A DNA stretch of 64,000 nt from Wickerhamiella versatilis (Eukaryota), in the NCBI GenBank assembly GCA_030867685.1, contig JAQOWU010000008.1, positions 3,286,001 to 3,350,000 of the forward strand. Reading direction: 5' to 3'. Below, one piece after another: positions 1 through 64,000 of the stretch; position 1 is the stretch's first letter, and each line of letters begins with the position of its first letter. Under the pieces are notes generated by a model. The model saw only the letters and a list, made by a program, of their open reading frames with translations. It was not told the origin of the DNA and did not search any database. The translations under genes were made by a program, and so were the position numbers.

Positions 1-355
1 GAATAAATAAGAAAATTTGTTGATAAAGCTTGAGATTGTTCATATTGACGGTATTCAGCCCCGTGATAGTCATTGCGGAGACTCCTTGGAAAAGAGCATC
101 GATGTATGCAATATTTCTCTCCCCATAGAGTATGACACTGATAACAATGCTCCATAGAATTATGTATACATAATGCAAACCAATAAAACTGGTCGATATA
201 GAGTACGCAGCCTGCTTCAGGCGCGCCCACAAGTTTCTGGACACATGCCGGATGCGTTCCATGAGTCCTTCGTCCTCATCCCACTGAAACACAGGTATCC
301 GCCGACTATTAACGGTCGAAGTTCGGCGGAATACCGGCAAGAAATCACTCGACAT
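1..355 (-). CDS. TRK1: Trk-family K+ transporter, N-terminal part (runs off the window start; not in the ORF track)
   Basis: Manual translation from ATG at 355 gives MSSDFLPVFRR...SFIGLHYVYIILWSIVISVILYGERNIAYIDALFQGVSAMTITGLNTVNMNNLKLYQQIFLFI. This matches the first Trk M1-P-M2 unit (YIDALF...GLNTV...LYQQ). Confidence 0.9.
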   Translation of the reverse strand, partial: MSSDFLPVFRRTSTVNSRRIPVFQWDEDEGLMERIRHVSRNLWARLKQAAYSISTSFIGLHYVYIILWSIVISVILYGERNIAYIDALFQGVSAMTITGLNTVNMNNLKLYQQIFLFI

Positions 356-575
356 TGCAGTCAGCGACCACGTGACTAAGAGAGAAACTCATCTCGGATA
401 GATCTCTCATAAGGTGGGACTTTCGTATAAAAAAAACATTTCTGATGTATCACTAAGAAATTAATCCACTTGTGTTGCTGCGTTGCTGTTCAATTGGCTA
501 TGACTGAAAATACTAGGCAGATTTATTATAGAAATTGCATCCAAGAACTTAGCTAATTCTTGCCACTTGCATGCT

Positions 576-1121
576 ATGACGGGAAAAACTTCTGTTCGCT
601 TGATGGCGCCATTTGCAATGCGATGTACGCACTGCGAAGGATTTGTTTATCGGGGAACGAAATTCAATGCTCGGAAAAAGAATACGGGTGAGAACTATCT
701 TGGCATCTCCATCGTAGCCTTCTCAATTCGCTGTCCAAGCTGTGGGAGTGAGATAATTTTTAGAACGGACCCTGCATCGTCTGGATACGTTATACAATCA
801 GGTGCAAGCAGGCTTGTGGCAGAATCAGAGGGTAAAACCGAATCACCATCCCAACGCTTAAATCGCCTCGAGAAAGAGAAGGAGGCCGAGGTACGTGGTC
901 ATGCCCACGATACTTTGAGTGATTATGAGAAGGCGAATTTGCAGAGGCAGCGCGAAGCTGCCAAGGACCGTGAACTGATTGCCCTTAAGCAACAGATGTC
1001 GTCATCAAACAAGACGACCGCTTCGAATCAAATTGGTCCTGAATCGAAAGTTGAGCACCGACTCCCTAAGGTAATTCTACCACAGCCTAAGCGTCGGAAG
1101 GCTGCTAGCGCTTCCCAGTAA
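576..1121 (+). CDS. YJU2: Yju2/CCDC94 (Cwc16 family) splicing factor, apparently N-terminally short
   Basis: VRLMAPFAMRCTHC...GTKFNARK...YLGI...IRCPSC...FRTDP zinc-binding signature. First in-frame ATG is at 576. Confidence 0.85.
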   Translation: MTGKTSVRLMAPFAMRCTHCEGFVYRGTKFNARKKNTGENYLGISIVAFSIRCPSCGSEIIFRTDPASSGYVIQSGASRLVAESEGKTESPSQRLNRLEKEKEAEVRGHAHDTLSDYEKANLQRQREAAKDRELIALKQQMSSSNKTTASNQIGPESKVEHRLPKVILPQPKRRKAASASQ

Positions 1122-1422
1122 AAACCTTGGTCGGTGGCTTTATTCGAGACGCTACTCGTTGTCTTGGTAATTCTGAGGCTAAGGTGTTTTTGAAGGAGCG
1201 TGGCGAACTTAACGTATTATTTATGGGTTTCTCTTGGTATTCCACCATTTGCGCGTTTGTATAGATGCCACACATCATACGTGCAACCCCCTCCGATGTA
1301 ACGGCGATGTCGTTACTCAAGGCGCACTCATCAGCAAGCGAATCAGCAAGACCAGCAAGCAGGGCATCAAATTGCCCGATACTTGGCGCTAGATATTCCA
1401 TGAGCCCCGGTTGGTCAATCAT
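1105..1422 (-). CDS. DAM1: DASH/Dam1 kinetochore complex subunit Dam1 (divergent)
   Basis: LMEYLAPSIGQFDALLAGL...SEGVARMMCGIYTNAQMVEYQEKP resembles the Dam1 core (E..A..LYG...N...V.F...P). Basic S/R tail. ATG at 1422. Confidence 0.65.
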   Translation of the reverse strand: MIDQPGLMEYLAPSIGQFDALLAGLADSLADECALSNDIAVTSEGVARMMCGIYTNAQMVEYQEKPINNTLSSPRSFKNTLASELPRQRVASRIKPPTKVFTGKR

Positions 1423-1713
1423 GTAGACGCTCGTACTTTGGGACGTCGCAATTATGAAGTTGTTAATTGGAGTCGTCACATCGCGTCGCACCAGTGTATT
1501 TCGAAGGATACAAAATGCTCCTGATCGCGAAGGTAACGATACTAATATAAAAATTAGATGGCACACGACAGAACTAATGACCAAATAATCGCATTTATGA
1601 GATATGCAGCTATTTAACAAAGACCTCTATACAGTAATCGAAATCGCTTTTTTTCAAGAACTTTCTTTAATTTAATAATTTCATTTAATTAAGATTTTCA
1701 TATGTGCGGTTTA

Positions 1714-4104
1714 TCATATCAAGACCAAATCAGGAATGTCGAAATGAAAGAATATATTGTGAGTATCAACGATAGGAACCTTCGCAGGTGTCTCGCTGGA
1801 CAGTTGGTTTTCTTCATCCTGTAATGGTTTGTCGTCAGACCGTACCTCACTTAACTCGGCCAACAGAGCCTGCTGATTGTCCGAACTTCCTCCAATGCCC
1901 GTATTAACCAATGCCCTTCTGGACCATTCACTCAGAATTCCAGCAAAATGGAATTCCACTGGCTGTGATGCGTATTTTGTTAATTCTTGCATCAAGTCCC
2001 ACAAGTACTGAGATGCTGTAAAATCAATGTTGGGAGAAGCACTCATGTCAAACACTATAGCACGTAGAACAGGCCGTTCATCAACTACACTATGATCAAC
2101 TTTGAGGTTACGAGGAAGGCCATCATTCCAAGTACGATCGCCTAACTTGGGAACTTTGCTATTGTCAACGTTCCGACGTGTATTTTTTCGTACGTAGTCG
2201 CCAATCCTCTCCATCTGCCAATTTACGTTTTGATAGGTCAGGGACTCGCGGAATCTATAAACGAGTATTCCAGGAGGAGGGGGTTCGATATTCACAGAGG
2301 TATTTATGTTATCGTGAGTGAGAGGCCACCACTTAACCCCGCTGGTGGGCAACGCGCTGACTTTGGGCACAGGAAGATGATAAGCATCCTCATTGCTTCC
2401 ATGTTTTTGGTCTTCTTTTTGTTCGGAGGCCGAATCAGACTTCTCGCTGCTCTGAACCTCTGTCTCATTGACGGTCGTGACTTTAGGGTCGAACAAGTGA
2501 TCTTTAGTTTCAACGCTTCGAGATCCACTCTCTGAAACATTTTCTGATTTAACCAGTGTAGGATGGGGCACAGTCTCATATCTGACTTTACCCAGAAATT
2601 GACCCAATGGAAATGTCTGTTTGAGAAGAGTAAAGAACAGTGTCGCCGCAACGCACATATAAATACCGGCTTCCAAAGTGACAAATATACAAAGAAATAC
2701 GTCCACGAGAAATATAATTAGCTCAACAGGCGATACTATCCACATCTTCCATGTCGATCGCCAAGATGCGAACAGATCACACACTGCATTAATCACGATT
2801 GCAGATATTGTAGCTTTGGGTATCCAATAAAAGGCATCTGTCAACCCATAGATTGCTACAAGGACACAAGCTCCCGTCCACATGCTCGCAATGGGGGTGC
2901 GTACACCACACTTGGCTTTCAAGGCGGTGCGGGAGAATGATCCTGTATTTGGATATGCTTCAAACATATGACCCACCATGTTAGACACACCTATTGCGAT
3001 CAACTCTTGATTCGAATTGATACGATATCCATTAATACGGCCAAAGCTTCTGGATATAGAGATGTGCTCAAGGACGAGCACGACAACAGAAATAGCAAGA
3101 TCACTACCAATGGCATCTGCCACTTCTTTGCTAACAGGAAAAGCTCCTTTATCCTGCAAACCACGTGGAACGGTTCCAAGTAGCTTTATAGGGAAATTTT
3201 GATCACTGTCACTCACACCATCAACACGCGAACCCCTGCAAATTGCCCAGGAAATACAAGTAGCAACAATAACGACAATCGCTTGCTTTAATGTTCCAAG
3301 GTAGAACCAGAAGAGACGGCGCCTGCTATCACGCTTAGCGAGATATGCGCAACCATACTGCATAACAAACAGCGCAAACAGTGATATAATACCAAACGCG
3401 GCATTATAGTCTGAATCAGGGAGCTGCTTCAGCCACCTAATCGTTTGACAGAACCCTGCTGATTTGCGCGATGAATCCTGACAATATGGTGTGCTATCAC
3501 CAGTTTTACTTGTCCCCATAAGGTTGAAAAGCTGGCCGATGATGATCGTGTACGCAGAGCCAGTCATGAAACCCAGAACACCTGGCATTGAAATATACTC
3601 AAAGAGAAATCCAAAACGAATGAGACCGACACCTAAGCATATTCCACCACATAGTAAGCTCAGAGCTGCAGCGATTTTTGCCTTTCCTTGCTCGTCATCA
3701 TAATTGTGATTACCCTGCGCATTAAGCTTGTCGATTGCCTTCGACACAACCGTTTTAGTTTGTTGAGACATTACCGCAACAGGACCTATGGAAATATCCT
3801 TCGAAGTCGCAAATAGGGGATATAAGAATAGTCCGATGAATGACGAGTAAAGACCAAACTGTGGTTGTAAACCAGCTGTATTTGCATATGACATGGACTG
3901 CGGAACAATAACTATTCCAACTGTAATCCCAGCAATAGCGTCATAAATGGCCCACGTCAAATTATACTTATGAATCCACTGAATGATGGGGAACGTTGCC
4001 AGCACATAGTTCTTCACTTTATGCCATGGGTCTCGGGCAACCCACTTGACCGGCTGCCTAACCGAAACAACCGGCTCTTTCCATTCCTCGACGCTGACGC
4101 TCAT
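1714..4104 (-). CDS. SLC26/SulP sulfate permease (Sul1/Sul2-like)
   Basis: DAIAGITVGIVIVPQSMSYA, GLYSSF, TSKDISIGP and TGSFSRTAL motifs, plus a C-terminal STAS domain. Confidence 0.95.
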   Translation of the reverse strand: MSVSVEEWKEPVVSVRQPVKWVARDPWHKVKNYVLATFPIIQWIHKYNLTWAIYDAIAGITVGIVIVPQSMSYANTAGLQPQFGLYSSFIGLFLYPLFATSKDISIGPVAVMSQQTKTVVSKAIDKLNAQGNHNYDDEQGKAKIAAALSLLCGGICLGVGLIRFGFLFEYISMPGVLGFMTGSAYTIIIGQLFNLMGTSKTGDSTPYCQDSSRKSAGFCQTIRWLKQLPDSDYNAAFGIISLFALFVMQYGCAYLAKRDSRRRLFWFYLGTLKQAIVVIVATCISWAICRGSRVDGVSDSDQNFPIKLLGTVPRGLQDKGAFPVSKEVADAIGSDLAISVVVLVLEHISISRSFGRINGYRINSNQELIAIGVSNMVGHMFEAYPNTGSFSRTALKAKCGVRTPIASMWTGACVLVAIYGLTDAFYWIPKATISAIVINAVCDLFASWRSTWKMWIVSPVELIIFLVDVFLCIFVTLEAGIYMCVAATLFFTLLKQTFPLGQFLGKVRYETVPHPTLVKSENVSESGSRSVETKDHLFDPKVTTVNETEVQSSEKSDSASEQKEDQKHGSNEDAYHLPVPKVSALPTSGVKWWPLTHDNINTSVNIEPPPPGILVYRFRESLTYQNVNWQMERIGDYVRKNTRRNVDNSKVPKLGDRTWNDGLPRNLKVDHSVVDERPVLRAIVFDMSASPNIDFTASQYLWDLMQELTKYASQPVEFHFAGILSEWSRRALVNTGIGGSSDNQQALLAELSEVRSDDKPLQDEENQLSSETPAKVPIVDTHNIFFHFDIPDLVLI

Positions 4105-4158
4105 CTCAACGCTGGAATAGGAAATGCTTGCAGATTTCTGTGCCTACTTGAGTAGAGG

Positions 4159-4170
4159 TATCACGTGATA
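4159..4170. promoter_or_regulatory. Palindromic Cbf1-type E-box (TATCACGTGATA) upstream of the sulfate permease
   Basis: TCACGTGA lies ~55 bp upstream of the ATG. TCACGTG is the Cbf1/Met4 sulfur-regulon element in yeasts. Confidence 0.55.
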
Positions 4171-4449
4171 TGGTGTATGATGATGCGTTCTTGCATAAGA
4201 ATCCTTGGGGAAGATATTGAGAGAGATTTCTCCCAATGTGTGGAGTTTTCATGTCATAAAATTGAGTTTTTTTATAATATTAGTCTATCCGCAACTTAGA
4301 AACGACACAAAAAAAATGGAGTGAGTGCAATTTTCATATCGCTGTGCCTTTTTTTCATAGCTGACAAACAGCTGATATTTAGAGGTTTAACACTTTCGAT
4401 TATTGTTGGTTAAGCGTAATTGCATCCGTAAGTAATAATAATTGGATAT

Positions 4450-4770
4450 AGCGGGGAAAAGGAGTGGATTGGTCTTTGCTATCTCATTTGCGCTTGCAGT
4501 ATTATCATAGGACTCAATGTACAAAATCGGATTTCAGATTTCTAATCGACATTTTCTGGGGGCGTTTTGCTTCTTGCTATGTCATCTTGCGCTTGCCGTG
4601 CCATAATCGGCCTCGATGTACAAATCAGTTTACAGATTTCTTATCGACATTTTATTAGCGGGGCGGACGAGGGGCTTTAACTCCTCTTTGCTATTTCGTT
4701 TGAGCTTCTAGTATTATAATAGTACTCTATGTGAAAAATCAGTTTAGAGATTTCTAATCGTGACATTTTC
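4450..4770. repeat. Three degenerate tandem copies of a ~100-113 bp unit
   Basis: Each unit has gggg...TTGCTAT...TTGMGCTT...CTCNATGT..AAATC..AGATTTCTWATCG(TG)ACATTTT. Units at ~4450-4557, ~4558-4657 and ~4658-4770. Confidence 0.85.
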
Positions 4771-4896
4771 GCAAGATAAGACGATTATCTATTTCGCTAG
4801 TTCGAATATATACATCCCTATTTGTTGTCATGGCGAAACATGCTAGCCTGGGCGAGTTTTCAACGAAGCCAAGACCAGATTATATAAACTTCAGTT

Positions 4897-6549
4897 ATGT
4901 CTCTGCATTTTCAAAGCACTACGTGGGGTCCACCCGCGGCGTCACCAAACTTGCTGAAATTTAAGGATGCACCATTTGCACCCTTTAGCAAGAGTGACAA
5001 GCTTGGTAAGGCGGCGGACTGGGCTGCGGATACCACATCTAAGGATGGAAAAGATGGTGTCAAGCGATCTGGGACCTCGCGTGTCGGCAATACGCGGGAT
5101 CCTTTCCATGCGTATGGCGCATCGGCCTCGTCATTTTTCGTTGGAGATGAAACTGACTCGTCGTGGCAATTTAACATTGTTGATACAAACACGAAGCTGA
5201 CCGGCACTGCCAGTAACAAGAACAAGGCACCATCCTCCGCGGTACTGAAGGCGCGCGGTGCAGGTGGGCCATCATCCAACCCACAAAGAGGCGGTCCTGC
5301 CGTGCAGCAGCCCAACCGCCGTGCAGGCGGCCAGGGCGGTCCCAGCGGCCAGCCTTCCACTGCTCAACAGCGTGGTGGGCCAACCCCTTATTATCGTCGC
5401 TTTGCCTCCTGGAGCAATCAACCAACCAAGAACCGTGAGTCAAGTATCGCTGTTGAACCATCCTGGAAGCTTGTACAATCCAATACCTTTTCGGAGTTCC
5501 AAAAGTTGTCTTACGATCTGCCGAAGTCCGAGGTTTTGGAGAAACATGGTGAAATGCCTGTCTACGAACGTCATTTCGACAAGCTCACCCATCCGGTGCG
5601 TTTGCGGCCTGTTGACTCCACTGTGTACAACGTGACTACGAGCGAAGACCCTGTAATCCAGCGACTGGCAAAGACAGGGAAGGCTACGCTTTTTGCAACA
5701 GATGCCGTTCTCAGTCTGCTAATGTGCGCGACAAAGCCTACTAATCCGTGGGACATTGTTGTGAACAAGCATCATGGCCAGATTTTCCTTGACAAGCGTG
5801 ATGGTGGTCCTTTGGACTTTTTGAGCGTTGATGAAAACTCGCATAATCCACCAGAGGATCAAGCCACAAACCCCATTGACAGTGCGTCTGCTCTTGCTGT
5901 CGAGGCTACTTACATCAATCAGAATTTTGCTGCGAATATAGCCACCCGGGAATACAGTAAGTTCGACCAGCCAAATCCTTTTAGTGATGGGCAAGAATCG
6001 GAAAGCGAGCCTTTGCTGCCTAAAGGCTATATCTACAAGTCTTTCAATCTTGAAACGGATCCCGAGAAGCCTCCCATCTGCCTAGTTGCTCGGTTAGAGG
6101 TGGATGCTGTGTTGGGAGGAACTGAACCTCCAGCCCTTCTCAGTGTTAAGTCACTCAATGAATATGGTGGCACGCGGCCTCTGGAGTGGAAGGAACGCTT
6201 CTTGACTCAACGTGGTGCCATTGTCACTTCACAAATGAAGTCGAACTTGGCGAAGCTTTCTCAGTGGAATACCTCGGCACTTCTTGCCGATGTGAAGGCA
6301 ATGAAGGTTGGATTCGTTAGTCGCATGAATGCGCGTGACAAGACCCGTCATGAGATCGTTGGCGTTGTGTCATTTGACCCCAAACAGCTGGCTCAACAGA
6401 TTCAGCTCAATCTAGCAAACGGTTGGGGTATTATCAAGTCACTATACAATATATTTTCGAGCCTTGATGATGGCCATTATGTTGTAATGCGTGACCCCAA
6501 TGCTCCAAGCGTGAAAATTTATAATGCCTCTGAGAATAACTCTGCATAG
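4897..6549 (+). CDS. Translation initiation factor eIF3 subunit d (Moe1-like)
   Basis: WGPP, PFSKSDKLGKAADW, VTTSEDPVI, FLDKRDGG and GFVSR motifs. Confidence 0.95.
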   Translation: MSLHFQSTTWGPPAASPNLLKFKDAPFAPFSKSDKLGKAADWAADTTSKDGKDGVKRSGTSRVGNTRDPFHAYGASASSFFVGDETDSSWQFNIVDTNTKLTGTASNKNKAPSSAVLKARGAGGPSSNPQRGGPAVQQPNRRAGGQGGPSGQPSTAQQRGGPTPYYRRFASWSNQPTKNRESSIAVEPSWKLVQSNTFSEFQKLSYDLPKSEVLEKHGEMPVYERHFDKLTHPVRLRPVDSTVYNVTTSEDPVIQRLAKTGKATLFATDAVLSLLMCATKPTNPWDIVVNKHHGQIFLDKRDGGPLDFLSVDENSHNPPEDQATNPIDSASALAVEATYINQNFAANIATREYSKFDQPNPFSDGQESESEPLLPKGYIYKSFNLETDPEKPPICLVARLEVDAVLGGTEPPALLSVKSLNEYGGTRPLEWKERFLTQRGAIVTSQMKSNLAKLSQWNTSALLADVKAMKVGFVSRMNARDKTRHEIVGVVSFDPKQLAQQIQLNLANGWGIIKSLYNIFSSLDDGHYVVMRDPNAPSVKIYNASENNSA

Positions 6550-7137
6550 ATGTGAACAGTAGCTTTACTGTGATCTGTGCTCTCGTTAGAGTACAATACT
6601 GGAAAAATATGCATTATTTTGGATATTGTAGGATATAAGCTGGTGAATCCAGAAATCTAGAATGCTATAGCTGATCTTGCGTCTCGATTTAAATATAAAA
6701 GATAAGGACAAGAATATAAGTTATCTGGATAAATTTCTTTTTCCCGATAAAGCAGTCGTATGTGGATTAGGTATAGAAGTTTTAAAACTAGTGTCCCAAA
6801 ATGCAATCAATGCTTAGACTTAAGCCATGTCAATCAGGGATACTCGTTGTTGTTGCTCAGTGGCTGGGAAGTGCAAAATAGCAAGCCATCAACAATACTA
6901 TGAACAATAGCACTTAATTTCTGTCCATCAGAATGTTTGGCCAATTAGCTTAAGCCACTTTACGGATCTGGTACAGATCTGGTAGAGCCCGGTCAAAAAA
7001 GCTCCCTAATGATGAACAAAACCCATAATAATGCTTTATTAGAAAGAAACAAATAGTTTCTGTTGTCAGAGTACCAAAACTGTGATGTATCTTTAGGCCT
7101 ACTTCATCTAGTCGTCGAGGTGTGTGTCGCTTACTCA

Positions 7138-8496
7138 ATGCAGGCCACGCTGGTAACTCTGTTCTTTGCGTGGATAACAGCTGTATTGGCGTCTTCCTCG
7201 ACAGGATTTCGCAATCTTAAGCTATCCAGGAGTGTTGATTTAACTGGCTCCTATGTGAAAGAGGTAGTTCATGTTGTGGCAGAAAATGCTGGCTCCGACC
7301 CGTTGGCTAGCTACCTTGTCCCTATCACCGAGGTAGAGAACAATGAGCTGGCCATTTTTGAAGCTCAGACAAAATCTAGCGAGTCTCTTGGTGTACAAAA
7401 AGCCCCTCCTACTGACGAAGGGCTGGTGCTTTACATGATTGACCTGCCGGAGGTCATCCAGCCCAAGGGAACTGTGGAATTTTCGTATACCAAGGTCCGT
7501 GTGAATTCGATAGTGCCACTACCATATGAAGCAAAGCAGTTAGAACCGCAACTACTTTCATTTGAGGGCGACAAGTATGCACTGAGTGTGTATCCGTCTG
7601 AGAAGCAGTCACTGAAATTTAAGTTTGCAAGCCGGAATATTAAAGATGTAACCCATGAAGAAAAGCCACTGAAAGTTAGTCGTAGTGGTGCTGTTGATTT
7701 CGGCTCTTGGGATAACGTCAAAGAACTTTCTTCGGAGCCTGTGGTTCTTCAATTTGAAAGTGTTCTGGGTATCACTCGCGTTTTGAACCTCGATCGTGAC
7801 ATTTGGGTAAGTCACTGGGGTGGTACTGTTTCGTTTGATGAATCCTATGATGTCAAGAATGATGGTACCCGGTTGAGTGGAGGCTTTTCGAGATTGGACT
7901 TTTCCAAACAACGCTTTTTATCGGGAAACCTTAACGCAGCCGCCATTCGGTCGCTTGGCATTTCCTTGCCACCTGGAGCGCGTGAAACCTACTATACCGA
8001 CCTCGTTGGTAATGTCTCAACTTCCTCTATTGCTCCAGGAATTCTCGAGGTTAGACCACGCTATCCAATAATGGGTGGGTGGATCTATAATTTCACGGTT
8101 GGCTGGGCTTCGGACTTAGCTCATTTTGTACATGAGGCACGCCCGCAGGAATATATCTTGTCAGTGCCATTGCTTGGTGGGCCAGGTAACGCTGAGTATG
8201 ATCGTGTGCATACACGGATTATTCTGCCCGAAGGCGCAAGCCAAATCGAAGTTTTTGATGAAATTCACGAAAGCCTCGATAATGATATTCTATTCAGTTA
8301 TCTGGATCTTTATGGCAGACCAACTGTGGAGCTTGAGTATTCGAACCTGGTAAGTGACCATAGAAACACTGAGGTATATGTTACTTATCATTACACGAAT
8401 GCAGATGCTTTGAGAAAACCTTTGACCTACTTCGCAGGGTTCTTGGTGTTTTTCATTACAGCAATGATATTGTCTCGTGTCGATCTCAGCTTATGA
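7138..8496 (+). CDS. OST1: Oligosaccharyltransferase alpha subunit (ribophorin I)
   Basis: Signal peptide from ATG 7138; VSHWG, YYTDLVGNVSTS and PRYPIMGGW.YNF motifs; C-terminal TM helix. Confidence 0.93.
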   Translation: MQATLVTLFFAWITAVLASSSTGFRNLKLSRSVDLTGSYVKEVVHVVAENAGSDPLASYLVPITEVENNELAIFEAQTKSSESLGVQKAPPTDEGLVLYMIDLPEVIQPKGTVEFSYTKVRVNSIVPLPYEAKQLEPQLLSFEGDKYALSVYPSEKQSLKFKFASRNIKDVTHEEKPLKVSRSGAVDFGSWDNVKELSSEPVVLQFESVLGITRVLNLDRDIWVSHWGGTVSFDESYDVKNDGTRLSGGFSRLDFSKQRFLSGNLNAAAIRSLGISLPPGARETYYTDLVGNVSTSSIAPGILEVRPRYPIMGGWIYNFTVGWASDLAHFVHEARPQEYILSVPLLGGPGNAEYDRVHTRIILPEGASQIEVFDEIHESLDNDILFSYLDLYGRPTVELEYSNLVSDHRNTEVYVTYHYTNADALRKPLTYFAGFLVFFITAMILSRVDLSL

Positions 8497-8670
8497 ACTT
8501 AGAGGTACATAACATTTTAAAAAAAGTTTCGTTCATATATATGCAATTTTTGAAGCTCTGCAGGGCTATTAAAAGTTTCTTATTTTGAGAAGGAGGTTGG
8601 GGATCGAGGAGCTTTAAAAACTTGCCATGCAACAACACCAATGCACCCAGCAGCTCGTGAAGGGTTATTA

Positions 8671-9984
8671 TTATACACCCTTCCAAGCAACTTTTTCAAC
8701 AGACTCGAATTTTCGTTTACAGTCTCGTACAATACCCAAAAACTTAAGCGATGCTGCACCTTCAAGGAAAAGAGAGAGGATATGTCTGTCGTTCATTGCA
8801 CCTTGACCCGTAACCAACATCGTCTTAAAGGCTACAAACCAATCATAGATATTGACATACATTGGTGCTTCGCGAACAAGCTGATACAAGAGAGACAAAG
8901 GTATTTCTTCGACACTTGAGGAGGGCGGCACTGCTAGAGTGGATTCTAATAGGGCACGGAAAGTAGGGTTGAAGACGTCGTGGAGCATTTCTGTCTGTAC
9001 CACGAGTTCGCCAAGAATGTCATTAGGATTAGGATGACTTTTTTGCTCTTCCCATTTTCTCGCGGCACCCTCCGGATCCTCGACCAGATCAGGCTGCAAT
9101 TTTCGGACCGAAGGCAAACGAGGAACAATCTCAAGAGGGTTCAAGGGCCTGCTGCAATGGTACGCCAAGCATGCATACCGAATGAAGCGGCCAGCATCCT
9201 GGGTAGACTGCTCGTCAACCACCTGTGGGATATTGCCTAGGGGTGTACCGGATTCTCGCAGCTTTTCCGCGCACCGCTGAACGAATAGGGCAGTATTGGG
9301 AGAGCCGCAGAAATAGATTGAGCGCATTCCCATGATAATTTCACGAGAAAGATTATCCTCGAGTAAGATGGGAGGCATGCTTAGCTGCAACACTAGATGT
9401 AAGGGCAATCGATCCGCATAGGAATGCAGTTTACCCATAAGTTCTCTGAGCGTACCTGCATCAAATGAATCAGTATCCTCTAAGTAGACAACGACCCGCT
9501 TTACCTTTGAGTTCTGGTGCAGCCAGTCCACTAGAACATCGAAATCGTACGCCAGTCGCATATCAACACTGAGATCCACCTTTTCATCCCCTGTGAGCCG
9601 TTTTACAATCAATTTCATGGCAGAATTAGTATTAGGACACTCCTTCGAATGTATTGTTACAGTGCGCCATTCCTCTTGTGACCTCAAAATGTCTAATAGA
9701 CTGGGGCAGTCAAGAACCAGGGATGTTGAGAGCAATTCAGGGGTAGGTGCTGAACCAATGTACTCAATTATACGGGAAATCTCGCGCTCTTGCTGTGCCA
9801 CAACGAATTCATCGATACAATTGTCAATAACATTAAAGGCAGTGACTAACCCATGATACCTTTCACTAACTTCAGTTTCCGCTGAAACCTTAGCAAGAGC
9901 ATGCTTCAGCCGCTCATGAGGATCCTGCCGAGGTGAACGTCGCCATACATATGCTGCCTCTTGGCTTCGTCCACCGTCCTGCAT
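8671..9984 (-). CDS. ORC3: Origin recognition complex subunit 3 (short, 437 aa)
   Basis: YDFDVLVDW, VVVYLEDTDSFD and RLPSVR motifs; winged-helix end VNIYDWFVAF...LKFLGIVRDCKRKFESVEKVAW. Confidence 0.88.
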   Translation of the reverse strand: MQDGGRSQEAAYVWRRSPRQDPHERLKHALAKVSAETEVSERYHGLVTAFNVIDNCIDEFVVAQQEREISRIIEYIGSAPTPELLSTSLVLDCPSLLDILRSQEEWRTVTIHSKECPNTNSAMKLIVKRLTGDEKVDLSVDMRLAYDFDVLVDWLHQNSKVKRVVVYLEDTDSFDAGTLRELMGKLHSYADRLPLHLVLQLSMPPILLEDNLSREIIMGMRSIYFCGSPNTALFVQRCAEKLRESGTPLGNIPQVVDEQSTQDAGRFIRYACLAYHCSRPLNPLEIVPRLPSVRKLQPDLVEDPEGAARKWEEQKSHPNPNDILGELVVQTEMLHDVFNPTFRALLESTLAVPPSSSVEEIPLSLLYQLVREAPMYVNIYDWFVAFKTMLVTGQGAMNDRHILSLFLEGAASLKFLGIVRDCKRKFESVEKVAWKGV

Positions 9985-9993
9985 GGTTTGTGA

Positions 9994-10269
9994 CTAAGAG
10001 CCACTCGCAGCAGACTTGAAAAAATCTACAACTAGATATCTTCCTTGCATGTTGTAGCCTGAGAGTTTATCCTGAGCCGCACGCGCATCATTCACCGAGT
10101 CGTAAACGATGAAGCCTGTTCCACGAGTTTTCTTCTCAGTGCCAAGCCTAACTTGCCGTATACGGCCAAATGGACCAAATAATTCGTAGAGCTGCTCACC
10201 TTGAACATCATAGGGTAAGTTTTTGACAAACAGAATCTGATGCTCATCAATAGGTGCCACTGACTCCAT
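9994..10269 (-). CDS. U2 snRNP branch-site protein p14 (SF3B6), single RRM
   Basis: ILFVKNLPY, LYELFGPFG.IRQVRLG, TRGTGFIVY and LSGYNMQGRYLVV match SF3B6. Confidence 0.92.
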   Translation of the reverse strand: MESVAPIDEHQILFVKNLPYDVQGEQLYELFGPFGRIRQVRLGTEKKTRGTGFIVYDSVNDARAAQDKLSGYNMQGRYLVVDFFKSAASGS

Positions 10270-10398
10270 ATTGAACTAAGAGAAGAGCAGGGAGATGACA
10301 AAGCAATGAAACGGATGGATATATATTTACATAACACACCATTTGGTAATGTCGTTGGCTGTGGTACAGTCGACAGCGGGGAGGGTAAATCCATCACA

Positions 10399-10505
10399 GG
10401 TGGGTTGTCCGAGTCAGGTCTAAGGAAACAGGCTTAAGTGCAAGTTTTAGACTTAAGGCTCCTGTGGACGTTATGTCATCGCGAGTTCGAATCTCGTACC
10501 CATCA
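10399..10505 (+). tRNA. tRNA-Leu(TAA) with a 21-nt intron (10439-10459)
   Basis: Acceptor GGTGGGT/ACCCATC, D-loop GGTCTAAGG, anticodon stem ACAGG/CCTGT with CT-TAA-G, long variable arm, T-arm GCGAG-TTCGAAT-CTCGT, discriminator A. Confidence 0.92.
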
Positions 10506-10531
10506 AACCCCAACCAAGGATTCCATCCTCA

Positions 10532-10540
10532 TTTTTTTTT
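10532..10540 (+). terminator. Pol III T-run terminator of tRNA-Leu
   Basis: T9 run 27 nt after the tRNA. Confidence 0.7.
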
Positions 10541-10702
10541 GTTAATTTAATCTTTGATTCCTTAATTTTGATAACTTGTCGGTTAATCCTCGGCGGTGAA
10601 GACGTATTTCTGTCAATTTCATTCAATTTTAAACTATTTAAATTAGGGTTCAGGTAACCTTTATCTAGATCAACTGTTACAACGTACATATAGTGTTGTT
10701 AA

Positions 10703-12982
10703 TTACCACGAAAATGCATCCTCAAAGTAATCCACTCTCCCATTTGATTTATCGATAGCCTGAACGATACCATCTCTTACACTGTCAACAAATGATGGAG
10801 GTCCACATGAACAGACTGCCTTTGTACCGTCACAGGATTCGATAAAATTGTCGACATCCTTTTCGAGCATAGGTCGCTCGTGGAACAGTATATTTTCAAG
10901 TGACGCGCTCTCCGGTGCTGTGGTGCCGCTCAGCACGTCGACATTGTGTGTCTTCTTTTCGTCTTCGGCACGCGTAGCAGACTCTGGAGTACTAGCATGC
11001 CTTAGCTGAAATGAAGTATCTTGAAGGTTTGGTAGGGATTCGAAAAAGTTGGGCTGGGTGGGTCGTGCTGCTTGATGAGAGTAAAGGAAGCTCTTGGGCC
11101 TTGTCCGCTCAGCAGTTATCGTGTCGTCTTCGGTTGTTTCTGGTGCCGACTGAGAATTATACCCTGGCTGTGTCAGGTAAATGCGAAAGTCGCATAAGTG
11201 AAGGTTGTATCTAAGATGCTCAATTTCTTCGGAAAAAGCATTGAGGGCTGTAGTGCTACGAATAACCCAGATAAGGGATAACTTGTGACCTGGTTTAAGT
11301 CTGTCCATAACATGTGAGGCGTAAGAATACATTGCAGTCATTCCAACACCTCCCGCAATTAGCAAGATAGAGTCATAGTCCTTGACATAATTTCCATAAC
11401 CGTAGGGACCTTCAACAAACACCCGGAAAACTTTCCTTTTGCCTGGCTCGTCTGCCAGTCGCTCGATAATATCGCGAGTCGCTCCTTTCTGTGCTTTGCA
11501 AACAAGGTCTAAAGTGTCATTGACACGCCCAGAGTATGATTGGAAGACGGTGAATGGGTGACTCTGCCAAAACAGATGACGGTCCCATATTCTCAGGTAA
11601 ATGTACGCACCACAGTAGACATCCCACTTCCGCAGTCCATGAACTTTGACGCGATACATCCCTCCTTCTTTAAGTGTGAATTCTGCCTCACACAAACCAC
11701 CACTGTATATTACTCTTGTTAGACGCAAGACGTACTCCAAGCCGTAAATCGTGATAGAGGCCCAGAGCCACCCCAACCAGCCATAGTCACTACAATGCAC
11801 GATCAGGCATACCATAAAAATAACGAAAAATATCTGGTGAAAGGTCACAAATAGCTCATAAATCCGCCGGCGAACAGCTCGCATTGCCATTACCAGCATG
11901 AAGAACAGAATGTAAGCCGCGAGATTGCCTGCACGCCAATTATGAACATGGTTCCATTTGAAAAGTAAAACTTTCTCGTTGTAGGATGACCAAGTTAACA
12001 TAACGCCATGGATAGCTGCATGTGTCGCCATCCAGCGTGCGACCCAGCGATGAAACAGCATAAATGTATCATAGGGCCAGCCTGTCAAAGCGATAAAAGG
12101 ATTATTCCTGCAGGCAAAAAGAACCAGTATTGGAATATGAGAAAAAGCAATGATGCCAGTGCGATTGGCCAAGTAGTGCATAACCCTGTCCTGTTTGGTA
12201 ATGAATGAAAAGGCTTTATTATCATCCCCAAATCCAAGCAGTGATACTATTGACGCGATATTTAAAGCATTGAATGCCAAAATGATCAACGCTTGCCCCC
12301 TTGTAGGCGTGTGAAGTCTATAGAGACCAAACAAATTCCAAGGGGTGTTGTGATGCACGCCCACTAATGCTGGTAGTGTAACATATTTACGAATTTTGAC
12401 GACCAATTCTTCTGCCCCAAAACATTCATATAAGTTTGGCTTCATAATACGGATGATATTTGTGACCACCGACAGGAGTATTACCAGACACCAGTATGCA
12501 ACAATGGCGCAACCAAAGTATTTTCCAATGTTATAGTGATATTTTGTATCATTGGCTGCGGCAAATTGTTTAGAAAAGAGCTGACCATCAACTGCCACGG
12601 GTGCTGGTACTGAATCAGTGGTATTAAGGTCACCCGGTTGTACTAGACGGCCCACATTAGTGCGATAAATCCTTTCTAGTTGGGTATTGGACATCGTGCG
12701 ATTTCCCCAATAATGACACTGGCTGCGTATATAGTCATATCCCCAATTTATTTCGTCCATTCCTGGAGCGTACACGTTCACGCAGTTGAGCGCGGTGGTA
12801 AGAAAATCGTCATTTGCACATCGGCAGTCGTAGGGGAGGAGCTCGTTAGGACAGGAAAAGTTCCATCTCAGCGCACAATTGAAACAAGAGAATCCTAGTG
12901 CGCTTCGCAGGCCTACCTTCTGTGCAGATACACCTGGTGTTTGTATGCCCGCAACAAGAAGCACAAGAAGGGACCAAAACAT
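10703..12982 (-). CDS. Ferric/cupric reductase (FRE family)
   Basis: Signal peptide and Cys-rich N-terminus; FHRW heme histidines; WQSHPFT, EGPYG, IAGGVG and CGP motifs; terminal FEDAFSW. Confidence 0.95.
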   Translation of the reverse strand: MFWSLLVLLVAGIQTPGVSAQKVGLRSALGFSCFNCALRWNFSCPNELLPYDCRCANDDFLTTALNCVNVYAPGMDEINWGYDYIRSQCHYWGNRTMSNTQLERIYRTNVGRLVQPGDLNTTDSVPAPVAVDGQLFSKQFAAANDTKYHYNIGKYFGCAIVAYWCLVILLSVVTNIIRIMKPNLYECFGAEELVVKIRKYVTLPALVGVHHNTPWNLFGLYRLHTPTRGQALIILAFNALNIASIVSLLGFGDDNKAFSFITKQDRVMHYLANRTGIIAFSHIPILVLFACRNNPFIALTGWPYDTFMLFHRWVARWMATHAAIHGVMLTWSSYNEKVLLFKWNHVHNWRAGNLAAYILFFMLVMAMRAVRRRIYELFVTFHQIFFVIFMVCLIVHCSDYGWLGWLWASITIYGLEYVLRLTRVIYSGGLCEAEFTLKEGGMYRVKVHGLRKWDVYCGAYIYLRIWDRHLFWQSHPFTVFQSYSGRVNDTLDLVCKAQKGATRDIIERLADEPGKRKVFRVFVEGPYGYGNYVKDYDSILLIAGGVGMTAMYSYASHVMDRLKPGHKLSLIWVIRSTTALNAFSEEIEHLRYNLHLCDFRIYLTQPGYNSQSAPETTEDDTITAERTRPKSFLYSHQAARPTQPNFFESLPNLQDTSFQLRHASTPESATRAEDEKKTHNVDVLSGTTAPESASLENILFHERPMLEKDVDNFIESCDGTKAVCSCGPPSFVDSVRDGIVQAIDKSNGRVDYFEDAFSW

Positions 12983-13000
12983 ATCGTCAAGTCAAAGACA

Positions 13001-13056
13001 AGATAAAAAGCCTCTAATTTCCTTGGATAAAGAATATAGTCGAAATTATCTTATCT
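13001..13056. promoter_or_regulatory. Cluster of four GATAA elements in the ferric reductase promoter
   Basis: AGATAA at 13001, GGATAA at 13025 and TTATCTTATCT at 13046, all within 75 bp of the ATG. Fits a SreA/Sfu1/Fep1-type iron repressor. Confidence 0.45.
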
Positions 13057-13342
13057 GGTAATTTAATCTAGGCTCAGAAATAACCTGACCAAGCATATCC
13101 TAATTGAGTAAATAGGATTCCCAAAAAGGAGGGCGCCTATATTAGGATACCAAAAGAAAAGTCCATGCATCTATAGTACCTAAGGAAGCCCAAAGTATGT
13201 AAAGCCTGGAATTTACTTTACTAGGGCCATAATAGAGGACTTCACCTTTTAAGCTTTAGACTTTAATTTGGGTCCCAATTACCGTCAGAGAATTGTTGCT
13301 ACGATAAAACTTTACTCCAGCATGTAGCTTAACTCAACGCAG

Positions 13343-14242
13343 TTACAATGCTTTTTCAAACGTGTCCTTTTCCTGTACCCCGTAATATCTTGGGTAGAAA
13401 ATAGTCATATGGTCATTTACGCCAGTCGGCACTGTGGCTGGATGTGAATGACCCATAGGCATATAAACTGGCATTTCAGAAGTTAGTATATATGAACTGT
13501 CATGTGTGGTTGGTGGTGGACCGCTGAAACGGTTATAACCGGCATTGTCCTCTGGCAAAGTGTGGAGGACGTTAAATCCTCCCTCCGGTACCCAGAACGG
13601 TGGAATATGGCTGGTTCTATCTTTGGAAGCATCGAAGTCCATTATATCTGTGCTCCAATGTGTGCTTGTGCTAGGTTCAAACTCCTTTAAAGGGCCTGTG
13701 GCCATTGTGTGGGGTTTTTCATTTTTGGGTGGGGATGGAATTGACGAGTATTTCCTTTCACCTTCATCTTCCGTGAACTCTGAGGAAGATTCTCCATCTC
13801 CACTTAAGTATGCATATGATTTAGCGATGGCCTTTCGTGCTTCATATGCGTGCAGGCGCGTTGACCGGCGGAGGGTCCGCATCGGTGTGGAGCTAGCTGG
13901 GCCATTTGTTGCAGTATGAAGCTTTTCGTTTTCATTTGAATCTGATTGAAATGATGATGCCGATGCTGAATTTTGTCTACTCTGATCGGGATGAGGCTTT
14001 CGAACAATAGGCTGGTTGGAACATGTACGACTGTGTCTACGGGCGCAATCACTGCGACCAAACCGGGCATCGCAATAGTCGCAGCCATAGGGTTTTTCTC
14101 CCGTATGATGAAGGCTATGTCTCTTGAGATGTTTGAAATTGCGATATGAGTTCAAGCAAATCGTACACTCATAGCGACCGTTCTTCGTGAGGAATTTATT
14201 GGCGGGGCTTCGGGAAGCCTTTCTTCCTCTACCTTTCGGCAT
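13343..14242 (-). CDS. C2H2 zinc-finger transcription factor
   Basis: CTIC...HLKRH...HTGEKPYGCDYC...RRH; the remainder is low-complexity S/P-rich. Confidence 0.85.
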   Translation of the reverse strand: MPKGRGRKASRSPANKFLTKNGRYECTICLNSYRNFKHLKRHSLHHTGEKPYGCDYCDARFGRSDCARRHSRTCSNQPIVRKPHPDQSRQNSASASSFQSDSNENEKLHTATNGPASSTPMRTLRRSTRLHAYEARKAIAKSYAYLSGDGESSSEFTEDEGERKYSSIPSPPKNEKPHTMATGPLKEFEPSTSTHWSTDIMDFDASKDRTSHIPPFWVPEGGFNVLHTLPEDNAGYNRFSGPPPTTHDSSYILTSEMPVYMPMGHSHPATVPTGVNDHMTIFYPRYYGVQEKDTFEKAL

Positions 14243-14384
14243 TGGCTGGAAAACCAGCCTCTATAGTGAGGGAACTGACGTTGATAAATTTTGGAGTGGG
14301 CGTAGCCACAAGGACCGTTTTCCTTTAACAGATAGCAAGACCTTAATAACAGATACCTACAATGACAGAGATCTTCAATTTTTT

Positions 14385-15246
14385 TTGCTCCCCTGTCGAA
14401 AAAGTCCTCGGCTGTAAAGAATCCGGAGAAGTCGGTTGCAGCTTAGATGCGAAGAAGATAAAACAATGCTCTAGGCAGCTCTTTATGGATAATCCTAAAG
14501 ATTGTTTTTGGCATTGAACGCTGAGTTATGTAGGGTTCGAACGCCTCAACCTAAATAAGCTGGGCGGAGGGGGGCGAGGGTCGCGAACAATGTCTTCGCC
14601 ATGGAGTCCCTGCAACTGACGATTTGAAACATTGACAGTAATATTGTTCAATTATAATTGCTCGATTCCACATATTCCAATGCCGTTTCAGGAGAGTAAA
14701 TTATGAATGAGCCCCACAATGGATTATCCTTTTTATACTAGCCCTAACATCTCAATGATAATTGTCAAAATCCATGCCGTTTCCCCTTGTGCTCGCTTAG
14801 TGGTTTGCAGATAACGCTAATGACTCGATCTTGATTGGAGCAAGCTGCGAGGCACATGGCATAGCATTGCGTGTCTGGAGACCTAGACATACAATGTAGG
14901 ATGTTTGTGTGCCCAGTCGAAAGGGTTCGCGATTACATGGTCGTGATGCGTATTATTTAGGGCGTGGGGTATCTGCGAGGATCGCAATGTCACAACCAGT
15001 ACCCCAAAGCTTTGGTCTATAGGGTATTGAGCCTCACATGCTTCTTATTGTGTCACAGCTCAACCACACCTTGCATTCTATGATTAAAATGACGATGGTA
15101 AGGGCATGATAGGCTTTGAACTACACGATATACTTAAAGTTGGGGAGTCGTTATGAATGTGCTTGAGAGACATTGACTGCCTACGAAACATCCGATGCAA
15201 GTAAGTGCAAATTCGAGGGGCGGCGGAGCGGCCAGTCCCGACATAT
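14385..15246 (+). ncRNA. Candidate long structured ncRNA (telomerase-RNA-like; identity unproven)
   Basis: No ORF of 60 aa or more past 14417. Many nested helices with G-U pairs on the + strand (see findings). Confidence 0.5.
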
Positions 15247-15300
15247 TATTAATGAAAAGTGGGTCCGTTGACTAATCAAATTAATCAAAAACATGGCTCT

Positions 15301-16284
15301 ATGGCCCGGCGTAAGAAGGAGCACCATCAAGTCAGTGATGAAGAGTTTCCATTGCTGAATAGTCTCACGTTATACGCGTCAAACACCACGGGCGATGGTA
15401 ATTGCTTGTTCCGTGCTCTAAGCGATCAAATATACGGTAATGAGGGCAAGCATGCCGAAATCAGAAATCGAACAGTGGCGTATTTAAAAGATCATGCAGA
15501 GCATTTTTCAGCATTTATTGGGGAGTATGGTGAGACATGGGACAAGTATATTGTACGTATGGCACGGGATGGAACGTATGGTGGACACCTCGAAATTGTG
15601 GCCTTTGCTGAAACTTATGGCTATGAAATAATAATCTACCAGGCAGATTTCATGTATGCCGTTCAACCCTCCACTGCAGAAAAGGTGCATGGGAAAGTAC
15701 ACATTGCGTATCACACGTGGGAGCATTATTCGAGTGTTCGCAATAAAAATGGTCCGCACCAAGGCCTACCTGAAGTAAATCCTGTGCCCAACGAGGATCT
15801 TGATCAGTACGACAGTGTTATTGATACTAGCAAGACAAATGTTCCTCGTTGGCAGGTTGAAATCGTACTTCGTAGCGTTCCAGATGCATCGGAGAACAAG
15901 GTATATGAAATGTTACAAACCCGTAACTACGAGGATGTTATAGAGGAGCTCCTTATGCAGCAATTTAATGAAGATTACGGGGAGACAGCCGAACAAGGGA
16001 ATGCTGATACCAGCCCGCAATCACAAAAAGAAGTTCCAGAAGACAGGCCTGGCAGGCCCGATAGGAAGAATGAAAATGACATTGACAATGATAATAATGA
16101 CAATGACAATGATAAGCATGATGCACGAAATCCCAAAAAAACCGCCAAGCAGAAGAGAATTGAGAACCGTCAGAATAAGCTGGAGAAAAATCTCGACGCT
16201 CTAAGGCAAGCAAACAGCATTCCTCTCCAGCGGTGGAGCCCAGCTCCGCCCCTGACTCAAAGCCGAATAGCAGTCACAATGTGA
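15301..16284 (+). CDS. OTU-domain deubiquitinase (OTUD3-like); true C-terminus may be 16307 via a frameshift
   Basis: GDGNCLFRALSDQ, YGGHLEIVAF and HYSSVR catalytic motifs. ATG at 15301. Confidence 0.9.
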   Translation: MARRKKEHHQVSDEEFPLLNSLTLYASNTTGDGNCLFRALSDQIYGNEGKHAEIRNRTVAYLKDHAEHFSAFIGEYGETWDKYIVRMARDGTYGGHLEIVAFAETYGYEIIIYQADFMYAVQPSTAEKVHGKVHIAYHTWEHYSSVRNKNGPHQGLPEVNPVPNEDLDQYDSVIDTSKTNVPRWQVEIVLRSVPDASENKVYEMLQTRNYEDVIEELLMQQFNEDYGETAEQGNADTSPQSQKEVPEDRPGRPDRKNENDIDNDNNDNDNDKHDARNPKKTAKQKRIENRQNKLEKNLDALRQANSIPLQRWSPAPPLTQSRIAVTM

Positions 16285-16423
16285 CACCAACTGTTATCAA
16301 CATATAGAGAGATAACAGATTCGCTTATCAAAGTATACAAAGTATACTAAATAGTTTTTGAATCATATTGCTAATACTTATAAGCGTTCTTTAAGCCGTT
16401 GCGTTTTAGTTAGGTCTGTGATT

Positions 16424-16732
16424 TTATTTGTGCTGGTCCAAGACCTGCTTGATTTTAGCGGGGGCCGCTCCTTTGACGATCTCGGCGACCTTTCCCTCCT
16501 TGAAGAGAATGAAGGTTGGCACAGTGGATACCTCGAACTCAGAAGAGACCTCTGGCACCTCCTCAATATCCAGCTTGTAGAAGCTGATGCTTGGGTACTG
16601 GGGCTCAAGCTTCTCCAAAACCGGAGCAACCATACGGCAAGGACCACACCAGGTGGCAAAGAAGTCTACAAATGCGACGCCAGAGGCGATCGATGACTTG
16701 AATTGGTCTTGGCTAGTGATTTGGTTCACCAT
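16424..16732 (-). CDS. Thioredoxin (Trx1/Trx2 type)
   Basis: VDFFATWCGPC active site. Confidence 0.97.
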   Translation of the reverse strand: MVNQITSQDQFKSSIASGVAFVDFFATWCGPCRMVAPVLEKLEPQYPSISFYKLDIEEVPEVSSEFEVSTVPTFILFKEGKVAEIVKGAAPAKIKQVLDQHK

Positions 16733-17071
16733 GTTTTCGAATTAGACTCTGAGTTATTTGATGTCCAACCCGTCGTATTTATACTCCCAGGAGGTGACGT
16801 ATGACGACAATATGACTCACCAGGAGACAGGTCTGGACCGGCTGATGTCAGCACAGTTGCGTCCGATCTCCAAGCTTCTCTAATTGCACGGATGCTTCCA
16901 GCCCGTGTAATGGAATTACTTAATAGTAAGCAGATCAAATGATCAATGTCATGGCGGTTATATATTTATAATAAGTATCAAAATCAATAGCATCTTTCGG
17001 TTTCTTTTGAAAATAAAAGAAAGTTTGTCTTGCTGTCGTCATTTTTAATTCGTGATAAGTTACCCTTTGCT

Positions 17072-17443
17072 CTACAATTGTTGACCGACGAAGTTCTCGG
17101 CGTACAACCGGGCTTGTTGTACAGCCAGTCTTGTACCTCGCGGCAGCACAGACCAGAGTGTGTCACAGAGATCACCTATACCATTCTGGTAGATATACAG
17201 CCCCATTGAAAGCACCATGGACACAATAGTTAGCTGAATTACTACCCAAAGAATGCCCCATATCATACGCATAGAGCGATGAATGACCACAAGTGCGAAA
17301 TATATAGCTGCGAGCTGGAGGATGATAGTTACCAGTTCAGAATGGTCCCCTGAGGAAATTGCACGTATTAAAGAAATGCAAAAAGCCTGGAGAAACCCTG
17401 CTATGTGGCCAATCAGCGCCACTATATCACCAATTTCAAACAT
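17072..17443 (-). CDS. Apq12-like nuclear envelope membrane protein
   Basis: Two TM helices joined by a short amphipathic RSMRMIW segment and ending GLYIYQNG, resembling the Apq12 family. Confidence 0.55.
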   Translation of the reverse strand: MFEIGDIVALIGHIAGFLQAFCISLIRAISSGDHSELVTIILQLAAIYFALVVIHRSMRMIWGILWVVIQLTIVSMVLSMGLYIYQNGIGDLCDTLWSVLPRGTRLAVQQARLYAENFVGQQL

Positions 17444-17531
17444 GGCTTTTCAACGAGTAAACAAAGGTGACATAATCAAAGGTCATTAGCTGGTGTTATA
17501 ATTATAAGCCTTGGACATAGCCTGGTGAGAA

Positions 17532-18764
17532 ATGGTTGTGGATACGGCTTATTATGATGTTCTGCAGGTGGAGCCTACCGCTAATGACGCTGAGATCAAG
17601 CGGGCCTACCGTCGCATGGCTATTCGGTACCATCCTGACAAGAACCCTGATGATCCCAGCGCCACCGAGAAATTTCAGGCTGTGGGAGAGGCATACCAGG
17701 TGTTAAGTGACCCCGAACTTCGAAAGCGTTATAATGAGTTTGGTAAGGAACAAGCGATACCGCAGGCTGGTTTTGAAGACCCTGCTGAATTCGCCACTAT
17801 GATTTTTGGCGGACAGGCCTTCCAGTCGTGGATTGGCGAGCTCTCATTGTTGCGCGAAATGCAACAGATGGGAGATGTTCTGGAGGAGGAGGAGAAGTCT
17901 GCGCCTGGTGAATCTTCCACAGATGGACAGCCTGGGGCAGAGCCCAATAGTCAAAAACTACTAGATTCAGAAGCACATCCGCATAATGAAGCTTCTGTTG
18001 TTGCATCAGAGAAAGAGAAGAAGCTAATGGCAAAGAAGAAAAAGCAGGAAGAGCTCGCTAAACTGGAGAAAGAATCTAAGGAGGCACGGGAAAAGCGAGT
18101 TCAGGAACTTACGAAGAGCCTAACGGAAAAGCTATCGGTATGGACAGAGACTGGCCGGTCAAAGGATGTTACAGAGAGTTTCCAACGCAAAATGCAATTA
18201 GAGGCTAATGAACTGAAGATGGAGTCTTTCGGTGAGCTATTATTGCATGTCATTGGCGGTATTTATACTACGCGGGCGCACCACCTTCTAAAATCGCAGA
18301 AGCTTCTGGGCTTCGGTTCATTCTTTGGAAGAATGAAGGAGACAGGTACAATAATTAAAGATGGGTGGAATACAGTGTCTAGTGCCTTGGATACGCAGTC
18401 GTATGTGAATGATATGGCTAAGCTGGAACACGAAGGCGAAATCAGCCCTGAACGTCAGGCAGAAATGGAGACCACCCTTCTTGGAAAAGTAATTTCTGCC
18501 GTGTGGATGGGCTCACGTTTTGAAATCCAGGGAATTCTCCGCGAGGTATGCGACCGGGTCCTGTATGATAAGAAGGTGTCCCTGCAGAAGAGGTTACAAC
18601 GTGCAGAGGCATTGCTTATGATTGGACGCATCTTCAAGAACACGTACCGATCACCAGAGGAATCTTCGGAAATGCAGATGTTCGAGGAGCTTATGGCGCA
18701 AGCGACCCAGAAGAAACGCAGGCATATGCGGAAGTCATCGCACAAAGTCAATGAGAAAGCATAG
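17532..18764 (+). CDS. DJP1: J-domain co-chaperone with X-domain (Djp1/Caj1 family)
   Basis: [40 protein letters not shown] and [14 protein letters not shown] motifs. Confidence 0.8.
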
Positions 18765-18796
18765 TAATTTCAATACTTAGGATAGAAAATTTGTTA

Positions 18797-19483
18797 TCAA
18801 ATCTTTGAACGGTGTCGTTTCTGAGCCACTGCTGCCTTTTCTCCTTGTTTGATATCTGCAGCAGCTTTGTTATCGGCGTCGACACGCTTAGGGATATAAT
18901 CTAAAAGCTTCGGAACAAGACTAGGGGAAAATGAGGCCACACCATTTTCATCTGCCACTACCACATCGCCTGGATTCACGTATTTTCCACCGATTTTGAG
19001 GGGCTTGTTTATAGCTACCACTTTTGCCTGTTTGTTTGGAGCACATATGCCGACACCGTACGACCATACTGGATACTTTAGATCACAATGCTCAGCAACA
19101 TCTCGAATCTGTCCACATACGACTGTGGCAGCGCAATTTAGATGCTGAGCTCTCGTTGACATGAGGCCCCCATATAGGGAGCAACTTAAAGACGTGAATG
19201 GTGCAACCTGCAATTGGCACTGCTCAGCTGTGGCAATGACAATTACGCTGCCACTAGGAGCAGAATCGATGTAGTGCTCTTGCACTGCCGGCCTCGGATC
19301 CGATTTCGGGGCATATTCCACTGTATACGCAGGACCAACTTTAGTGGCCTGAGGACCGCTTTGCTGCCGCAAGTATGGCAAAGCGCCACCGTCATCTATG
19401 CCTGAATAGACCAGCCCATCAGCTATGTCGCAAGATCCGAATCGTGCAAAGTCACTATACATTGTTAAGCCTACTTTAATCAT
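18797..19483 (-). CDS. RraA/HMG-CHA aldolase family protein (YER010C-like)
   Basis: CDIADGL, GPAYTV, YGGLMSTRA, GQIRD and PGDVVVADENG motifs. Start could be the second Met (19462). Confidence 0.9.
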   Translation of the reverse strand: MIKVGLTMYSDFARFGSCDIADGLVYSGIDDGGALPYLRQQSGPQATKVGPAYTVEYAPKSDPRPAVQEHYIDSAPSGSVIVIATAEQCQLQVAPFTSLSCSLYGGLMSTRAQHLNCAATVVCGQIRDVAEHCDLKYPVWSYGVGICAPNKQAKVVAINKPLKIGGKYVNPGDVVVADENGVASFSPSLVPKLLDYIPKRVDADNKAAADIKQGEKAAVAQKRHRSKI

Positions 19484-19486
19484 GAC

Positions 19487-19665
19487 TACTGTACCTCAAA
19501 CCAGGTCATCCCCGCTTCATGGGTAGTCAGCCGAAGCGACAGCCTGAACGACGATGGTTTTAAGCGAGTATTCGATCTAGACACCAGATACTCCAGAGGA
19601 GCACTCATATTACGCCAAGCTTTCGCCCCATGGGCATGGGGCGAGTCTTGTGAGAGGTGTCATAA
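19487..19665 (-). ncRNA. Candidate box H/ACA snoRNA
   Basis: Minus strand reads hairpin, ATATGA (H-box), extra hairpin, long hairpin capped by C(UUCG)G, then ACA+3 nt. Confidence 0.55.
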
Positions 19666-19694
19666 AATATGGGAAAAAACCCAGCTTGGTCAGC

Positions 19695-20501
19695 ATGCCG
19701 CCTCTTTCCTTGAATGACCAGCTGAACTCTTTCAAGCAAAAGGTGCGTCATGCTCCAGTTCTAGGAAAGAGAACGGTTGAGCCATCTGATAAGGGGTCTG
19801 ATGCTAACTCGGGGGACTCGTGGGAGCCTCTCTCGAAGCGCAGTAGGGGTGCCGTGCACTCCCAACCGGCCTCAACAGGGATGGGACAGCACCGTAACAC
19901 TCAGGTTGTACATGCAGTAGAGTATCTGAAGAAGCTTGAAACACCTGTGTTGTTCCGTGACCTTGAGTCGTACTTGTCTGGACCAATTCAGCCGCTCATT
20001 CCTCTGCTTCAGAATAACCCGAACCTGCGGGTCGACCTTCGTAACCAGACGGTGACATACGTATCAAAGCTCGGAATATACTCTGGTGAGGAACTGCTTC
20101 GTTATCTGCGTAACCAAAAGACGTTTAGCGGTCTTTCGGTGAAGGACCTGAAAGACGGTTGGTCTGGGGCCGTTCCGACTGTTCTGAGGCTGGAAAATGA
20201 TCACAAGTTGCTGGTTCTACGAAACAAAAAAGACAATAGCCCCAGGTTTGTGTGGGCAAATACAGAACAAGGCCTTGGAAGCATAGACCCTCGATTCGTG
20301 TCGCTTTGGCAGTCAGCGAAGGTCCCCACAGCATCGGATCTGCCTAAGATGTTGGAAAAAGTGGGCCTTAAGCCTTCAAGTATTGATCCAAGTGAAATGA
20401 AACAAAAGCCAAAGCAGGAACCAGAGAAGAAGCAACGCCGCGCTCCCCGCTCTAAAATCACAAACGTTCACATGCGTGGCCTTCTCAAAGACTTTTCCTA
20501 G
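19695..20501 (+). CDS. TFA2: TFIIE beta subunit
   Basis: HAVEYLK, ELLRYLR..TFSGLSVKDLKDGW and KITNVHM.GLLKDFS motifs. Confidence 0.93.
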   Translation: MPPLSLNDQLNSFKQKVRHAPVLGKRTVEPSDKGSDANSGDSWEPLSKRSRGAVHSQPASTGMGQHRNTQVVHAVEYLKKLETPVLFRDLESYLSGPIQPLIPLLQNNPNLRVDLRNQTVTYVSKLGIYSGEELLRYLRNQKTFSGLSVKDLKDGWSGAVPTVLRLENDHKLLVLRNKKDNSPRFVWANTEQGLGSIDPRFVSLWQSAKVPTASDLPKMLEKVGLKPSSIDPSEMKQKPKQEPEKKQRRAPRSKITNVHMRGLLKDFS

Positions 20502-20549
20502 AAATTGTCATAATATTATTTATATAACAGCGCTAAATAATGCATAAAA

Positions 20550-21074
20550 TTATTTCTTCTCCTTCTTCTTCTTTTTTGAATGGTGGCCCTCGTCATGCTT
20601 GGACCGCTTTTTATGTGTGTGACCCTGCTTCCGGGGTGACCCTTCCTCTGTATCCTTTGACTTTTCTTCCCCATTAGATTCATTATTAGTACTAGGACCA
20701 TAACCAGAAGCCCAATGCCGGATCTTTAGTCCCGTCTTCGGTGGGACTGACTTGCGAGGTTGACATTCTGTCTGGTAATCAGGTTCCGGAAGATTAGGGG
20801 TCTGCGTCAAAGACATTAAGCCCTCGATTCGGACATTTTTAGCCGCCTTCAGCTCTGAATCTTTATCTCGAGGCAGCAACAACTGTGTAGGGCATAACGG
20901 CAATCCAGTTGGGCCCAGGGAGTACTTTTGGTTCTCGTATTCAATCTCATGATCTGACAGTATTTTTGCCTTGGATACGACGAAACTATCTGGAACCGGA
21001 ACTAGCCACACCTCTTTCCCTTCAATTTTAAGCGGCTTATCAAGTTCAGCCCGTTTATATCCTGAGGGAGCCAT
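20550..21074 (-). CDS. RPA34: RNA polymerase I subunit Rpa34
   Basis: PSGYK, GKEVWLVPVP and PRKSVP...GLKIRHWASGYG motifs; K-rich tail. Confidence 0.8.
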   Translation of the reverse strand: MAPSGYKRAELDKPLKIEGKEVWLVPVPDSFVVSKAKILSDHEIEYENQKYSLGPTGLPLCPTQLLLPRDKDSELKAAKNVRIEGLMSLTQTPNLPEPDYQTECQPRKSVPPKTGLKIRHWASGYGPSTNNESNGEEKSKDTEEGSPRKQGHTHKKRSKHDEGHHSKKKKKEKK

Positions 21075-21121
21075 ATAATTTTTGGTCTTTCTTATTACAT
21101 AATACAATTCCTATCATTTAT

Positions 21122-22072
21122 ATGCTTGGGCTTAGGCGACTGGCAGTAAAACCCTTGTTGCCGTTACGCCAGAGGACTCTCAAGTCTTCTTTCAGCTCTG
21201 TTTCTGATTTGCCAGATGCTGAGCGGAAAGAACGTGACGAGCATATCGAGCGCCTGTCGAAATACTACCCACCGCACTTACTCCAATCTATACTCGCTGC
21301 AGAGTCGGCCGTGACGCCCGAGATGTGGGCTAAACGTCGAGCTCCTCAGCATGAATTTGCACCCCTTTATGGTGACGACTATGCTGAATATGACCCGCTT
21401 TATGACTATGCTCAAGGCGAGTGGGTTGATAAAAACCAGCCCAGGCAGCCGATTCCTCAGCGTATCCCTGCTGGTGCGTCGCTGGTGAAGGATGTAAAAA
21501 GCTCAGGTGCCGCTGCTGCCATAAATTTGAGTGAGCTTGAGCAGCTCACCGGACTCAGGACAGAGTATTTACAGAAGTTGGTATGCAAACCGCTGATTCG
21601 AAAAAAGGTTGTGAACATGACACGACTCGGGAAAAAATACAGCTACTATGCTCTAGCAGTGGTAGGGGATGGTCAAGGCCATGTTGGAATTGGTGAGGGC
21701 CGTGACCTTATGCTGGCTCCTAAGGCCATCGCCCAGGCACATTGGCAAGCGGCCAAGAATTTGACTTATATTCCCCGATTTGAAGAGAGAACCATCTATG
21801 GTAATATAGACATTAAGATGGGTGCTGTTCACCTGCAACTCAGAGCGGCCCGGGCCGGATCAGGTCTGCGAGTCAACCACATTATATATGAAATTTGCAA
21901 AGTGGCTGGCATCAGGGACCTGGTGGGTAATGTTTTTGGATCTAGAAACCAAATGAACGTAGCGAAAGCTGCGGTTGAGGCACTCTCTTCAAAACAAGTT
22001 CTAATCGACGAAATCGCCGCGAATAGAGGTAAGCGCATGGTTGATGTTACGTCTACCTATCTCAACTTTTAA
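21122..22072 (+). CDS. MRPS5: Mitochondrial ribosomal protein uS5m
   Basis: VNMTRLGK...ALAVVGDGQG.VG.GEG and IPRFEERTIYG motifs; N-terminal presequence. Confidence 0.93.
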   Translation: MLGLRRLAVKPLLPLRQRTLKSSFSSVSDLPDAERKERDEHIERLSKYYPPHLLQSILAAESAVTPEMWAKRRAPQHEFAPLYGDDYAEYDPLYDYAQGEWVDKNQPRQPIPQRIPAGASLVKDVKSSGAAAAINLSELEQLTGLRTEYLQKLVCKPLIRKKVVNMTRLGKKYSYYALAVVGDGQGHVGIGEGRDLMLAPKAIAQAHWQAAKNLTYIPRFEERTIYGNIDIKMGAVHLQLRAARAGSGLRVNHIIYEICKVAGIRDLVGNVFGSRNQMNVAKAAVEALSSKQVLIDEIAANRGKRMVDVTSTYLNF

Positions 22073-22211
22073 TGTACATAAATATACATACATTCATATG
22101 AAATTATTCCTGCCTGCGAAAATCTCCTCCTCATCCTTTCCGCGGTGGTTAGTTGCAGCTGTGGCAAATAAGAGATGATACTATATAGTCTATATACGAA
22201 TAATAAATGCT

Positions 22212-22472
22212 CTAATTGTTATTTTGACTTGATTCTACTACAAGATCAGGAACCGTGTACATCTGACTTATAGTAGACTGGCGATGCAACATGGCTAACG
22301 TCTCTCTACCCTTTGAGAGAGCGTCTTGAATTTCGGAGGGGTCTGCGAGACTACGGTTAGCCTCGAACCCATCACGGACCCTCCTTATAGCATAATATCT
22401 GAAGTTGTAGCCTCCAAATTTGATCGCTTGTCTCAGCATCGCGCGATACAACCCGATTGCATTCGTCGCCAT
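22212..22472 (-). CDS. ISD11: LYR protein Isd11 (Nfs1 partner)
   Basis: LYR...F..YNFRYYAIRRVRDGF...RQSTISQMY...LVVE. Confidence 0.93.
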   Translation of the reverse strand: MATNAIGLYRAMLRQAIKFGGYNFRYYAIRRVRDGFEANRSLADPSEIQDALSKGRETLAMLHRQSTISQMYTVPDLVVESSQNNN

Positions 22473-22531
22473 TCGGAGAAAATGCTTATGTAATAGAAGT
22501 TATGCTTCACTGCTAGCGTCTATGTATTTCA

Positions 22532-23539
22532 TCATTTAGAATTAGGGGCAATGTAGGATAACGCCTTTTCAACCTCACCAGTTGAACCAAGCCAGATGCC
22601 AACCCTTTCATGGATATACTCTGGCTTCAGATCTAAAATGCGGACACCCGCATCATTCACAGCAAGTCCTCCCGCCTTTTCAACAATCATAGCCATCGGG
22701 AATGCCTCGTACAACATACGCAATTTGCCCTTCTTAGATTTCTCATCCGAAGGATAGGCGAAAATACCACCATACAGCAGGGTGCGATGCATGTCTGCAA
22801 CCATCGATCCAATGTAACGGGCACTGTAGGGCTTCCCCTGAGCAGGGAACTTCAGATCCTCGAAATATTTGCGTGCTTCGGGGGACCAGAACTTCGAATT
22901 ACCCTCGTTTACCGAATATATCGGGTGATACTTAGGAAGCTTGATCTCAGGGTGCGTAAGAATAAACTCACCGAGATTATCGTCAAGTGTAAAGCCATTC
23001 ACGGAGGATCCCGTGGTCAGAACAAGGTTCGACGATGCACCGTACATGGTATATCCAGCCGCTACTAGCTCACTACCCGGGCGCAAGACGTCTGCCATCG
23101 AGCTAGTCGAATTTTCCTGAACACGGTATATTCCGAAGATGGTACCCACCGATACGCCTGCATCCAGATTGGATGATCCATCAATAGGGTCGCAAACAAC
23201 AGCATATCTGCCACTGCTATTAAGGCAGATGAGTTCCTCCTGCTCCTCGCTTACCAGGCACTTGACCAGCTGGGAGGAAGCCATGGTGTTCACAAAAATC
23301 TCGTCGCCAATTACATCGAGCTTCTTCTGGTCATCACCAGTAGAGTTGGACGTACCACTCAAACCAAGGAGATTAACTAGCGTAGAACGCCTGATATTGA
23401 AAGCAATTTGCTTGAATGCGAATTGAAGGGAGTTCAAAAGCAATGTGAAGTCACCTGTTGCATCCTTTACATGTAGCTGAGATTGAAGGATATAGCGCGT
23501 AAGCGTCACGATATCAGTCTGGACGTTCGAATTGGACAT
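22532..23539 (-). CDS. FBP1: Fructose-1,6-bisphosphatase
   Basis: GDDQKKLDV, DPIDGSSN, RYIGSMVADMHRTLLYGG and GKLRMLYE motifs. Confidence 0.98.
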   Translation of the reverse strand: MSNSNVQTDIVTLTRYILQSQLHVKDATGDFTLLLNSLQFAFKQIAFNIRRSTLVNLLGLSGTSNSTGDDQKKLDVIGDEIFVNTMASSQLVKCLVSEEQEELICLNSSGRYAVVCDPIDGSSNLDAGVSVGTIFGIYRVQENSTSSMADVLRPGSELVAAGYTMYGASSNLVLTTGSSVNGFTLDDNLGEFILTHPEIKLPKYHPIYSVNEGNSKFWSPEARKYFEDLKFPAQGKPYSARYIGSMVADMHRTLLYGGIFAYPSDEKSKKGKLRMLYEAFPMAMIVEKAGGLAVNDAGVRILDLKPEYIHERVGIWLGSTGEVEKALSYIAPNSK

Positions 23540-23573
23540 AGAGTCTAATGCAGATGGAAGTCGACTAGATTTG

Positions 23574-23661
23574 GTGGGGTAACTGGGGAAGAACGGGGGT
23601 GTTCCAATGGATGTGATTACTAATTAACGTTACGCCCGCAATTCGGGCTGTGCGGGCGGGG
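23574..23661. promoter_or_regulatory. Three Mig1/CreA-type SYGGRG boxes and an 8-bp GC inverted repeat in the FBP1 promoter
   Basis: GTGGGG at 23574, CTGGGG at 23583, GCGGGG at 23656; CGCCCGCA 23633-40 pairs with TGCGGGCG 23651-58. Confidence 0.45.
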
Positions 23662-23769
23662 CCCGGCGAATGCAAATCTTGGCTAAGCAGCTAATTTTGA
23701 CAAGGTATATCTAGAACTAAAACATAGAACAGTGCAAGGAAATTTGAAAAAAAAGAGAAAATTAGAGTG

Positions 23770-24858
23770 TTACATGATAATTTCAGGCTTCTCTACGTTT
23801 GCAGAGATAGATTTATGGGGCAACACGCGTCCTCCATTTACGTAGACCTCATCCTTAACCTCGACGTCATCACCAAGGACAGTTACATTTTCAATACGCG
23901 CCCAACGTCCTACTGTGGATCCCCAACCAACAATTGACTGCCTCACATGGGCATGGGGTTTCACATTAGCGTCGGCAAGGACCACAGAGCGGGACAAACG
24001 GGCACCATCACCGATAACCGCGTTAGGGCCAACAGTGACAGCGGGACCCAACTTTGCAGTGGGGGATACCTTTGCCGTCGGGTGTACCAATACGTGTCCG
24101 GTGTGCACGAATTCTTCGCCCTGGGCTAGTGCCTTCGGGTTCTTGCTTGCAAGGGCGTTAAGATAAAGACCGGTACCAGCAAGGAAATCCTTTGGCTGAC
24201 CCACGTCCATCCAGTAACCCTCAAGATCAAACGAATGGAGGGATCCGTTACTCGCGAGCTGGGGGAAGGTCTCCTTTTCGATGGACGTTGGGCGAAGCTC
24301 GATAAGGTCGATAACAGAGGGGTTCAAAATATAGATACCAGCGTTAATCCTGTTACCAACGAAAACTACAGGCTTCTCAACAAATCGCTCGATTTGTGTA
24401 GAGTTGGGCCTGTGGACAATTACACCGTATTTTGTCGGATCCTCAACCTTGGTAGCGACAATGGTACCTTGACCACCGTGAGCCTTGTGGAACTTAATCA
24501 TCTCCTTAAACGGGTAGTTGCAGACAACATCAGAATTAAGAACAAAGAAAGGACTATCGTCTTTCCTCAAAACTTCCTCGGCGAGTTTCAGCGGACCTGC
24601 AGTTCCTAGAGGCTCCGTCTCCACTGAGAAGCTAATAGATACACCATACTCCTTCTCATACTTCTTCAGTTCCTCGACCATAACCTCTGGTCGGTAGTTC
24701 ACTGCCAGAACGATATCGGTCACCCCGGCTTCGGCGAGGGCCTCCACCTGATGCAAGATCATGGGCCGGTTTGCAAACTCCACAAGAGGCTTCGGCTTGG
24801 TAAGAGTCAAAGGGCGCAAACGGGTACCATAGCCACCTACGAGAATCAAACCTTTCAT
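23770..24858 (-). CDS. PSA1: Mannose-1-phosphate guanylyltransferase
   Basis: [19 protein letters not shown] and [11 protein letters not shown] motifs; C-terminal left-handed beta-helix. Confidence 0.98.
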
Positions 24859-25571
24859 TTGGGTATTTTGTTCAAAGAACTTTGTGAGCTCAAACTGTGA
24901 GTTTTTCTAACGCGACGTGAAACTAAGCTAGCGTGTTCTCCTTGGGAGGGCCCGTGTCAAACCTAACCACTACAAGCTGAGCTGGCACTTTTTGGATCAG
25001 CCGCCAGCCACCACCTTCCATGTTCGGCAATTATTACAAAAACTTTGATGCCTGGAGTACGAAGCCAGAGACATGATTCACCGAGGACTCAAGACATACA
25101 TGGGCTTTACTTGTAACATTTGAGAATAAAAAAAGAGCCACCCTAACCCGTAAACTTGTCTAAGCACTACCTGACCTTAACCTGCACGTCATAATTGATT
25201 TTCTTATAATACGTTATTTTTCAGCGCGTTTCTGGGGCGGTTATGCATATGTTTAAGTTACCAAAATAGTACAAGAACCGGTAGATTTTTTCTCGTTAAA
25301 ATAGCAAGTGAGTTTTAATGCACCCTGAGGGTACCTATACGAATTCTGACCGCGTGGGCGCAGGTCAGCCTCATTATGTCATAACTATTTATATTTGATG
25401 GGAATCAATCCCATGCAAGTGAATATTACATTCATCGATCATGTATTGAACATTCTGCCACCTTCAATCATTGTGATGTTAAAGAATTATTCAACTTTAC
25501 CAGAGGGCTTTACGTGAATGCCCAATGGCCATACATAGCTCCCGCCTGACTAAATGGAGCTATGAGCACGG

Positions 25572-27215
25572 ATGTCATTTGATCATTGGAGTCCAGAGTG
25601 GGAGAAAGGATCGGGTGTGTCTCCAGATGCCTATGGCGATGTCTGTCGTAGACGCTCGACTCCATTAAACCGTCGTAATTCGAATATATGGCTAGCGTCA
25701 GCTATAATGGATAGTGGTCTTACCACTGGCATGAATTTCAGAAACAATTCACGCATTGGTCTGGATACGTTACCGGGTGAGATAATTGCGATTATTCTCC
25801 AGAACGTTGCAGATGATGGAGAACCATATTCCCTCTACCAATTACTCACCACATGTGGTCGAATTTATGATGTGGGAATTGCGGCACTATATAGACATGT
25901 GCTATTTCACTATCCCCAAACATTTGATAAATTTCGCTGGTCCATTGAGGCAACACGGTTTGGCCAGCATGTAAGGGTGCTGGATTTCAGTGCATTTACA
26001 AGTGTAGGGCTGGGTAGATCGGCTCGAGACAATGCAACAGTGGAGATGGTTACCTCGCAAACAATTGCCCGTTGCCTTGACCAGTGTCCCAATGTATGTG
26101 AATTTTTGGCCAGTGAGAGCATCGATACTGATTTGAGTAGCGGTGTTATTGATCAGATCCTGGCCCTCCCTCTTTTACGGACCTTAGATTTTTGTGGGGC
26201 TAGTGATAATGTATTCATATCGGGAGTGAAGAACTCCCGGATATTGCATGGCCCAGGTTTCCTGGAAAATTTGTCCAGGCTTTCTTTGCATTGCTGTTCA
26301 ACCCTCGCGCCAGAGGCCCTACACAGCATTCTGAGCAAGTTAAGCTCCGTAACGATGCTTGATTTGACACATACACAGATTAGGGGGGCTGAGCTTGATT
26401 CGATGCCAGATTCTGAGACGCAATTAACTCATTTATCTCTGGCCCGTTGTTCAAAGGCTACTGGATCGGACATTGTTAGATTCATTCGAAGAAAGGGAAG
26501 AAACCTCCAATGGTTAAGACTATCGTATGAGATATCTCGTCCTTGTCCTCTGACAAAAGATCAGGTTTCGCAAGTACTACGAGCGTTGCCTGAAACCATA
26601 TCCCATCTAGATCTATACGGGCTTCGCGTTGATAAAAACCAATTATTGGATAATGTTTCGACGCAAAACTTGCTGAGTCTAAGTTTGGGGTATGCTGAAA
26701 TGTCTTTGGACGACGTCATTGAGGTTCTAAATAGATGTCCACGCCTGGAATACGTGAACTTACTGGGAGTAACGTCCATTTCCAGGGCAGTTGTGCAAGA
26801 TACCTCCTTGTTAAACGCCAATCCAGGTATAGATATGTTCGAATTCTCGACCAATGTACTAAAATCATTAACCGGTGTTTCTATACCGGGATTTTTAGTG
26901 GACGTTGGTAGAGGTCGCCGTGCATGGTTACATCGTGTAGATTCTGGACCGAGAAAATCGATCCCAGGCGACCCATTATTTATTGATAAACCTCAGAAGC
27001 CTTTTTCTTTTGCTAGATTGGCACAGGAGCGTATGGAAGCCAATTATAACCCGCCCGCTATCCAGAAGCCGCTTCCGCCGCCTGGTAATTCCCCTATTTG
27101 GCGTCATGCATCACACAAATTGAATATATCCGAGATTGATGTTGGCGGCGCAACAAGCCCTACCTTAGCCGCGGGCATAGGAATATACAATTATTATTCT
27201 TTTAATGTCCTCTAA
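25572..27215 (+). CDS. F-box/LRR protein (YLR352W-like)
   Basis: F-box LDTLPGEII..IL, LDFSAFTSVGLGR and LDFCG motifs; leucine-rich repeats. Start uncertain. Confidence 0.8.
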   Translation: MSFDHWSPEWEKGSGVSPDAYGDVCRRRSTPLNRRNSNIWLASAIMDSGLTTGMNFRNNSRIGLDTLPGEIIAIILQNVADDGEPYSLYQLLTTCGRIYDVGIAALYRHVLFHYPQTFDKFRWSIEATRFGQHVRVLDFSAFTSVGLGRSARDNATVEMVTSQTIARCLDQCPNVCEFLASESIDTDLSSGVIDQILALPLLRTLDFCGASDNVFISGVKNSRILHGPGFLENLSRLSLHCCSTLAPEALHSILSKLSSVTMLDLTHTQIRGAELDSMPDSETQLTHLSLARCSKATGSDIVRFIRRKGRNLQWLRLSYEISRPCPLTKDQVSQVLRALPETISHLDLYGLRVDKNQLLDNVSTQNLLSLSLGYAEMSLDDVIEVLNRCPRLEYVNLLGVTSISRAVVQDTSLLNANPGIDMFEFSTNVLKSLTGVSIPGFLVDVGRGRRAWLHRVDSGPRKSIPGDPLFIDKPQKPFSFARLAQERMEANYNPPAIQKPLPPPGNSPIWRHASHKLNISEIDVGGATSPTLAAGIGIYNYYSFNVL

Positions 27216-27322
27216 TTGCGATATTTTGTTTATGCAGGCTCGGAATATTTTAACGTTATACATGATCTTAATTAATATTGGCTTACGTACTTATCATACA
27301 TAACATAGATTTTGTCTTCACT

Positions 27323-28261
27323 ATGGATAAGGCAATTCTAGAGGCAGCGGTGGAGGCTGTGCTTCCCAATACCCAGGTCCCGGGTCGTCTTTTAACGCGG
27401 GCTTCTCGATTGATATTAAGAAGTAAAACTGCGCTCCATTTGAAGCCCTCTGAGGAGCCTGCTCGAGCTCATTTATGTGTGGTAATAGCCTGTGAAATCC
27501 TTCAGGAGAAGTTTGATCTGCCAGATCCATCATTGGTGAAACTTCCCATACAGCCGAACATTTATACTAAACTACTGGACAGGTTTCGCAATGAGCTTAA
27601 CCCAGAGCACCTGGGGTTGGAATCCCCACGGGTGACGCCTATACGTACCCCGGGCAGGGGTGAATCCATCTCCAGTCCAGCTCCAGTGACGCCCACCCGT
27701 TTATTTAGTGAGTCGGGCTCTCCCCCACGATCACAGTCGCCAACGCCGAATCGCAAGCGCCAGTTGCAGCCTACGGAGCAATTACAGGCTACCAAGGAAT
27801 CTCCGACTAAACGTCGGAACCAAAGCCCTACAAAGCTTACTCGTAAAGGTCCCACCGCAGTCTCCAAGCTGAACGAGGTTCTTGGTACTAAGGATACCAC
27901 TCGGGAAGCAGTACAATTTGCATTTGAGAAATACTCGCCTTTGGTAACGGACAGCTGGGGCCTCATCCTAGGGCTTACCTACGTTCTAGTAGAACGAGCA
28001 GAGCCTGAACTCTCTGACTCTCTTATGGCCGATATGGTGTCTGCAGCTATACAGACACAGCCAAGGCTTCAGCCTGAGGAGGAGCAAGAAAGACTGGAAG
28101 AATGGATCCACTGGTCTCGACAGATTTTAACATCTCAGACTTGGCTGGCCAAGATTAGTAGCGTGCCAGAGCCCCAGCCAATAGTCAGAGGTTCAGCAGG
28201 TGGATGGGGCATCCAGCTTGAGCCGGATAATTGGTGGTTGGGCGATCCTATGGAGGCATAG
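27323..28261 (+). CDS. ORC6: Origin recognition complex subunit 6
   Basis: LKPSEEPARAHLC..IACE...PIQPNIY.KLL..F N-domain, then a central linker rich in SP/TP CDK sites. Confidence 0.85.
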   Translation: MDKAILEAAVEAVLPNTQVPGRLLTRASRLILRSKTALHLKPSEEPARAHLCVVIACEILQEKFDLPDPSLVKLPIQPNIYTKLLDRFRNELNPEHLGLESPRVTPIRTPGRGESISSPAPVTPTRLFSESGSPPRSQSPTPNRKRQLQPTEQLQATKESPTKRRNQSPTKLTRKGPTAVSKLNEVLGTKDTTREAVQFAFEKYSPLVTDSWGLILGLTYVLVERAEPELSDSLMADMVSAAIQTQPRLQPEEEQERLEEWIHWSRQILTSQTWLAKISSVPEPQPIVRGSAGGWGIQLEPDNWWLGDPMEA

Positions 28262-28379
28262 CGCAGGCGCTCTCCTCATTGCTACATTAAAAAAAATATT
28301 TGCGTACATAAAATGCTTTAGAATAAAGGCAAGTATAATAAATAATGACATATCCTTCGTCGGTTTGGAAACATTTAAA

Positions 28380-28814
28380 TTATCTCCCACATCGGGTTTC
28401 AAGGTGCACTCGATCACATTGGAGTGAACAGTATTCGGTACCACACCGAATACAAGACCCCTGTGAGTTATAGCCACATATGGCACATCGTTTTCTCGAA
28501 GGATAGGGTGACGGAGCAGCGGCTGCCGAGAGATACTTCTGATATGCCGCAGGGTTATCATCAAGATGATTTGTTAGTGACTTTTTCGACGCAAGAACCC
28601 TTCGCGAATTGACTGACTTGCCTGCTTTTGCACCACCTTTAAGAAAAACTGGAGGGATCTCGATTTTTACGTTATCCCGATGGTTCTCTGTCACTAACTC
28701 ATGAACCCTTCGTCTTCGAGCTTTAGCAGCCTGTGTGGCATTAGCCTCAGCACTACGCCCATAACCCACCACAGGAAGTCCGGTATGTATCTCCTCACGA
28801 GTCTCTATCTTCAT
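28380..28814 (-). CDS. VPS71: SWR1 complex HIT zinc-finger subunit Vps71/Swc6
   Basis: RVLASKKSL..HLDD and CAICGY...CIRCG..YCSLQC..VH.ETRC motifs. Confidence 0.88.
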   Translation of the reverse strand: MKIETREEIHTGLPVVGYGRSAEANATQAAKARRRRVHELVTENHRDNVKIEIPPVFLKGGAKAGKSVNSRRVLASKKSLTNHLDDNPAAYQKYLSAAAAPSPYPSRKRCAICGYNSQGSCIRCGTEYCSLQCDRVHLETRCGR

Positions 28815-28890
28815 CTCTGTGGCGGTAGGGTGACTAAGGTGAAATTCTCAAGATAAACGTCTTTTCACGATTTGGCGGAAATTAATTTCT

Positions 28891-31797
28891 ATGTTACCGA
28901 ATGGAAAAAGAGTTGCAGTGCCGCCTGTGAGCCCGACTGGTTCGGCTAAGCGGATGGCTACCGCAACTTATCCAGGTTCTCAGCCTTATAGCACTAAAAC
29001 ACCTGCACTTGAGTTACGGTCCCCTTCTGAATGGCAGGAGACTATGCAGAAAACCGTGCGCTCAGTGGTAAGTATTCATTTCTCCTCTGTCTGTCCATTT
29101 GATACAGAAAGTACATATGTGAGTGAAGCCACCGGATTCGTTGTTGATGCAAAACGAGGAATAATCATGACCAACCGGCATGTTGTGGGGCCCGGTCCGT
29201 TTCGAGGTTTCGCAATTTTCGATAATCATGAAGAGACCGATGTTTCTCCAATATATCGCGATCCGGTTCATGACTTCGGATTTCTCAAGTTTGACCCGAA
29301 TGGAATTAAGCACATGGCAGTGTGTGATTTGAATTTGCATCCTGAACATGCACATATAGGTGCTGAGATACGCGTGGTAGGAAACGATGCTGGTGAAAAG
29401 CTCTCTATATTAGCTGGTTTTATATCGCGTCTTGACCGAAATGCCCCCGAATATGGAGACCTGACCTACAATGACTTCAATACCGAGTACATACAAGCAG
29501 CAGCATCTGCCTCCGGTGGATCTTCGGGGTCACCTGTGGTTGACATAAATGGTGATGTACTCGCTCTGCAGGCGGGTGGATCTAGTGTTGCTTCCACCGA
29601 CTTCTTCTTCCCGCTTTATCGAGGTGCACGAGCATTGGAGTGCATACAAAATGATAAATTTATCACACGTGGCACGATTCAGTGCCAGTGGCTTTTAAAG
29701 CCGTTTGACGAGTGTATGAGATTGGGTCTAAGCGCCGATTTGGCCCGTGAAATGCGCAGCCAGTTCCCCGAAAACATTGGCTTATTGGTGGCTGAAACGG
29801 TTCTTCCTGACGGCCCAGCAGCATCATCAGGCATTGAAGAGGGTGATTGTCTCATTTCTGTGTCTGGCAAACGGATTGGTCGGTTTCGTGATCTCGAGGC
29901 CATTCTGGATGAAAGTGTCGGGGAAACACTAGACCTCCTAGTACAGCGAAGTGGAGAGAATCTTAATCTTTCAGTAAAGGTTCAAGATCTCCATAGCATC
30001 ACTCCGTCCCGCTTTGTTCGGGTCGCTGGTGCCGTTTTCAATGACCTTAGTTACCAGATCGCACGGTTATACGCCATGCCTACTCGCGGGGTATATGTTG
30101 CACATTCAGGTCTCTACTTTAGGCCTGATCATGACACGACAGGCTGGCTCCTTGAGGAGCTTGATCACAGGCCGACTCCTGACCTTGACACATTCATAGA
30201 TGTTGTGCAAACTATTCCAGATACCAAGAAAGTAGCGGCCAAGTTCCGACATGTTACTGACCGCTCAACAGTGATTACGTCGGTGGTGGATATGGATAGA
30301 CACTGGTTCCCTGATCTAGAAATTGCCCAGCGTAACGATAAAACCGGATTGTGGGACTTCCACACTGTAGGCCGAGCCCTACCACCAGCGGAGATTGAAA
30401 AACATCAGAAGGCACGGTTCCCTAATCTGGCTGCATTAGGTGAAGGTCCATGTGCAAAGCTTGTGCGTAGCATTGTGAAAGTATCCATGACATCACCTAT
30501 ACCCCTTGAGGGTTTCCCGTTGACCGATGCGCGTCAATATGGCTTCGTCATTGATGCCGATCGTGGACTTGTTCTTGTCTCACGTATGTGTGTTCCGCAT
30601 TATCTTGTGGATGTATCCATCACTATTGCGGAATCAGTAATTGTCCCCGCACGTGTTTTGTTTTTGCACCCTCAACAGAATTACGCGATTTTGCAATATG
30701 ATCCAACTCTGGTGGATGCACCTATCGAGCCTATTTCTCTCAGCAGGGAAAGAGTCAAGCAAGGTCAAAATCTTGTCTTCGTTGGCTATGACTCAAAAGC
30801 CAATGCCCTGGTTACTGACACGAAAGTGATGGATGTTGCCTCAGCCCAAATTCCAGCAGGCTTTGACGTGCCACCTCGCTACAGAGCTACAAATATAGAT
30901 GCAGTCGGTGTTGATTCGACATTGTTGACCGAACTAAGCTCAGGCCTGCTGGCAGACCCGCGAGATGGGACGGTGAGGGCAATTTGGATGAGTTTCATGG
31001 GTGATGTTGTTGTATCTACAGGTCATGACCGTATTTTCCGCTTGGCGATGGATGCTGCGGATTTCCAACTTGATTTCTCCGAGCATCGTTTCGTCGACGT
31101 AGAGGTACGTGCTATCACCATAGCCGCAGCGAGAATACGTGGCGTGCCCATTGGTTGGCTCGAATCAGTGCAGTCCGCAGGTGGAAACCGTCCGTTAGAA
31201 GTTCAAAGAGTTACTAGCTGGTTACAGGACCGTATTGTTGAAGGCGATCTCATTATGGCAATAAATGGGAATGTCGTTACTTCAGGCATCCAATTGTTTA
31301 ACCTCCAAAGTCCTGAGGTCGAGATCACTCTTATTCGTCGTGGAGAGGAGAAAAAGGTTACCGTGCCTACCAAAAAGCCTAGCGACATGGAAACGAAGAC
31401 TGTGGCATATTGGAGCGGAATGATAGTGCATGAGCCTCACCATGCGGTCCTTCAGCAGGTTAAGAATCCGCCAAAGGGTGTATATATTGGTTCCGTTATT
31501 CGTGGATCGCCCGCGAATCAGTACGGTTTGTGGTCAACGTCTTTTGTAACACACGTCAATGGAGCACCTACTGCAACGATAGATGACTTTTATGCTGCAG
31601 TAAAGGACATTCCTGATAATACTTATGCGAAGCTGCGTACAGTCTCCTGTGAAGGTATTGTAACAGCATGCTCTGTTCGCTCCAATTACCATTATTTCCC
31701 GACATGGCGTAAGGACTTTATCGATGGGAAATGGATGGATATGGAGCCCAATTCATCTGATGAAACTGCTGCAAAGCCGTTAGCCCAAGTCGATTAG
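28891..31797 (+). CDS. NMA111: HtrA-like nuclear serine protease Nma111
   Basis: TNRHVV, RDPVHDFG and GGSSGSPV catalytic motifs; duplicated protease/PDZ architecture. Confidence 0.97.
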   Translation: MLPNGKRVAVPPVSPTGSAKRMATATYPGSQPYSTKTPALELRSPSEWQETMQKTVRSVVSIHFSSVCPFDTESTYVSEATGFVVDAKRGIIMTNRHVVGPGPFRGFAIFDNHEETDVSPIYRDPVHDFGFLKFDPNGIKHMAVCDLNLHPEHAHIGAEIRVVGNDAGEKLSILAGFISRLDRNAPEYGDLTYNDFNTEYIQAAASASGGSSGSPVVDINGDVLALQAGGSSVASTDFFFPLYRGARALECIQNDKFITRGTIQCQWLLKPFDECMRLGLSADLAREMRSQFPENIGLLVAETVLPDGPAASSGIEEGDCLISVSGKRIGRFRDLEAILDESVGETLDLLVQRSGENLNLSVKVQDLHSITPSRFVRVAGAVFNDLSYQIARLYAMPTRGVYVAHSGLYFRPDHDTTGWLLEELDHRPTPDLDTFIDVVQTIPDTKKVAAKFRHVTDRSTVITSVVDMDRHWFPDLEIAQRNDKTGLWDFHTVGRALPPAEIEKHQKARFPNLAALGEGPCAKLVRSIVKVSMTSPIPLEGFPLTDARQYGFVIDADRGLVLVSRMCVPHYLVDVSITIAESVIVPARVLFLHPQQNYAILQYDPTLVDAPIEPISLSRERVKQGQNLVFVGYDSKANALVTDTKVMDVASAQIPAGFDVPPRYRATNIDAVGVDSTLLTELSSGLLADPRDGTVRAIWMSFMGDVVVSTGHDRIFRLAMDAADFQLDFSEHRFVDVEVRAITIAAARIRGVPIGWLESVQSAGGNRPLEVQRVTSWLQDRIVEGDLIMAINGNVVTSGIQLFNLQSPEVEITLIRRGEEKKVTVPTKKPSDMETKTVAYWSGMIVHEPHHAVLQQVKNPPKGVYIGSVIRGSPANQYGLWSTSFVTHVNGAPTATIDDFYAAVKDIPDNTYAKLRTVSCEGIVTACSVRSNYHYFPTWRKDFIDGKWMDMEPNSSDETAAKPLAQVD

Positions 31798-32486
31798 GCT
31801 CTATAATTTTTTAATTCTCAAGATGAGAAGAGAACTTTTTTTGACCACAGTAAAATTTCGGTCTTTTTATAAGACACCCAAGTAAAAGAATTTGGGTATC
31901 AAATAATCACCCTCAAAAGAATGCTTAAGTTGTATATATCAATATTACTTTTTAAAAGCCTAGATAACATACTTACCACTCAATCGGACTAATATCTCTG
32001 CATCTATCTATCCATGAACGTGATACACTATCAACTGTGAGATAATAAGATTATGGTCTTTTTTTTCTTCACTAAAGAAGTGAAAGTGCTATGTCGGTTT
32101 TGATATTCCAAATCAGCTGGTAAATATGGTCTGAAAATGGGATGTACAATAACCGTGCTAGAAAAAAATGCTGCTAAGCTTTGCCAAAGAAGATCAACTG
32201 GTGTGTCTATGGCACTTAAGTACATAAATCTTTAGCTTTATCAAGATTCTCGGCAGAAGTTTTGAGAGACGATCTTGGAATTGCATATCCACATTTCACA
32301 GCGTGCTGGCATTTCCACGACATCTCCAATACTACATATCGCTACATAGTACGGTTATCACAGTATTAGACGGCAACATTCCATTGGCAATAGGTTAGTT
32401 ACATTTCTATCAAATATGTACAATTGTTCTCGGGGGCGTACTTCTCCCATGCTGGCCTATCACGCCCATGAAACGATTCGAATTTT

Positions 32487-32711
32487 TTAACGCTTTTTTG
32501 CAAAAGGCATAAGCATAGCAAGTTTCTTGTGACGCCCTGTGCTGGCCGCTGGAACCGACCCATTGAGATGCCTCAAGATACGTCCCCGCGACCACCCAAC
32601 ATTTCCGTGTCGTCTTCCAGCTTGCTTGCGCATAAAATCACCCTTTCCGTTGACCCACCACCTCTTTGCAGCACCTTTATGTGTCCGAAATCCTCTCACG
32701 AATTGAAGCAT
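32487..32711 (-). CDS. MRP35: Mitochondrial ribosomal protein bL35m
   Basis: RTHKGAAKRW...FMRKQAGRRHGN. ATG at 32711. Confidence 0.85.
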   Translation of the reverse strand: MLQFVRGFRTHKGAAKRWWVNGKGDFMRKQAGRRHGNVGWSRGRILRHLNGSVPAASTGRHKKLAMLMPFAKKR

Positions 32712-32743
32712 GGAGTGTGCTTCGAGATGAAATTCTATTAGTA

Positions 32744-32995
32744 ATGGGAAACGCCATGTCGTCAAGCCTAGCTGAAGAATGTAACGAGCTGAAGAAGACG
32801 TATGACGACTGCTTTAACGTGTGGTATACCAAGTTTCTACGAGGTGAAAGTGATATGAATGAATGCCAGGAGAAATTCGATGTCTACAAGGATTGCGTCA
32901 AAGCTGCTCTTGTAAAACAAGGCATCATCAAGAACCTTGAAGAGGCACAGGAAAAAGCGCCATTCGAGCAAGGAGGAAAGCCCAAGGATTCTTAA
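32744..32995 (+). CDS. MDM35: Twin CX9C protein Mdm35/TRIAP1
   Basis: MGNAMSSS...ECNELKKTYDDCFN.WY.KFLRG...C...F..Y..CV. Confidence 0.93.
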   Translation: MGNAMSSSLAEECNELKKTYDDCFNVWYTKFLRGESDMNECQEKFDVYKDCVKAALVKQGIIKNLEEAQEKAPFEQGGKPKDS

Positions 32996-33054
32996 AAAGT
33001 AAAAATAATCTAATATTGGCACAATAGATATTATGTACATAACGTCGTCACAGT

Positions 33055-34170
33055 TCAATTTATATGGTCAAGGTGTATTTCGTCAAGAATCTTTTTAGCT
33101 CCTTTTGCAATGAGATCAGCCGCGAGATCCTTCCCAATCATATCAGCATCGGAATCAGAAAAGCATTCGCCAGCAACACTGCCTTCCACGCCTTCCTTGC
33201 CATCAGGGGATACAACCACCCCGGTAAGAGAGAGCATCGAAGTCTCACATACAAACTCGGAATTTACACCAATTGGAACGGAGCAGCCGCCCTCTAAAGT
33301 ACGCATCAAACTGCGCTCGGCAATACAACGCACTCTTGATGGGTGATGATCTATACGGGAGACAAGCTTTTTCACTCTTTCATCGCCCACACGAATTTCG
33401 ATACCTAAGGCGCCTTGACCCACTGCATAATACATGTCCGGGGCTTCCAAGAAGCTGGTAATCCTCTCACCAAGCCCCAAGCGTTCAAGACCAGCTACGG
33501 CAAGAATTATAGCCTCGTAGGGCTGTTCCCGATCATCACACTTCGCCAGTCTGGTTTGAACGGTTCCCCGCACACTCTCAAATATTAGGTGGGGAAACTT
33601 CCTTTTAAGTTGAGCACTCCTTCGAATGCTCGACGTGCCAACAACACACCCGTCGGGGAGGTCACGGAGGTGCTTGTAAGGGCTTCCTTGGCGCATGCAA
33701 ACCGCGTCCCGAGGGTCATGGCGTTCTGGGATTGCTCCCAATTCGCAGCCCTCAGGAAGAACAGTCGGCATGTCCTTGAGGCTATGTACAATCATATCCA
33801 ATTGATCAAACCCATGAACGTGATGCAACAACAAAGTCTCCAATTCTTTTGTCCATAATGCCTTTCCGCCGAACGAATACAACGGCCGGTTCTGCACGTT
33901 GTCACCAAGGGTTGACAGTGCAAGAACAGGAAAGCTCAGGCCAGGGTGTACATCACGCAGCAAATCAGCTACGTGTCGACTCTGTATGACGGCCAATTTC
34001 GATTTACGTCCGCCCACCCTAACGTTAGGTCGCTCCTCCTCTTCGTAGTCGTACCGCTCGGGAGTCCCCGGCTCAAATGGCGAAGACAGACGAGAAACTG
34101 GTTCTGGCTGGCCAACAGAGCTGCTATCCATACTCTCCAACGTCCCCGTCAATGTGATTGTGTTTGACAT
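33055..34170 (-). CDS. HEM3: Porphobilinogen deaminase
   Basis: GRKSKLAVIQ, GKALWTKELE, VHSLKDMPT, GTSSIRR and LEGGCSVPIG motifs. Confidence 0.97.
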   Translation of the reverse strand: MSNTITLTGTLESMDSSSVGQPEPVSRLSSPFEPGTPERYDYEEEERPNVRVGGRKSKLAVIQSRHVADLLRDVHPGLSFPVLALSTLGDNVQNRPLYSFGGKALWTKELETLLLHHVHGFDQLDMIVHSLKDMPTVLPEGCELGAIPERHDPRDAVCMRQGSPYKHLRDLPDGCVVGTSSIRRSAQLKRKFPHLIFESVRGTVQTRLAKCDDREQPYEAIILAVAGLERLGLGERITSFLEAPDMYYAVGQGALGIEIRVGDERVKKLVSRIDHHPSRVRCIAERSLMRTLEGGCSVPIGVNSEFVCETSMLSLTGVVVSPDGKEGVEGSVAGECFSDSDADMIGKDLAADLIAKGAKKILDEIHLDHIN

Positions 34171-34584
34171 GGAGGATGGATATTACAAAACGTTTGATAG
34201 GTAGTCGATAATGTACTCGCACTCGGAAGCTTATGTAATCGGGCTAGAATGAACCCAAAATTGGGAAGCACCGATTGGCCGATACCGGAAATTTCTGTTT
34301 CGATTCGGTAGCACATCTTGCTTCGGTCAGATGAAGGTTATATTAGCGATTGTGATGGTCTATTTTTCTCTCGGATGAAAAAGAGCCAGGATATCAGGCG
34401 GCTTAAATGTGTTACAATTAGTTTTTCGAGATTGAAGCTGTCTGCCAGAAAAATTTTATGCAAAACAGAGTTTAAACGGTGCTTTGACTGCAGATAACTT
34501 TAATTGGCATATGGTAAACCGCCCCATAGACTGGTTGGTGCTATGTGTAGTATATATGAATTTTACAATGGCCACAGCTTACCA

Positions 34585-35838
34585 ATGGACCATGAAGCGA
34601 CGTTATTCAAGCTCGCAGGCCGAGTAAACAGCTTAGAGAAGTGGCCAGTAAAGCAAATAGAAGCACTTGAGACTCTTCTAGCTGAGTATCCCTGGGCCTA
34701 TGGATATTGGATACGACTTGCTAAGGCGGAGTTCTGTGCAGGGCGCACTGAGGCAGCGTGGCAATGCTACGAGCGTGCAGTTGCATTTGTCCCATTCAGT
34801 AGCCAACTATGGAGCAGCTACATACAGTTTTGCATCTTGACGAATGCCCCGCAAACGTCAAGCGTCGTCGATCGGGCAATATCGCTGAGCGGGGACCAAT
34901 TCCTTAGCCACGAGCTGTGGGATGCAGTATTAGATTGGGAGAGGTCCCAGGAAAGTGTTGAGGGTGTTGTGCGTACTTTAAGACTTATTTTGGGACAGAC
35001 GTTGCATCAGTTTGCTAGATATTATGACTTTCTGCGAAGACTTGTACAATCTGATAAGATCTCCCCAGAGCTCCTCGGACAGTCATCTAAACAGATGGCT
35101 TTGGACGACCTTTACACAATCCTGGAGCGTCAACAATCAAGAGTGTCGGAAGCATGGACCTACGAAAAGAATTTGAGGCGGCAATTTTTTCACCCTCGAC
35201 CTTTGCCTTCTGAGCAGCACATGGCTTGGGTGGCCGCAATTAAGCTAACCAAAAACCGAGAATCGGTGTATAGACGATGGCTTTGTGTTGAGCCTCTTAA
35301 CAGTGATGTCTGGTTGGGCTATATAAGATGGCTTCTTGCCGAGGGGAAGCCTGTGCTTTCAACGTTTCAATTGGCGGATAAATCCCTTCCAGAGGGCCAT
35401 GATGAAGTCAGGCTCTACTTTGCGCTTTGGCTGGAGTGGGTAGGTAAAATAGATGATGCTCAGCAGCTCTATCGCCGTCTTAAAACCCCTCGGGCAGTGG
35501 TATCGTTTAGTCAATTTTGTGAGAGGTTAAATCCTGGATCTGGACTAAATAATTTGCATGAAGCTCTTGAAGATCCTAGCCTGTGGAGCTGGCCCATATT
35601 ACAAGAGGCTGCAAGAATCGACGCTAATGCCTTTAAGAAATACCCTCCCCCTCCTAAGGCTAATCCACCTCGCGCGTACTGGCAGTCATATCTGGCTGCC
35701 CACCCTGAGATGGCCGAGGAAATATGGATGTCTGCACCGGAAGGATTGGTAACAAAAGATTATTTAAAGCTACTTGCGAAAACTGATCCTATTAAATTCA
35801 TGGAGTTGGACAGAACAGTTCATCGTAAGGCACTGTAA
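34585..35838 (+). CDS. PRP39: HAT-repeat U1 snRNP protein, Prp39-like (short)
   Basis: LLAEYPWAYGYW, YERAV, GDQFLSHELWD, LHQFARYY and YEKNLRRQFFH motifs. Start may be 34543. Confidence 0.8.
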   Translation: MDHEATLFKLAGRVNSLEKWPVKQIEALETLLAEYPWAYGYWIRLAKAEFCAGRTEAAWQCYERAVAFVPFSSQLWSSYIQFCILTNAPQTSSVVDRAISLSGDQFLSHELWDAVLDWERSQESVEGVVRTLRLILGQTLHQFARYYDFLRRLVQSDKISPELLGQSSKQMALDDLYTILERQQSRVSEAWTYEKNLRRQFFHPRPLPSEQHMAWVAAIKLTKNRESVYRRWLCVEPLNSDVWLGYIRWLLAEGKPVLSTFQLADKSLPEGHDEVRLYFALWLEWVGKIDDAQQLYRRLKTPRAVVSFSQFCERLNPGSGLNNLHEALEDPSLWSWPILQEAARIDANAFKKYPPPPKANPPRAYWQSYLAAHPEMAEEIWMSAPEGLVTKDYLKLLAKTDPIKFMELDRTVHRKAL

Positions 35839-35851
35839 TGTAATATTAACA

Positions 35852-37600
35852 CTAATGAAAATATAGGCCAAGAGATATACATGTAAACCAGCATGCGATA
35901 GTGATCCATCCAAAATGTTTTGTCAAATGCCAATCATTGATTGGAAGTGCTATAAGCAATATCAATATGACGAAAATCAATGCAAACCCACTTATAACAA
36001 TGCTTGGCGCAACAGGTAAAGCGATGCTGGTGGTTTTCTCAATGAACATCACTAGAAGGCTATTACCCCCTATGCCAATAAGAATTGTGAAAAGTGGCCC
36101 GCCAAAGCAGGCACTAAGGGCCATTGTAGATAGCCCTGCATGTAGAGTGGCTATGTTGGATACAAAGTCACCCAAAGAGTCACCTATTGCAAAAACTGTG
36201 AGCCCCATTATAGCATCGCTAACCTGCAAAATGACCCCTAGCAATTGTAATACCCCTACAAGCTCTCCTGCAATGAAAATGACCCATACCACGGATAGGA
36301 GAACCGCACATCCCATTAGAAATGTCTCCGAAGGGCCTCTTGTAAATTTGAGAGCAGCCAGTAGCACTACATCAACCACGACCAAAAACTCCCAGCGTAT
36401 TGATTCATAACCTTTCAATAATAAATATACTGTCAAAGGGGATACTATTGCGTGTAAAACCATAATTTTTGTCTTAGGAGTAGGGATTGAGCAGGTCATG
36501 AGAAGTATCGGTACGGTCATAACGACAGACATGATTTGACTGCTCAATGGTTTTTCATCCCATCCCCCATAGGATGGAAAAAGCTGCTTCCATACGCTAT
36601 CATAAGTATCTTCATCCTCATCCTCTGACTGAGCACTTGAGGACCAAAGAGGACTTCTCTCCCCCGGAATGCCACCAATGGTAGATGTCGGCACATCAAG
36701 ATTCGTATTTATTCTCGGTAAATCCTGTGTCGTTAATCTCCTACCAATGTGAGGGTCACTTGCCCGCCGAAGCGACGGTTCTGGGTCTGGCTGTTGTTCT
36801 GTTGCAGGATCGGGCCTTTCATGAATAAATTCCTGATTGAACGGGCTAGGATGCTGTATTGTCCAGCTGGGAAAAAGGGTTTCCACATCTTGTGAGTTGA
36901 ACTCTATCCTTCTCGACTCCACGGCACTGTAAAGCGACCGTCGGGACAGATAGGCTGTATCCACTACATCAGTCATTAAAGGAGATTCTGATCTCGGGCT
37001 CACTACCTTCTCACGATAATGCTGGTAGACCACCACCAGCGCATATGCAATGTACAAAGCGATTAAACTGAGGGATTCAGCAAGATTTAATATACCGTCG
37101 TGCAGTTCGAAAAGAAGAAATACTACTGAGAGAACCAGGAAAAAACTATCACGCACATAATAACGCTTCTCAACCTTGATAGGCTGTGTGATACACATCG
37201 ATCCGACGATAACGCAATCAATGAACAGAGCACCTCCAATTATTTCCCCGACAGCCAAGGAGCCCGTTCCAGCCTTTATAGCAGCAAGTGCACCAAATAC
37301 ATCCACGGAACTATTAGCAAATGCCAGAAACGTCACCCCAATCACAGACTGAGAGAGCCCTGAGTGGGTAGCAAGCCGCTGCAAATTGGGGCACATGAAA
37401 TCATACGCCGCAATCCCCATCATTGAGAATAGAATGAAGAGCAACACCAGCAAGACAGCATTGCGCAATACAGGATGGCCTTCGCTACAAAAGTAGGTTA
37501 TGCTATATTGAAATACTGTGTCAAGACGACAATATTCACGAGCGAATTCGCACTGGCTAGTATGCTTGTAGACATTTCTGCAAACTTCGCCTGTGGACAT
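35852..37600 (-). CDS. Cation/Ca2+ exchanger (CCX; YDL206W/Ecm27-like)
   Basis: Two alpha-repeats: GVTFLAFANSSVDVF and GLTVFAIGDSLGDFVSN...ACFGGP. ATG at 37600. Confidence 0.88.
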   Translation of the reverse strand: MSTGEVCRNVYKHTSQCEFAREYCRLDTVFQYSITYFCSEGHPVLRNAVLLVLLFILFSMMGIAAYDFMCPNLQRLATHSGLSQSVIGVTFLAFANSSVDVFGALAAIKAGTGSLAVGEIIGGALFIDCVIVGSMCITQPIKVEKRYYVRDSFFLVLSVVFLLFELHDGILNLAESLSLIALYIAYALVVVYQHYREKVVSPRSESPLMTDVVDTAYLSRRSLYSAVESRRIEFNSQDVETLFPSWTIQHPSPFNQEFIHERPDPATEQQPDPEPSLRRASDPHIGRRLTTQDLPRINTNLDVPTSTIGGIPGERSPLWSSSAQSEDEDEDTYDSVWKQLFPSYGGWDEKPLSSQIMSVVMTVPILLMTCSIPTPKTKIMVLHAIVSPLTVYLLLKGYESIRWEFLVVVDVVLLAALKFTRGPSETFLMGCAVLLSVVWVIFIAGELVGVLQLLGVILQVSDAIMGLTVFAIGDSLGDFVSNIATLHAGLSTMALSACFGGPLFTILIGIGGNSLLVMFIEKTTSIALPVAPSIVISGFALIFVILILLIALPINDWHLTKHFGWITIACWFTCISLGLYFH

Positions 37601-37741
37601 AAGTATGTAATTGAGTTGATACTCCGCTGGGAAGTCAGCAAAGAAGGTATGCTGTGATTTAGGCTCTCTATCACCAGAGAAGACTAAACCTAAATGCAGC
37701 TGAGGTCGATTATGTAACCTGACCGATTTGGTGTTTCGCCA

Positions 37742-38410
37742 ATGTCGACGACGGGTGGGGAGACCAGGACAAATGTGCCCGAATGGCAACCCGACGAAGA
37801 TGCGATGGCCTGTCCATTATGCAAGAAAGCATTTTCTTTGTTTTATCGCAGGCACCATTGCCGAATGTGCGGCCGTGTTGTTTGTGGCGCTTGTTCCGAT
37901 AATTCTTGTACTTACCTTGCCACTTCATATGTGGTATCGCCACCACACCAAATATTTCTCGAGAGTCCTCATGTGCCTCACAGAACATGCGATGAGTGCT
38001 TTGAGGAACTCAGAATGATCCGAGCGGCCATTCAGCCGGCCCCAACCGAGACTAGGGAACTCATGATCCAGAATGTGAACCCCGTGGCCGACGAGCTCAA
38101 TAGGTGCCCAGTTTGTGACAGGTTACTTGTGAAAATGCCGCAGAGTGAACAGGAGTCCCATGTGGATGAGTGTCTCCAGCAATTGTCAAGCTCGCCTGGG
38201 GGGCGGGGGTGTCGTCGTAACAGAATGATCATAAGCCGACTGCCTTCGAAAGAGTCCCAGAAGCTTGGTGAATGCCCTGTTTGTTTCGAGGATTTCTTAC
38301 CTGGAGATTCAATTGGTCGTCTGGAGTGTCTGTGTGTGTTTCATGAGAAATGCATCCTTGAATGGTTCGCTCGGAAAGGAGTGGGGTCCTGCCCGATGCA
38401 CGAAGAATGA
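37742..38410 (+). CDS. PIB1: FYVE + RING E3 ligase
   Basis: WQPD, RRHHCRMCG and ECPVCFEDF...RLECLCVFH motifs. Confidence 0.9.
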   Translation: MSTTGGETRTNVPEWQPDEDAMACPLCKKAFSLFYRRHHCRMCGRVVCGACSDNSCTYLATSYVVSPPHQIFLESPHVPHRTCDECFEELRMIRAAIQPAPTETRELMIQNVNPVADELNRCPVCDRLLVKMPQSEQESHVDECLQQLSSSPGGRGCRRNRMIISRLPSKESQKLGECPVCFEDFLPGDSIGRLECLCVFHEKCILEWFARKGVGSCPMHEE

Positions 38411-38470
38411 TCCCAAGGCATTTAATTTATTTTTTTATCTTACAGTTAAGCCAAGCCGAATAGACCGCTT

Positions 38471-38704
38471 TTATTTAATTCTTTTATCATTCTCGGCAAC
38501 ATATCCAGCGTTACGAACGTAAGTTTCGAAATAGGCCGATATTTCGGTCAGTTCTGCGCCTGCTTCGTCCGTTTGCCGAAGTTCCTCTATCATTGCACCC
38601 AAATTTTCTCGAAAATTGGCAAATCCATCAATAATGCGCGCTAATTGAGCCTCTTGTGCCTCTGCATTTGGGTCAACTTCAACAATTGAATGCCTTCGGC
38701 TCAT
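38471..38704 (-). CDS. DAD4: DASH complex subunit Dad4 (divergent)
   Basis: DP.AE.Q...LARII......E......EL...Y.RN pattern aligns by eye with Dad4 (NPHE..Q..LSRII). Confidence 0.65.
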
Positions 38705-38798
38705 GATGTCGCTTACTGGGAGGTACTGCTATATATTATTACGTGATCCACTGCTATTTTACACTGTTTTTCATCCACTCGCCTGTAACCTATCTACC

Positions 38799-38993
38799 AT
38801 GCATTTGATGTATACGCTGGACAAAAACGGTAAACGGGTATATACCCTTTTGAAAAAAACGCCGGAGGGCGAAATCACGAAGTCTGCCCACCCGGCCAGA
38901 TTCTCTCCCGACGATAAGTACTCACGCCAGCGTGTGACCCTCAAGCGCCGCTATGGCCTGCTTCTGACCCAGCAAGAGCAGCAGCAGCAGTAA
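38799..38993 (+). CDS. NOP10: H/ACA snoRNP protein Nop10
   Basis: MHLMYTL...GKRVYTL...[24 protein letters not shown]. Confidence 0.97.
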
Positions 38994-39092
38994 AAGAAAG
39001 ACATCGTATTGTTGTCTAGACTATTCTGTAGTTATTTATTCTAGGCTTTTAAAACTCAACAAGAGACTCTTACTCACCCGTTCCCGGAAGCC

Positions 39093-41246
39093 ATGTATCC
39101 TGCCGACAGGTATGGCCTTCCAAAGACTGACTTAAAAAAATGGCGGCTTGTTACTGATGAGTATGGCAAACAGAACTGGGTATATGCCCGCACAGAAGCC
39201 GAGGAGGCGGCAATACCTCCAACGCAGTTCACCCGATATCAACTGGGCAACGAGTTCCACCCACCTCAGTTTCCCAAGCCCAAAACGGCCAAAGAGGCGG
39301 CAACTAACTGCTTCCGTTTCCTTTCCTTGCTTCAAGATGACAGTGGAATATTTCCATGCCAGTACGGAGGACCAATGTTTATGCTCATTGGCTATGTGGT
39401 AGCAAAATACTTTTGTGGGGTTCCATTTTCTCCCGAGGAAAGCATTGAAATCTGCAGATATATTGTGAACCGTGCGCATCCCGTGGATGGTGGATGGGGA
39501 TTGCATACTTATGGCGACTCCACTGCGTTCGGGACAACCATAAACTATGTCATTCTGCGTATACTGGGAATGGATGCTGATCACCCCGCGGTTGTAAAAG
39601 CACGGAAGACCCTTCATAATCTCGGAGGGGCAATTGGCAACCCTATGTGGGGAAAGGCGTACCTGTCGCTGCTGAATCTTTATGAATGGGAGGGTGTGAA
39701 TCCAAGCCCCCCTGAATTTTGGATGCTTCCTTACTGGTTACCGATCCACCCTGGCCGGTGGTGGGTGCATACCCGTGCGATATACTTGCCAATGGGTTAT
39801 CTTGCAGCAAGACGTGCGAAGATGGACCTCAATCCACTACTTAAGGAGCTCAGGACGGAGCTTTACACCCGTCCCTACGAAACCATCGATTTCTCCAAGC
39901 ATCGTAATACTGTTTGTGGCGTGGACCTTTACTACCCGCACTCCACTTTACTAAATATCATGAACCAAGGCATGGTGTGGTATGAAAAATACCTTAGGCC
40001 GGACTGGCTTAAGCGACGGTCACTGAAGTATGCAGCATCGCTTGTCGAGGCTGACCTTGAAAACACTGACTGGCTGGCAATTGCTCCGGTCTCCAATGCA
40101 CTCAATGCCATTGTGATGTTTTTGGAGCATGGCCGCAACTCACCCATGTTTGAGCGGTTTCTTTTCCGGTGGCCCGACTTCTTGTACATGACCCCTGAGG
40201 GTATGTTTATGTGCGGAACAAACGGGGTGCAGGTTTGGGATGTGGCTTTCGCGGTTCAGTATTGTGTCATTGCTGGTTTGGCAGATAAAGCTGAATTCCA
40301 TGACACTATCATACGGGCCTATAGGTTCCTGGTCCGATCTCAATTTACCGATGAGACTGTTCCTGGGTCATTTCGCGATAAGCGGATAGGAGGCTGGCCT
40401 TTCAGCACGAAGCCTCAAGGATTTATTGTGAGCGACTGTACGGCAGAGGCAATAAAGGCGCTGATCATGGTACAGAATGTCCCCGGGCTTGAGTTCCTTA
40501 AGGCTGAGATCAGCGAGGAACGGCTCTACCAGGGCATCGACCGGCTACTAGCCATGCAGAACCCCTCAGGGTCTTTTGCCACTTATGAGATAATTAAGGG
40601 CCCCTCTTGGATGGAATCTCTTAATCCAGCAGAAGTATTTGGGAACATTATGGTGGAATACCCCTACGTCGAGTGTACAGACTCGTCTATATTGGGGCTG
40701 CAGTACTTTATGTCGCACTATGCTTACCGGCATGACGACATACGACGGACCGTCGACAAAGCAATTGAGTATATTCTAAGCTATCAGCGTAGCGATGGCT
40801 CGTGGTATGGCTCATGGGGTGTGTGCCATACTTACGCTGGCATGTTTGCCATCGAAGCCCTTTCCACCCAAAATCTGACGTGGAAAAATTGTGAAGCAGT
40901 GCGCAAGGCCTGTGACTTTATTATACGGCGCCAAGAACCTGATGGTGGTTGGGCTGAGGATTTCAGATCGTGCGAGCTTTTCTCTTTCGTTCGACACAAC
41001 AAGTCTGAACCAGTGCAAACCGCTTGGGCAACTATTATGCTGTTACTTGCTGAATATCCTGATAGGGCTGTGCTGGATCGAGCGATCAAGTTCCTAATGG
41101 ATAGGCAGAATCCTGATGGGTCCTACAACCACAACCATGTTGAGGGTGTGTTTAACCACTCATGCGCAATTGAGTACCCCAACTATAAGTTCTACTTCAC
41201 GATGAAGGCACTCGGACTGTATGCCAAAAAGTTTGAAAATGACTAG
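39093..41246 (+). CDS. ERG7: Lanosterol synthase (oxidosqualene cyclase)
   Basis: DGGWGLH, WWVHTR, GTNGVQ.WD and VSDCTAE motifs; QW repeats. Confidence 0.97.
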   Translation: MYPADRYGLPKTDLKKWRLVTDEYGKQNWVYARTEAEEAAIPPTQFTRYQLGNEFHPPQFPKPKTAKEAATNCFRFLSLLQDDSGIFPCQYGGPMFMLIGYVVAKYFCGVPFSPEESIEICRYIVNRAHPVDGGWGLHTYGDSTAFGTTINYVILRILGMDADHPAVVKARKTLHNLGGAIGNPMWGKAYLSLLNLYEWEGVNPSPPEFWMLPYWLPIHPGRWWVHTRAIYLPMGYLAARRAKMDLNPLLKELRTELYTRPYETIDFSKHRNTVCGVDLYYPHSTLLNIMNQGMVWYEKYLRPDWLKRRSLKYAASLVEADLENTDWLAIAPVSNALNAIVMFLEHGRNSPMFERFLFRWPDFLYMTPEGMFMCGTNGVQVWDVAFAVQYCVIAGLADKAEFHDTIIRAYRFLVRSQFTDETVPGSFRDKRIGGWPFSTKPQGFIVSDCTAEAIKALIMVQNVPGLEFLKAEISEERLYQGIDRLLAMQNPSGSFATYEIIKGPSWMESLNPAEVFGNIMVEYPYVECTDSSILGLQYFMSHYAYRHDDIRRTVDKAIEYILSYQRSDGSWYGSWGVCHTYAGMFAIEALSTQNLTWKNCEAVRKACDFIIRRQEPDGGWAEDFRSCELFSFVRHNKSEPVQTAWATIMLLLAEYPDRAVLDRAIKFLMDRQNPDGSYNHNHVEGVFNHSCAIEYPNYKFYFTMKALGLYAKKFEND

Positions 41247-41393
41247 TAGTTCATATATAGCATAGTGTTTTAACGAGCCAGACTAGCCTAGTCTGAATTA
41301 TTCATGAATCGATTGATCTGCCGGAGCCAATTTTTCCAACTAAATTAAAAAAAATTCAAGCAAAAAGGTTGGGTGGTTATTATCCACCTTAAG

Positions 41394-41465
41394 CTTCCCA
41401 ACCAGGGGTCGAACCTGGAATCTTCTGATTCGTAGTCAGACGCCTTGCCATTGGGCCATTGGGAA
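41394..41465 (-). tRNA. tRNA-Arg(ACG), no intron
   Basis: Reverse complement TTCCCAATGGCCCAATGGCAAGGCGTCTGACT-ACG-AATCAGAAGATTCCAGGTTCGACCCCTGGTTGGGAAG forms a full cloverleaf. Confidence 0.96.
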
Positions 41466-41859
41466 CTCCTGTATGCGTAGCTCAGAAATTCTGCCATACA
41501 TGTAGGTAAAGAATGATATGCATGTCTTTTCGTTCACTAAACTTAGCTTTCGACAAGGTGACAATCGGCACAGTACACATGATAGTGCATGTATAAGCAT
41601 TCATACGCGATCGAACCGGGAGGTGAGGGTTCCTACCTGACCTGCAGCCTAATATGTAAGCCAACGGGCCCAGTGTAACCCCCAAAAGAAACGCCGCACG
41701 TTTCCCTCCAAGTCCTCCATTTTAGGCCATGTAATTCTCCGGTAACTCTTCTTCACCTCTCTGCACCGTGCCTTCCTGCTAGTTCAAGTCAATTATTTGT
41801 TATGGTCTGCTGTGTCAGCGACGCGCTCCCTCTTCCCACTTTCCACTTTCCCACCACCA

Positions 41860-42285
41860 ATGTCTGGAGGTAAAGGCAAAGGCGGCAAGGGAGGAAAGGG
41901 AAAGTCTGGTACATCTTCGCGTACCCAGACTTCCCATTCTGCCCGTGCCGGATTGAACTTCCCAGTTGGACGTATCAAGAGGTTTTTGAAGAGAACAGTT
42001 CAGAATAAGATCCGTGTCGGTGCCAAGGCTGCCATTTACCTTGCCGCTGTAATGGAGTATCTTACAGCAGAGGTCCTAGAGCTTGCTGGTAATGCTGCAA
42101 AAGACTTGAACGTGAAGCGTATCACGCCACGACACATTCAGTTGGCAGTTCGTGGCGACGAAGAATTGGACCAGCTAATTCGGGCCACTATTTCTGGTGG
42201 TGGTGTGATGCCCCACGTCTCTAAGAACCGTCTTCTGAAGGTTGAGGTTGTAAAGCAACAGAAGGAGGCCACAAAGCCGAAATAA
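41860..42285 (+). CDS. HTZ1: Histone variant H2A.Z
   Basis: [42 protein letters not shown] and RGDEELD.LIRATI motifs. Confidence 0.95.
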
Positions 42286-42658
42286 ATGGCCAACCTCCTC
42301 AGACCGTGGTTGCCACTTGTTGATTATTAACGAGAGTCTTGGACCTGCTCGTCTACACCCCCCGGGGGCACCAGCGAGCGATTTTGTACAATAGTAGACT
42401 AATAACATTTGTATTAGATTTTTGAACACTTCTGTCTGTCAAACCATAAATGCCCATAGGGTTGGCTTGATGTACGAAATCTCGGAGGTCTTGTCGTCAT
42501 TAACTAACCCGCACCCACCCCATCACATGCATAATCAAATCGAATATTTCCAACTCATGGGGAGTCATCTACCCGAGTTGACTCGGTGCTCGAAGGTACT
42601 CAGGTCTGGCCCGAGTTACGCATCGCATCTTTCCCATCGTCATTTCGGACAAAAAAAT

Positions 42659-43810
42659 ATGCGGCGCTTTTTGGGCAGAAGACAATTGAGTAGCTTGAAG
42701 GATTTGGCCAAAACACCACTCTACGATCTCCACGTCGAGAATCGGGGAAAAATGGTGGGATATGCTGGATTTGCCTTGCCGGTTGTGTATGCTGGGCAAA
42801 CGCATGTTGAGTCCCATCGTTGGACCCGCAGTCATGCAGGTCTATTTGATGTGAGCCACATGGTGCAGCACAAATTTACCGGAGCAGATGCTACGAAGTT
42901 CCTTGAGACTGTTACCCCTAGCGACATCCAGGCACTTCGACCATTTACCTCGACACTTTCTGTGCTTCTCAACTCGCGGGGTGGAATTGTGGATGATACG
43001 ATAATTTCCCGCCATGGTGAAAACGACTATTATGTGGTTACCAACGCAGGTTGTCGTGAGAAGGACTTGGCGTTTCTCAAATCACAAATGGAAAACCTCG
43101 ATGTAGAACACCAGCTAATTTCGGGGGCATTGCTTGCTTTGCAAGGGCCTGAAGCGGCAGGTGTCTTACAGAAGCTCACAAATTTTGACCTTAGCGAGAT
43201 CGGCTTTGGCCAATCGGCATTTGCTGAGTTGTCTGGGACAGGTAAGCGGTACCACATCGCCCGTGGAGGATACACTGGTGAGGACGGGTTTGAAATTTCA
43301 ATTCCGGACAATGAGTTCTCAGTTGAATTTGCGAAGTCTCTGTTAAAATTCCCGGCAGTGCAGCCTGTGGGGCTTGCCGCTCGGGATTCTTTACGTCTCG
43401 AAGCGGGGATGTGTTTATATGGCCATGAACTTACGGAAGATATAGATCCTGTGAGTGCAAGGCTTGCCTGGGTGATTGGTAAACGCCGAAGAGCTGAGGG
43501 TGGCTTCAATGGAGCAGAGGCAATTCTCAAAAAGTTGGCCGAGAAGTCGGGCACTCTTCGATCTGGCCTGATCTCCAGCGGTCCGGCCCCGCGCCAAGGG
43601 GCAAAGGTCTACGACCTCGATGGTAATCTCGCCGGTGAAATAACCTCAGGCTGCTTGTCCCCGGTACTTGGCAAGAACATAGCTATGGCCTATTTGCCTC
43701 GAGGTACTGCGAAGACCGGAACGCGGGTGGATATCGAAATAAGGGGTAAAAAGCGACCGGCTGAAGTGGTAAAAATGCCCTTTGTGGCGACAAATTATTA
43801 CCGCAAATAG
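42659..43810 (+). CDS. GCV1: Glycine cleavage T-protein
   Basis: KTPLYDLH, GLFDVSHM, RGGYTGEDGFEI and ARDSLRLEAGMCLYG motifs. Presequence from ATG 42659. Confidence 0.96.
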   Translation: MRRFLGRRQLSSLKDLAKTPLYDLHVENRGKMVGYAGFALPVVYAGQTHVESHRWTRSHAGLFDVSHMVQHKFTGADATKFLETVTPSDIQALRPFTSTLSVLLNSRGGIVDDTIISRHGENDYYVVTNAGCREKDLAFLKSQMENLDVEHQLISGALLALQGPEAAGVLQKLTNFDLSEIGFGQSAFAELSGTGKRYHIARGGYTGEDGFEISIPDNEFSVEFAKSLLKFPAVQPVGLAARDSLRLEAGMCLYGHELTEDIDPVSARLAWVIGKRRRAEGGFNGAEAILKKLAEKSGTLRSGLISSGPAPRQGAKVYDLDGNLAGEITSGCLSPVLGKNIAMAYLPRGTAKTGTRVDIEIRGKKRPAEVVKMPFVATNYYRK

Positions 43811-43924
43811 CCGAATTTTTTGTTACCGAAATCTTAAATGAAAGATTATTGACATGTTCATAGTCACATTATACTATTTTTCTACACTCTCAACAGTCTT
43901 AAGTTCTATATACACCTTAGCAAC

Positions 43925-44473
43925 TTACTCTTTAGAGTTTGTTTGTGCTTTCTTTTTCTCATCTTCTGCTGCTTTCGTAGCGGTCGCGCTACGCTCTTTT
44001 GCTTGCTCACGCAAAATATTGAGGACCAGCGGCCGCACGTCGTCTGAAACAACAAAATCCTGGTCTTTAGGAATTATTGTCTTCTCCTTCAACTTATCCT
44101 TTATCCAATCGAGTTCCTCTTGCAATACTCTGATGTCGTCCTCTATTGATGCCCTTCTTTTGCTTTCCTTACGTCGTGATCGCCACGTTTCAAACAGAAG
44201 TGCGCCGGCAGCCACCGAGAATACAACGCCCTCAGAAAGAAAATTCGCACCGGCCTGAATTGCTTTTGCATCATTCAGGGGTCGAATTTTGATATTTTCT
44301 TCATTCAGCAACTTAAGACGGATATTCATATCCAGTCTGTGCTTGAACTGCGCGAATCGAATGCAAAAGCGTCGAAATTTAGGATGCTCCTTCGCATTAG
44401 ACTTGATAGTGTTCGCAAGTGGCTTCGACAGCTGCCTCACGAATAGCGAAGTGAGTTTCAAGGGCAAGCTCAT
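43925..44473 (-). CDS. OPA3-like mitochondrial protein
   Basis: KL.SL.VRQLSKPLAN, IRPLNDAKAIQAGANFLSE and FSVA motifs. Confidence 0.92.
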   Translation of the reverse strand: MSLPLKLTSLFVRQLSKPLANTIKSNAKEHPKFRRFCIRFAQFKHRLDMNIRLKLLNEENIKIRPLNDAKAIQAGANFLSEGVVFSVAAGALLFETWRSRRKESKRRASIEDDIRVLQEELDWIKDKLKEKTIIPKDQDFVVSDDVRPLVLNILREQAKERSATATKAAEDEKKKAQTNSKE

Positions 44474-44912
44474 CGCATTCGAGCCAGTGCTGAGAGCAGT
44501 CCTTGTTGCTTACAAGCCAACAATGGCCAGGTGGGTGGAGGTCATTCTCCTCTCCCATTGTGTATGGTACTTGAGCACAGTCCTGGGGAATCTGTGTCAA
44601 GAGTCGTGATCTAGCACATTAAACAAGCCCGGTATCAAGTTCACAAGCCATTGTGCACTACAACCTAAGATACCTTGGAGACACATAATCCAATCCACTA
44701 GTTCTTATACATCATACATACACAACTATTGATCCAATGCCTCTAATAATCTCCTCTTGGCAAGCCGAAAAGGTTCCTTTCACCCAAAATATCCCCCAGA
44801 GGAGTTCATCAAACATTCATGCTTGAAATATGTGTTAGTCATCATGAGAAGAGTAGGGTTCTCTGGCTGCTGACCTCAGCGTTTCGTCCTCCCATTGGCT
44901 CTCTCATCCACG

Positions 44913-45782
44913 ATGATTTCACGCATTGCCCTTGGCTCCGTGAGACAGGTCGCGCGGCCTACACGTACCTATGCTACGCTGAGGGAGATTGAAACTCGGT
45001 TGAAGTCGATCAAAAACATTGAGAAGATCACCAAGACCATGATGATCGTTGCTTCTACCCGTATGGGTAAAGCTCAGCGTGCCATGGAGCGCTCGCGGGT
45101 TTATGACGCTGCAGCAAACACTGTTTATGAGAAAGCCGAGGCAGCGGCTCCTGAGACCCCTGAGAAGAGTCTTCTCGTGGTTATGAGCTCGGACAAGGGT
45201 CTTTGTGGCTCCATCCACTCACAGCTGGCCCGTACAGCACGAAAAATTTTGGACGAATCGCCAAACGTGGACCTTGCTGTTGTCGGTGACAAGAGTAAGG
45301 CCCAGCTTAGCCGTACCCATCCTGAGCGTCTCCTGCTCAGTTTTGCCGGCCCCGGTAAGGAGGCACCAACCTTCAGCGAGGCTGCTTTGATTGCTGACGA
45401 GCTTCAGAAGCTCCCTACTAAGTACGACAAGGTTACCTTGCTCTTCAACAAGTATGTTTCGTCCGTCTCTTTCCAGCCAACGCTGAAGGATGTCTATCCT
45501 GAGTCCCAGCTGGAAGCGGCACCGAAGTTCGGCTCCTACGAAGTTGAGGAGGAGGACGTACCCACTGACTTTAGCGAGTTCAATCTTGCAAACTTCATTC
45601 TTGCCGGTTTGTCTGAAGGCCATGCCGCAGAAATTTCGGCTCGTCGTAATGCCATGGACAACGCGTCTAAGAACGCAGGTGACATGATCAACAAGTACTC
45701 TATTCTCTACAACCGTACCCGACAGGCCGTCATCACCAACGAGCTGGTGGATATCATTACCGGTGCCTCGTCGCTCGAATAA
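44913..45782 (+). CDS. ATP3: ATP synthase F1 gamma subunit
   Basis: ATLREIE.RLKSIKNIEKITKTM, SDKGLCG and YNRTRQAVITNELVDIITGA motifs. Confidence 0.98.
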   Translation: MISRIALGSVRQVARPTRTYATLREIETRLKSIKNIEKITKTMMIVASTRMGKAQRAMERSRVYDAAANTVYEKAEAAAPETPEKSLLVVMSSDKGLCGSIHSQLARTARKILDESPNVDLAVVGDKSKAQLSRTHPERLLLSFAGPGKEAPTFSEAALIADELQKLPTKYDKVTLLFNKYVSSVSFQPTLKDVYPESQLEAAPKFGSYEVEEEDVPTDFSEFNLANFILAGLSEGHAAEISARRNAMDNASKNAGDMINKYSILYNRTRQAVITNELVDIITGASSLE

Positions 45783-45884
45783 AAATGTCCGTAGAAATAA
45801 CGTTACTTATATAGCGAAGGTAAACTTCCTATCGAAAGATCATGCGTACGTATTTACTTTTTACATTATACCTCGAGAATGCTA

Positions 45885-46958
45885 TCAATCGCCCATCCAC
45901 TGGCGGTACTTCTTCATTAGCCTGGTTAGGAGCAATAGTGTCAATGGGGTGTTGAAAGCAGCATAAAGCTCTGACAGCGAATTAAGGCGCGGAGATGTGA
46001 CAAGAGGCTCTAATCCGGTGCTGTTCGTGGCTAGCTGCTCGTATATTCTATCCTTCTCCATCCACCGCTGATAGAGCCACTGGGTCATCTTCTCGTCATC
46101 GTCATAAGGGATCTCAGATACCTCGAATCGGCGGATATGCACCCGGATCTCAGGCGGACCCTCGTTGGCCAAATATACCTTTGCAAGACGGTAGTGACTC
46201 TCCCCAGACTCACCCGGTGGAATTCCGGTGTAGTAAATGGTAAAATCGTAGAGCTCCTTGATGGTTCCCTCTAAACTTTGTAGGCAGGCCTGCAGCCCCT
46301 TGACCCTGGGAAGCAACAGGTTCTTTGGGTGGTACTGCACGAGACCAGCCTTCTCGGCGTAGGCCATGCTACGCGAGTGGGTATGCTTGTTAACCACTGT
46401 CCCCTCAGGGAAGACAACCAGCCAGGTGGGCCACTGTTTATCTGAGGCAATAACTTTCATCTTTTCATCAATCTCCGTCCTGTCCTCATTCCATTTGCGG
46501 CTAAGGAACAAATAGCCAAAATTTTGCATAGCCCATCCAACCACTGGAATGTACTTCAAACTTCGCTTAAGCATGATGTACACGCTACCAGAGGCATCAT
46601 TGACATATGCCAGCCACCAGATGTTAATCCAATCGCTGTATATCTGGTGGTTAGAGGTAATGACCGCCCTTTGTGCCAGCCGCGAGTGAAGCGTTCCATT
46701 TTCCGGGTCTACAACAAATTTTGCTCGAAGCTGTGGTTCCACATACACAGAAAACTTCGAGCTGGCGAAAAGTTGCTGCACCGATACGAGAAGTGCGCCA
46801 AAATGCCCCTTTTGGACATCCCTCCACGCCCGCCAGGTAACAGGCGAGAAAAACCTAAGAGGATAGGCTAACAACATAGTGAAGTATAATGAAAGAGTTA
46901 GTGTGGTAAAGTAAACCACGATGGCACTACCACGTAGGTATTCCTTCAACGGCCGCAT
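45885..46958 (-). CDS. Lysophospholipid acyltransferase (Cst26/YDR018C-like)
   Basis: SNHQIYSDW, FLSRKW, FPEGT and LLLPR motifs. Confidence 0.92.
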   Translation of the reverse strand: MRPLKEYLRGSAIVVYFTTLTLSLYFTMLLAYPLRFFSPVTWRAWRDVQKGHFGALLVSVQQLFASSKFSVYVEPQLRAKFVVDPENGTLHSRLAQRAVITSNHQIYSDWINIWWLAYVNDASGSVYIMLKRSLKYIPVVGWAMQNFGYLFLSRKWNEDRTEIDEKMKVIASDKQWPTWLVVFPEGTVVNKHTHSRSMAYAEKAGLVQYHPKNLLLPRVKGLQACLQSLEGTIKELYDFTIYYTGIPPGESGESHYRLAKVYLANEGPPEIRVHIRRFEVSEIPYDDDEKMTQWLYQRWMEKDRIYEQLATNSTGLEPLVTSPRLNSLSELYAAFNTPLTLLLLTRLMKKYRQWMGD

Positions 46959-47612
46959 AGTTTTTTCTGTCGGTTCCGCTGACAGACCATATCTGGCCCG
47001 GGTGACTGAATCAGGCGACCATGGAAGGGAATGTAGAAATGGCTATTGTGGCGATTTCTACACTTAGCAGGCTCCACATAGTTCTGAACAAACGTGTCTG
47101 GACTGGGAAATAGCCATATAAGGCCAATCCCCCCACCTCCCCCTAAGATCGACATCTATCGAGATTGTTTTCTAACTTAGATAGGCAATATCCTGAGGGG
47201 AAACAACAGCTACATGGAGTAATAATGCATTGTAATTAGACGCAGTATTTTATGTACGTAAAGCAAAGCACGGAACACTTACTTACGCTATTTCCGAGGC
47301 GGTTTCCTAGTCAGGGTCAGATAACGTATTAGTAATCGAGCTATCGCACCTGACGCAATCCCCGTTGGCCAATGGTCAAGTAGGAGCCAATTGACCCTAG
47401 CTGTTCAGTCCAGATACTACCTTATAGCACTCTCAAGTACTTATCTCCTGAAACTAGCCGTATTTCGCCTGGTGGCGTGCCTAGCTGGGCTAAACTCATT
47501 GACCCCAAGAACCTAGCCCTGCTCCTACGGGTATGGGCTTGGGCATGGTTGGGACTTAGGCAATTGCCCCCTCCCTCCCATAACACACCCACACATATCG
47601 GCTCTGGTGGCA

Positions 47613-47969
47613 ATGCGCTCCCAATTCAAGGACGACTACCCATTCGACTCGCGTAAGGCAGAGGCGGATAGGATTCGCCAGAAATATACCGGGCGCATCC
47701 CTGTTATCTGCGAGAAGGTCGATAAATCGGACATCGCCGGCATTGACAAGCGCAAGTATCTGGTCCCTGCGGACCTAACCGTAGGCCAATTCGTGTACGT
47801 GATCCGCAAGCGTATCAAGCTCGAGCCGGAAAAGGCCATCTTCATCTTCGTTAATGATGTGCTACCGCCGACCTCAGCACTCATGAGCACTATCTATGAC
47901 GAACATAAGGATAAGGACGGGTTTCTTTACGTTACGTATTCGGGCGAGAACACGTTTGGTTCTGCCTAG
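47613..47969 (+). CDS. ATG8: Autophagy ubiquitin-like protein Atg8
   Basis: [21 protein letters not shown] and YSGENTFG motifs. Confidence 0.98.
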
Positions 47970-48039
47970 GTTAGAGGGTAATTATTCTTTAAGATTCCAC
48001 ATTAAGCTTTTATTTCTATGTACAGTGGGCGAACATGTA

Positions 48040-48500
48040 GTCACGACGTGTTGTGTGACCCCGCGTTGGTGTCATAAAGGTACGGTTGTGCAAGCCATGA
48101 TGAATGGTGCATCTCAGAGCTGGATGCAGCTTGCCTCCGTGGAAAGCCATTGCGTTAAGTTATCATTCGGGTAAATGGTATAGATGATCTAGTATCAGGT
48201 GTAGTCACTTACTTGCCTTGCTTCGGCTGGAACGAGCCCATAATGCTTTATTTAGCTGAATTGGTTGACGTTGATCAATAGGGCTTCCACACTGACGGGC
48301 AACGAAGGCATATGTACGTGCAATGGTAGTGACGTGCATTGAACCGTATTAACCAGTGGCAACTGCAACACTAGACGAGCGCTGAAAGCAATTTCTTTAT
48401 GCTTCAGGGACCAGGAGCAAGTTTCCGCAAGGTGTAAGGCGCAAGGTGCAAGGTGCAAGGCGGCAGTGCCACACAGAACACAGGATCCTGCGCAACATCT
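48040..48500 (+). ncRNA. Candidate structured ncRNA between the ATG8 and CIT1 3' ends
   Basis: Nested long-range helices with G-U pairs on the + strand (see findings). Confidence 0.4.
48427..48461. repeat. 5 x 7-bp tandem repeat GYAAGGY
   Basis: gcaaggt gtaaggc gcaaggt gcaaggt gcaaggc. Confidence 0.9.
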
Positions 48501-48585
48501 AGAAAACAATTTAGACGTTAAAAGTCCTTTAGATTGACGTATATTGATCTATGGGTGAGTTAACTTCGTTACAATTTAATGTTGC

Positions 48586-49968
48586 TTAAAACTTGAATCC
48601 GACCTTCTCCGCAAGCTTGGCAGTGGAGAACGACTTGGGGCGCTCAATTGGCAGACCCATGGCACGGTCGATAATCAGCTGGGGCAACACACCGAGAGCA
48701 CGGGCAACCGAGAACAGAACAGTGTAGTAAGACTGCTCAGTCAAGCCGTAGTACTGCAGCAGGACACCAGAGTGGGCGTCGACATTAGGCCACGGGTTCT
48801 TGATCTTCTGGTTGGCACCGAGCACGCCAGGAGCGACCTGGTAGATCTGGCTCACAAGCTTGAACAGACCGTAGTCAGGCAGGTGCTTGAGGCCGAACTC
48901 ACGCTGGGCCATGTAACGGGGGTCGGTCTTACGGAGGACGGCGTGACCGTAACCAGGCACAACACGGCCAGAGTTGAGGGTATCCCACAGATATTTCTCA
49001 ATCTGCTCGTTTGAAACGTTGTCACCAATCTCCTCACGCATGGCAAGGATCCACTCAAGCACCTCCTGGTTAGCACGGCCGTGCAATGGGCCGGCAAGAC
49101 CATTGAAGCCAGCAGCAACTGACAGGTATGGGCTGGAAAGAGCAGATCCAACAAGGTGGGTGGTGTGGGCAGACACGTTACCACCCTCGTGGTCGGAGTG
49201 GATGGTCAAGTACAAACGCATGAGCTCGGTGAACTCAGGGTTCTCGAAGCCAAGCTGCTTGACGAAGTTCGCCGAGTAATCGAGGCTGGCGTCAGTCTCA
49301 CCGACAACACCATCCTTAAACACATTGCGGTAAATCAAAGCAGCAATGGAAGGAAGCTTGGCGATCAAGTCGAGGGAATCCTCGAAAGTGTAGCCCCAGT
49401 AGTCCTTCTTGTTGACACCCTTCTCGTAGGCCTTGGCGAACTCAGACTCAGACTCAAGAGCGTTAACGGCAATAGAGAGCTGAGCCATTGGGTGAAGGTT
49501 CTTGGGAGCATGGGCCAAAAGGTCCACAACATGGCCTGGGAGCTTAGAGCGGGCGTGAAGCTCAGAACTAAGGGCCTTGATCTGGGCGTCGCTTGGAATC
49601 TCACCAGTCAAGAGTAGCCAGAAAAGGGCCTCAGGCAGAGGCTCCTGAGAGCCTGGGGCCTTAGGAAGCAACTTGCTGACCTCGGGGATAGTGTAGCCAC
49701 GGAAGCGGATACCCTCATCTGGGTCAAGAACACTGCCTTCCCACACAAGGCCAGGGATACCGCGCATACCACCATAAACCTGGTCAAGCTTGACGTCACC
49801 AAGGACTGCGCTACCTTTGGCAGCACGGAGAGCCTTAATCTCTTCCTGCTTCTGGGGAATCTGGGCACCAAAAACCTCCTTAAGAGTTGGTTCCTTAGTG
49901 CTGTACGCAGCACGAGCCAAGATCTGGCGCGCGTTAGGACGAAGTACCTTTGTGTAGGACGACAACAT
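48586..49968 (-). CDS. CIT1: Mitochondrial citrate synthase
   Basis: [31 protein letters not shown] and [11 protein letters not shown] motifs. ATG at 49968. Confidence 0.98.
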
Positions 49969-50628
49969 TTTTTCAGATAAGAACAATTAAAGTGAGCGAT
50001 GCTCTGCTTATATACCCCAGGAAATAGTAAATCGGGCTGACCAATAGGAGCTTAGTATCGGAGATACTCGACTTCTAGTTGTCCACAAGGAATTCAATCA
50101 CCTGCACTCCGGTATTCCAATGCATCGTATCCACTTGATAAATATTAAATCAATTTTCCACAGTTACTTCTTTGCAAATTTCCCGCGAAGATCACTGGGG
50201 TGGGCTAGGTCAAAAGGGGGGTCCGGCGCCATGATGCAATTCGATGTCCGACCGCATCTACTTGCAATTTTGGCGGTAGTTCTTTTATAAATTGGGCTCT
50301 CACCATAATATGTATATAATCCATGTCCACCGGTGACTCACATTTGCACTTCGAGGTTTTTCCGACCGTTGAGGAATACCCTCAGGATCCGTCAATGGAT
50401 TTGAAATCCCCGGGCCATTCTAATCTTGCTGAGACGCCATTCTCAACTAGCCTAACTTCAAGAGGCCCTTACGGTTGGGACTTGTTACCTGAGCGACGTA
50501 AAGCAAATAATATAGCAATGCCAGTCATCCCTTGAACTAGTAGACTATAGCAGAGAAATTGGTGAGATCATCGGTGATAGGCTTTTAAAAAAAATTACAT
50601 ACAATCCTATATACAATCGCACCACTTC

Positions 50629-50955
50629 TTACGAGGTCGTCTTCTCCAGGTAAGCAATAAGGTTGTTCTTGTCGGCATCCTTCTTGAGACCAGCAAAGGC
50701 CATCTTGTTTCCTGGAATGTACTTCTTGGGGTTCCCGAGATACTCGAAGACAGTGTCAGGAGACCATTCGACACCCTTACTCTTCATAGCATCCGAGTAG
50801 GTGAAGTCATCCTTAGTTCCCGAGGTACGCGAGAACACACCGTGGAGATTGGGGCCAATCTTGTTTGGTCCACCCTCCTCGACAGTGTGGCACTGCAGGC
50901 AACGGGTCTTGAACAGCTTAGCGCCCTTCTTAGCGTCTCCTTGCTTGTATCCCAT
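50629..50955 (-). CDS. CYC1: Cytochrome c
   Basis: CLQCH, GPNLHG and [12 protein letters not shown] motifs. Confidence 0.98.
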
Positions 50956-51648
50956 GATGTATGTTGTAGTAGGAAAACAACTTGGTTCTTTATACGTAAG
51001 CCTGGTTAGCTTTAGCTCGCCGCTGACTGGCCAATTATCCCGACCCCGGAAAAATCCGACCCTGGAAGGGATAGTTGGCCTATTGCTATTGAAATTTAGA
51101 TTCTAGAATAGCTGTTATTCGCATTGCAATCGAGAACTAAGTCCAACCGGCGTTGAAATTGCGACATTTTTCGTCGTCCTACGCGTCCTGACTTACAACC
51201 CTAGTCATTGCTATTAGTAATGCAATTTCAAGGCTGTCGGAGGGAGGCAATTTTCATCGATGTATAAGCGCGCCCATTAAGTTGGGAGGCAGGATGAATA
51301 CTGTGGCCTCACAATTAGTCTGCGCGCGGAGAGTAAAATAAATTACTGCCGCACCATGAAGTGTTCTACTTCGCGGGCGGTCAGAACCATGTACGGGTGT
51401 ATCATAACAGGGTGTCCGCTTTGTCCGTAGCGGTGTGCCTTGGTAGCTTCTCCTACATCGATTTAGTTGATTAGATCTAAGAAATCATCCTCCACTTACT
51501 CGGTGGCGTTTCAAGACAGTCGGTCACGGGATTCGGTGAAGATTTTTGGATCTGGCTAAGCCCTTACGAGACTGGTTAAGGGTAGTTATGCAGGCGAATT
51601 AGTAGCACCGTACCTGGATTTAATAATGAGGGATTTCCCTTATGGCAA

Positions 51649-52263
51649 ATGGTTTCACAAGGTGGATCAGGGAGCATGGATCTGTCAAAGAAATGGAATA
51701 AGGGCCTCACTCGGCTAAATACCATCCTAAAGCCATCTGCGGAATTGTCCACACCAGTGGAGGAAGGCACTGGGAACAATGAACAGCCACTAACACCAGT
51801 TGTCACCCCTCCACCAAATCACAGACCTTCACTTCAAAGTGATGACTCGTTTTTTTCAATCAGCTTTGAAGAGGCTTCTATTGGTTCGACTCCAACGACT
51901 CCACGGTCGAGCGTTGTTAGTGCAAGCCGAAGACGCAGGGCTGGATCGGCTAGTGTGGAGTCCCCAGCGACAACGGTCCAATCACCACCCGCAGCCTTGT
52001 TTGGAGAGAAGCTCACTGCCCCTGCACAATCTAAGACTTCCACAATTACTGCCTCAGGCTCGCTAGCCCTCGCCTCGCCTGTCGCCGAGCTTGCTGAGCC
52101 CTTGCCCATCCCTGAACCTATAGCGCACAAACCCTCAACCCTGGATACTACTCAGGAAGAGACGCCAGACGAGGAAATGGAGGAGGAGACAGCGGCGGCG
52201 GAAAAGATTGCTCGTTCTATTCTCTCTAGAGCACAAGAGAGCCAGGCAAAGTGGTCCATATGA
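51649..52263 (+). CDS. Hypothetical Ser/Pro/Thr-rich, probably disordered protein
   Basis: 204-aa ATG ORF filling an otherwise empty gap; RRRRAGS kinase-like site; acidic tail; no recognisable domain. Confidence 0.6.
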   Translation: MVSQGGSGSMDLSKKWNKGLTRLNTILKPSAELSTPVEEGTGNNEQPLTPVVTPPPNHRPSLQSDDSFFSISFEEASIGSTPTTPRSSVVSASRRRRAGSASVESPATTVQSPPAALFGEKLTAPAQSKTSTITASGSLALASPVAELAEPLPIPEPIAHKPSTLDTTQEETPDEEMEEETAAAEKIARSILSRAQESQAKWSI

Positions 52264-52633
52264 TTTATTTTTGTCTTTTTGCCTGCTGGTTGGGCAAAAT
52301 AGCCTGATAAAAAAACCATAAACCTTTTCTGGTAAAAGGTAAGGGTTAGATTTACTAATTATTAGTTTAGATTCAAGTCGTGGATCTACGCTTAGATTTT
52401 CAATTTTTTAGACCTACGAACGAAGTTTCGTCCCGCTTCCTTTCAAGTCCTGCACTCGAGCTATGATGCAAATCCATGGGGCCGTCGGATCTTTATGCAG
52501 TTTATTTAAAAGCTTACATATCATCTAGATCTATCTCACATCTTTCTATAAACACTAACCCTCATTTAGTAAAACAGCTATAACGCTGTTTAATGGGGGG
52601 AAAAATTTATTAGTCATAGATTAGTTGTGAGAC

Positions 52634-53632
52634 ATGCTAGAATATCGGGGGGCTCTGGCGTTGGCTCCAATGGTACGTGTTAGTGAGTTGCCAGTGCGCT
52701 TGCTGAGTTTAAGATATGGGGCCGATCTGGTCTGGAGCCCTGAAATTGTTGATAAGAAGATAATCGGTACCAAAAGAGTATGGAACCCTGCCCTAGACTG
52801 CGTCGACTTTGTGGCCGAAAAAGACGGCAAGCTCGCGTTTCGGACCTGTCCAGCCCAAGAAAAGCCTTACTTGATTTTCCAGCTAGGTACAGCAGATCCT
52901 GAGCTGGCAGTTGAAGCCGCACTCAAGGTAGCTCAGGATGTTTCCGGCATCGATGTAAACTGCGGTTGCCCGAAACACTTCAGCATACACTCGGGGATGG
53001 GTGCTGCTCTACTTAAAAATCCTGACCGGCTCGAGGCAATTCTTCGTGCCCTCGTGGAAAGAGTAGGTCGTCCCCATGGATTGGGTATCAGCGCTAAGAT
53101 ACGTATAATGGATACGGCGGAGAAGACGTACGAGTTGGTGAGACGCTTGGTGAAAACTGGTATATCCTGCCTCACTGTCCACGCCCGTACAGCTCCCATG
53201 AGGCCCCGTGAGCCTGCCCAGTACGATTACATCCAGAAAGTCAGCGAGATTTGTCGGGAGGCCGGAGTGGCATGCCTACTCAATGGAGACGTTGCCAACC
53301 GAGATCATTCCCAAGCGTTTGTCGCCAAGTACGATGTGGATGGATGTATGATAGCCCGTGGTGCCGAGGAAAACCCTTCATGCTTTCGCTCAGGACCGTT
53401 GGCGCCAGTGCGGGATATCGCAAGGGAATTTGTGGCATTGTGCGGGAAGTATGATTTCCCTGCAGCCCACGCCAAGTACTGTCTTACCAGCATGATTCCC
53501 GGCAAGGATCCATTATACCAGAAGGTAATTCGGGCTAAGGCTTTGGACGCATTCCGGTCTGCGTTAGACTCTGAGGACAGCCCTGATAAGCCTGCCTGGT
53601 CGCCTCCCGCAAAAAAGCTGCGGGTTGCATGA
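52634..53632 (+). CDS. SMM1: tRNA dihydrouridine synthase Dus2
   Basis: LAPMVRVSELP.RL, IDVNCGCPKHFSIHSGMGAALL, VHART and NGD motifs. Confidence 0.95.
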   Translation: MLEYRGALALAPMVRVSELPVRLLSLRYGADLVWSPEIVDKKIIGTKRVWNPALDCVDFVAEKDGKLAFRTCPAQEKPYLIFQLGTADPELAVEAALKVAQDVSGIDVNCGCPKHFSIHSGMGAALLKNPDRLEAILRALVERVGRPHGLGISAKIRIMDTAEKTYELVRRLVKTGISCLTVHARTAPMRPREPAQYDYIQKVSEICREAGVACLLNGDVANRDHSQAFVAKYDVDGCMIARGAEENPSCFRSGPLAPVRDIAREFVALCGKYDFPAAHAKYCLTSMIPGKDPLYQKVIRAKALDAFRSALDSEDSPDKPAWSPPAKKLRVA

Positions 53633-53753
53633 TAGACGCATTTTGCATGAGCGATGAAAATTAAGTAGTCGCCTAAAAAAAGATAAAATAATCTTTATTT
53701 TTTATTTATCAAGTGGAGAAAATCTAGACGTTATGCATATACAATTTACGCGG

Positions 53754-54350
53754 CTAATCGTTCCTGGGGGTAGCGGCACGCTTAATGACGCACCAGGCGC
53801 CACTAGCTATAGTAACGATGCCCGAGGACAAAAGCATAGGCTTCACACCCCGTGAGATGTTGTATAAAGCACCAGTAACAGCTCCTGCTGCAAGGGATCC
53901 AGCGTCATCATGATAGCCACCGCGGGCGTAGTCAATCAGCGTTCCAACAACATTATAGGTCAAGGTGAGCACACCAGCAGTGTTACCCACGAAAGGTCCG
54001 CGACGTGTAACAGAGTTCAAAATAGCATTCAGGCGGAGTTTGGGGCTTTGAACATTCGCGGTAGATCGCATCCCCTCCACAAGACCTGTAAAGCCACCTG
54101 TGGCAAGGCCCATAAGGTACACTGCACCTGTACCATATGATAAGTCCTCACCCCAGCCACGGCTTGCTATAAGGCCCTCAGCTCGTTGGCTATTCGACTC
54201 GAGATCGAGGTATTCAAGTCCTTTATTCAGATTTGCCATGGGATGGAGCTGAGCAGGATCGAGCGCAGGAGGAATAACTGTTGGCGCCTCAGCATGCTGC
54301 TTTTGCTGAGGTTCCTCCTTTTCGGCGGGTGAATTTCCGATCAACCACAT
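53754..54350 (-). CDS. TIM23: Mitochondrial inner membrane translocase Tim23
   Basis: LEYLDL, SRGWGEDLSYGTGAVYL and KLRLNAILNSVTRRGPF motifs. Confidence 0.96.
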   Translation of the reverse strand: MWLIGNSPAEKEEPQQKQHAEAPTVIPPALDPAQLHPMANLNKGLEYLDLESNSQRAEGLIASRGWGEDLSYGTGAVYLMGLATGGFTGLVEGMRSTANVQSPKLRLNAILNSVTRRGPFVGNTAGVLTLTYNVVGTLIDYARGGYHDDAGSLAAGAVTGALYNISRGVKPMLLSSGIVTIASGAWCVIKRAATPRND

Positions 54351-54630
54351 TACCCGACGTGAAATTTCTTAACTCAATACTATTAATAAGCGCGAATATT
54401 TCAGTGGTGGTAGCAAGAGGTAGTAACATCCGACTTCGGACTGCTACGTTTATATTAGCAGTTTTACACCCCTAATATTTGTACAGTGAAATTAATTAGC
54501 TACTGTGTATCGGTAAAAGTCTGTTTCTATAAGACCTAAATGAAGATATCAGCGTATCATATGTCCGGCAAACGTAAGACATTAAGGGGAAGCAAATAAG
54601 TAGCCGGCAGTGATTTGGTCGACATACATT

Positions 54631-56382
54631 TCAATAGGCTGCCCCAAGTCCTCCCTTCCTAAAGTAATCACTGACAGCATGCAGTAATCCACGTGAATCT
54701 CGCGAGATTCCGTTACAGACGGAGGACGGCGGTCGGTATTCTGTCTTGTGTCCTCGTTCGTGCAATTTTTCAGCCACCAGTTCCGGTACACCCACCTCCA
54801 ACATGGCTACCTCAGGGAGAAGCTGATGATGGATCCGAGGTAGTGAGATGGAGTCCAATAATGACATGTCATAGCCAAGGTGACGTACAAGCGCCTGGAA
54901 GACCGTGGTTAGAATACGAGAACCTCCAGCAGCACCAATTATTATATCTGCAGTGTGATCCTTACCCACTGCAATCGAAGGCACACATGATGATAGAGGT
55001 CGTTTACCCGGCTCTGCAAAGTTGTATATAGAAGGTGCTAGCTCGAAGAAATTCTCGAGATCAGGGGTTGAAAAATCGTCCATTTCAGAATTAAGAACTA
55101 TACCGGTGCTTTCGTCACATACTATGCTTCCAAAAGGCAAATTAACGGTGGTTGTCATTGCGACTGCCATGCCGTCAGCATCCACGACACTCAAATGCGC
55201 TGTTCCGTGAGGCTCATTCATTTCATAAGAAGGATGATAATTTCTCCATGATTCAAGGGTTGAGTCGTCACTGATATTGGCGACAACAAGGTCTGCCCAT
55301 TCTGAAGTAACAATTTCTTGAATTCGGGGATTATCAATATAACTGGGATCTCCTAGCTCCGAGCGAGCAGCAGCCATCCATTTCATAGTCTCTATCATGC
55401 GCTGTGTCTCTATCGCACCGAAATCGTCAGTATAACCATCATCCAGAAGGTGTTGTATAACGTTCAGGCCAAGCACTAATGCTGGACCTGATGTAGGCGC
55501 TGGTGGAACATACATGGTTCTGCCTAGGAAGTTAACTCGAATTGGCTCTCTTAAAATGGGCTCATATTTAGCAATATCCTCGGTAGTCATTATCCCACCA
55601 GCTTGTTGGACCGTCCTAGCCAGCCTGGGGGCGATTGGTCCCTCTGGATCATAAAAAATATCTGAGGAACCATTCTGGGCTATCAGACGCAGAGTTTTTG
55701 CTAGATTTGGGCGCAGGAGGATGCGGCGCTCGATTCCTTCCTCGAGCCAATCCCACCCAGAGCGATACTCACCACCATACTGCTTGAAATACTGCCGGTA
55801 GGTACTATTCAAGGATTCATTTACACCTAATCCAGAATCACAAGCATCCGCCACGGGATAAATTAAGTCTTCCCAATCCACTCTACCGAAAAGGTCATGC
55901 ATCTTGCTCAACCCAGCAAGCTCCCCGGGCACTCCCGATGCCAATCCACCTATTTTCGATAGCAGCGGGTCCTTAAACATATTCTTATGAGAAGCTGCAG
56001 GTGCAGCCTCCCGAGAATCAATAACTAGGCTTTTGCCGTCTGGTGTGGTTATTGTCATAAAGCCGCCACCTCCAAGCCCCGAACTTTGAGGATTATACGC
56101 ACCAATGCAAAGCGCTACAGTCACGGCAGCATCAGCAGCCGTGCCACCATCCTTTAATATTTTCAATCCCATTTGTGAACATTCAGGGACATCGCTTGAT
56201 ACAGCAGCGTTCCTACCGATAGCATCAAGTTCGTGATTTGGTTGAAACCCTTTGCGCGCCCAATGGAAAGAATCATGATAGAGAACGCCGAATATAATGA
56301 GCCCGAGCGCAAAGCAAGCTATTATCATGTTCTTATGCCATTTCCATCCATTATCTGAGCGAGCCCATCTAGGAGGCATCAT
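54631..56382 (-). CDS. ECM38: Gamma-glutamyl transpeptidase
   Basis: N-terminal TM anchor; SSGLGGGGF, HGTAHLSV (autocleavage Thr), NSEMDDFS, PGKRPLSS and GGSRI motifs. Confidence 0.95.
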   Translation of the reverse strand: MMPPRWARSDNGWKWHKNMIIACFALGLIIFGVLYHDSFHWARKGFQPNHELDAIGRNAAVSSDVPECSQMGLKILKDGGTAADAAVTVALCIGAYNPQSSGLGGGGFMTITTPDGKSLVIDSREAAPAASHKNMFKDPLLSKIGGLASGVPGELAGLSKMHDLFGRVDWEDLIYPVADACDSGLGVNESLNSTYRQYFKQYGGEYRSGWDWLEEGIERRILLRPNLAKTLRLIAQNGSSDIFYDPEGPIAPRLARTVQQAGGIMTTEDIAKYEPILREPIRVNFLGRTMYVPPAPTSGPALVLGLNVIQHLLDDGYTDDFGAIETQRMIETMKWMAAARSELGDPSYIDNPRIQEIVTSEWADLVVANISDDSTLESWRNYHPSYEMNEPHGTAHLSVVDADGMAVAMTTTVNLPFGSIVCDESTGIVLNSEMDDFSTPDLENFFELAPSIYNFAEPGKRPLSSCVPSIAVGKDHTADIIIGAAGGSRILTTVFQALVRHLGYDMSLLDSISLPRIHHQLLPEVAMLEVGVPELVAEKLHERGHKTEYRPPSSVCNGISRDSRGLLHAVSDYFRKGGLGAAY

Positions 56383-57098
56383 CGCTGCGATGACAAACAC
56401 ACAAGATTAGGAGACATAGCAATTACAGTTACTATGAAGATTCGGTGCATGGGAATTTCCCCACCACTTCATAAATAACTGATCCCTCACTTCCTCTTGT
56501 TAATTTGTTGAAAGGTGAAGTAGCAGAACAAAAAATTTCGTTAATATAGTTGAATGTCTAATAGATCAGAACCAGCAGCACTTTATCACCATTTTTTTCT
56601 GATAGCATTCCTTCTTGTAGAATATATATATGTATAAAGCGAGATCGAAGAACAGTAAGTGACTCTGATGGGGGCGGGGAAGCGATATGTTACCTACTGC
56701 TTCCGAAATAACTATATTATAAAGTGGCACTAAGAATTATGCTTTTTTCTTGTCTATTGCAGACTAATTGTTAGGACCGATCGATTTGCTTTACCCGTTC
56801 CTTGGCATTCGCCAAAGCGGGACTGCCTTGAAACCCCTTCCCATGATCATTACTCTTCCCCACGTATCAGCACTAATCTTACAAGGTAAAATACTTTTTA
56901 TAAGCATTAAATACAATTATTATGGCTACTTTTGCTAATTTTCCATATAATTATTCAACCGATCTACTGCTTTCGACGGCATTATTAGCAAACCCCAACA
57001 CAGTCGGCATATCCTCAACGACAATTTACTAATCCGTCTACTGTTGGTCGTTAATTGTCACAAGCGCTAAACCATCTGCTAAAGGAAAAGCCTGGCAT

Positions 57099-60000
57099 AT
57101 GAAAACCTACGATCACAGTAAACTTTCAAGCCATTTCTTTGGGCTAAATAATGTCAGTTCAGCACCATCCTCCGCAGTGCGTGATTTCGTAGCAGCCCGC
57201 CAAGGACATACGGTCATTACTTCGGTGCTTATTGCCAATAATGGTATCGCTGCAGTCAAAGAGATTCGTAGTGTTCGTCGATGGGCATATCAACAGTTTG
57301 GTGATGAACGTGCCATAAGTTTCACGGTAATGGCGACTCCGGAGGACTTGTCGGCAAATGCTGAATATATTCGTATGGCTGACCAAGTTGTGGAAGTACC
57401 TGGGGGTACTAACAATAATAATTATGCGAATGTTGACCTCATTGTAGATGTTGCAGAGCAGACAAATGTACAAGCCGTTTGGGCTGGTTGGGGTCACGCA
57501 TCTGAGAATCCCTTATTACCAGAAAATTTGGCCAATTCACCAAAGAAGATTGTTTTCATAGGACCCCCTGGTTCTGCAATGCGTTCTCTCGGTGATAAGA
57601 TCAGTTCTACTATAGTTGCACAGCACGCGAAGGTGCCATGTATTCCTTGGTCTGGTACTGGCGTTGATGAGGTGTATTTGGAAAAGGAGACTGGTCTTGT
57701 TAGTGTGAAAGACGAAGTATACGCTAAAGGCTGCGTAACTGATGCAGAAGAAGCACTTGAAAAGGCTCGTAACATTGGATTACCTGTTATGATCAAAGCA
57801 TCAGAAGGTGGTGGTGGTAAAGGTATTCGTAAGGTTGATCGCGAAGAAGACTTCGTGTCATTGTTCCAGCAAGTCAAGGCTGAGATTCCAGGCTCACCTA
57901 TTTTTGTCATGAAGCTTGCCGGGTCCGCTCGTCATCTTGAAGTTCAGCTCCTTGCTGATCAGTATGGAAATAATATCTCACTATTTGGTCGCGACTGCTC
58001 TGTCCAACGTCGTCATCAAAAAATTATTGAAGAGGCTCCCGTCGATGGTGATGTTGCTCCGCCAACGACGTTTGAGCAAATGGAACAAGCCGCTGTGCGC
58101 TTGGGTAAACTTGTGGGATACGTTAGTGCTGGTACTGTTGAATACCTTTATTCGCATGATGATGATAAGTTCTATTTCCTCGAACTTAATCCGCGACTTC
58201 AAGTCGAACACCCGACCACAGAGATGGTATCGGGTGTAAACCTACCTGCGGCACAATTGCAGGTTGCAATGGGAATACCATTGGACTATATCACCGACAT
58301 TCGCATGCTTTATGGTGCGGATCCCTTGTCCAGCCGACCGTTGGATTTCACATATAGTGATCCAGATTTTGCCAAGTATCAGCGTCGTCCTCGGCCCCAT
58401 GGGCATACAACCGCCTGCAGAATCACATCTGAAGATCCAGGTGCAGGATTCAAACCATCTGGAGGTTCCCTAAGTGAGTTGAATTTCCGTTCCTCTAGTA
58501 ACGTTTGGGGTTATTTCAGCGTCGGAAGCCGTGGTAACATTCACAGCTTCTCAGACTCCCAGTTTGGGCATATCTTTGCTTTCGGTGAAACTAGAGAAGC
58601 TTCTCGTAGATCCATGGTTGTTGCTTTGAAAGAATTGAGTATTAGAGGTGACTTTCGTACGACGGTGGAATATCTTATATCGCTTCTCGAGTCTGAGGCT
58701 TTTGAGAAGAACACAATTACCACCAGCTGGCTTGATGAGTTGATTTCAAAGAAGATATCAACTACAGATAAGCCAGATGCTTCTGTTGCAGTAGTATGTG
58801 GTGCTGCTACTCGCTCATTCGTGGAGTCCGCAACTGTGATGCGTAGCTATAAGGAAGCACTTGAGCGTGGTCAGTCTCCACCTAAAGATTCTTTGAAGTT
58901 TTTGTATCAGATAAATTTCATCTATGAAGGTGAACAATATAGGTTCACCTCGACGCAGACGGCGCTACATACATTCCGTATATTTTTGAATGGCTCGCGT
59001 GTAGATGTTGGTGTTCAACCGCTGAGTGATGGAGGATTCCTCATATCTATTGATGGTAAGTCACACGTGGTTTACTACAAGGATGAGGTTACAGGGGCTA
59101 CTTGTCTAAGTGTTGACGGTAAGACATGTCTTCTTGAAGTAGAAAATGATCCCACACAATTACGAACGCCCTCGCCAGGTAAGCTTGTGCGTTTCCTGGT
59201 TGAACCAAGTGATCATATTTCAGCCGGTCAAGCATATGCAGAAGTGGAAGTCATGAAAATGTATATGCCATTGCTGGCACAAGAAGATGGTATTGTGCAA
59301 CCAATAAAACAACCGGGCTCCCAACTTAATGCTGGAGACATCATCGGAATCCTTGCACTTGATGACCCATCTAAGGTAAAGCATGCCAAACCGTTTGACG
59401 GACAACTGCCAGCGTACGGACCACCCCGCATGATCGGAAATAAACTGGATCAGCAGTTCACGAACGATTTCGAAGTGCTTCAAAATGTCATGGCAGGTTA
59501 TGACAATCAGATAGTTCTTGCATCCACTTTCCGTAAATTGACAGAGGTGCTTCGCAACCCTGAGCTGCCGTATGCCGAGTGGGCGTCGCGAGCTTCAGCG
59601 CTCCATTCTCGTTTACCTCCAACATTGGATGCCACACTGCAAGGTATTGTGGACAGGGCCCATAAGAAGCATGCTGATTTCCCATCTAAGTCCGTTTTGA
59701 AGACGATAGGAAAATGGAATCCAAGTAACGAGAATGAGAAACGTGCTTGGGATGAGTTGGTTGAGTCCTTGACTACCATTGCACAGGATTTTTCCAATGG
59801 TTTGGAGGGACACGAGTATCTTGTGATGTCACGCCTGCTACAGGAATATTATGACGTGGAAAAACAGTTCAATGGACAACGTGAGGAAGACGTTGTCCAC
59901 CAACTGCGTGAAACTCACAAAGATGATTTAGATTCTGTCTTGAAAACGATCGTTTCCCACTCGCGGGTTGGTAATAAGAATAATTTAATGTTGATGATTC

Positions 60001-63000
60001 TCAATGAATACGGTGAGACATCTTCGAGTTTGGTGGCCAATTACTTGCGTCCAGTTCTTAAGAAAATCGTTGAATTGGATGGTCGCCCATTCTCAAAGGT
60101 CGTGCTTAAGGCTCGTGAAGTGCTGATTCGTTGTGCACTACCATCATTGCGACAACAGACTGAGCAGATGGAGCATATCTTGCGTTCTAGTGTGATGGGC
60201 TCTGCCTACGGCGCAATCGTTGATCGCCATCGGATGGCACCGAACCCTGAAGTACTCAGAGAGCTTGTAGAATCGAGATATTCTGTCTTTGATGTGTTAT
60301 TCCAATTTTTCCGCCACTCTGACAGATATATTGTCGCAGCTGCGATGGAAGTATACGCACGCCGAGTTAACCGTGCCTATCATGTTGAGCATGTCGTACA
60401 CCACCTTGAACCTGAAGAGATCCCTGCTATCAGGTATGACTTTGAGCTTACAGAAGCATCCACACCATATGCCACCACATCTGGTGCCAAAGAGGGTGAT
60501 TTGCGACACGGTGTGGTATGTCCGGGTGACTTCGACGACATTGATGAATCTATTTCGAGAGTTATAGAGCTACTGCCAGAGTACCAGGCTCCACGATTGA
60601 GAAGGTTTAGTGATCCACCTATTCCCGGAAAGCCTGTGCAACATCCTGAGTTGGTGAATACTGCCAATATCGTTGTTTACTGCGAGGAAGAGGAGTTCGA
60701 TGAAACTTTAGATGATGACGCGATTGCAGTACATCTCCGTGAGATGATACAGGAGCAGCGTGAAGGCTTGCTCAACAGATCAGTACGTCGGTTAACTATC
60801 TTGATACAAATTGGTGTTGGCTCCTCGCCAAAGTTCTTCACTTTCCAGGGACCTGATTACGATGAGAATAAGACCATGCGCCATGTTAATCCACCTTTGG
60901 CATTCCAGCTTGAGTTAGGAAGACTCTCAAACTTCCACATACGTCCTGTCTTCAGTGAGAACAGGTACATTCATATGTATGAGGCACATGCTCGGTCAGA
61001 TCCAGCAGATAAACGTTTCTTCGTGCGTACAGTTATCACACCTGAGCGTCTTGCCGAGGGTGATGAAATCTCGACGCCTGAATATCTTCTGTCCGAATCC
61101 AACAAGTTGATGAACGATATTCTAGAATCGCTTCAAACTGTGGATACCTCTGGATCAGATTTGAATCATATATTTATCAATTTCACCGCAGTCTTTGCCG
61201 TTGACCCAAGTGAGATCTTGAAGGCTTTCCGTGACTTCCTAGACCGGTTCGGCCGCAGATTATGGCGTCTCCGTGTAGTGGGAGCTGAAATTCGTCTTGT
61301 GATTGGAAACCTTTCTGATCCTCAAGAGGTCCTACCCATTCGTGCCCTGATCAATAATGTTTCGGGCTTTGTCGTTACCACTGAGCTATATACGGAAGTT
61401 CGCACTGAATCAGGTGAGTGGGTATACAAGACTCTTATGGGTAAACCAGGGAATATGCACATGCGTCCGGTGTTGAGTGCTTACCCTACTAAAGAATGGC
61501 TGCAGTTGCGGCGATACGAGGCTCACCTCAAGGGAACTACATTCGTTCATGATTACCCGCAGCTGTTCAGTGCTGCAGTGAAATCTGCGTGGCGTGCTGT
61601 TGGGTTAGACCCTCCTGCGAGTAGTTTCACGGCAACCGAATTGGTGCTCGATGAGGCCAATAATCTTACTGAAGTCGAACGTGAGCCTGGTGCGAACACG
61701 TGTGGAATGGTGGCCTGGATCTGTACTGCAAGGACTCGAGAGTGCCCCTCTGGCCGTCAATTCGTTGTGGTGGCCAATGATATCACATTCAAGATAGGAT
61801 CTTTTGGTCCCCAGGAAGATAAATATTTCAATTCTGTAACAGAATATGCCAGGGCAAAGGGTTTGCCTCGAGTTTATTTGGCTGCCAACTCTGGTGCTCG
61901 CCTAGGTATTGCAGAGGAGGTACTTCCGCTGATTCGCGCAGCTTGGAATGATGAAAATAACCCCGACCAAGGATTCCGCTATCTCTACCTGACACCAGAA
62001 GACTATGAGCAGACGAATAATAGCGTATCTTGTACGCGAATTGTCGAAGAAGGTCAGGCGCGATACCGTATTGACTACGTTGTTGGTAAATCGGATGGAC
62101 TTGGCGTTGAGTCTCTTAAAGGTAGTGGTCTTATTGCTGGCGCCACATCACGGGCCTACAAGGACATATTTACAGCGACAATTGTCACTTGTCGTTCTGT
62201 AGGTATTGGTGCATACCTTGTACGCCTCGGTCAGCGCGCAATACAGATAGAAGGAAAGCCGCTGCTTCTCACTGGTGCCGAGGCAATCAATAAGTTGCTA
62301 GCGCGACAAGTTTATGCCTCAAACTTGCAGCTTGGTGGAACTCAAATTATGTATAAGAATGGTGTCAGTCATTTGGTAGCTCAGAATGATTATGAAGGCG
62401 TCGCTCAGTTTATGGATTGGTTATCTTTTGTACCTATCCGTCGTGATGCTCTTCCGCCAATTCTTGTGAATAAAGCAGATGAATGGGATCGGGATGTGGA
62501 GTTTGTGCCCGTTCAAGGTGAGAATTATGATGTGCGTTGCCTTATAACGGGTTCTGATGGCCGGCGTGGTTTGTTTGACGACAATTCTTGGATAGAAACT
62601 CTTGGTGGATGGGCTCGAGGTGTTGTCACAGGGCGCGCGCGACTAGGTGGTATACCTTTCGGAATAATTGCAGTTGAAACCCGTGCTACTGAGACTGTAT
62701 ATCCTGCTGATCCAGCTAATCCTCTGAGCACAGAACAAGTTGTGACAGAGGCAGGGCAGGTGTGGTACCCCAACTCTGCATTCAAGACAGCTCAAGCTCT
62801 GCAGGATTTCACGAACGGAGAGCAACTACCGATTATGATTCTAGCTAATTGGCGTGGTTTTAGTGGTGGTCAGCGCGATATGTTCTTCGAAGTTCTGAAG
62901 TATGGCTCATACATCGTTGATGCTCTATCAGAATGTCGTCAACCAGTATTTGTATACATTCCTCCATTTGGTGAGCTACGTGGAGGGTCCTGGGTAGTGG

Positions 63001-63632
63001 TCGACCCATCAATTAATCCAGAATTTATGGAACTGTATTGTGATCCAAACGCTCGGGCTGGCGTGTTGGAGCCCGAAGGCTTGGTCGGTATTAAACTCCG
63101 TAAGCCAAAACTTCTCGCTACAATGCAGAGACTAGACAAGGAGTACTCCAACCTTTGTGATCAAGAGAGTGATGCGCGAGCTGAGAACCTTCCTGAACTT
63201 ACTGAAATCTGTGCGGCGAAAGCTAGAAGAGAAGAGCTTCTCTTGCCTGTATACCACCAGATTGCGGTTCAATTTGCTGAACTCCATGATCGCCCTGGTA
63301 GGATGCAGGCGAAAGGCTGCATCAATGGAGTCATTCCCTGGATCGAATCACGACGCTTCTTCTACTGGAGAGTGCGTCGTCGCCTATGTTACTTGAAGGT
63401 CTCTCGAGAGGGTGTGGATCTGGAGGATATCATCCCTCCTAGTTGCACAACCGATCGTGAAGTCGTTGAATGGTTTGAAAATCCTGCATCTCAAGTGCCA
63501 GAGACTATAGCAGACTTGAAGTCTAAGAAGACTGCTAGCTACTTGTCGAAAGCATTGTCAAACTCTGATGTTGCAGCGGTAGTCAAGCATCTATCTCCCG
63601 AATCTCGCAAGCAGCTTTTAGAACAACTATAG
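57099..63632 (+). CDS. ACC1: Acetyl-CoA carboxylase
   Basis: Biotin carboxylase domain (IANNGIAAVK, GGGGKGIR), EVMKM biotinylation site, carboxyltransferase domains. Confidence 0.99.
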   Translation: MKTYDHSKLSSHFFGLNNVSSAPSSAVRDFVAARQGHTVITSVLIANNGIAAVKEIRSVRRWAYQQFGDERAISFTVMATPEDLSANAEYIRMADQVVEVPGGTNNNNYANVDLIVDVAEQTNVQAVWAGWGHASENPLLPENLANSPKKIVFIGPPGSAMRSLGDKISSTIVAQHAKVPCIPWSGTGVDEVYLEKETGLVSVKDEVYAKGCVTDAEEALEKARNIGLPVMIKASEGGGGKGIRKVDREEDFVSLFQQVKAEIPGSPIFVMKLAGSARHLEVQLLADQYGNNISLFGRDCSVQRRHQKIIEEAPVDGDVAPPTTFEQMEQAAVRLGKLVGYVSAGTVEYLYSHDDDKFYFLELNPRLQVEHPTTEMVSGVNLPAAQLQVAMGIPLDYITDIRMLYGADPLSSRPLDFTYSDPDFAKYQRRPRPHGHTTACRITSEDPGAGFKPSGGSLSELNFRSSSNVWGYFSVGSRGNIHSFSDSQFGHIFAFGETREASRRSMVVALKELSIRGDFRTTVEYLISLLESEAFEKNTITTSWLDELISKKISTTDKPDASVAVVCGAATRSFVESATVMRSYKEALERGQSPPKDSLKFLYQINFIYEGEQYRFTSTQTALHTFRIFLNGSRVDVGVQPLSDGGFLISIDGKSHVVYYKDEVTGATCLSVDGKTCLLEVENDPTQLRTPSPGKLVRFLVEPSDHISAGQAYAEVEVMKMYMPLLAQEDGIVQPIKQPGSQLNAGDIIGILALDDPSKVKHAKPFDGQLPAYGPPRMIGNKLDQQFTNDFEVLQNVMAGYDNQIVLASTFRKLTEVLRNPELPYAEWASRASALHSRLPPTLDATLQGIVDRAHKKHADFPSKSVLKTIGKWNPSNENEKRAWDELVESLTTIAQDFSNGLEGHEYLVMSRLLQEYYDVEKQFNGQREEDVVHQLRETHKDDLDSVLKTIVSHSRVGNKNNLMLMILNEYGETSSSLVANYLRPVLKKIVELDGRPFSKVVLKAREVLIRCALPSLRQQTEQMEHILRSSVMGSAYGAIVDRHRMAPNPEVLRELVESRYSVFDVLFQFFRHSDRYIVAAAMEVYARRVNRAYHVEHVVHHLEPEEIPAIRYDFELTEASTPYATTSGAKEGDLRHGVVCPGDFDDIDESISRVIELLPEYQAPRLRRFSDPPIPGKPVQHPELVNTANIVVYCEEEEFDETLDDDAIAVHLREMIQEQREGLLNRSVRRLTILIQIGVGSSPKFFTFQGPDYDENKTMRHVNPPLAFQLELGRLSNFHIRPVFSENRYIHMYEAHARSDPADKRFFVRTVITPERLAEGDEISTPEYLLSESNKLMNDILESLQTVDTSGSDLNHIFINFTAVFAVDPSEILKAFRDFLDRFGRRLWRLRVVGAEIRLVIGNLSDPQEVLPIRALINNVSGFVVTTELYTEVRTESGEWVYKTLMGKPGNMHMRPVLSAYPTKEWLQLRRYEAHLKGTTFVHDYPQLFSAAVKSAWRAVGLDPPASSFTATELVLDEANNLTEVEREPGANTCGMVAWICTARTRECPSGRQFVVVANDITFKIGSFGPQEDKYFNSVTEYARAKGLPRVYLAANSGARLGIAEEVLPLIRAAWNDENNPDQGFRYLYLTPEDYEQTNNSVSCTRIVEEGQARYRIDYVVGKSDGLGVESLKGSGLIAGATSRAYKDIFTATIVTCRSVGIGAYLVRLGQRAIQIEGKPLLLTGAEAINKLLARQVYASNLQLGGTQIMYKNGVSHLVAQNDYEGVAQFMDWLSFVPIRRDALPPILVNKADEWDRDVEFVPVQGENYDVRCLITGSDGRRGLFDDNSWIETLGGWARGVVTGRARLGGIPFGIIAVETRATETVYPADPANPLSTEQVVTEAGQVWYPNSAFKTAQALQDFTNGEQLPIMILANWRGFSGGQRDMFFEVLKYGSYIVDALSECRQPVFVYIPPFGELRGGSWVVVDPSINPEFMELYCDPNARAGVLEPEGLVGIKLRKPKLLATMQRLDKEYSNLCDQESDARAENLPELTEICAAKARREELLLPVYHQIAVQFAELHDRPGRMQAKGCINGVIPWIESRRFFYWRVRRRLCYLKVSREGVDLEDIIPPSCTTDREVVEWFENPASQVPETIADLKSKKTASYLSKALSNSDVAAVVKHLSPESRKQLLEQL

Positions 63633-63726
63633 TGTTAGAAATAATATTCCATGAGTTATTCGCCATCTAATTACCTATAAAAACCCACATAAAAATTCTG
63701 ATTTCAACCTTGGAATTAGTGATTAG

Positions 63727-64000
<274 letters not shown>

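Follow-up and report, generated by a model that had tools for sequence, protein, structure and literature searches.

The intergenic gap examined here occupies positions 19484-19694 of a 64,000-nucleotide stretch of DNA (hereafter the window) from the budding yeast Wickerhamiella versatilis, whose genome comprises 9.88 Mb in eight contigs. It separates an RraA-like gene on the minus strand, for which the nearest named RraA homologues are those of Sugiyamaella and Nadsonia, from the divergent TFA2 gene on the plus strand. The features discussed below are as follows.

18797-19462, minus strand: RraA-like (PF03737) gene; likely start codon ATG 19462, longest frame from 19483.
19451-19486, minus strand: putative 3' extension of the snoRNA precursor, with ends at 19457 (34 molecules), 19451 (20) and 19452 (16).
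19487-19682, minus strand: snR42-orthologous H/ACA snoRNA of 177-196 nt, according to which 5' end is used; predicted mature 3' end 19487 (ACA+3).
19490-19492, minus strand: ACA box, at a position conserved in homologues.
19502-19506, minus strand: 3' guide arm, five Watson-Crick pairs with own LSU 2891-2895; 14 nt to ACA.
19507-19556, minus strand: upper stem of the 3' hairpin, with a UUCG cap at 19535-32.
19517-19546, minus strand: K-turn-like internal loop (as judged by sequence only), CA-GG (19546-43) opposite CC-CAU-GA (19523-17); GA-GG in homologues.
19557-19562, minus strand: 5' guide arm, six Watson-Crick pairs with own LSU 2898-2903.
19573-19578, minus strand: probable H box AGATCG, matching the AGA-box position of homologues, with G at position 6.
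19580-19661, minus strand: predicted 5' domain, with a closing stem (19661-56/19585-80) around the 10-bp inverted-repeat hairpin and a hairpin at 19604-19588.
19661-19667, plus strand: TATA-like word, within the snoRNA gene and 31 nt upstream of the TFA2 start site.
19663-19682, minus strand: snoRNA 5' ends, among the ends listed, at 19682 (71 reads), 19670 (19), 19663 (15) and 19668 (10).
19692-20501, plus strand: TFA2 (TFIIE-beta) transcript, encoding three Tfa2 domains; ATG 19695.

RNA reads over positions 19030-19990 were taken from four of 14 listed runs; run X12 is a poly(A) library of single reads, and run X2 covers two pieces of the RraA-like frame only. The 5' ends were called from loose ends of X12 reads that carry an adaptor, which we take to be the template-switch oligonucleotide. 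All six listed 5' ends, on both strands, fall at pyrimidine-purine steps, as expected for Pol II starts, and those of the snoRNA would be capped start sites. Most yeast H/ACA snoRNAs are reported to retain the cap (PMC5934358, excerpt). On the plus strand, TFA2 reads begin at 19692 (16 reads) and 19695 (11 reads), among the X12 ends listed; the mRNA leader is thus 0-3 nt long, and the ATG fits the conserved N-terminus. The TATA-like word at 19661-19667 presumably serves TFA2. The opposing snoRNA and TFA2 start sites are 9 nt apart. An earlier note, made from the DNA alone, had remarked that little free DNA is left here for promoters, and this was confirmed; yet such crowding is normal in this genome, as the ten divergent gaps of the window include others of 47 and 141 bp. 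The start codons of an RPA34-like gene and its divergent neighbour are only 47 bp apart (21075-21121); the neighbour resembles what we take to be mitochondrial uS5. At its other end the RraA-like gene converges on a DnaJ-X gene, with only 32 bp between the two stop codons (18765-18796), so that the 3' ends must overlap.

Every motif named in the earlier note is present on the minus strand: the 10-bp inverted repeat (19623-32/19635-44), whose loop of 2 nt means that 9 bp can form, ATATGA at 19610-05, the GAGTAT/ATACTC repeat, C(UUCG)G at 19536-31, ACA at 19492-90 and ATG at 19483. Moreover, its proposal of an H/ACA snoRNA, with the pocket arms, LSU target and approximate size that it gave, proved right on the grounds of the Rfam match, the pairing with the organism's own LSU and the reads. 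The best Rfam match in 1.2 kb around the gap is indeed snR42 (19.3 bits, E 0.018, model positions 259-341), which is also the sole snR42 match in the 9.88 Mb genome (E 0.036); it covers the 3' hairpin only, and its score is well below the RF01265 gathering threshold of 61 bits. At gathering thresholds, Rfam returned tRNA only over the 64-kb window (anticodon ACG, 41394-41465, minus strand). A covariance model built from 12 homologues gave the locus 47.4 bits, a score that was discounted because 21 positions match by construction of the search pattern; the second match of this model (31003-31064, minus strand, 10.5 bits, E 3.4) lies in a long reading frame and was set down to chance.

The two pocket arms form six and five pairs at a single site of the own LSU, with U2896 and the next base left unpaired between them, and the arm-to-ACA distance of 14 nt is the canonical spacing that had been claimed. 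The 11-base bipartite target occurs once in the 3269-nt LSU and is absent from the window. With a constant offset of 79, all seven listed modifications at 2921-2959 fall on the right letter and U2896 corresponds to position 2975, which is the snR42 site in the S. cerevisiae 25S modification table (PMC8307265, excerpt). A metagenome scan for homologues yielded 58 loci, one of which (L004) scores 384 bits for snR42 and has TFA2 divergent at a distance of 299 nt. It is therefore the target and the gene order, rather than the Rfam score, that identify the RNA: its 3' pocket fits the 25S-2975 site and its gene is divergent from TFA2. The gap holds a real H/ACA snoRNA, the snR42 orthologue, at about half the usual length.

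The likeness to S. cerevisiae snR42 (RF01265, clan CL00032, guide for 25S pseudouridine 2975) extends to the guide arms, the 14-nt spacing, the internal loop of the 3' hairpin, a multibranched 5' domain without a credible pocket and the divergence from TFA2. In contrast, the W. versatilis RNA is 177-196 rather than 351 nt long, its 5' domain is not alignable, its preferred predicted fold lacks a hairpin between the H box and the 3' hairpin, and its loop has C, not G, at position 2n. The setting differs too: 12 nt rather than 299 nt separate the RNA from the TFA2 ATG, and a tandem RraA-like gene lies behind it, where the Saccharomyces-type locus has a convergent mannosyltransferase gene. Loss of snR42 in S. 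cerevisiae is reported to have a mild effect (PMC1766470, excerpt).

The description of the gap as almost all structure holds in part: a folding signal exists (z = -2.19) but is modest, with 6 of 200 shuffles folding as well, and the 3' hairpin by itself gives z = -0.68. When the guide arms are kept open, the preferred predicted fold consists of the 5' domain, a hinge containing AGATCG and the 3' hairpin, which is the hairpin-hinge-hairpin-tail arrangement; covariation is seen in the 3' upper stem, and the 5' domain is a prediction. In homologues 94.6% of the cells of the upper stem pair, compared with 28-75% in slid controls, and three of the ten pairs show compensatory change. Among the RNA runs, the three that cover the 3' hairpin show no sequence differences in 19568-19487, and further 5' there are four, each of which either lies in a loop or changes a pair, to G-U or, in one case, to a mismatch. 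The long hairpin described at 19560-19498 is present but represents the closed form, with the guide arms paired to each other (19560-55 with 19503-19498); in isolation, the open pocket is less stable than this form by 3.8 kcal/mol.

Two further structural features were probably misplaced. With the pocket held open, the extra GAGTAT/ATACTC hairpin has a pairing probability of 0.03-0.06, and it would occupy bases of the 3' hairpin's lower stem; the competing hairpin at 19604-19588 reaches 0.74-0.93 for six of its seven pairs, and the closing stem of the 5' domain 0.26-0.67, varying with the 5' end. The H box had been placed at ATATGA (19610-05), which falls inside the predicted 5' domain. In fungi, box H is reported to vary at position 6 and to have G at position 2 in nearly 80% of cases (PMC5824354, excerpt). 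Since this is so and the AGA box of homologues maps to 19578-73, the H box is probably AGATCG; the sixth A of ANANNA, which it lacks, is also lacking in the AGATTG of 2 of 13 filamentous-type loci. When the 5' domain was scanned for pockets against the own SSU, ITS, 5.8S and LSU, no credible guide emerged: none of the 26 candidates fits the predicted fold, and the best of them (10 nt, at the ITS2/LSU border), one arm of which falls outside the stem, is by estimate no better than chance. Bases 19624-19615 (minus strand) match the end of the own ITS2, immediately ahead of the LSU, as a perfect complement of 10 nt, which is about what chance would give by estimate.

Mean X12 depth is 322 over 19459-19656 against 30 over the RraA-like frame (∼ 11-fold). 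Opposite-strand X12 reads start at 19451, 19452 and 19457, and these positions probably mark where tailed precursors end, 30-36 nt beyond ACA+3. ACA itself lies at its conserved place; the 3' ends seen are all extended beyond it, in libraries that are not of the small-RNA type. The extension overlaps the first codons of the RraA-like frame. Downstream of ACA there are two GTAG words and one TCTT, presumably Nrd1 and Nab3 words, a weak indication. Together, the 5' ends, the 3' ends and the depth step in X12 delineate a discrete small RNA, as do the X9 data more weakly. Independently transcribed yeast snoRNA genes likewise have their own starts and precursors that run tens of bases past the mature end (PMC6195540, PMC5934358, excerpts). 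In fission yeast such genes yield 3'-extended polyadenylated precursors with a median extension of 77 nt (PMC6195540, excerpt); the extension here is shorter and, unlike those, runs into the next reading frame.

The statement that the RNA ends 3 nt before the RraA start codon is true for ATG 19483, but among five close homologues (52-61% identical) four begin no more than one residue from Met8, that is ATG 19462, and only one fits Met1. ATG 19462 has A at -3, and is probably the start codon. Three observations favour a separate RraA-like mRNA start near 19470: X9 depth, 62 in the frame, declines to 20.6 over 19459-91; 6 of 20 X9 molecules start at 19455, comparable to TFA2 molecules, which start 12-30 nt inside their mapped start; and near the RraA start the antisense/sense ratio in X12 goes down to 0.43 from 0.87, as it does from 0.52 to 0.22 at TFA2. 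Most RraA-like mRNA molecules would thus have their own 5' end there. Some read-through from the snoRNA is nevertheless likely, because the depth between the two stays above zero, an X1 contig crosses the junction unbroken and the ratio of 0.43 exceeds the 0.22 of TFA2.

The earlier note had offered two readings of this arrangement, neither of which is likely to describe the main form of the RNA. The first is a snoRNA-mRNA dicistron; it is taken here to mean that most RraA-like mRNA would be read-through, and that the choice of 3' end at 19451-57 would set the ratio of snoRNA to mRNA. Continuous coverage in both X9 and X12, the single X1 contig running from the RraA-like frame to 19656, the strand ratio just mentioned and the absence of an RraA start site among the loose ends listed are all in keeping with this. 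However, a discrete RNA with its own ends and a depth 11-fold that of the coding region is not, nor are the ramping down of X9 coverage towards 19460 and the molecules that start at 19455; moreover, with read-through RNA as its leader, the mRNA would carry six AUGs ahead of its own and some -60 kcal/mol of structure. The dicistron is accordingly rated improbable. The second reading, a structured 5' leader that regulates the aldolase-like gene, taken here to resemble an H/ACA RNA by chance, draws on proximity and a shared strand and on nothing else. The guide arms fit the known snR42 target, homologues adjoin unrelated downstream genes, and the RNA accumulates as a separate species with its own ends, while the read-through RNA that could act as a leader would carry the same upstream AUGs; this reading is very improbable indeed. 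Least probable of all is a snoRNA in the first intron of the RraA-like gene, as, for all that a branch-point-like word and a TAG occur at 19457-55, the RNA has its own 5' ends, no 5' exon fits by eye, and the absence of splice joints, both among 669 + 1117 reads and in any of the four runs, refutes it unless a spliced form makes up < 2% of reads.

The account we prefer, an independent snR42-type guide with its own transcript, is very probably correct. Transcription would stop ∼ 30-36 nt past ACA+3, among the opening codons of the RraA-like frame, after which trimming would take the tailed RNA back to ACA+3. The 3' hairpin, with Cbf5, Nop10, Nhp2 and Gar1, would then pair with both sides of LSU U2896 (S. 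cerevisiae U2975, in the peptidyl transferase centre) and direct its conversion to pseudouridine, and most RraA-like mRNA would start just behind the snoRNA. With the same high confidence, this is a guide RNA of a known kind and the regulatory reading of the gap is mostly not borne out.

In the homologous loci, the snoRNA gene is divergent from a housekeeping gene (TFA2, eIF4E or Med19) at L004, L006, L010, L018, L029, L047, L052 and L057; the arrangement at L050 looks alike, with a neighbour that has no Pfam match. In 9 of 13 filamentous-type loci (L006, L010, L012, L034, L038, L047, L050, L052 and L057), the 5' hairpin contains a second pocket, both arms of which fit an LSU site near own position 715. 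We take this to be the snR80 site 25S-776. In W. versatilis, snR80 was not found in the genome, and a search for a separate guide to the site near 715 gave seven pattern matches, against seven in the reversed control, none with an Rfam match. The filamentous loci with a second pocket look like double guides, a form that may explain why a fungal survey missed snR42 in Pezizomycotina; in the excerpts available, the survey reports that the guide for the snR42 site was not found in filamentous ascomycetes (PMC5824354).

Next, the internal loop of the 3' hairpin was compared across 59 loci (the 58 and the window), using a filter that ignores the loop and asks for four paired bases above the pocket and an ACA 13-18 nt on. 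Seventeen loci passed, the window included. GA-GG lies 9-11 nt above the pocket opposite CC-CAU-GA in 15 of the 16 others (13 distinct), and the same loop occurs in 2 of the 42 loci that failed. On the 3' side the spacing is 10 nt in 16 of the 17, and in 9 of 14 loci the distal G stands 26 nt from ACA. Since the search pattern included CCCATGA, the conservation of that strand among the loci follows from how they were found; the pattern did not fix the GA-GG strand or the spacing. Both strands are upper case in the Rfam snR42 consensus. At the same distance in the window, the strict signature has a background of ∼ 0.2% of positions, or 0.7% with any base at 2n. One locus adjoins a Mediator subunit identical to a Scedosporium protein and others adjoin ascomycete eIF4E, so the loop spans budding yeasts and filamentous ascomycetes.

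A loop of this sequence has the make-up of a simple K-turn (PMC4316175, excerpt). In the window copy, a G-A at 1b-1n (G19518/A19545), the bulge CAU and two G-C pairs can be read; at 2b-2n, however, there is A-C in place of the standard A-G, which is found in 15 of the 16 other filtered loci. K-turns of the non-standard Kt-23 class can have C at 2n (PMC4316175, excerpt). So read, the window copy is not classed as a standard K-turn. A close parallel lies in archaeal H/ACA guides. Stem-loop 1 of Haloferax volcanii sR-h45 has tandem GA steps, on the 3' strand a 3-nt bulge whose last base is U and, as in the fungal loop, ten bases on the 3' side from the first upper-stem pair to the distal G (PMC7075261, excerpt). 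The fungal RNA differs in being eukaryotic and two-domain and in having 9-11 rather than eight bases on the 5' side; the likeness lies in sequence and spacing. Moreover, Nhp2 is reported not to bind K-turns specifically (PMC7991803, excerpt).

The same loop recurs in snR10. The own snR10 orthologue (L070:1501-1675, plus strand; G000:C7:2103651-2103825) is 175 nt long against a 245-position model and scores 65.4 bits; its 5' hairpin contains a GA-GG / CC-NNN-GA loop with CAG as the bulge, and the 5' hairpin of the Rfam snR10 consensus also has the loop. The 3' end of this RNA coincides with the stop codon of a convergent gene. Afu_182, typed in Rfam as a plain sRNA, scores 65.5 bits over L070:1495-1673 and probably represents snR10 as it occurs in Aspergillus. 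In snR10 (RF01258) and Afu_182 (RF01496) the family and target differ from those of snR42, and it is the 5' hairpin that bears the loop, 24 nt ahead of the H box. Loop controls were sought in the genome among eight other H/ACA families in addition to snR80: snR34, snR5, snR189, snR37 and snR35 were not found there, snR30 (E 0.49) and SNORA27 (E 1.3) gave weak matches only, and of just two further control hairpins inspected, one carries the loop.

That the loop is something other than a K-turn, either a helper that pairs with the rRNA helix 93 loop near the target or the site of another factor such as the Npa1 complex, is about an even chance. A 5-bp duplex with own LSU 2883-87 (-5.0 kcal/mol) would be possible, but the pairing 5-mer occurs 13 times in LSU and five times in SSU, the conserved GA-GG strand would be left unexplained, and the CAG bulge of the own snR10 breaks the duplex (-3.6) yet keeps both GA steps. 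The C at 2n of the window copy also points away from a K-turn, as do features of the filamentous fungi, where pairing in a GGG/CCC register would reduce the bulge to 2 nt and where 3b-3n, U-C or A-C, has a bulge beside it, and the reported distance of 5-6 bp between pocket and motif in archaea (PMC2377435, PMC7991803, excerpts). Npa1 and Rrp5 cross-link to snR10 as well as to snR42 (PMC6136799, excerpt), so the loop may be another kind of binding site. We consider it possible, though only tentatively, that an archaeal-type K-turn is present in the snR42 3' hairpin and the snR10 5' hairpin, at the position bound by L7Ae in archaea. Among openly available papers, titles and abstract openings gave no K-turn in snR42 or snR10, and the passages and files read of two Rfam-wide motif papers do not mention snR42 or RF01265; an earlier description of the conserved loop is possible.

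Overall, the guide RNA is an ordinary one of known type, packed very tightly between its neighbours, and the locus could serve as a compact model for promoters and terminators that overlap. The homologues show that filamentous ascomycetes do hold a guide hairpin for the 25S-2975 site, against the excerpted statement of the survey (PMC5824354). The wider value lies in the conserved loop, which is kept across budding yeasts and filamentous ascomycetes and is common to two unrelated guides. A 2021 review states, in the excerpt available, that eukaryotic H/ACA RNAs have no K-turns and that Nhp2 is no longer able to recognise them (PMC7991803). If the loop is a K-turn, it would contradict that account and overturn the rule; either Nhp2 would read a K-turn within the assembled particle or Snu13 would join a special class of H/ACA particle, and the K-turn could set apart the two peptidyl-transferase-centre guides that are found with the Npa1 complex and Rrp5.
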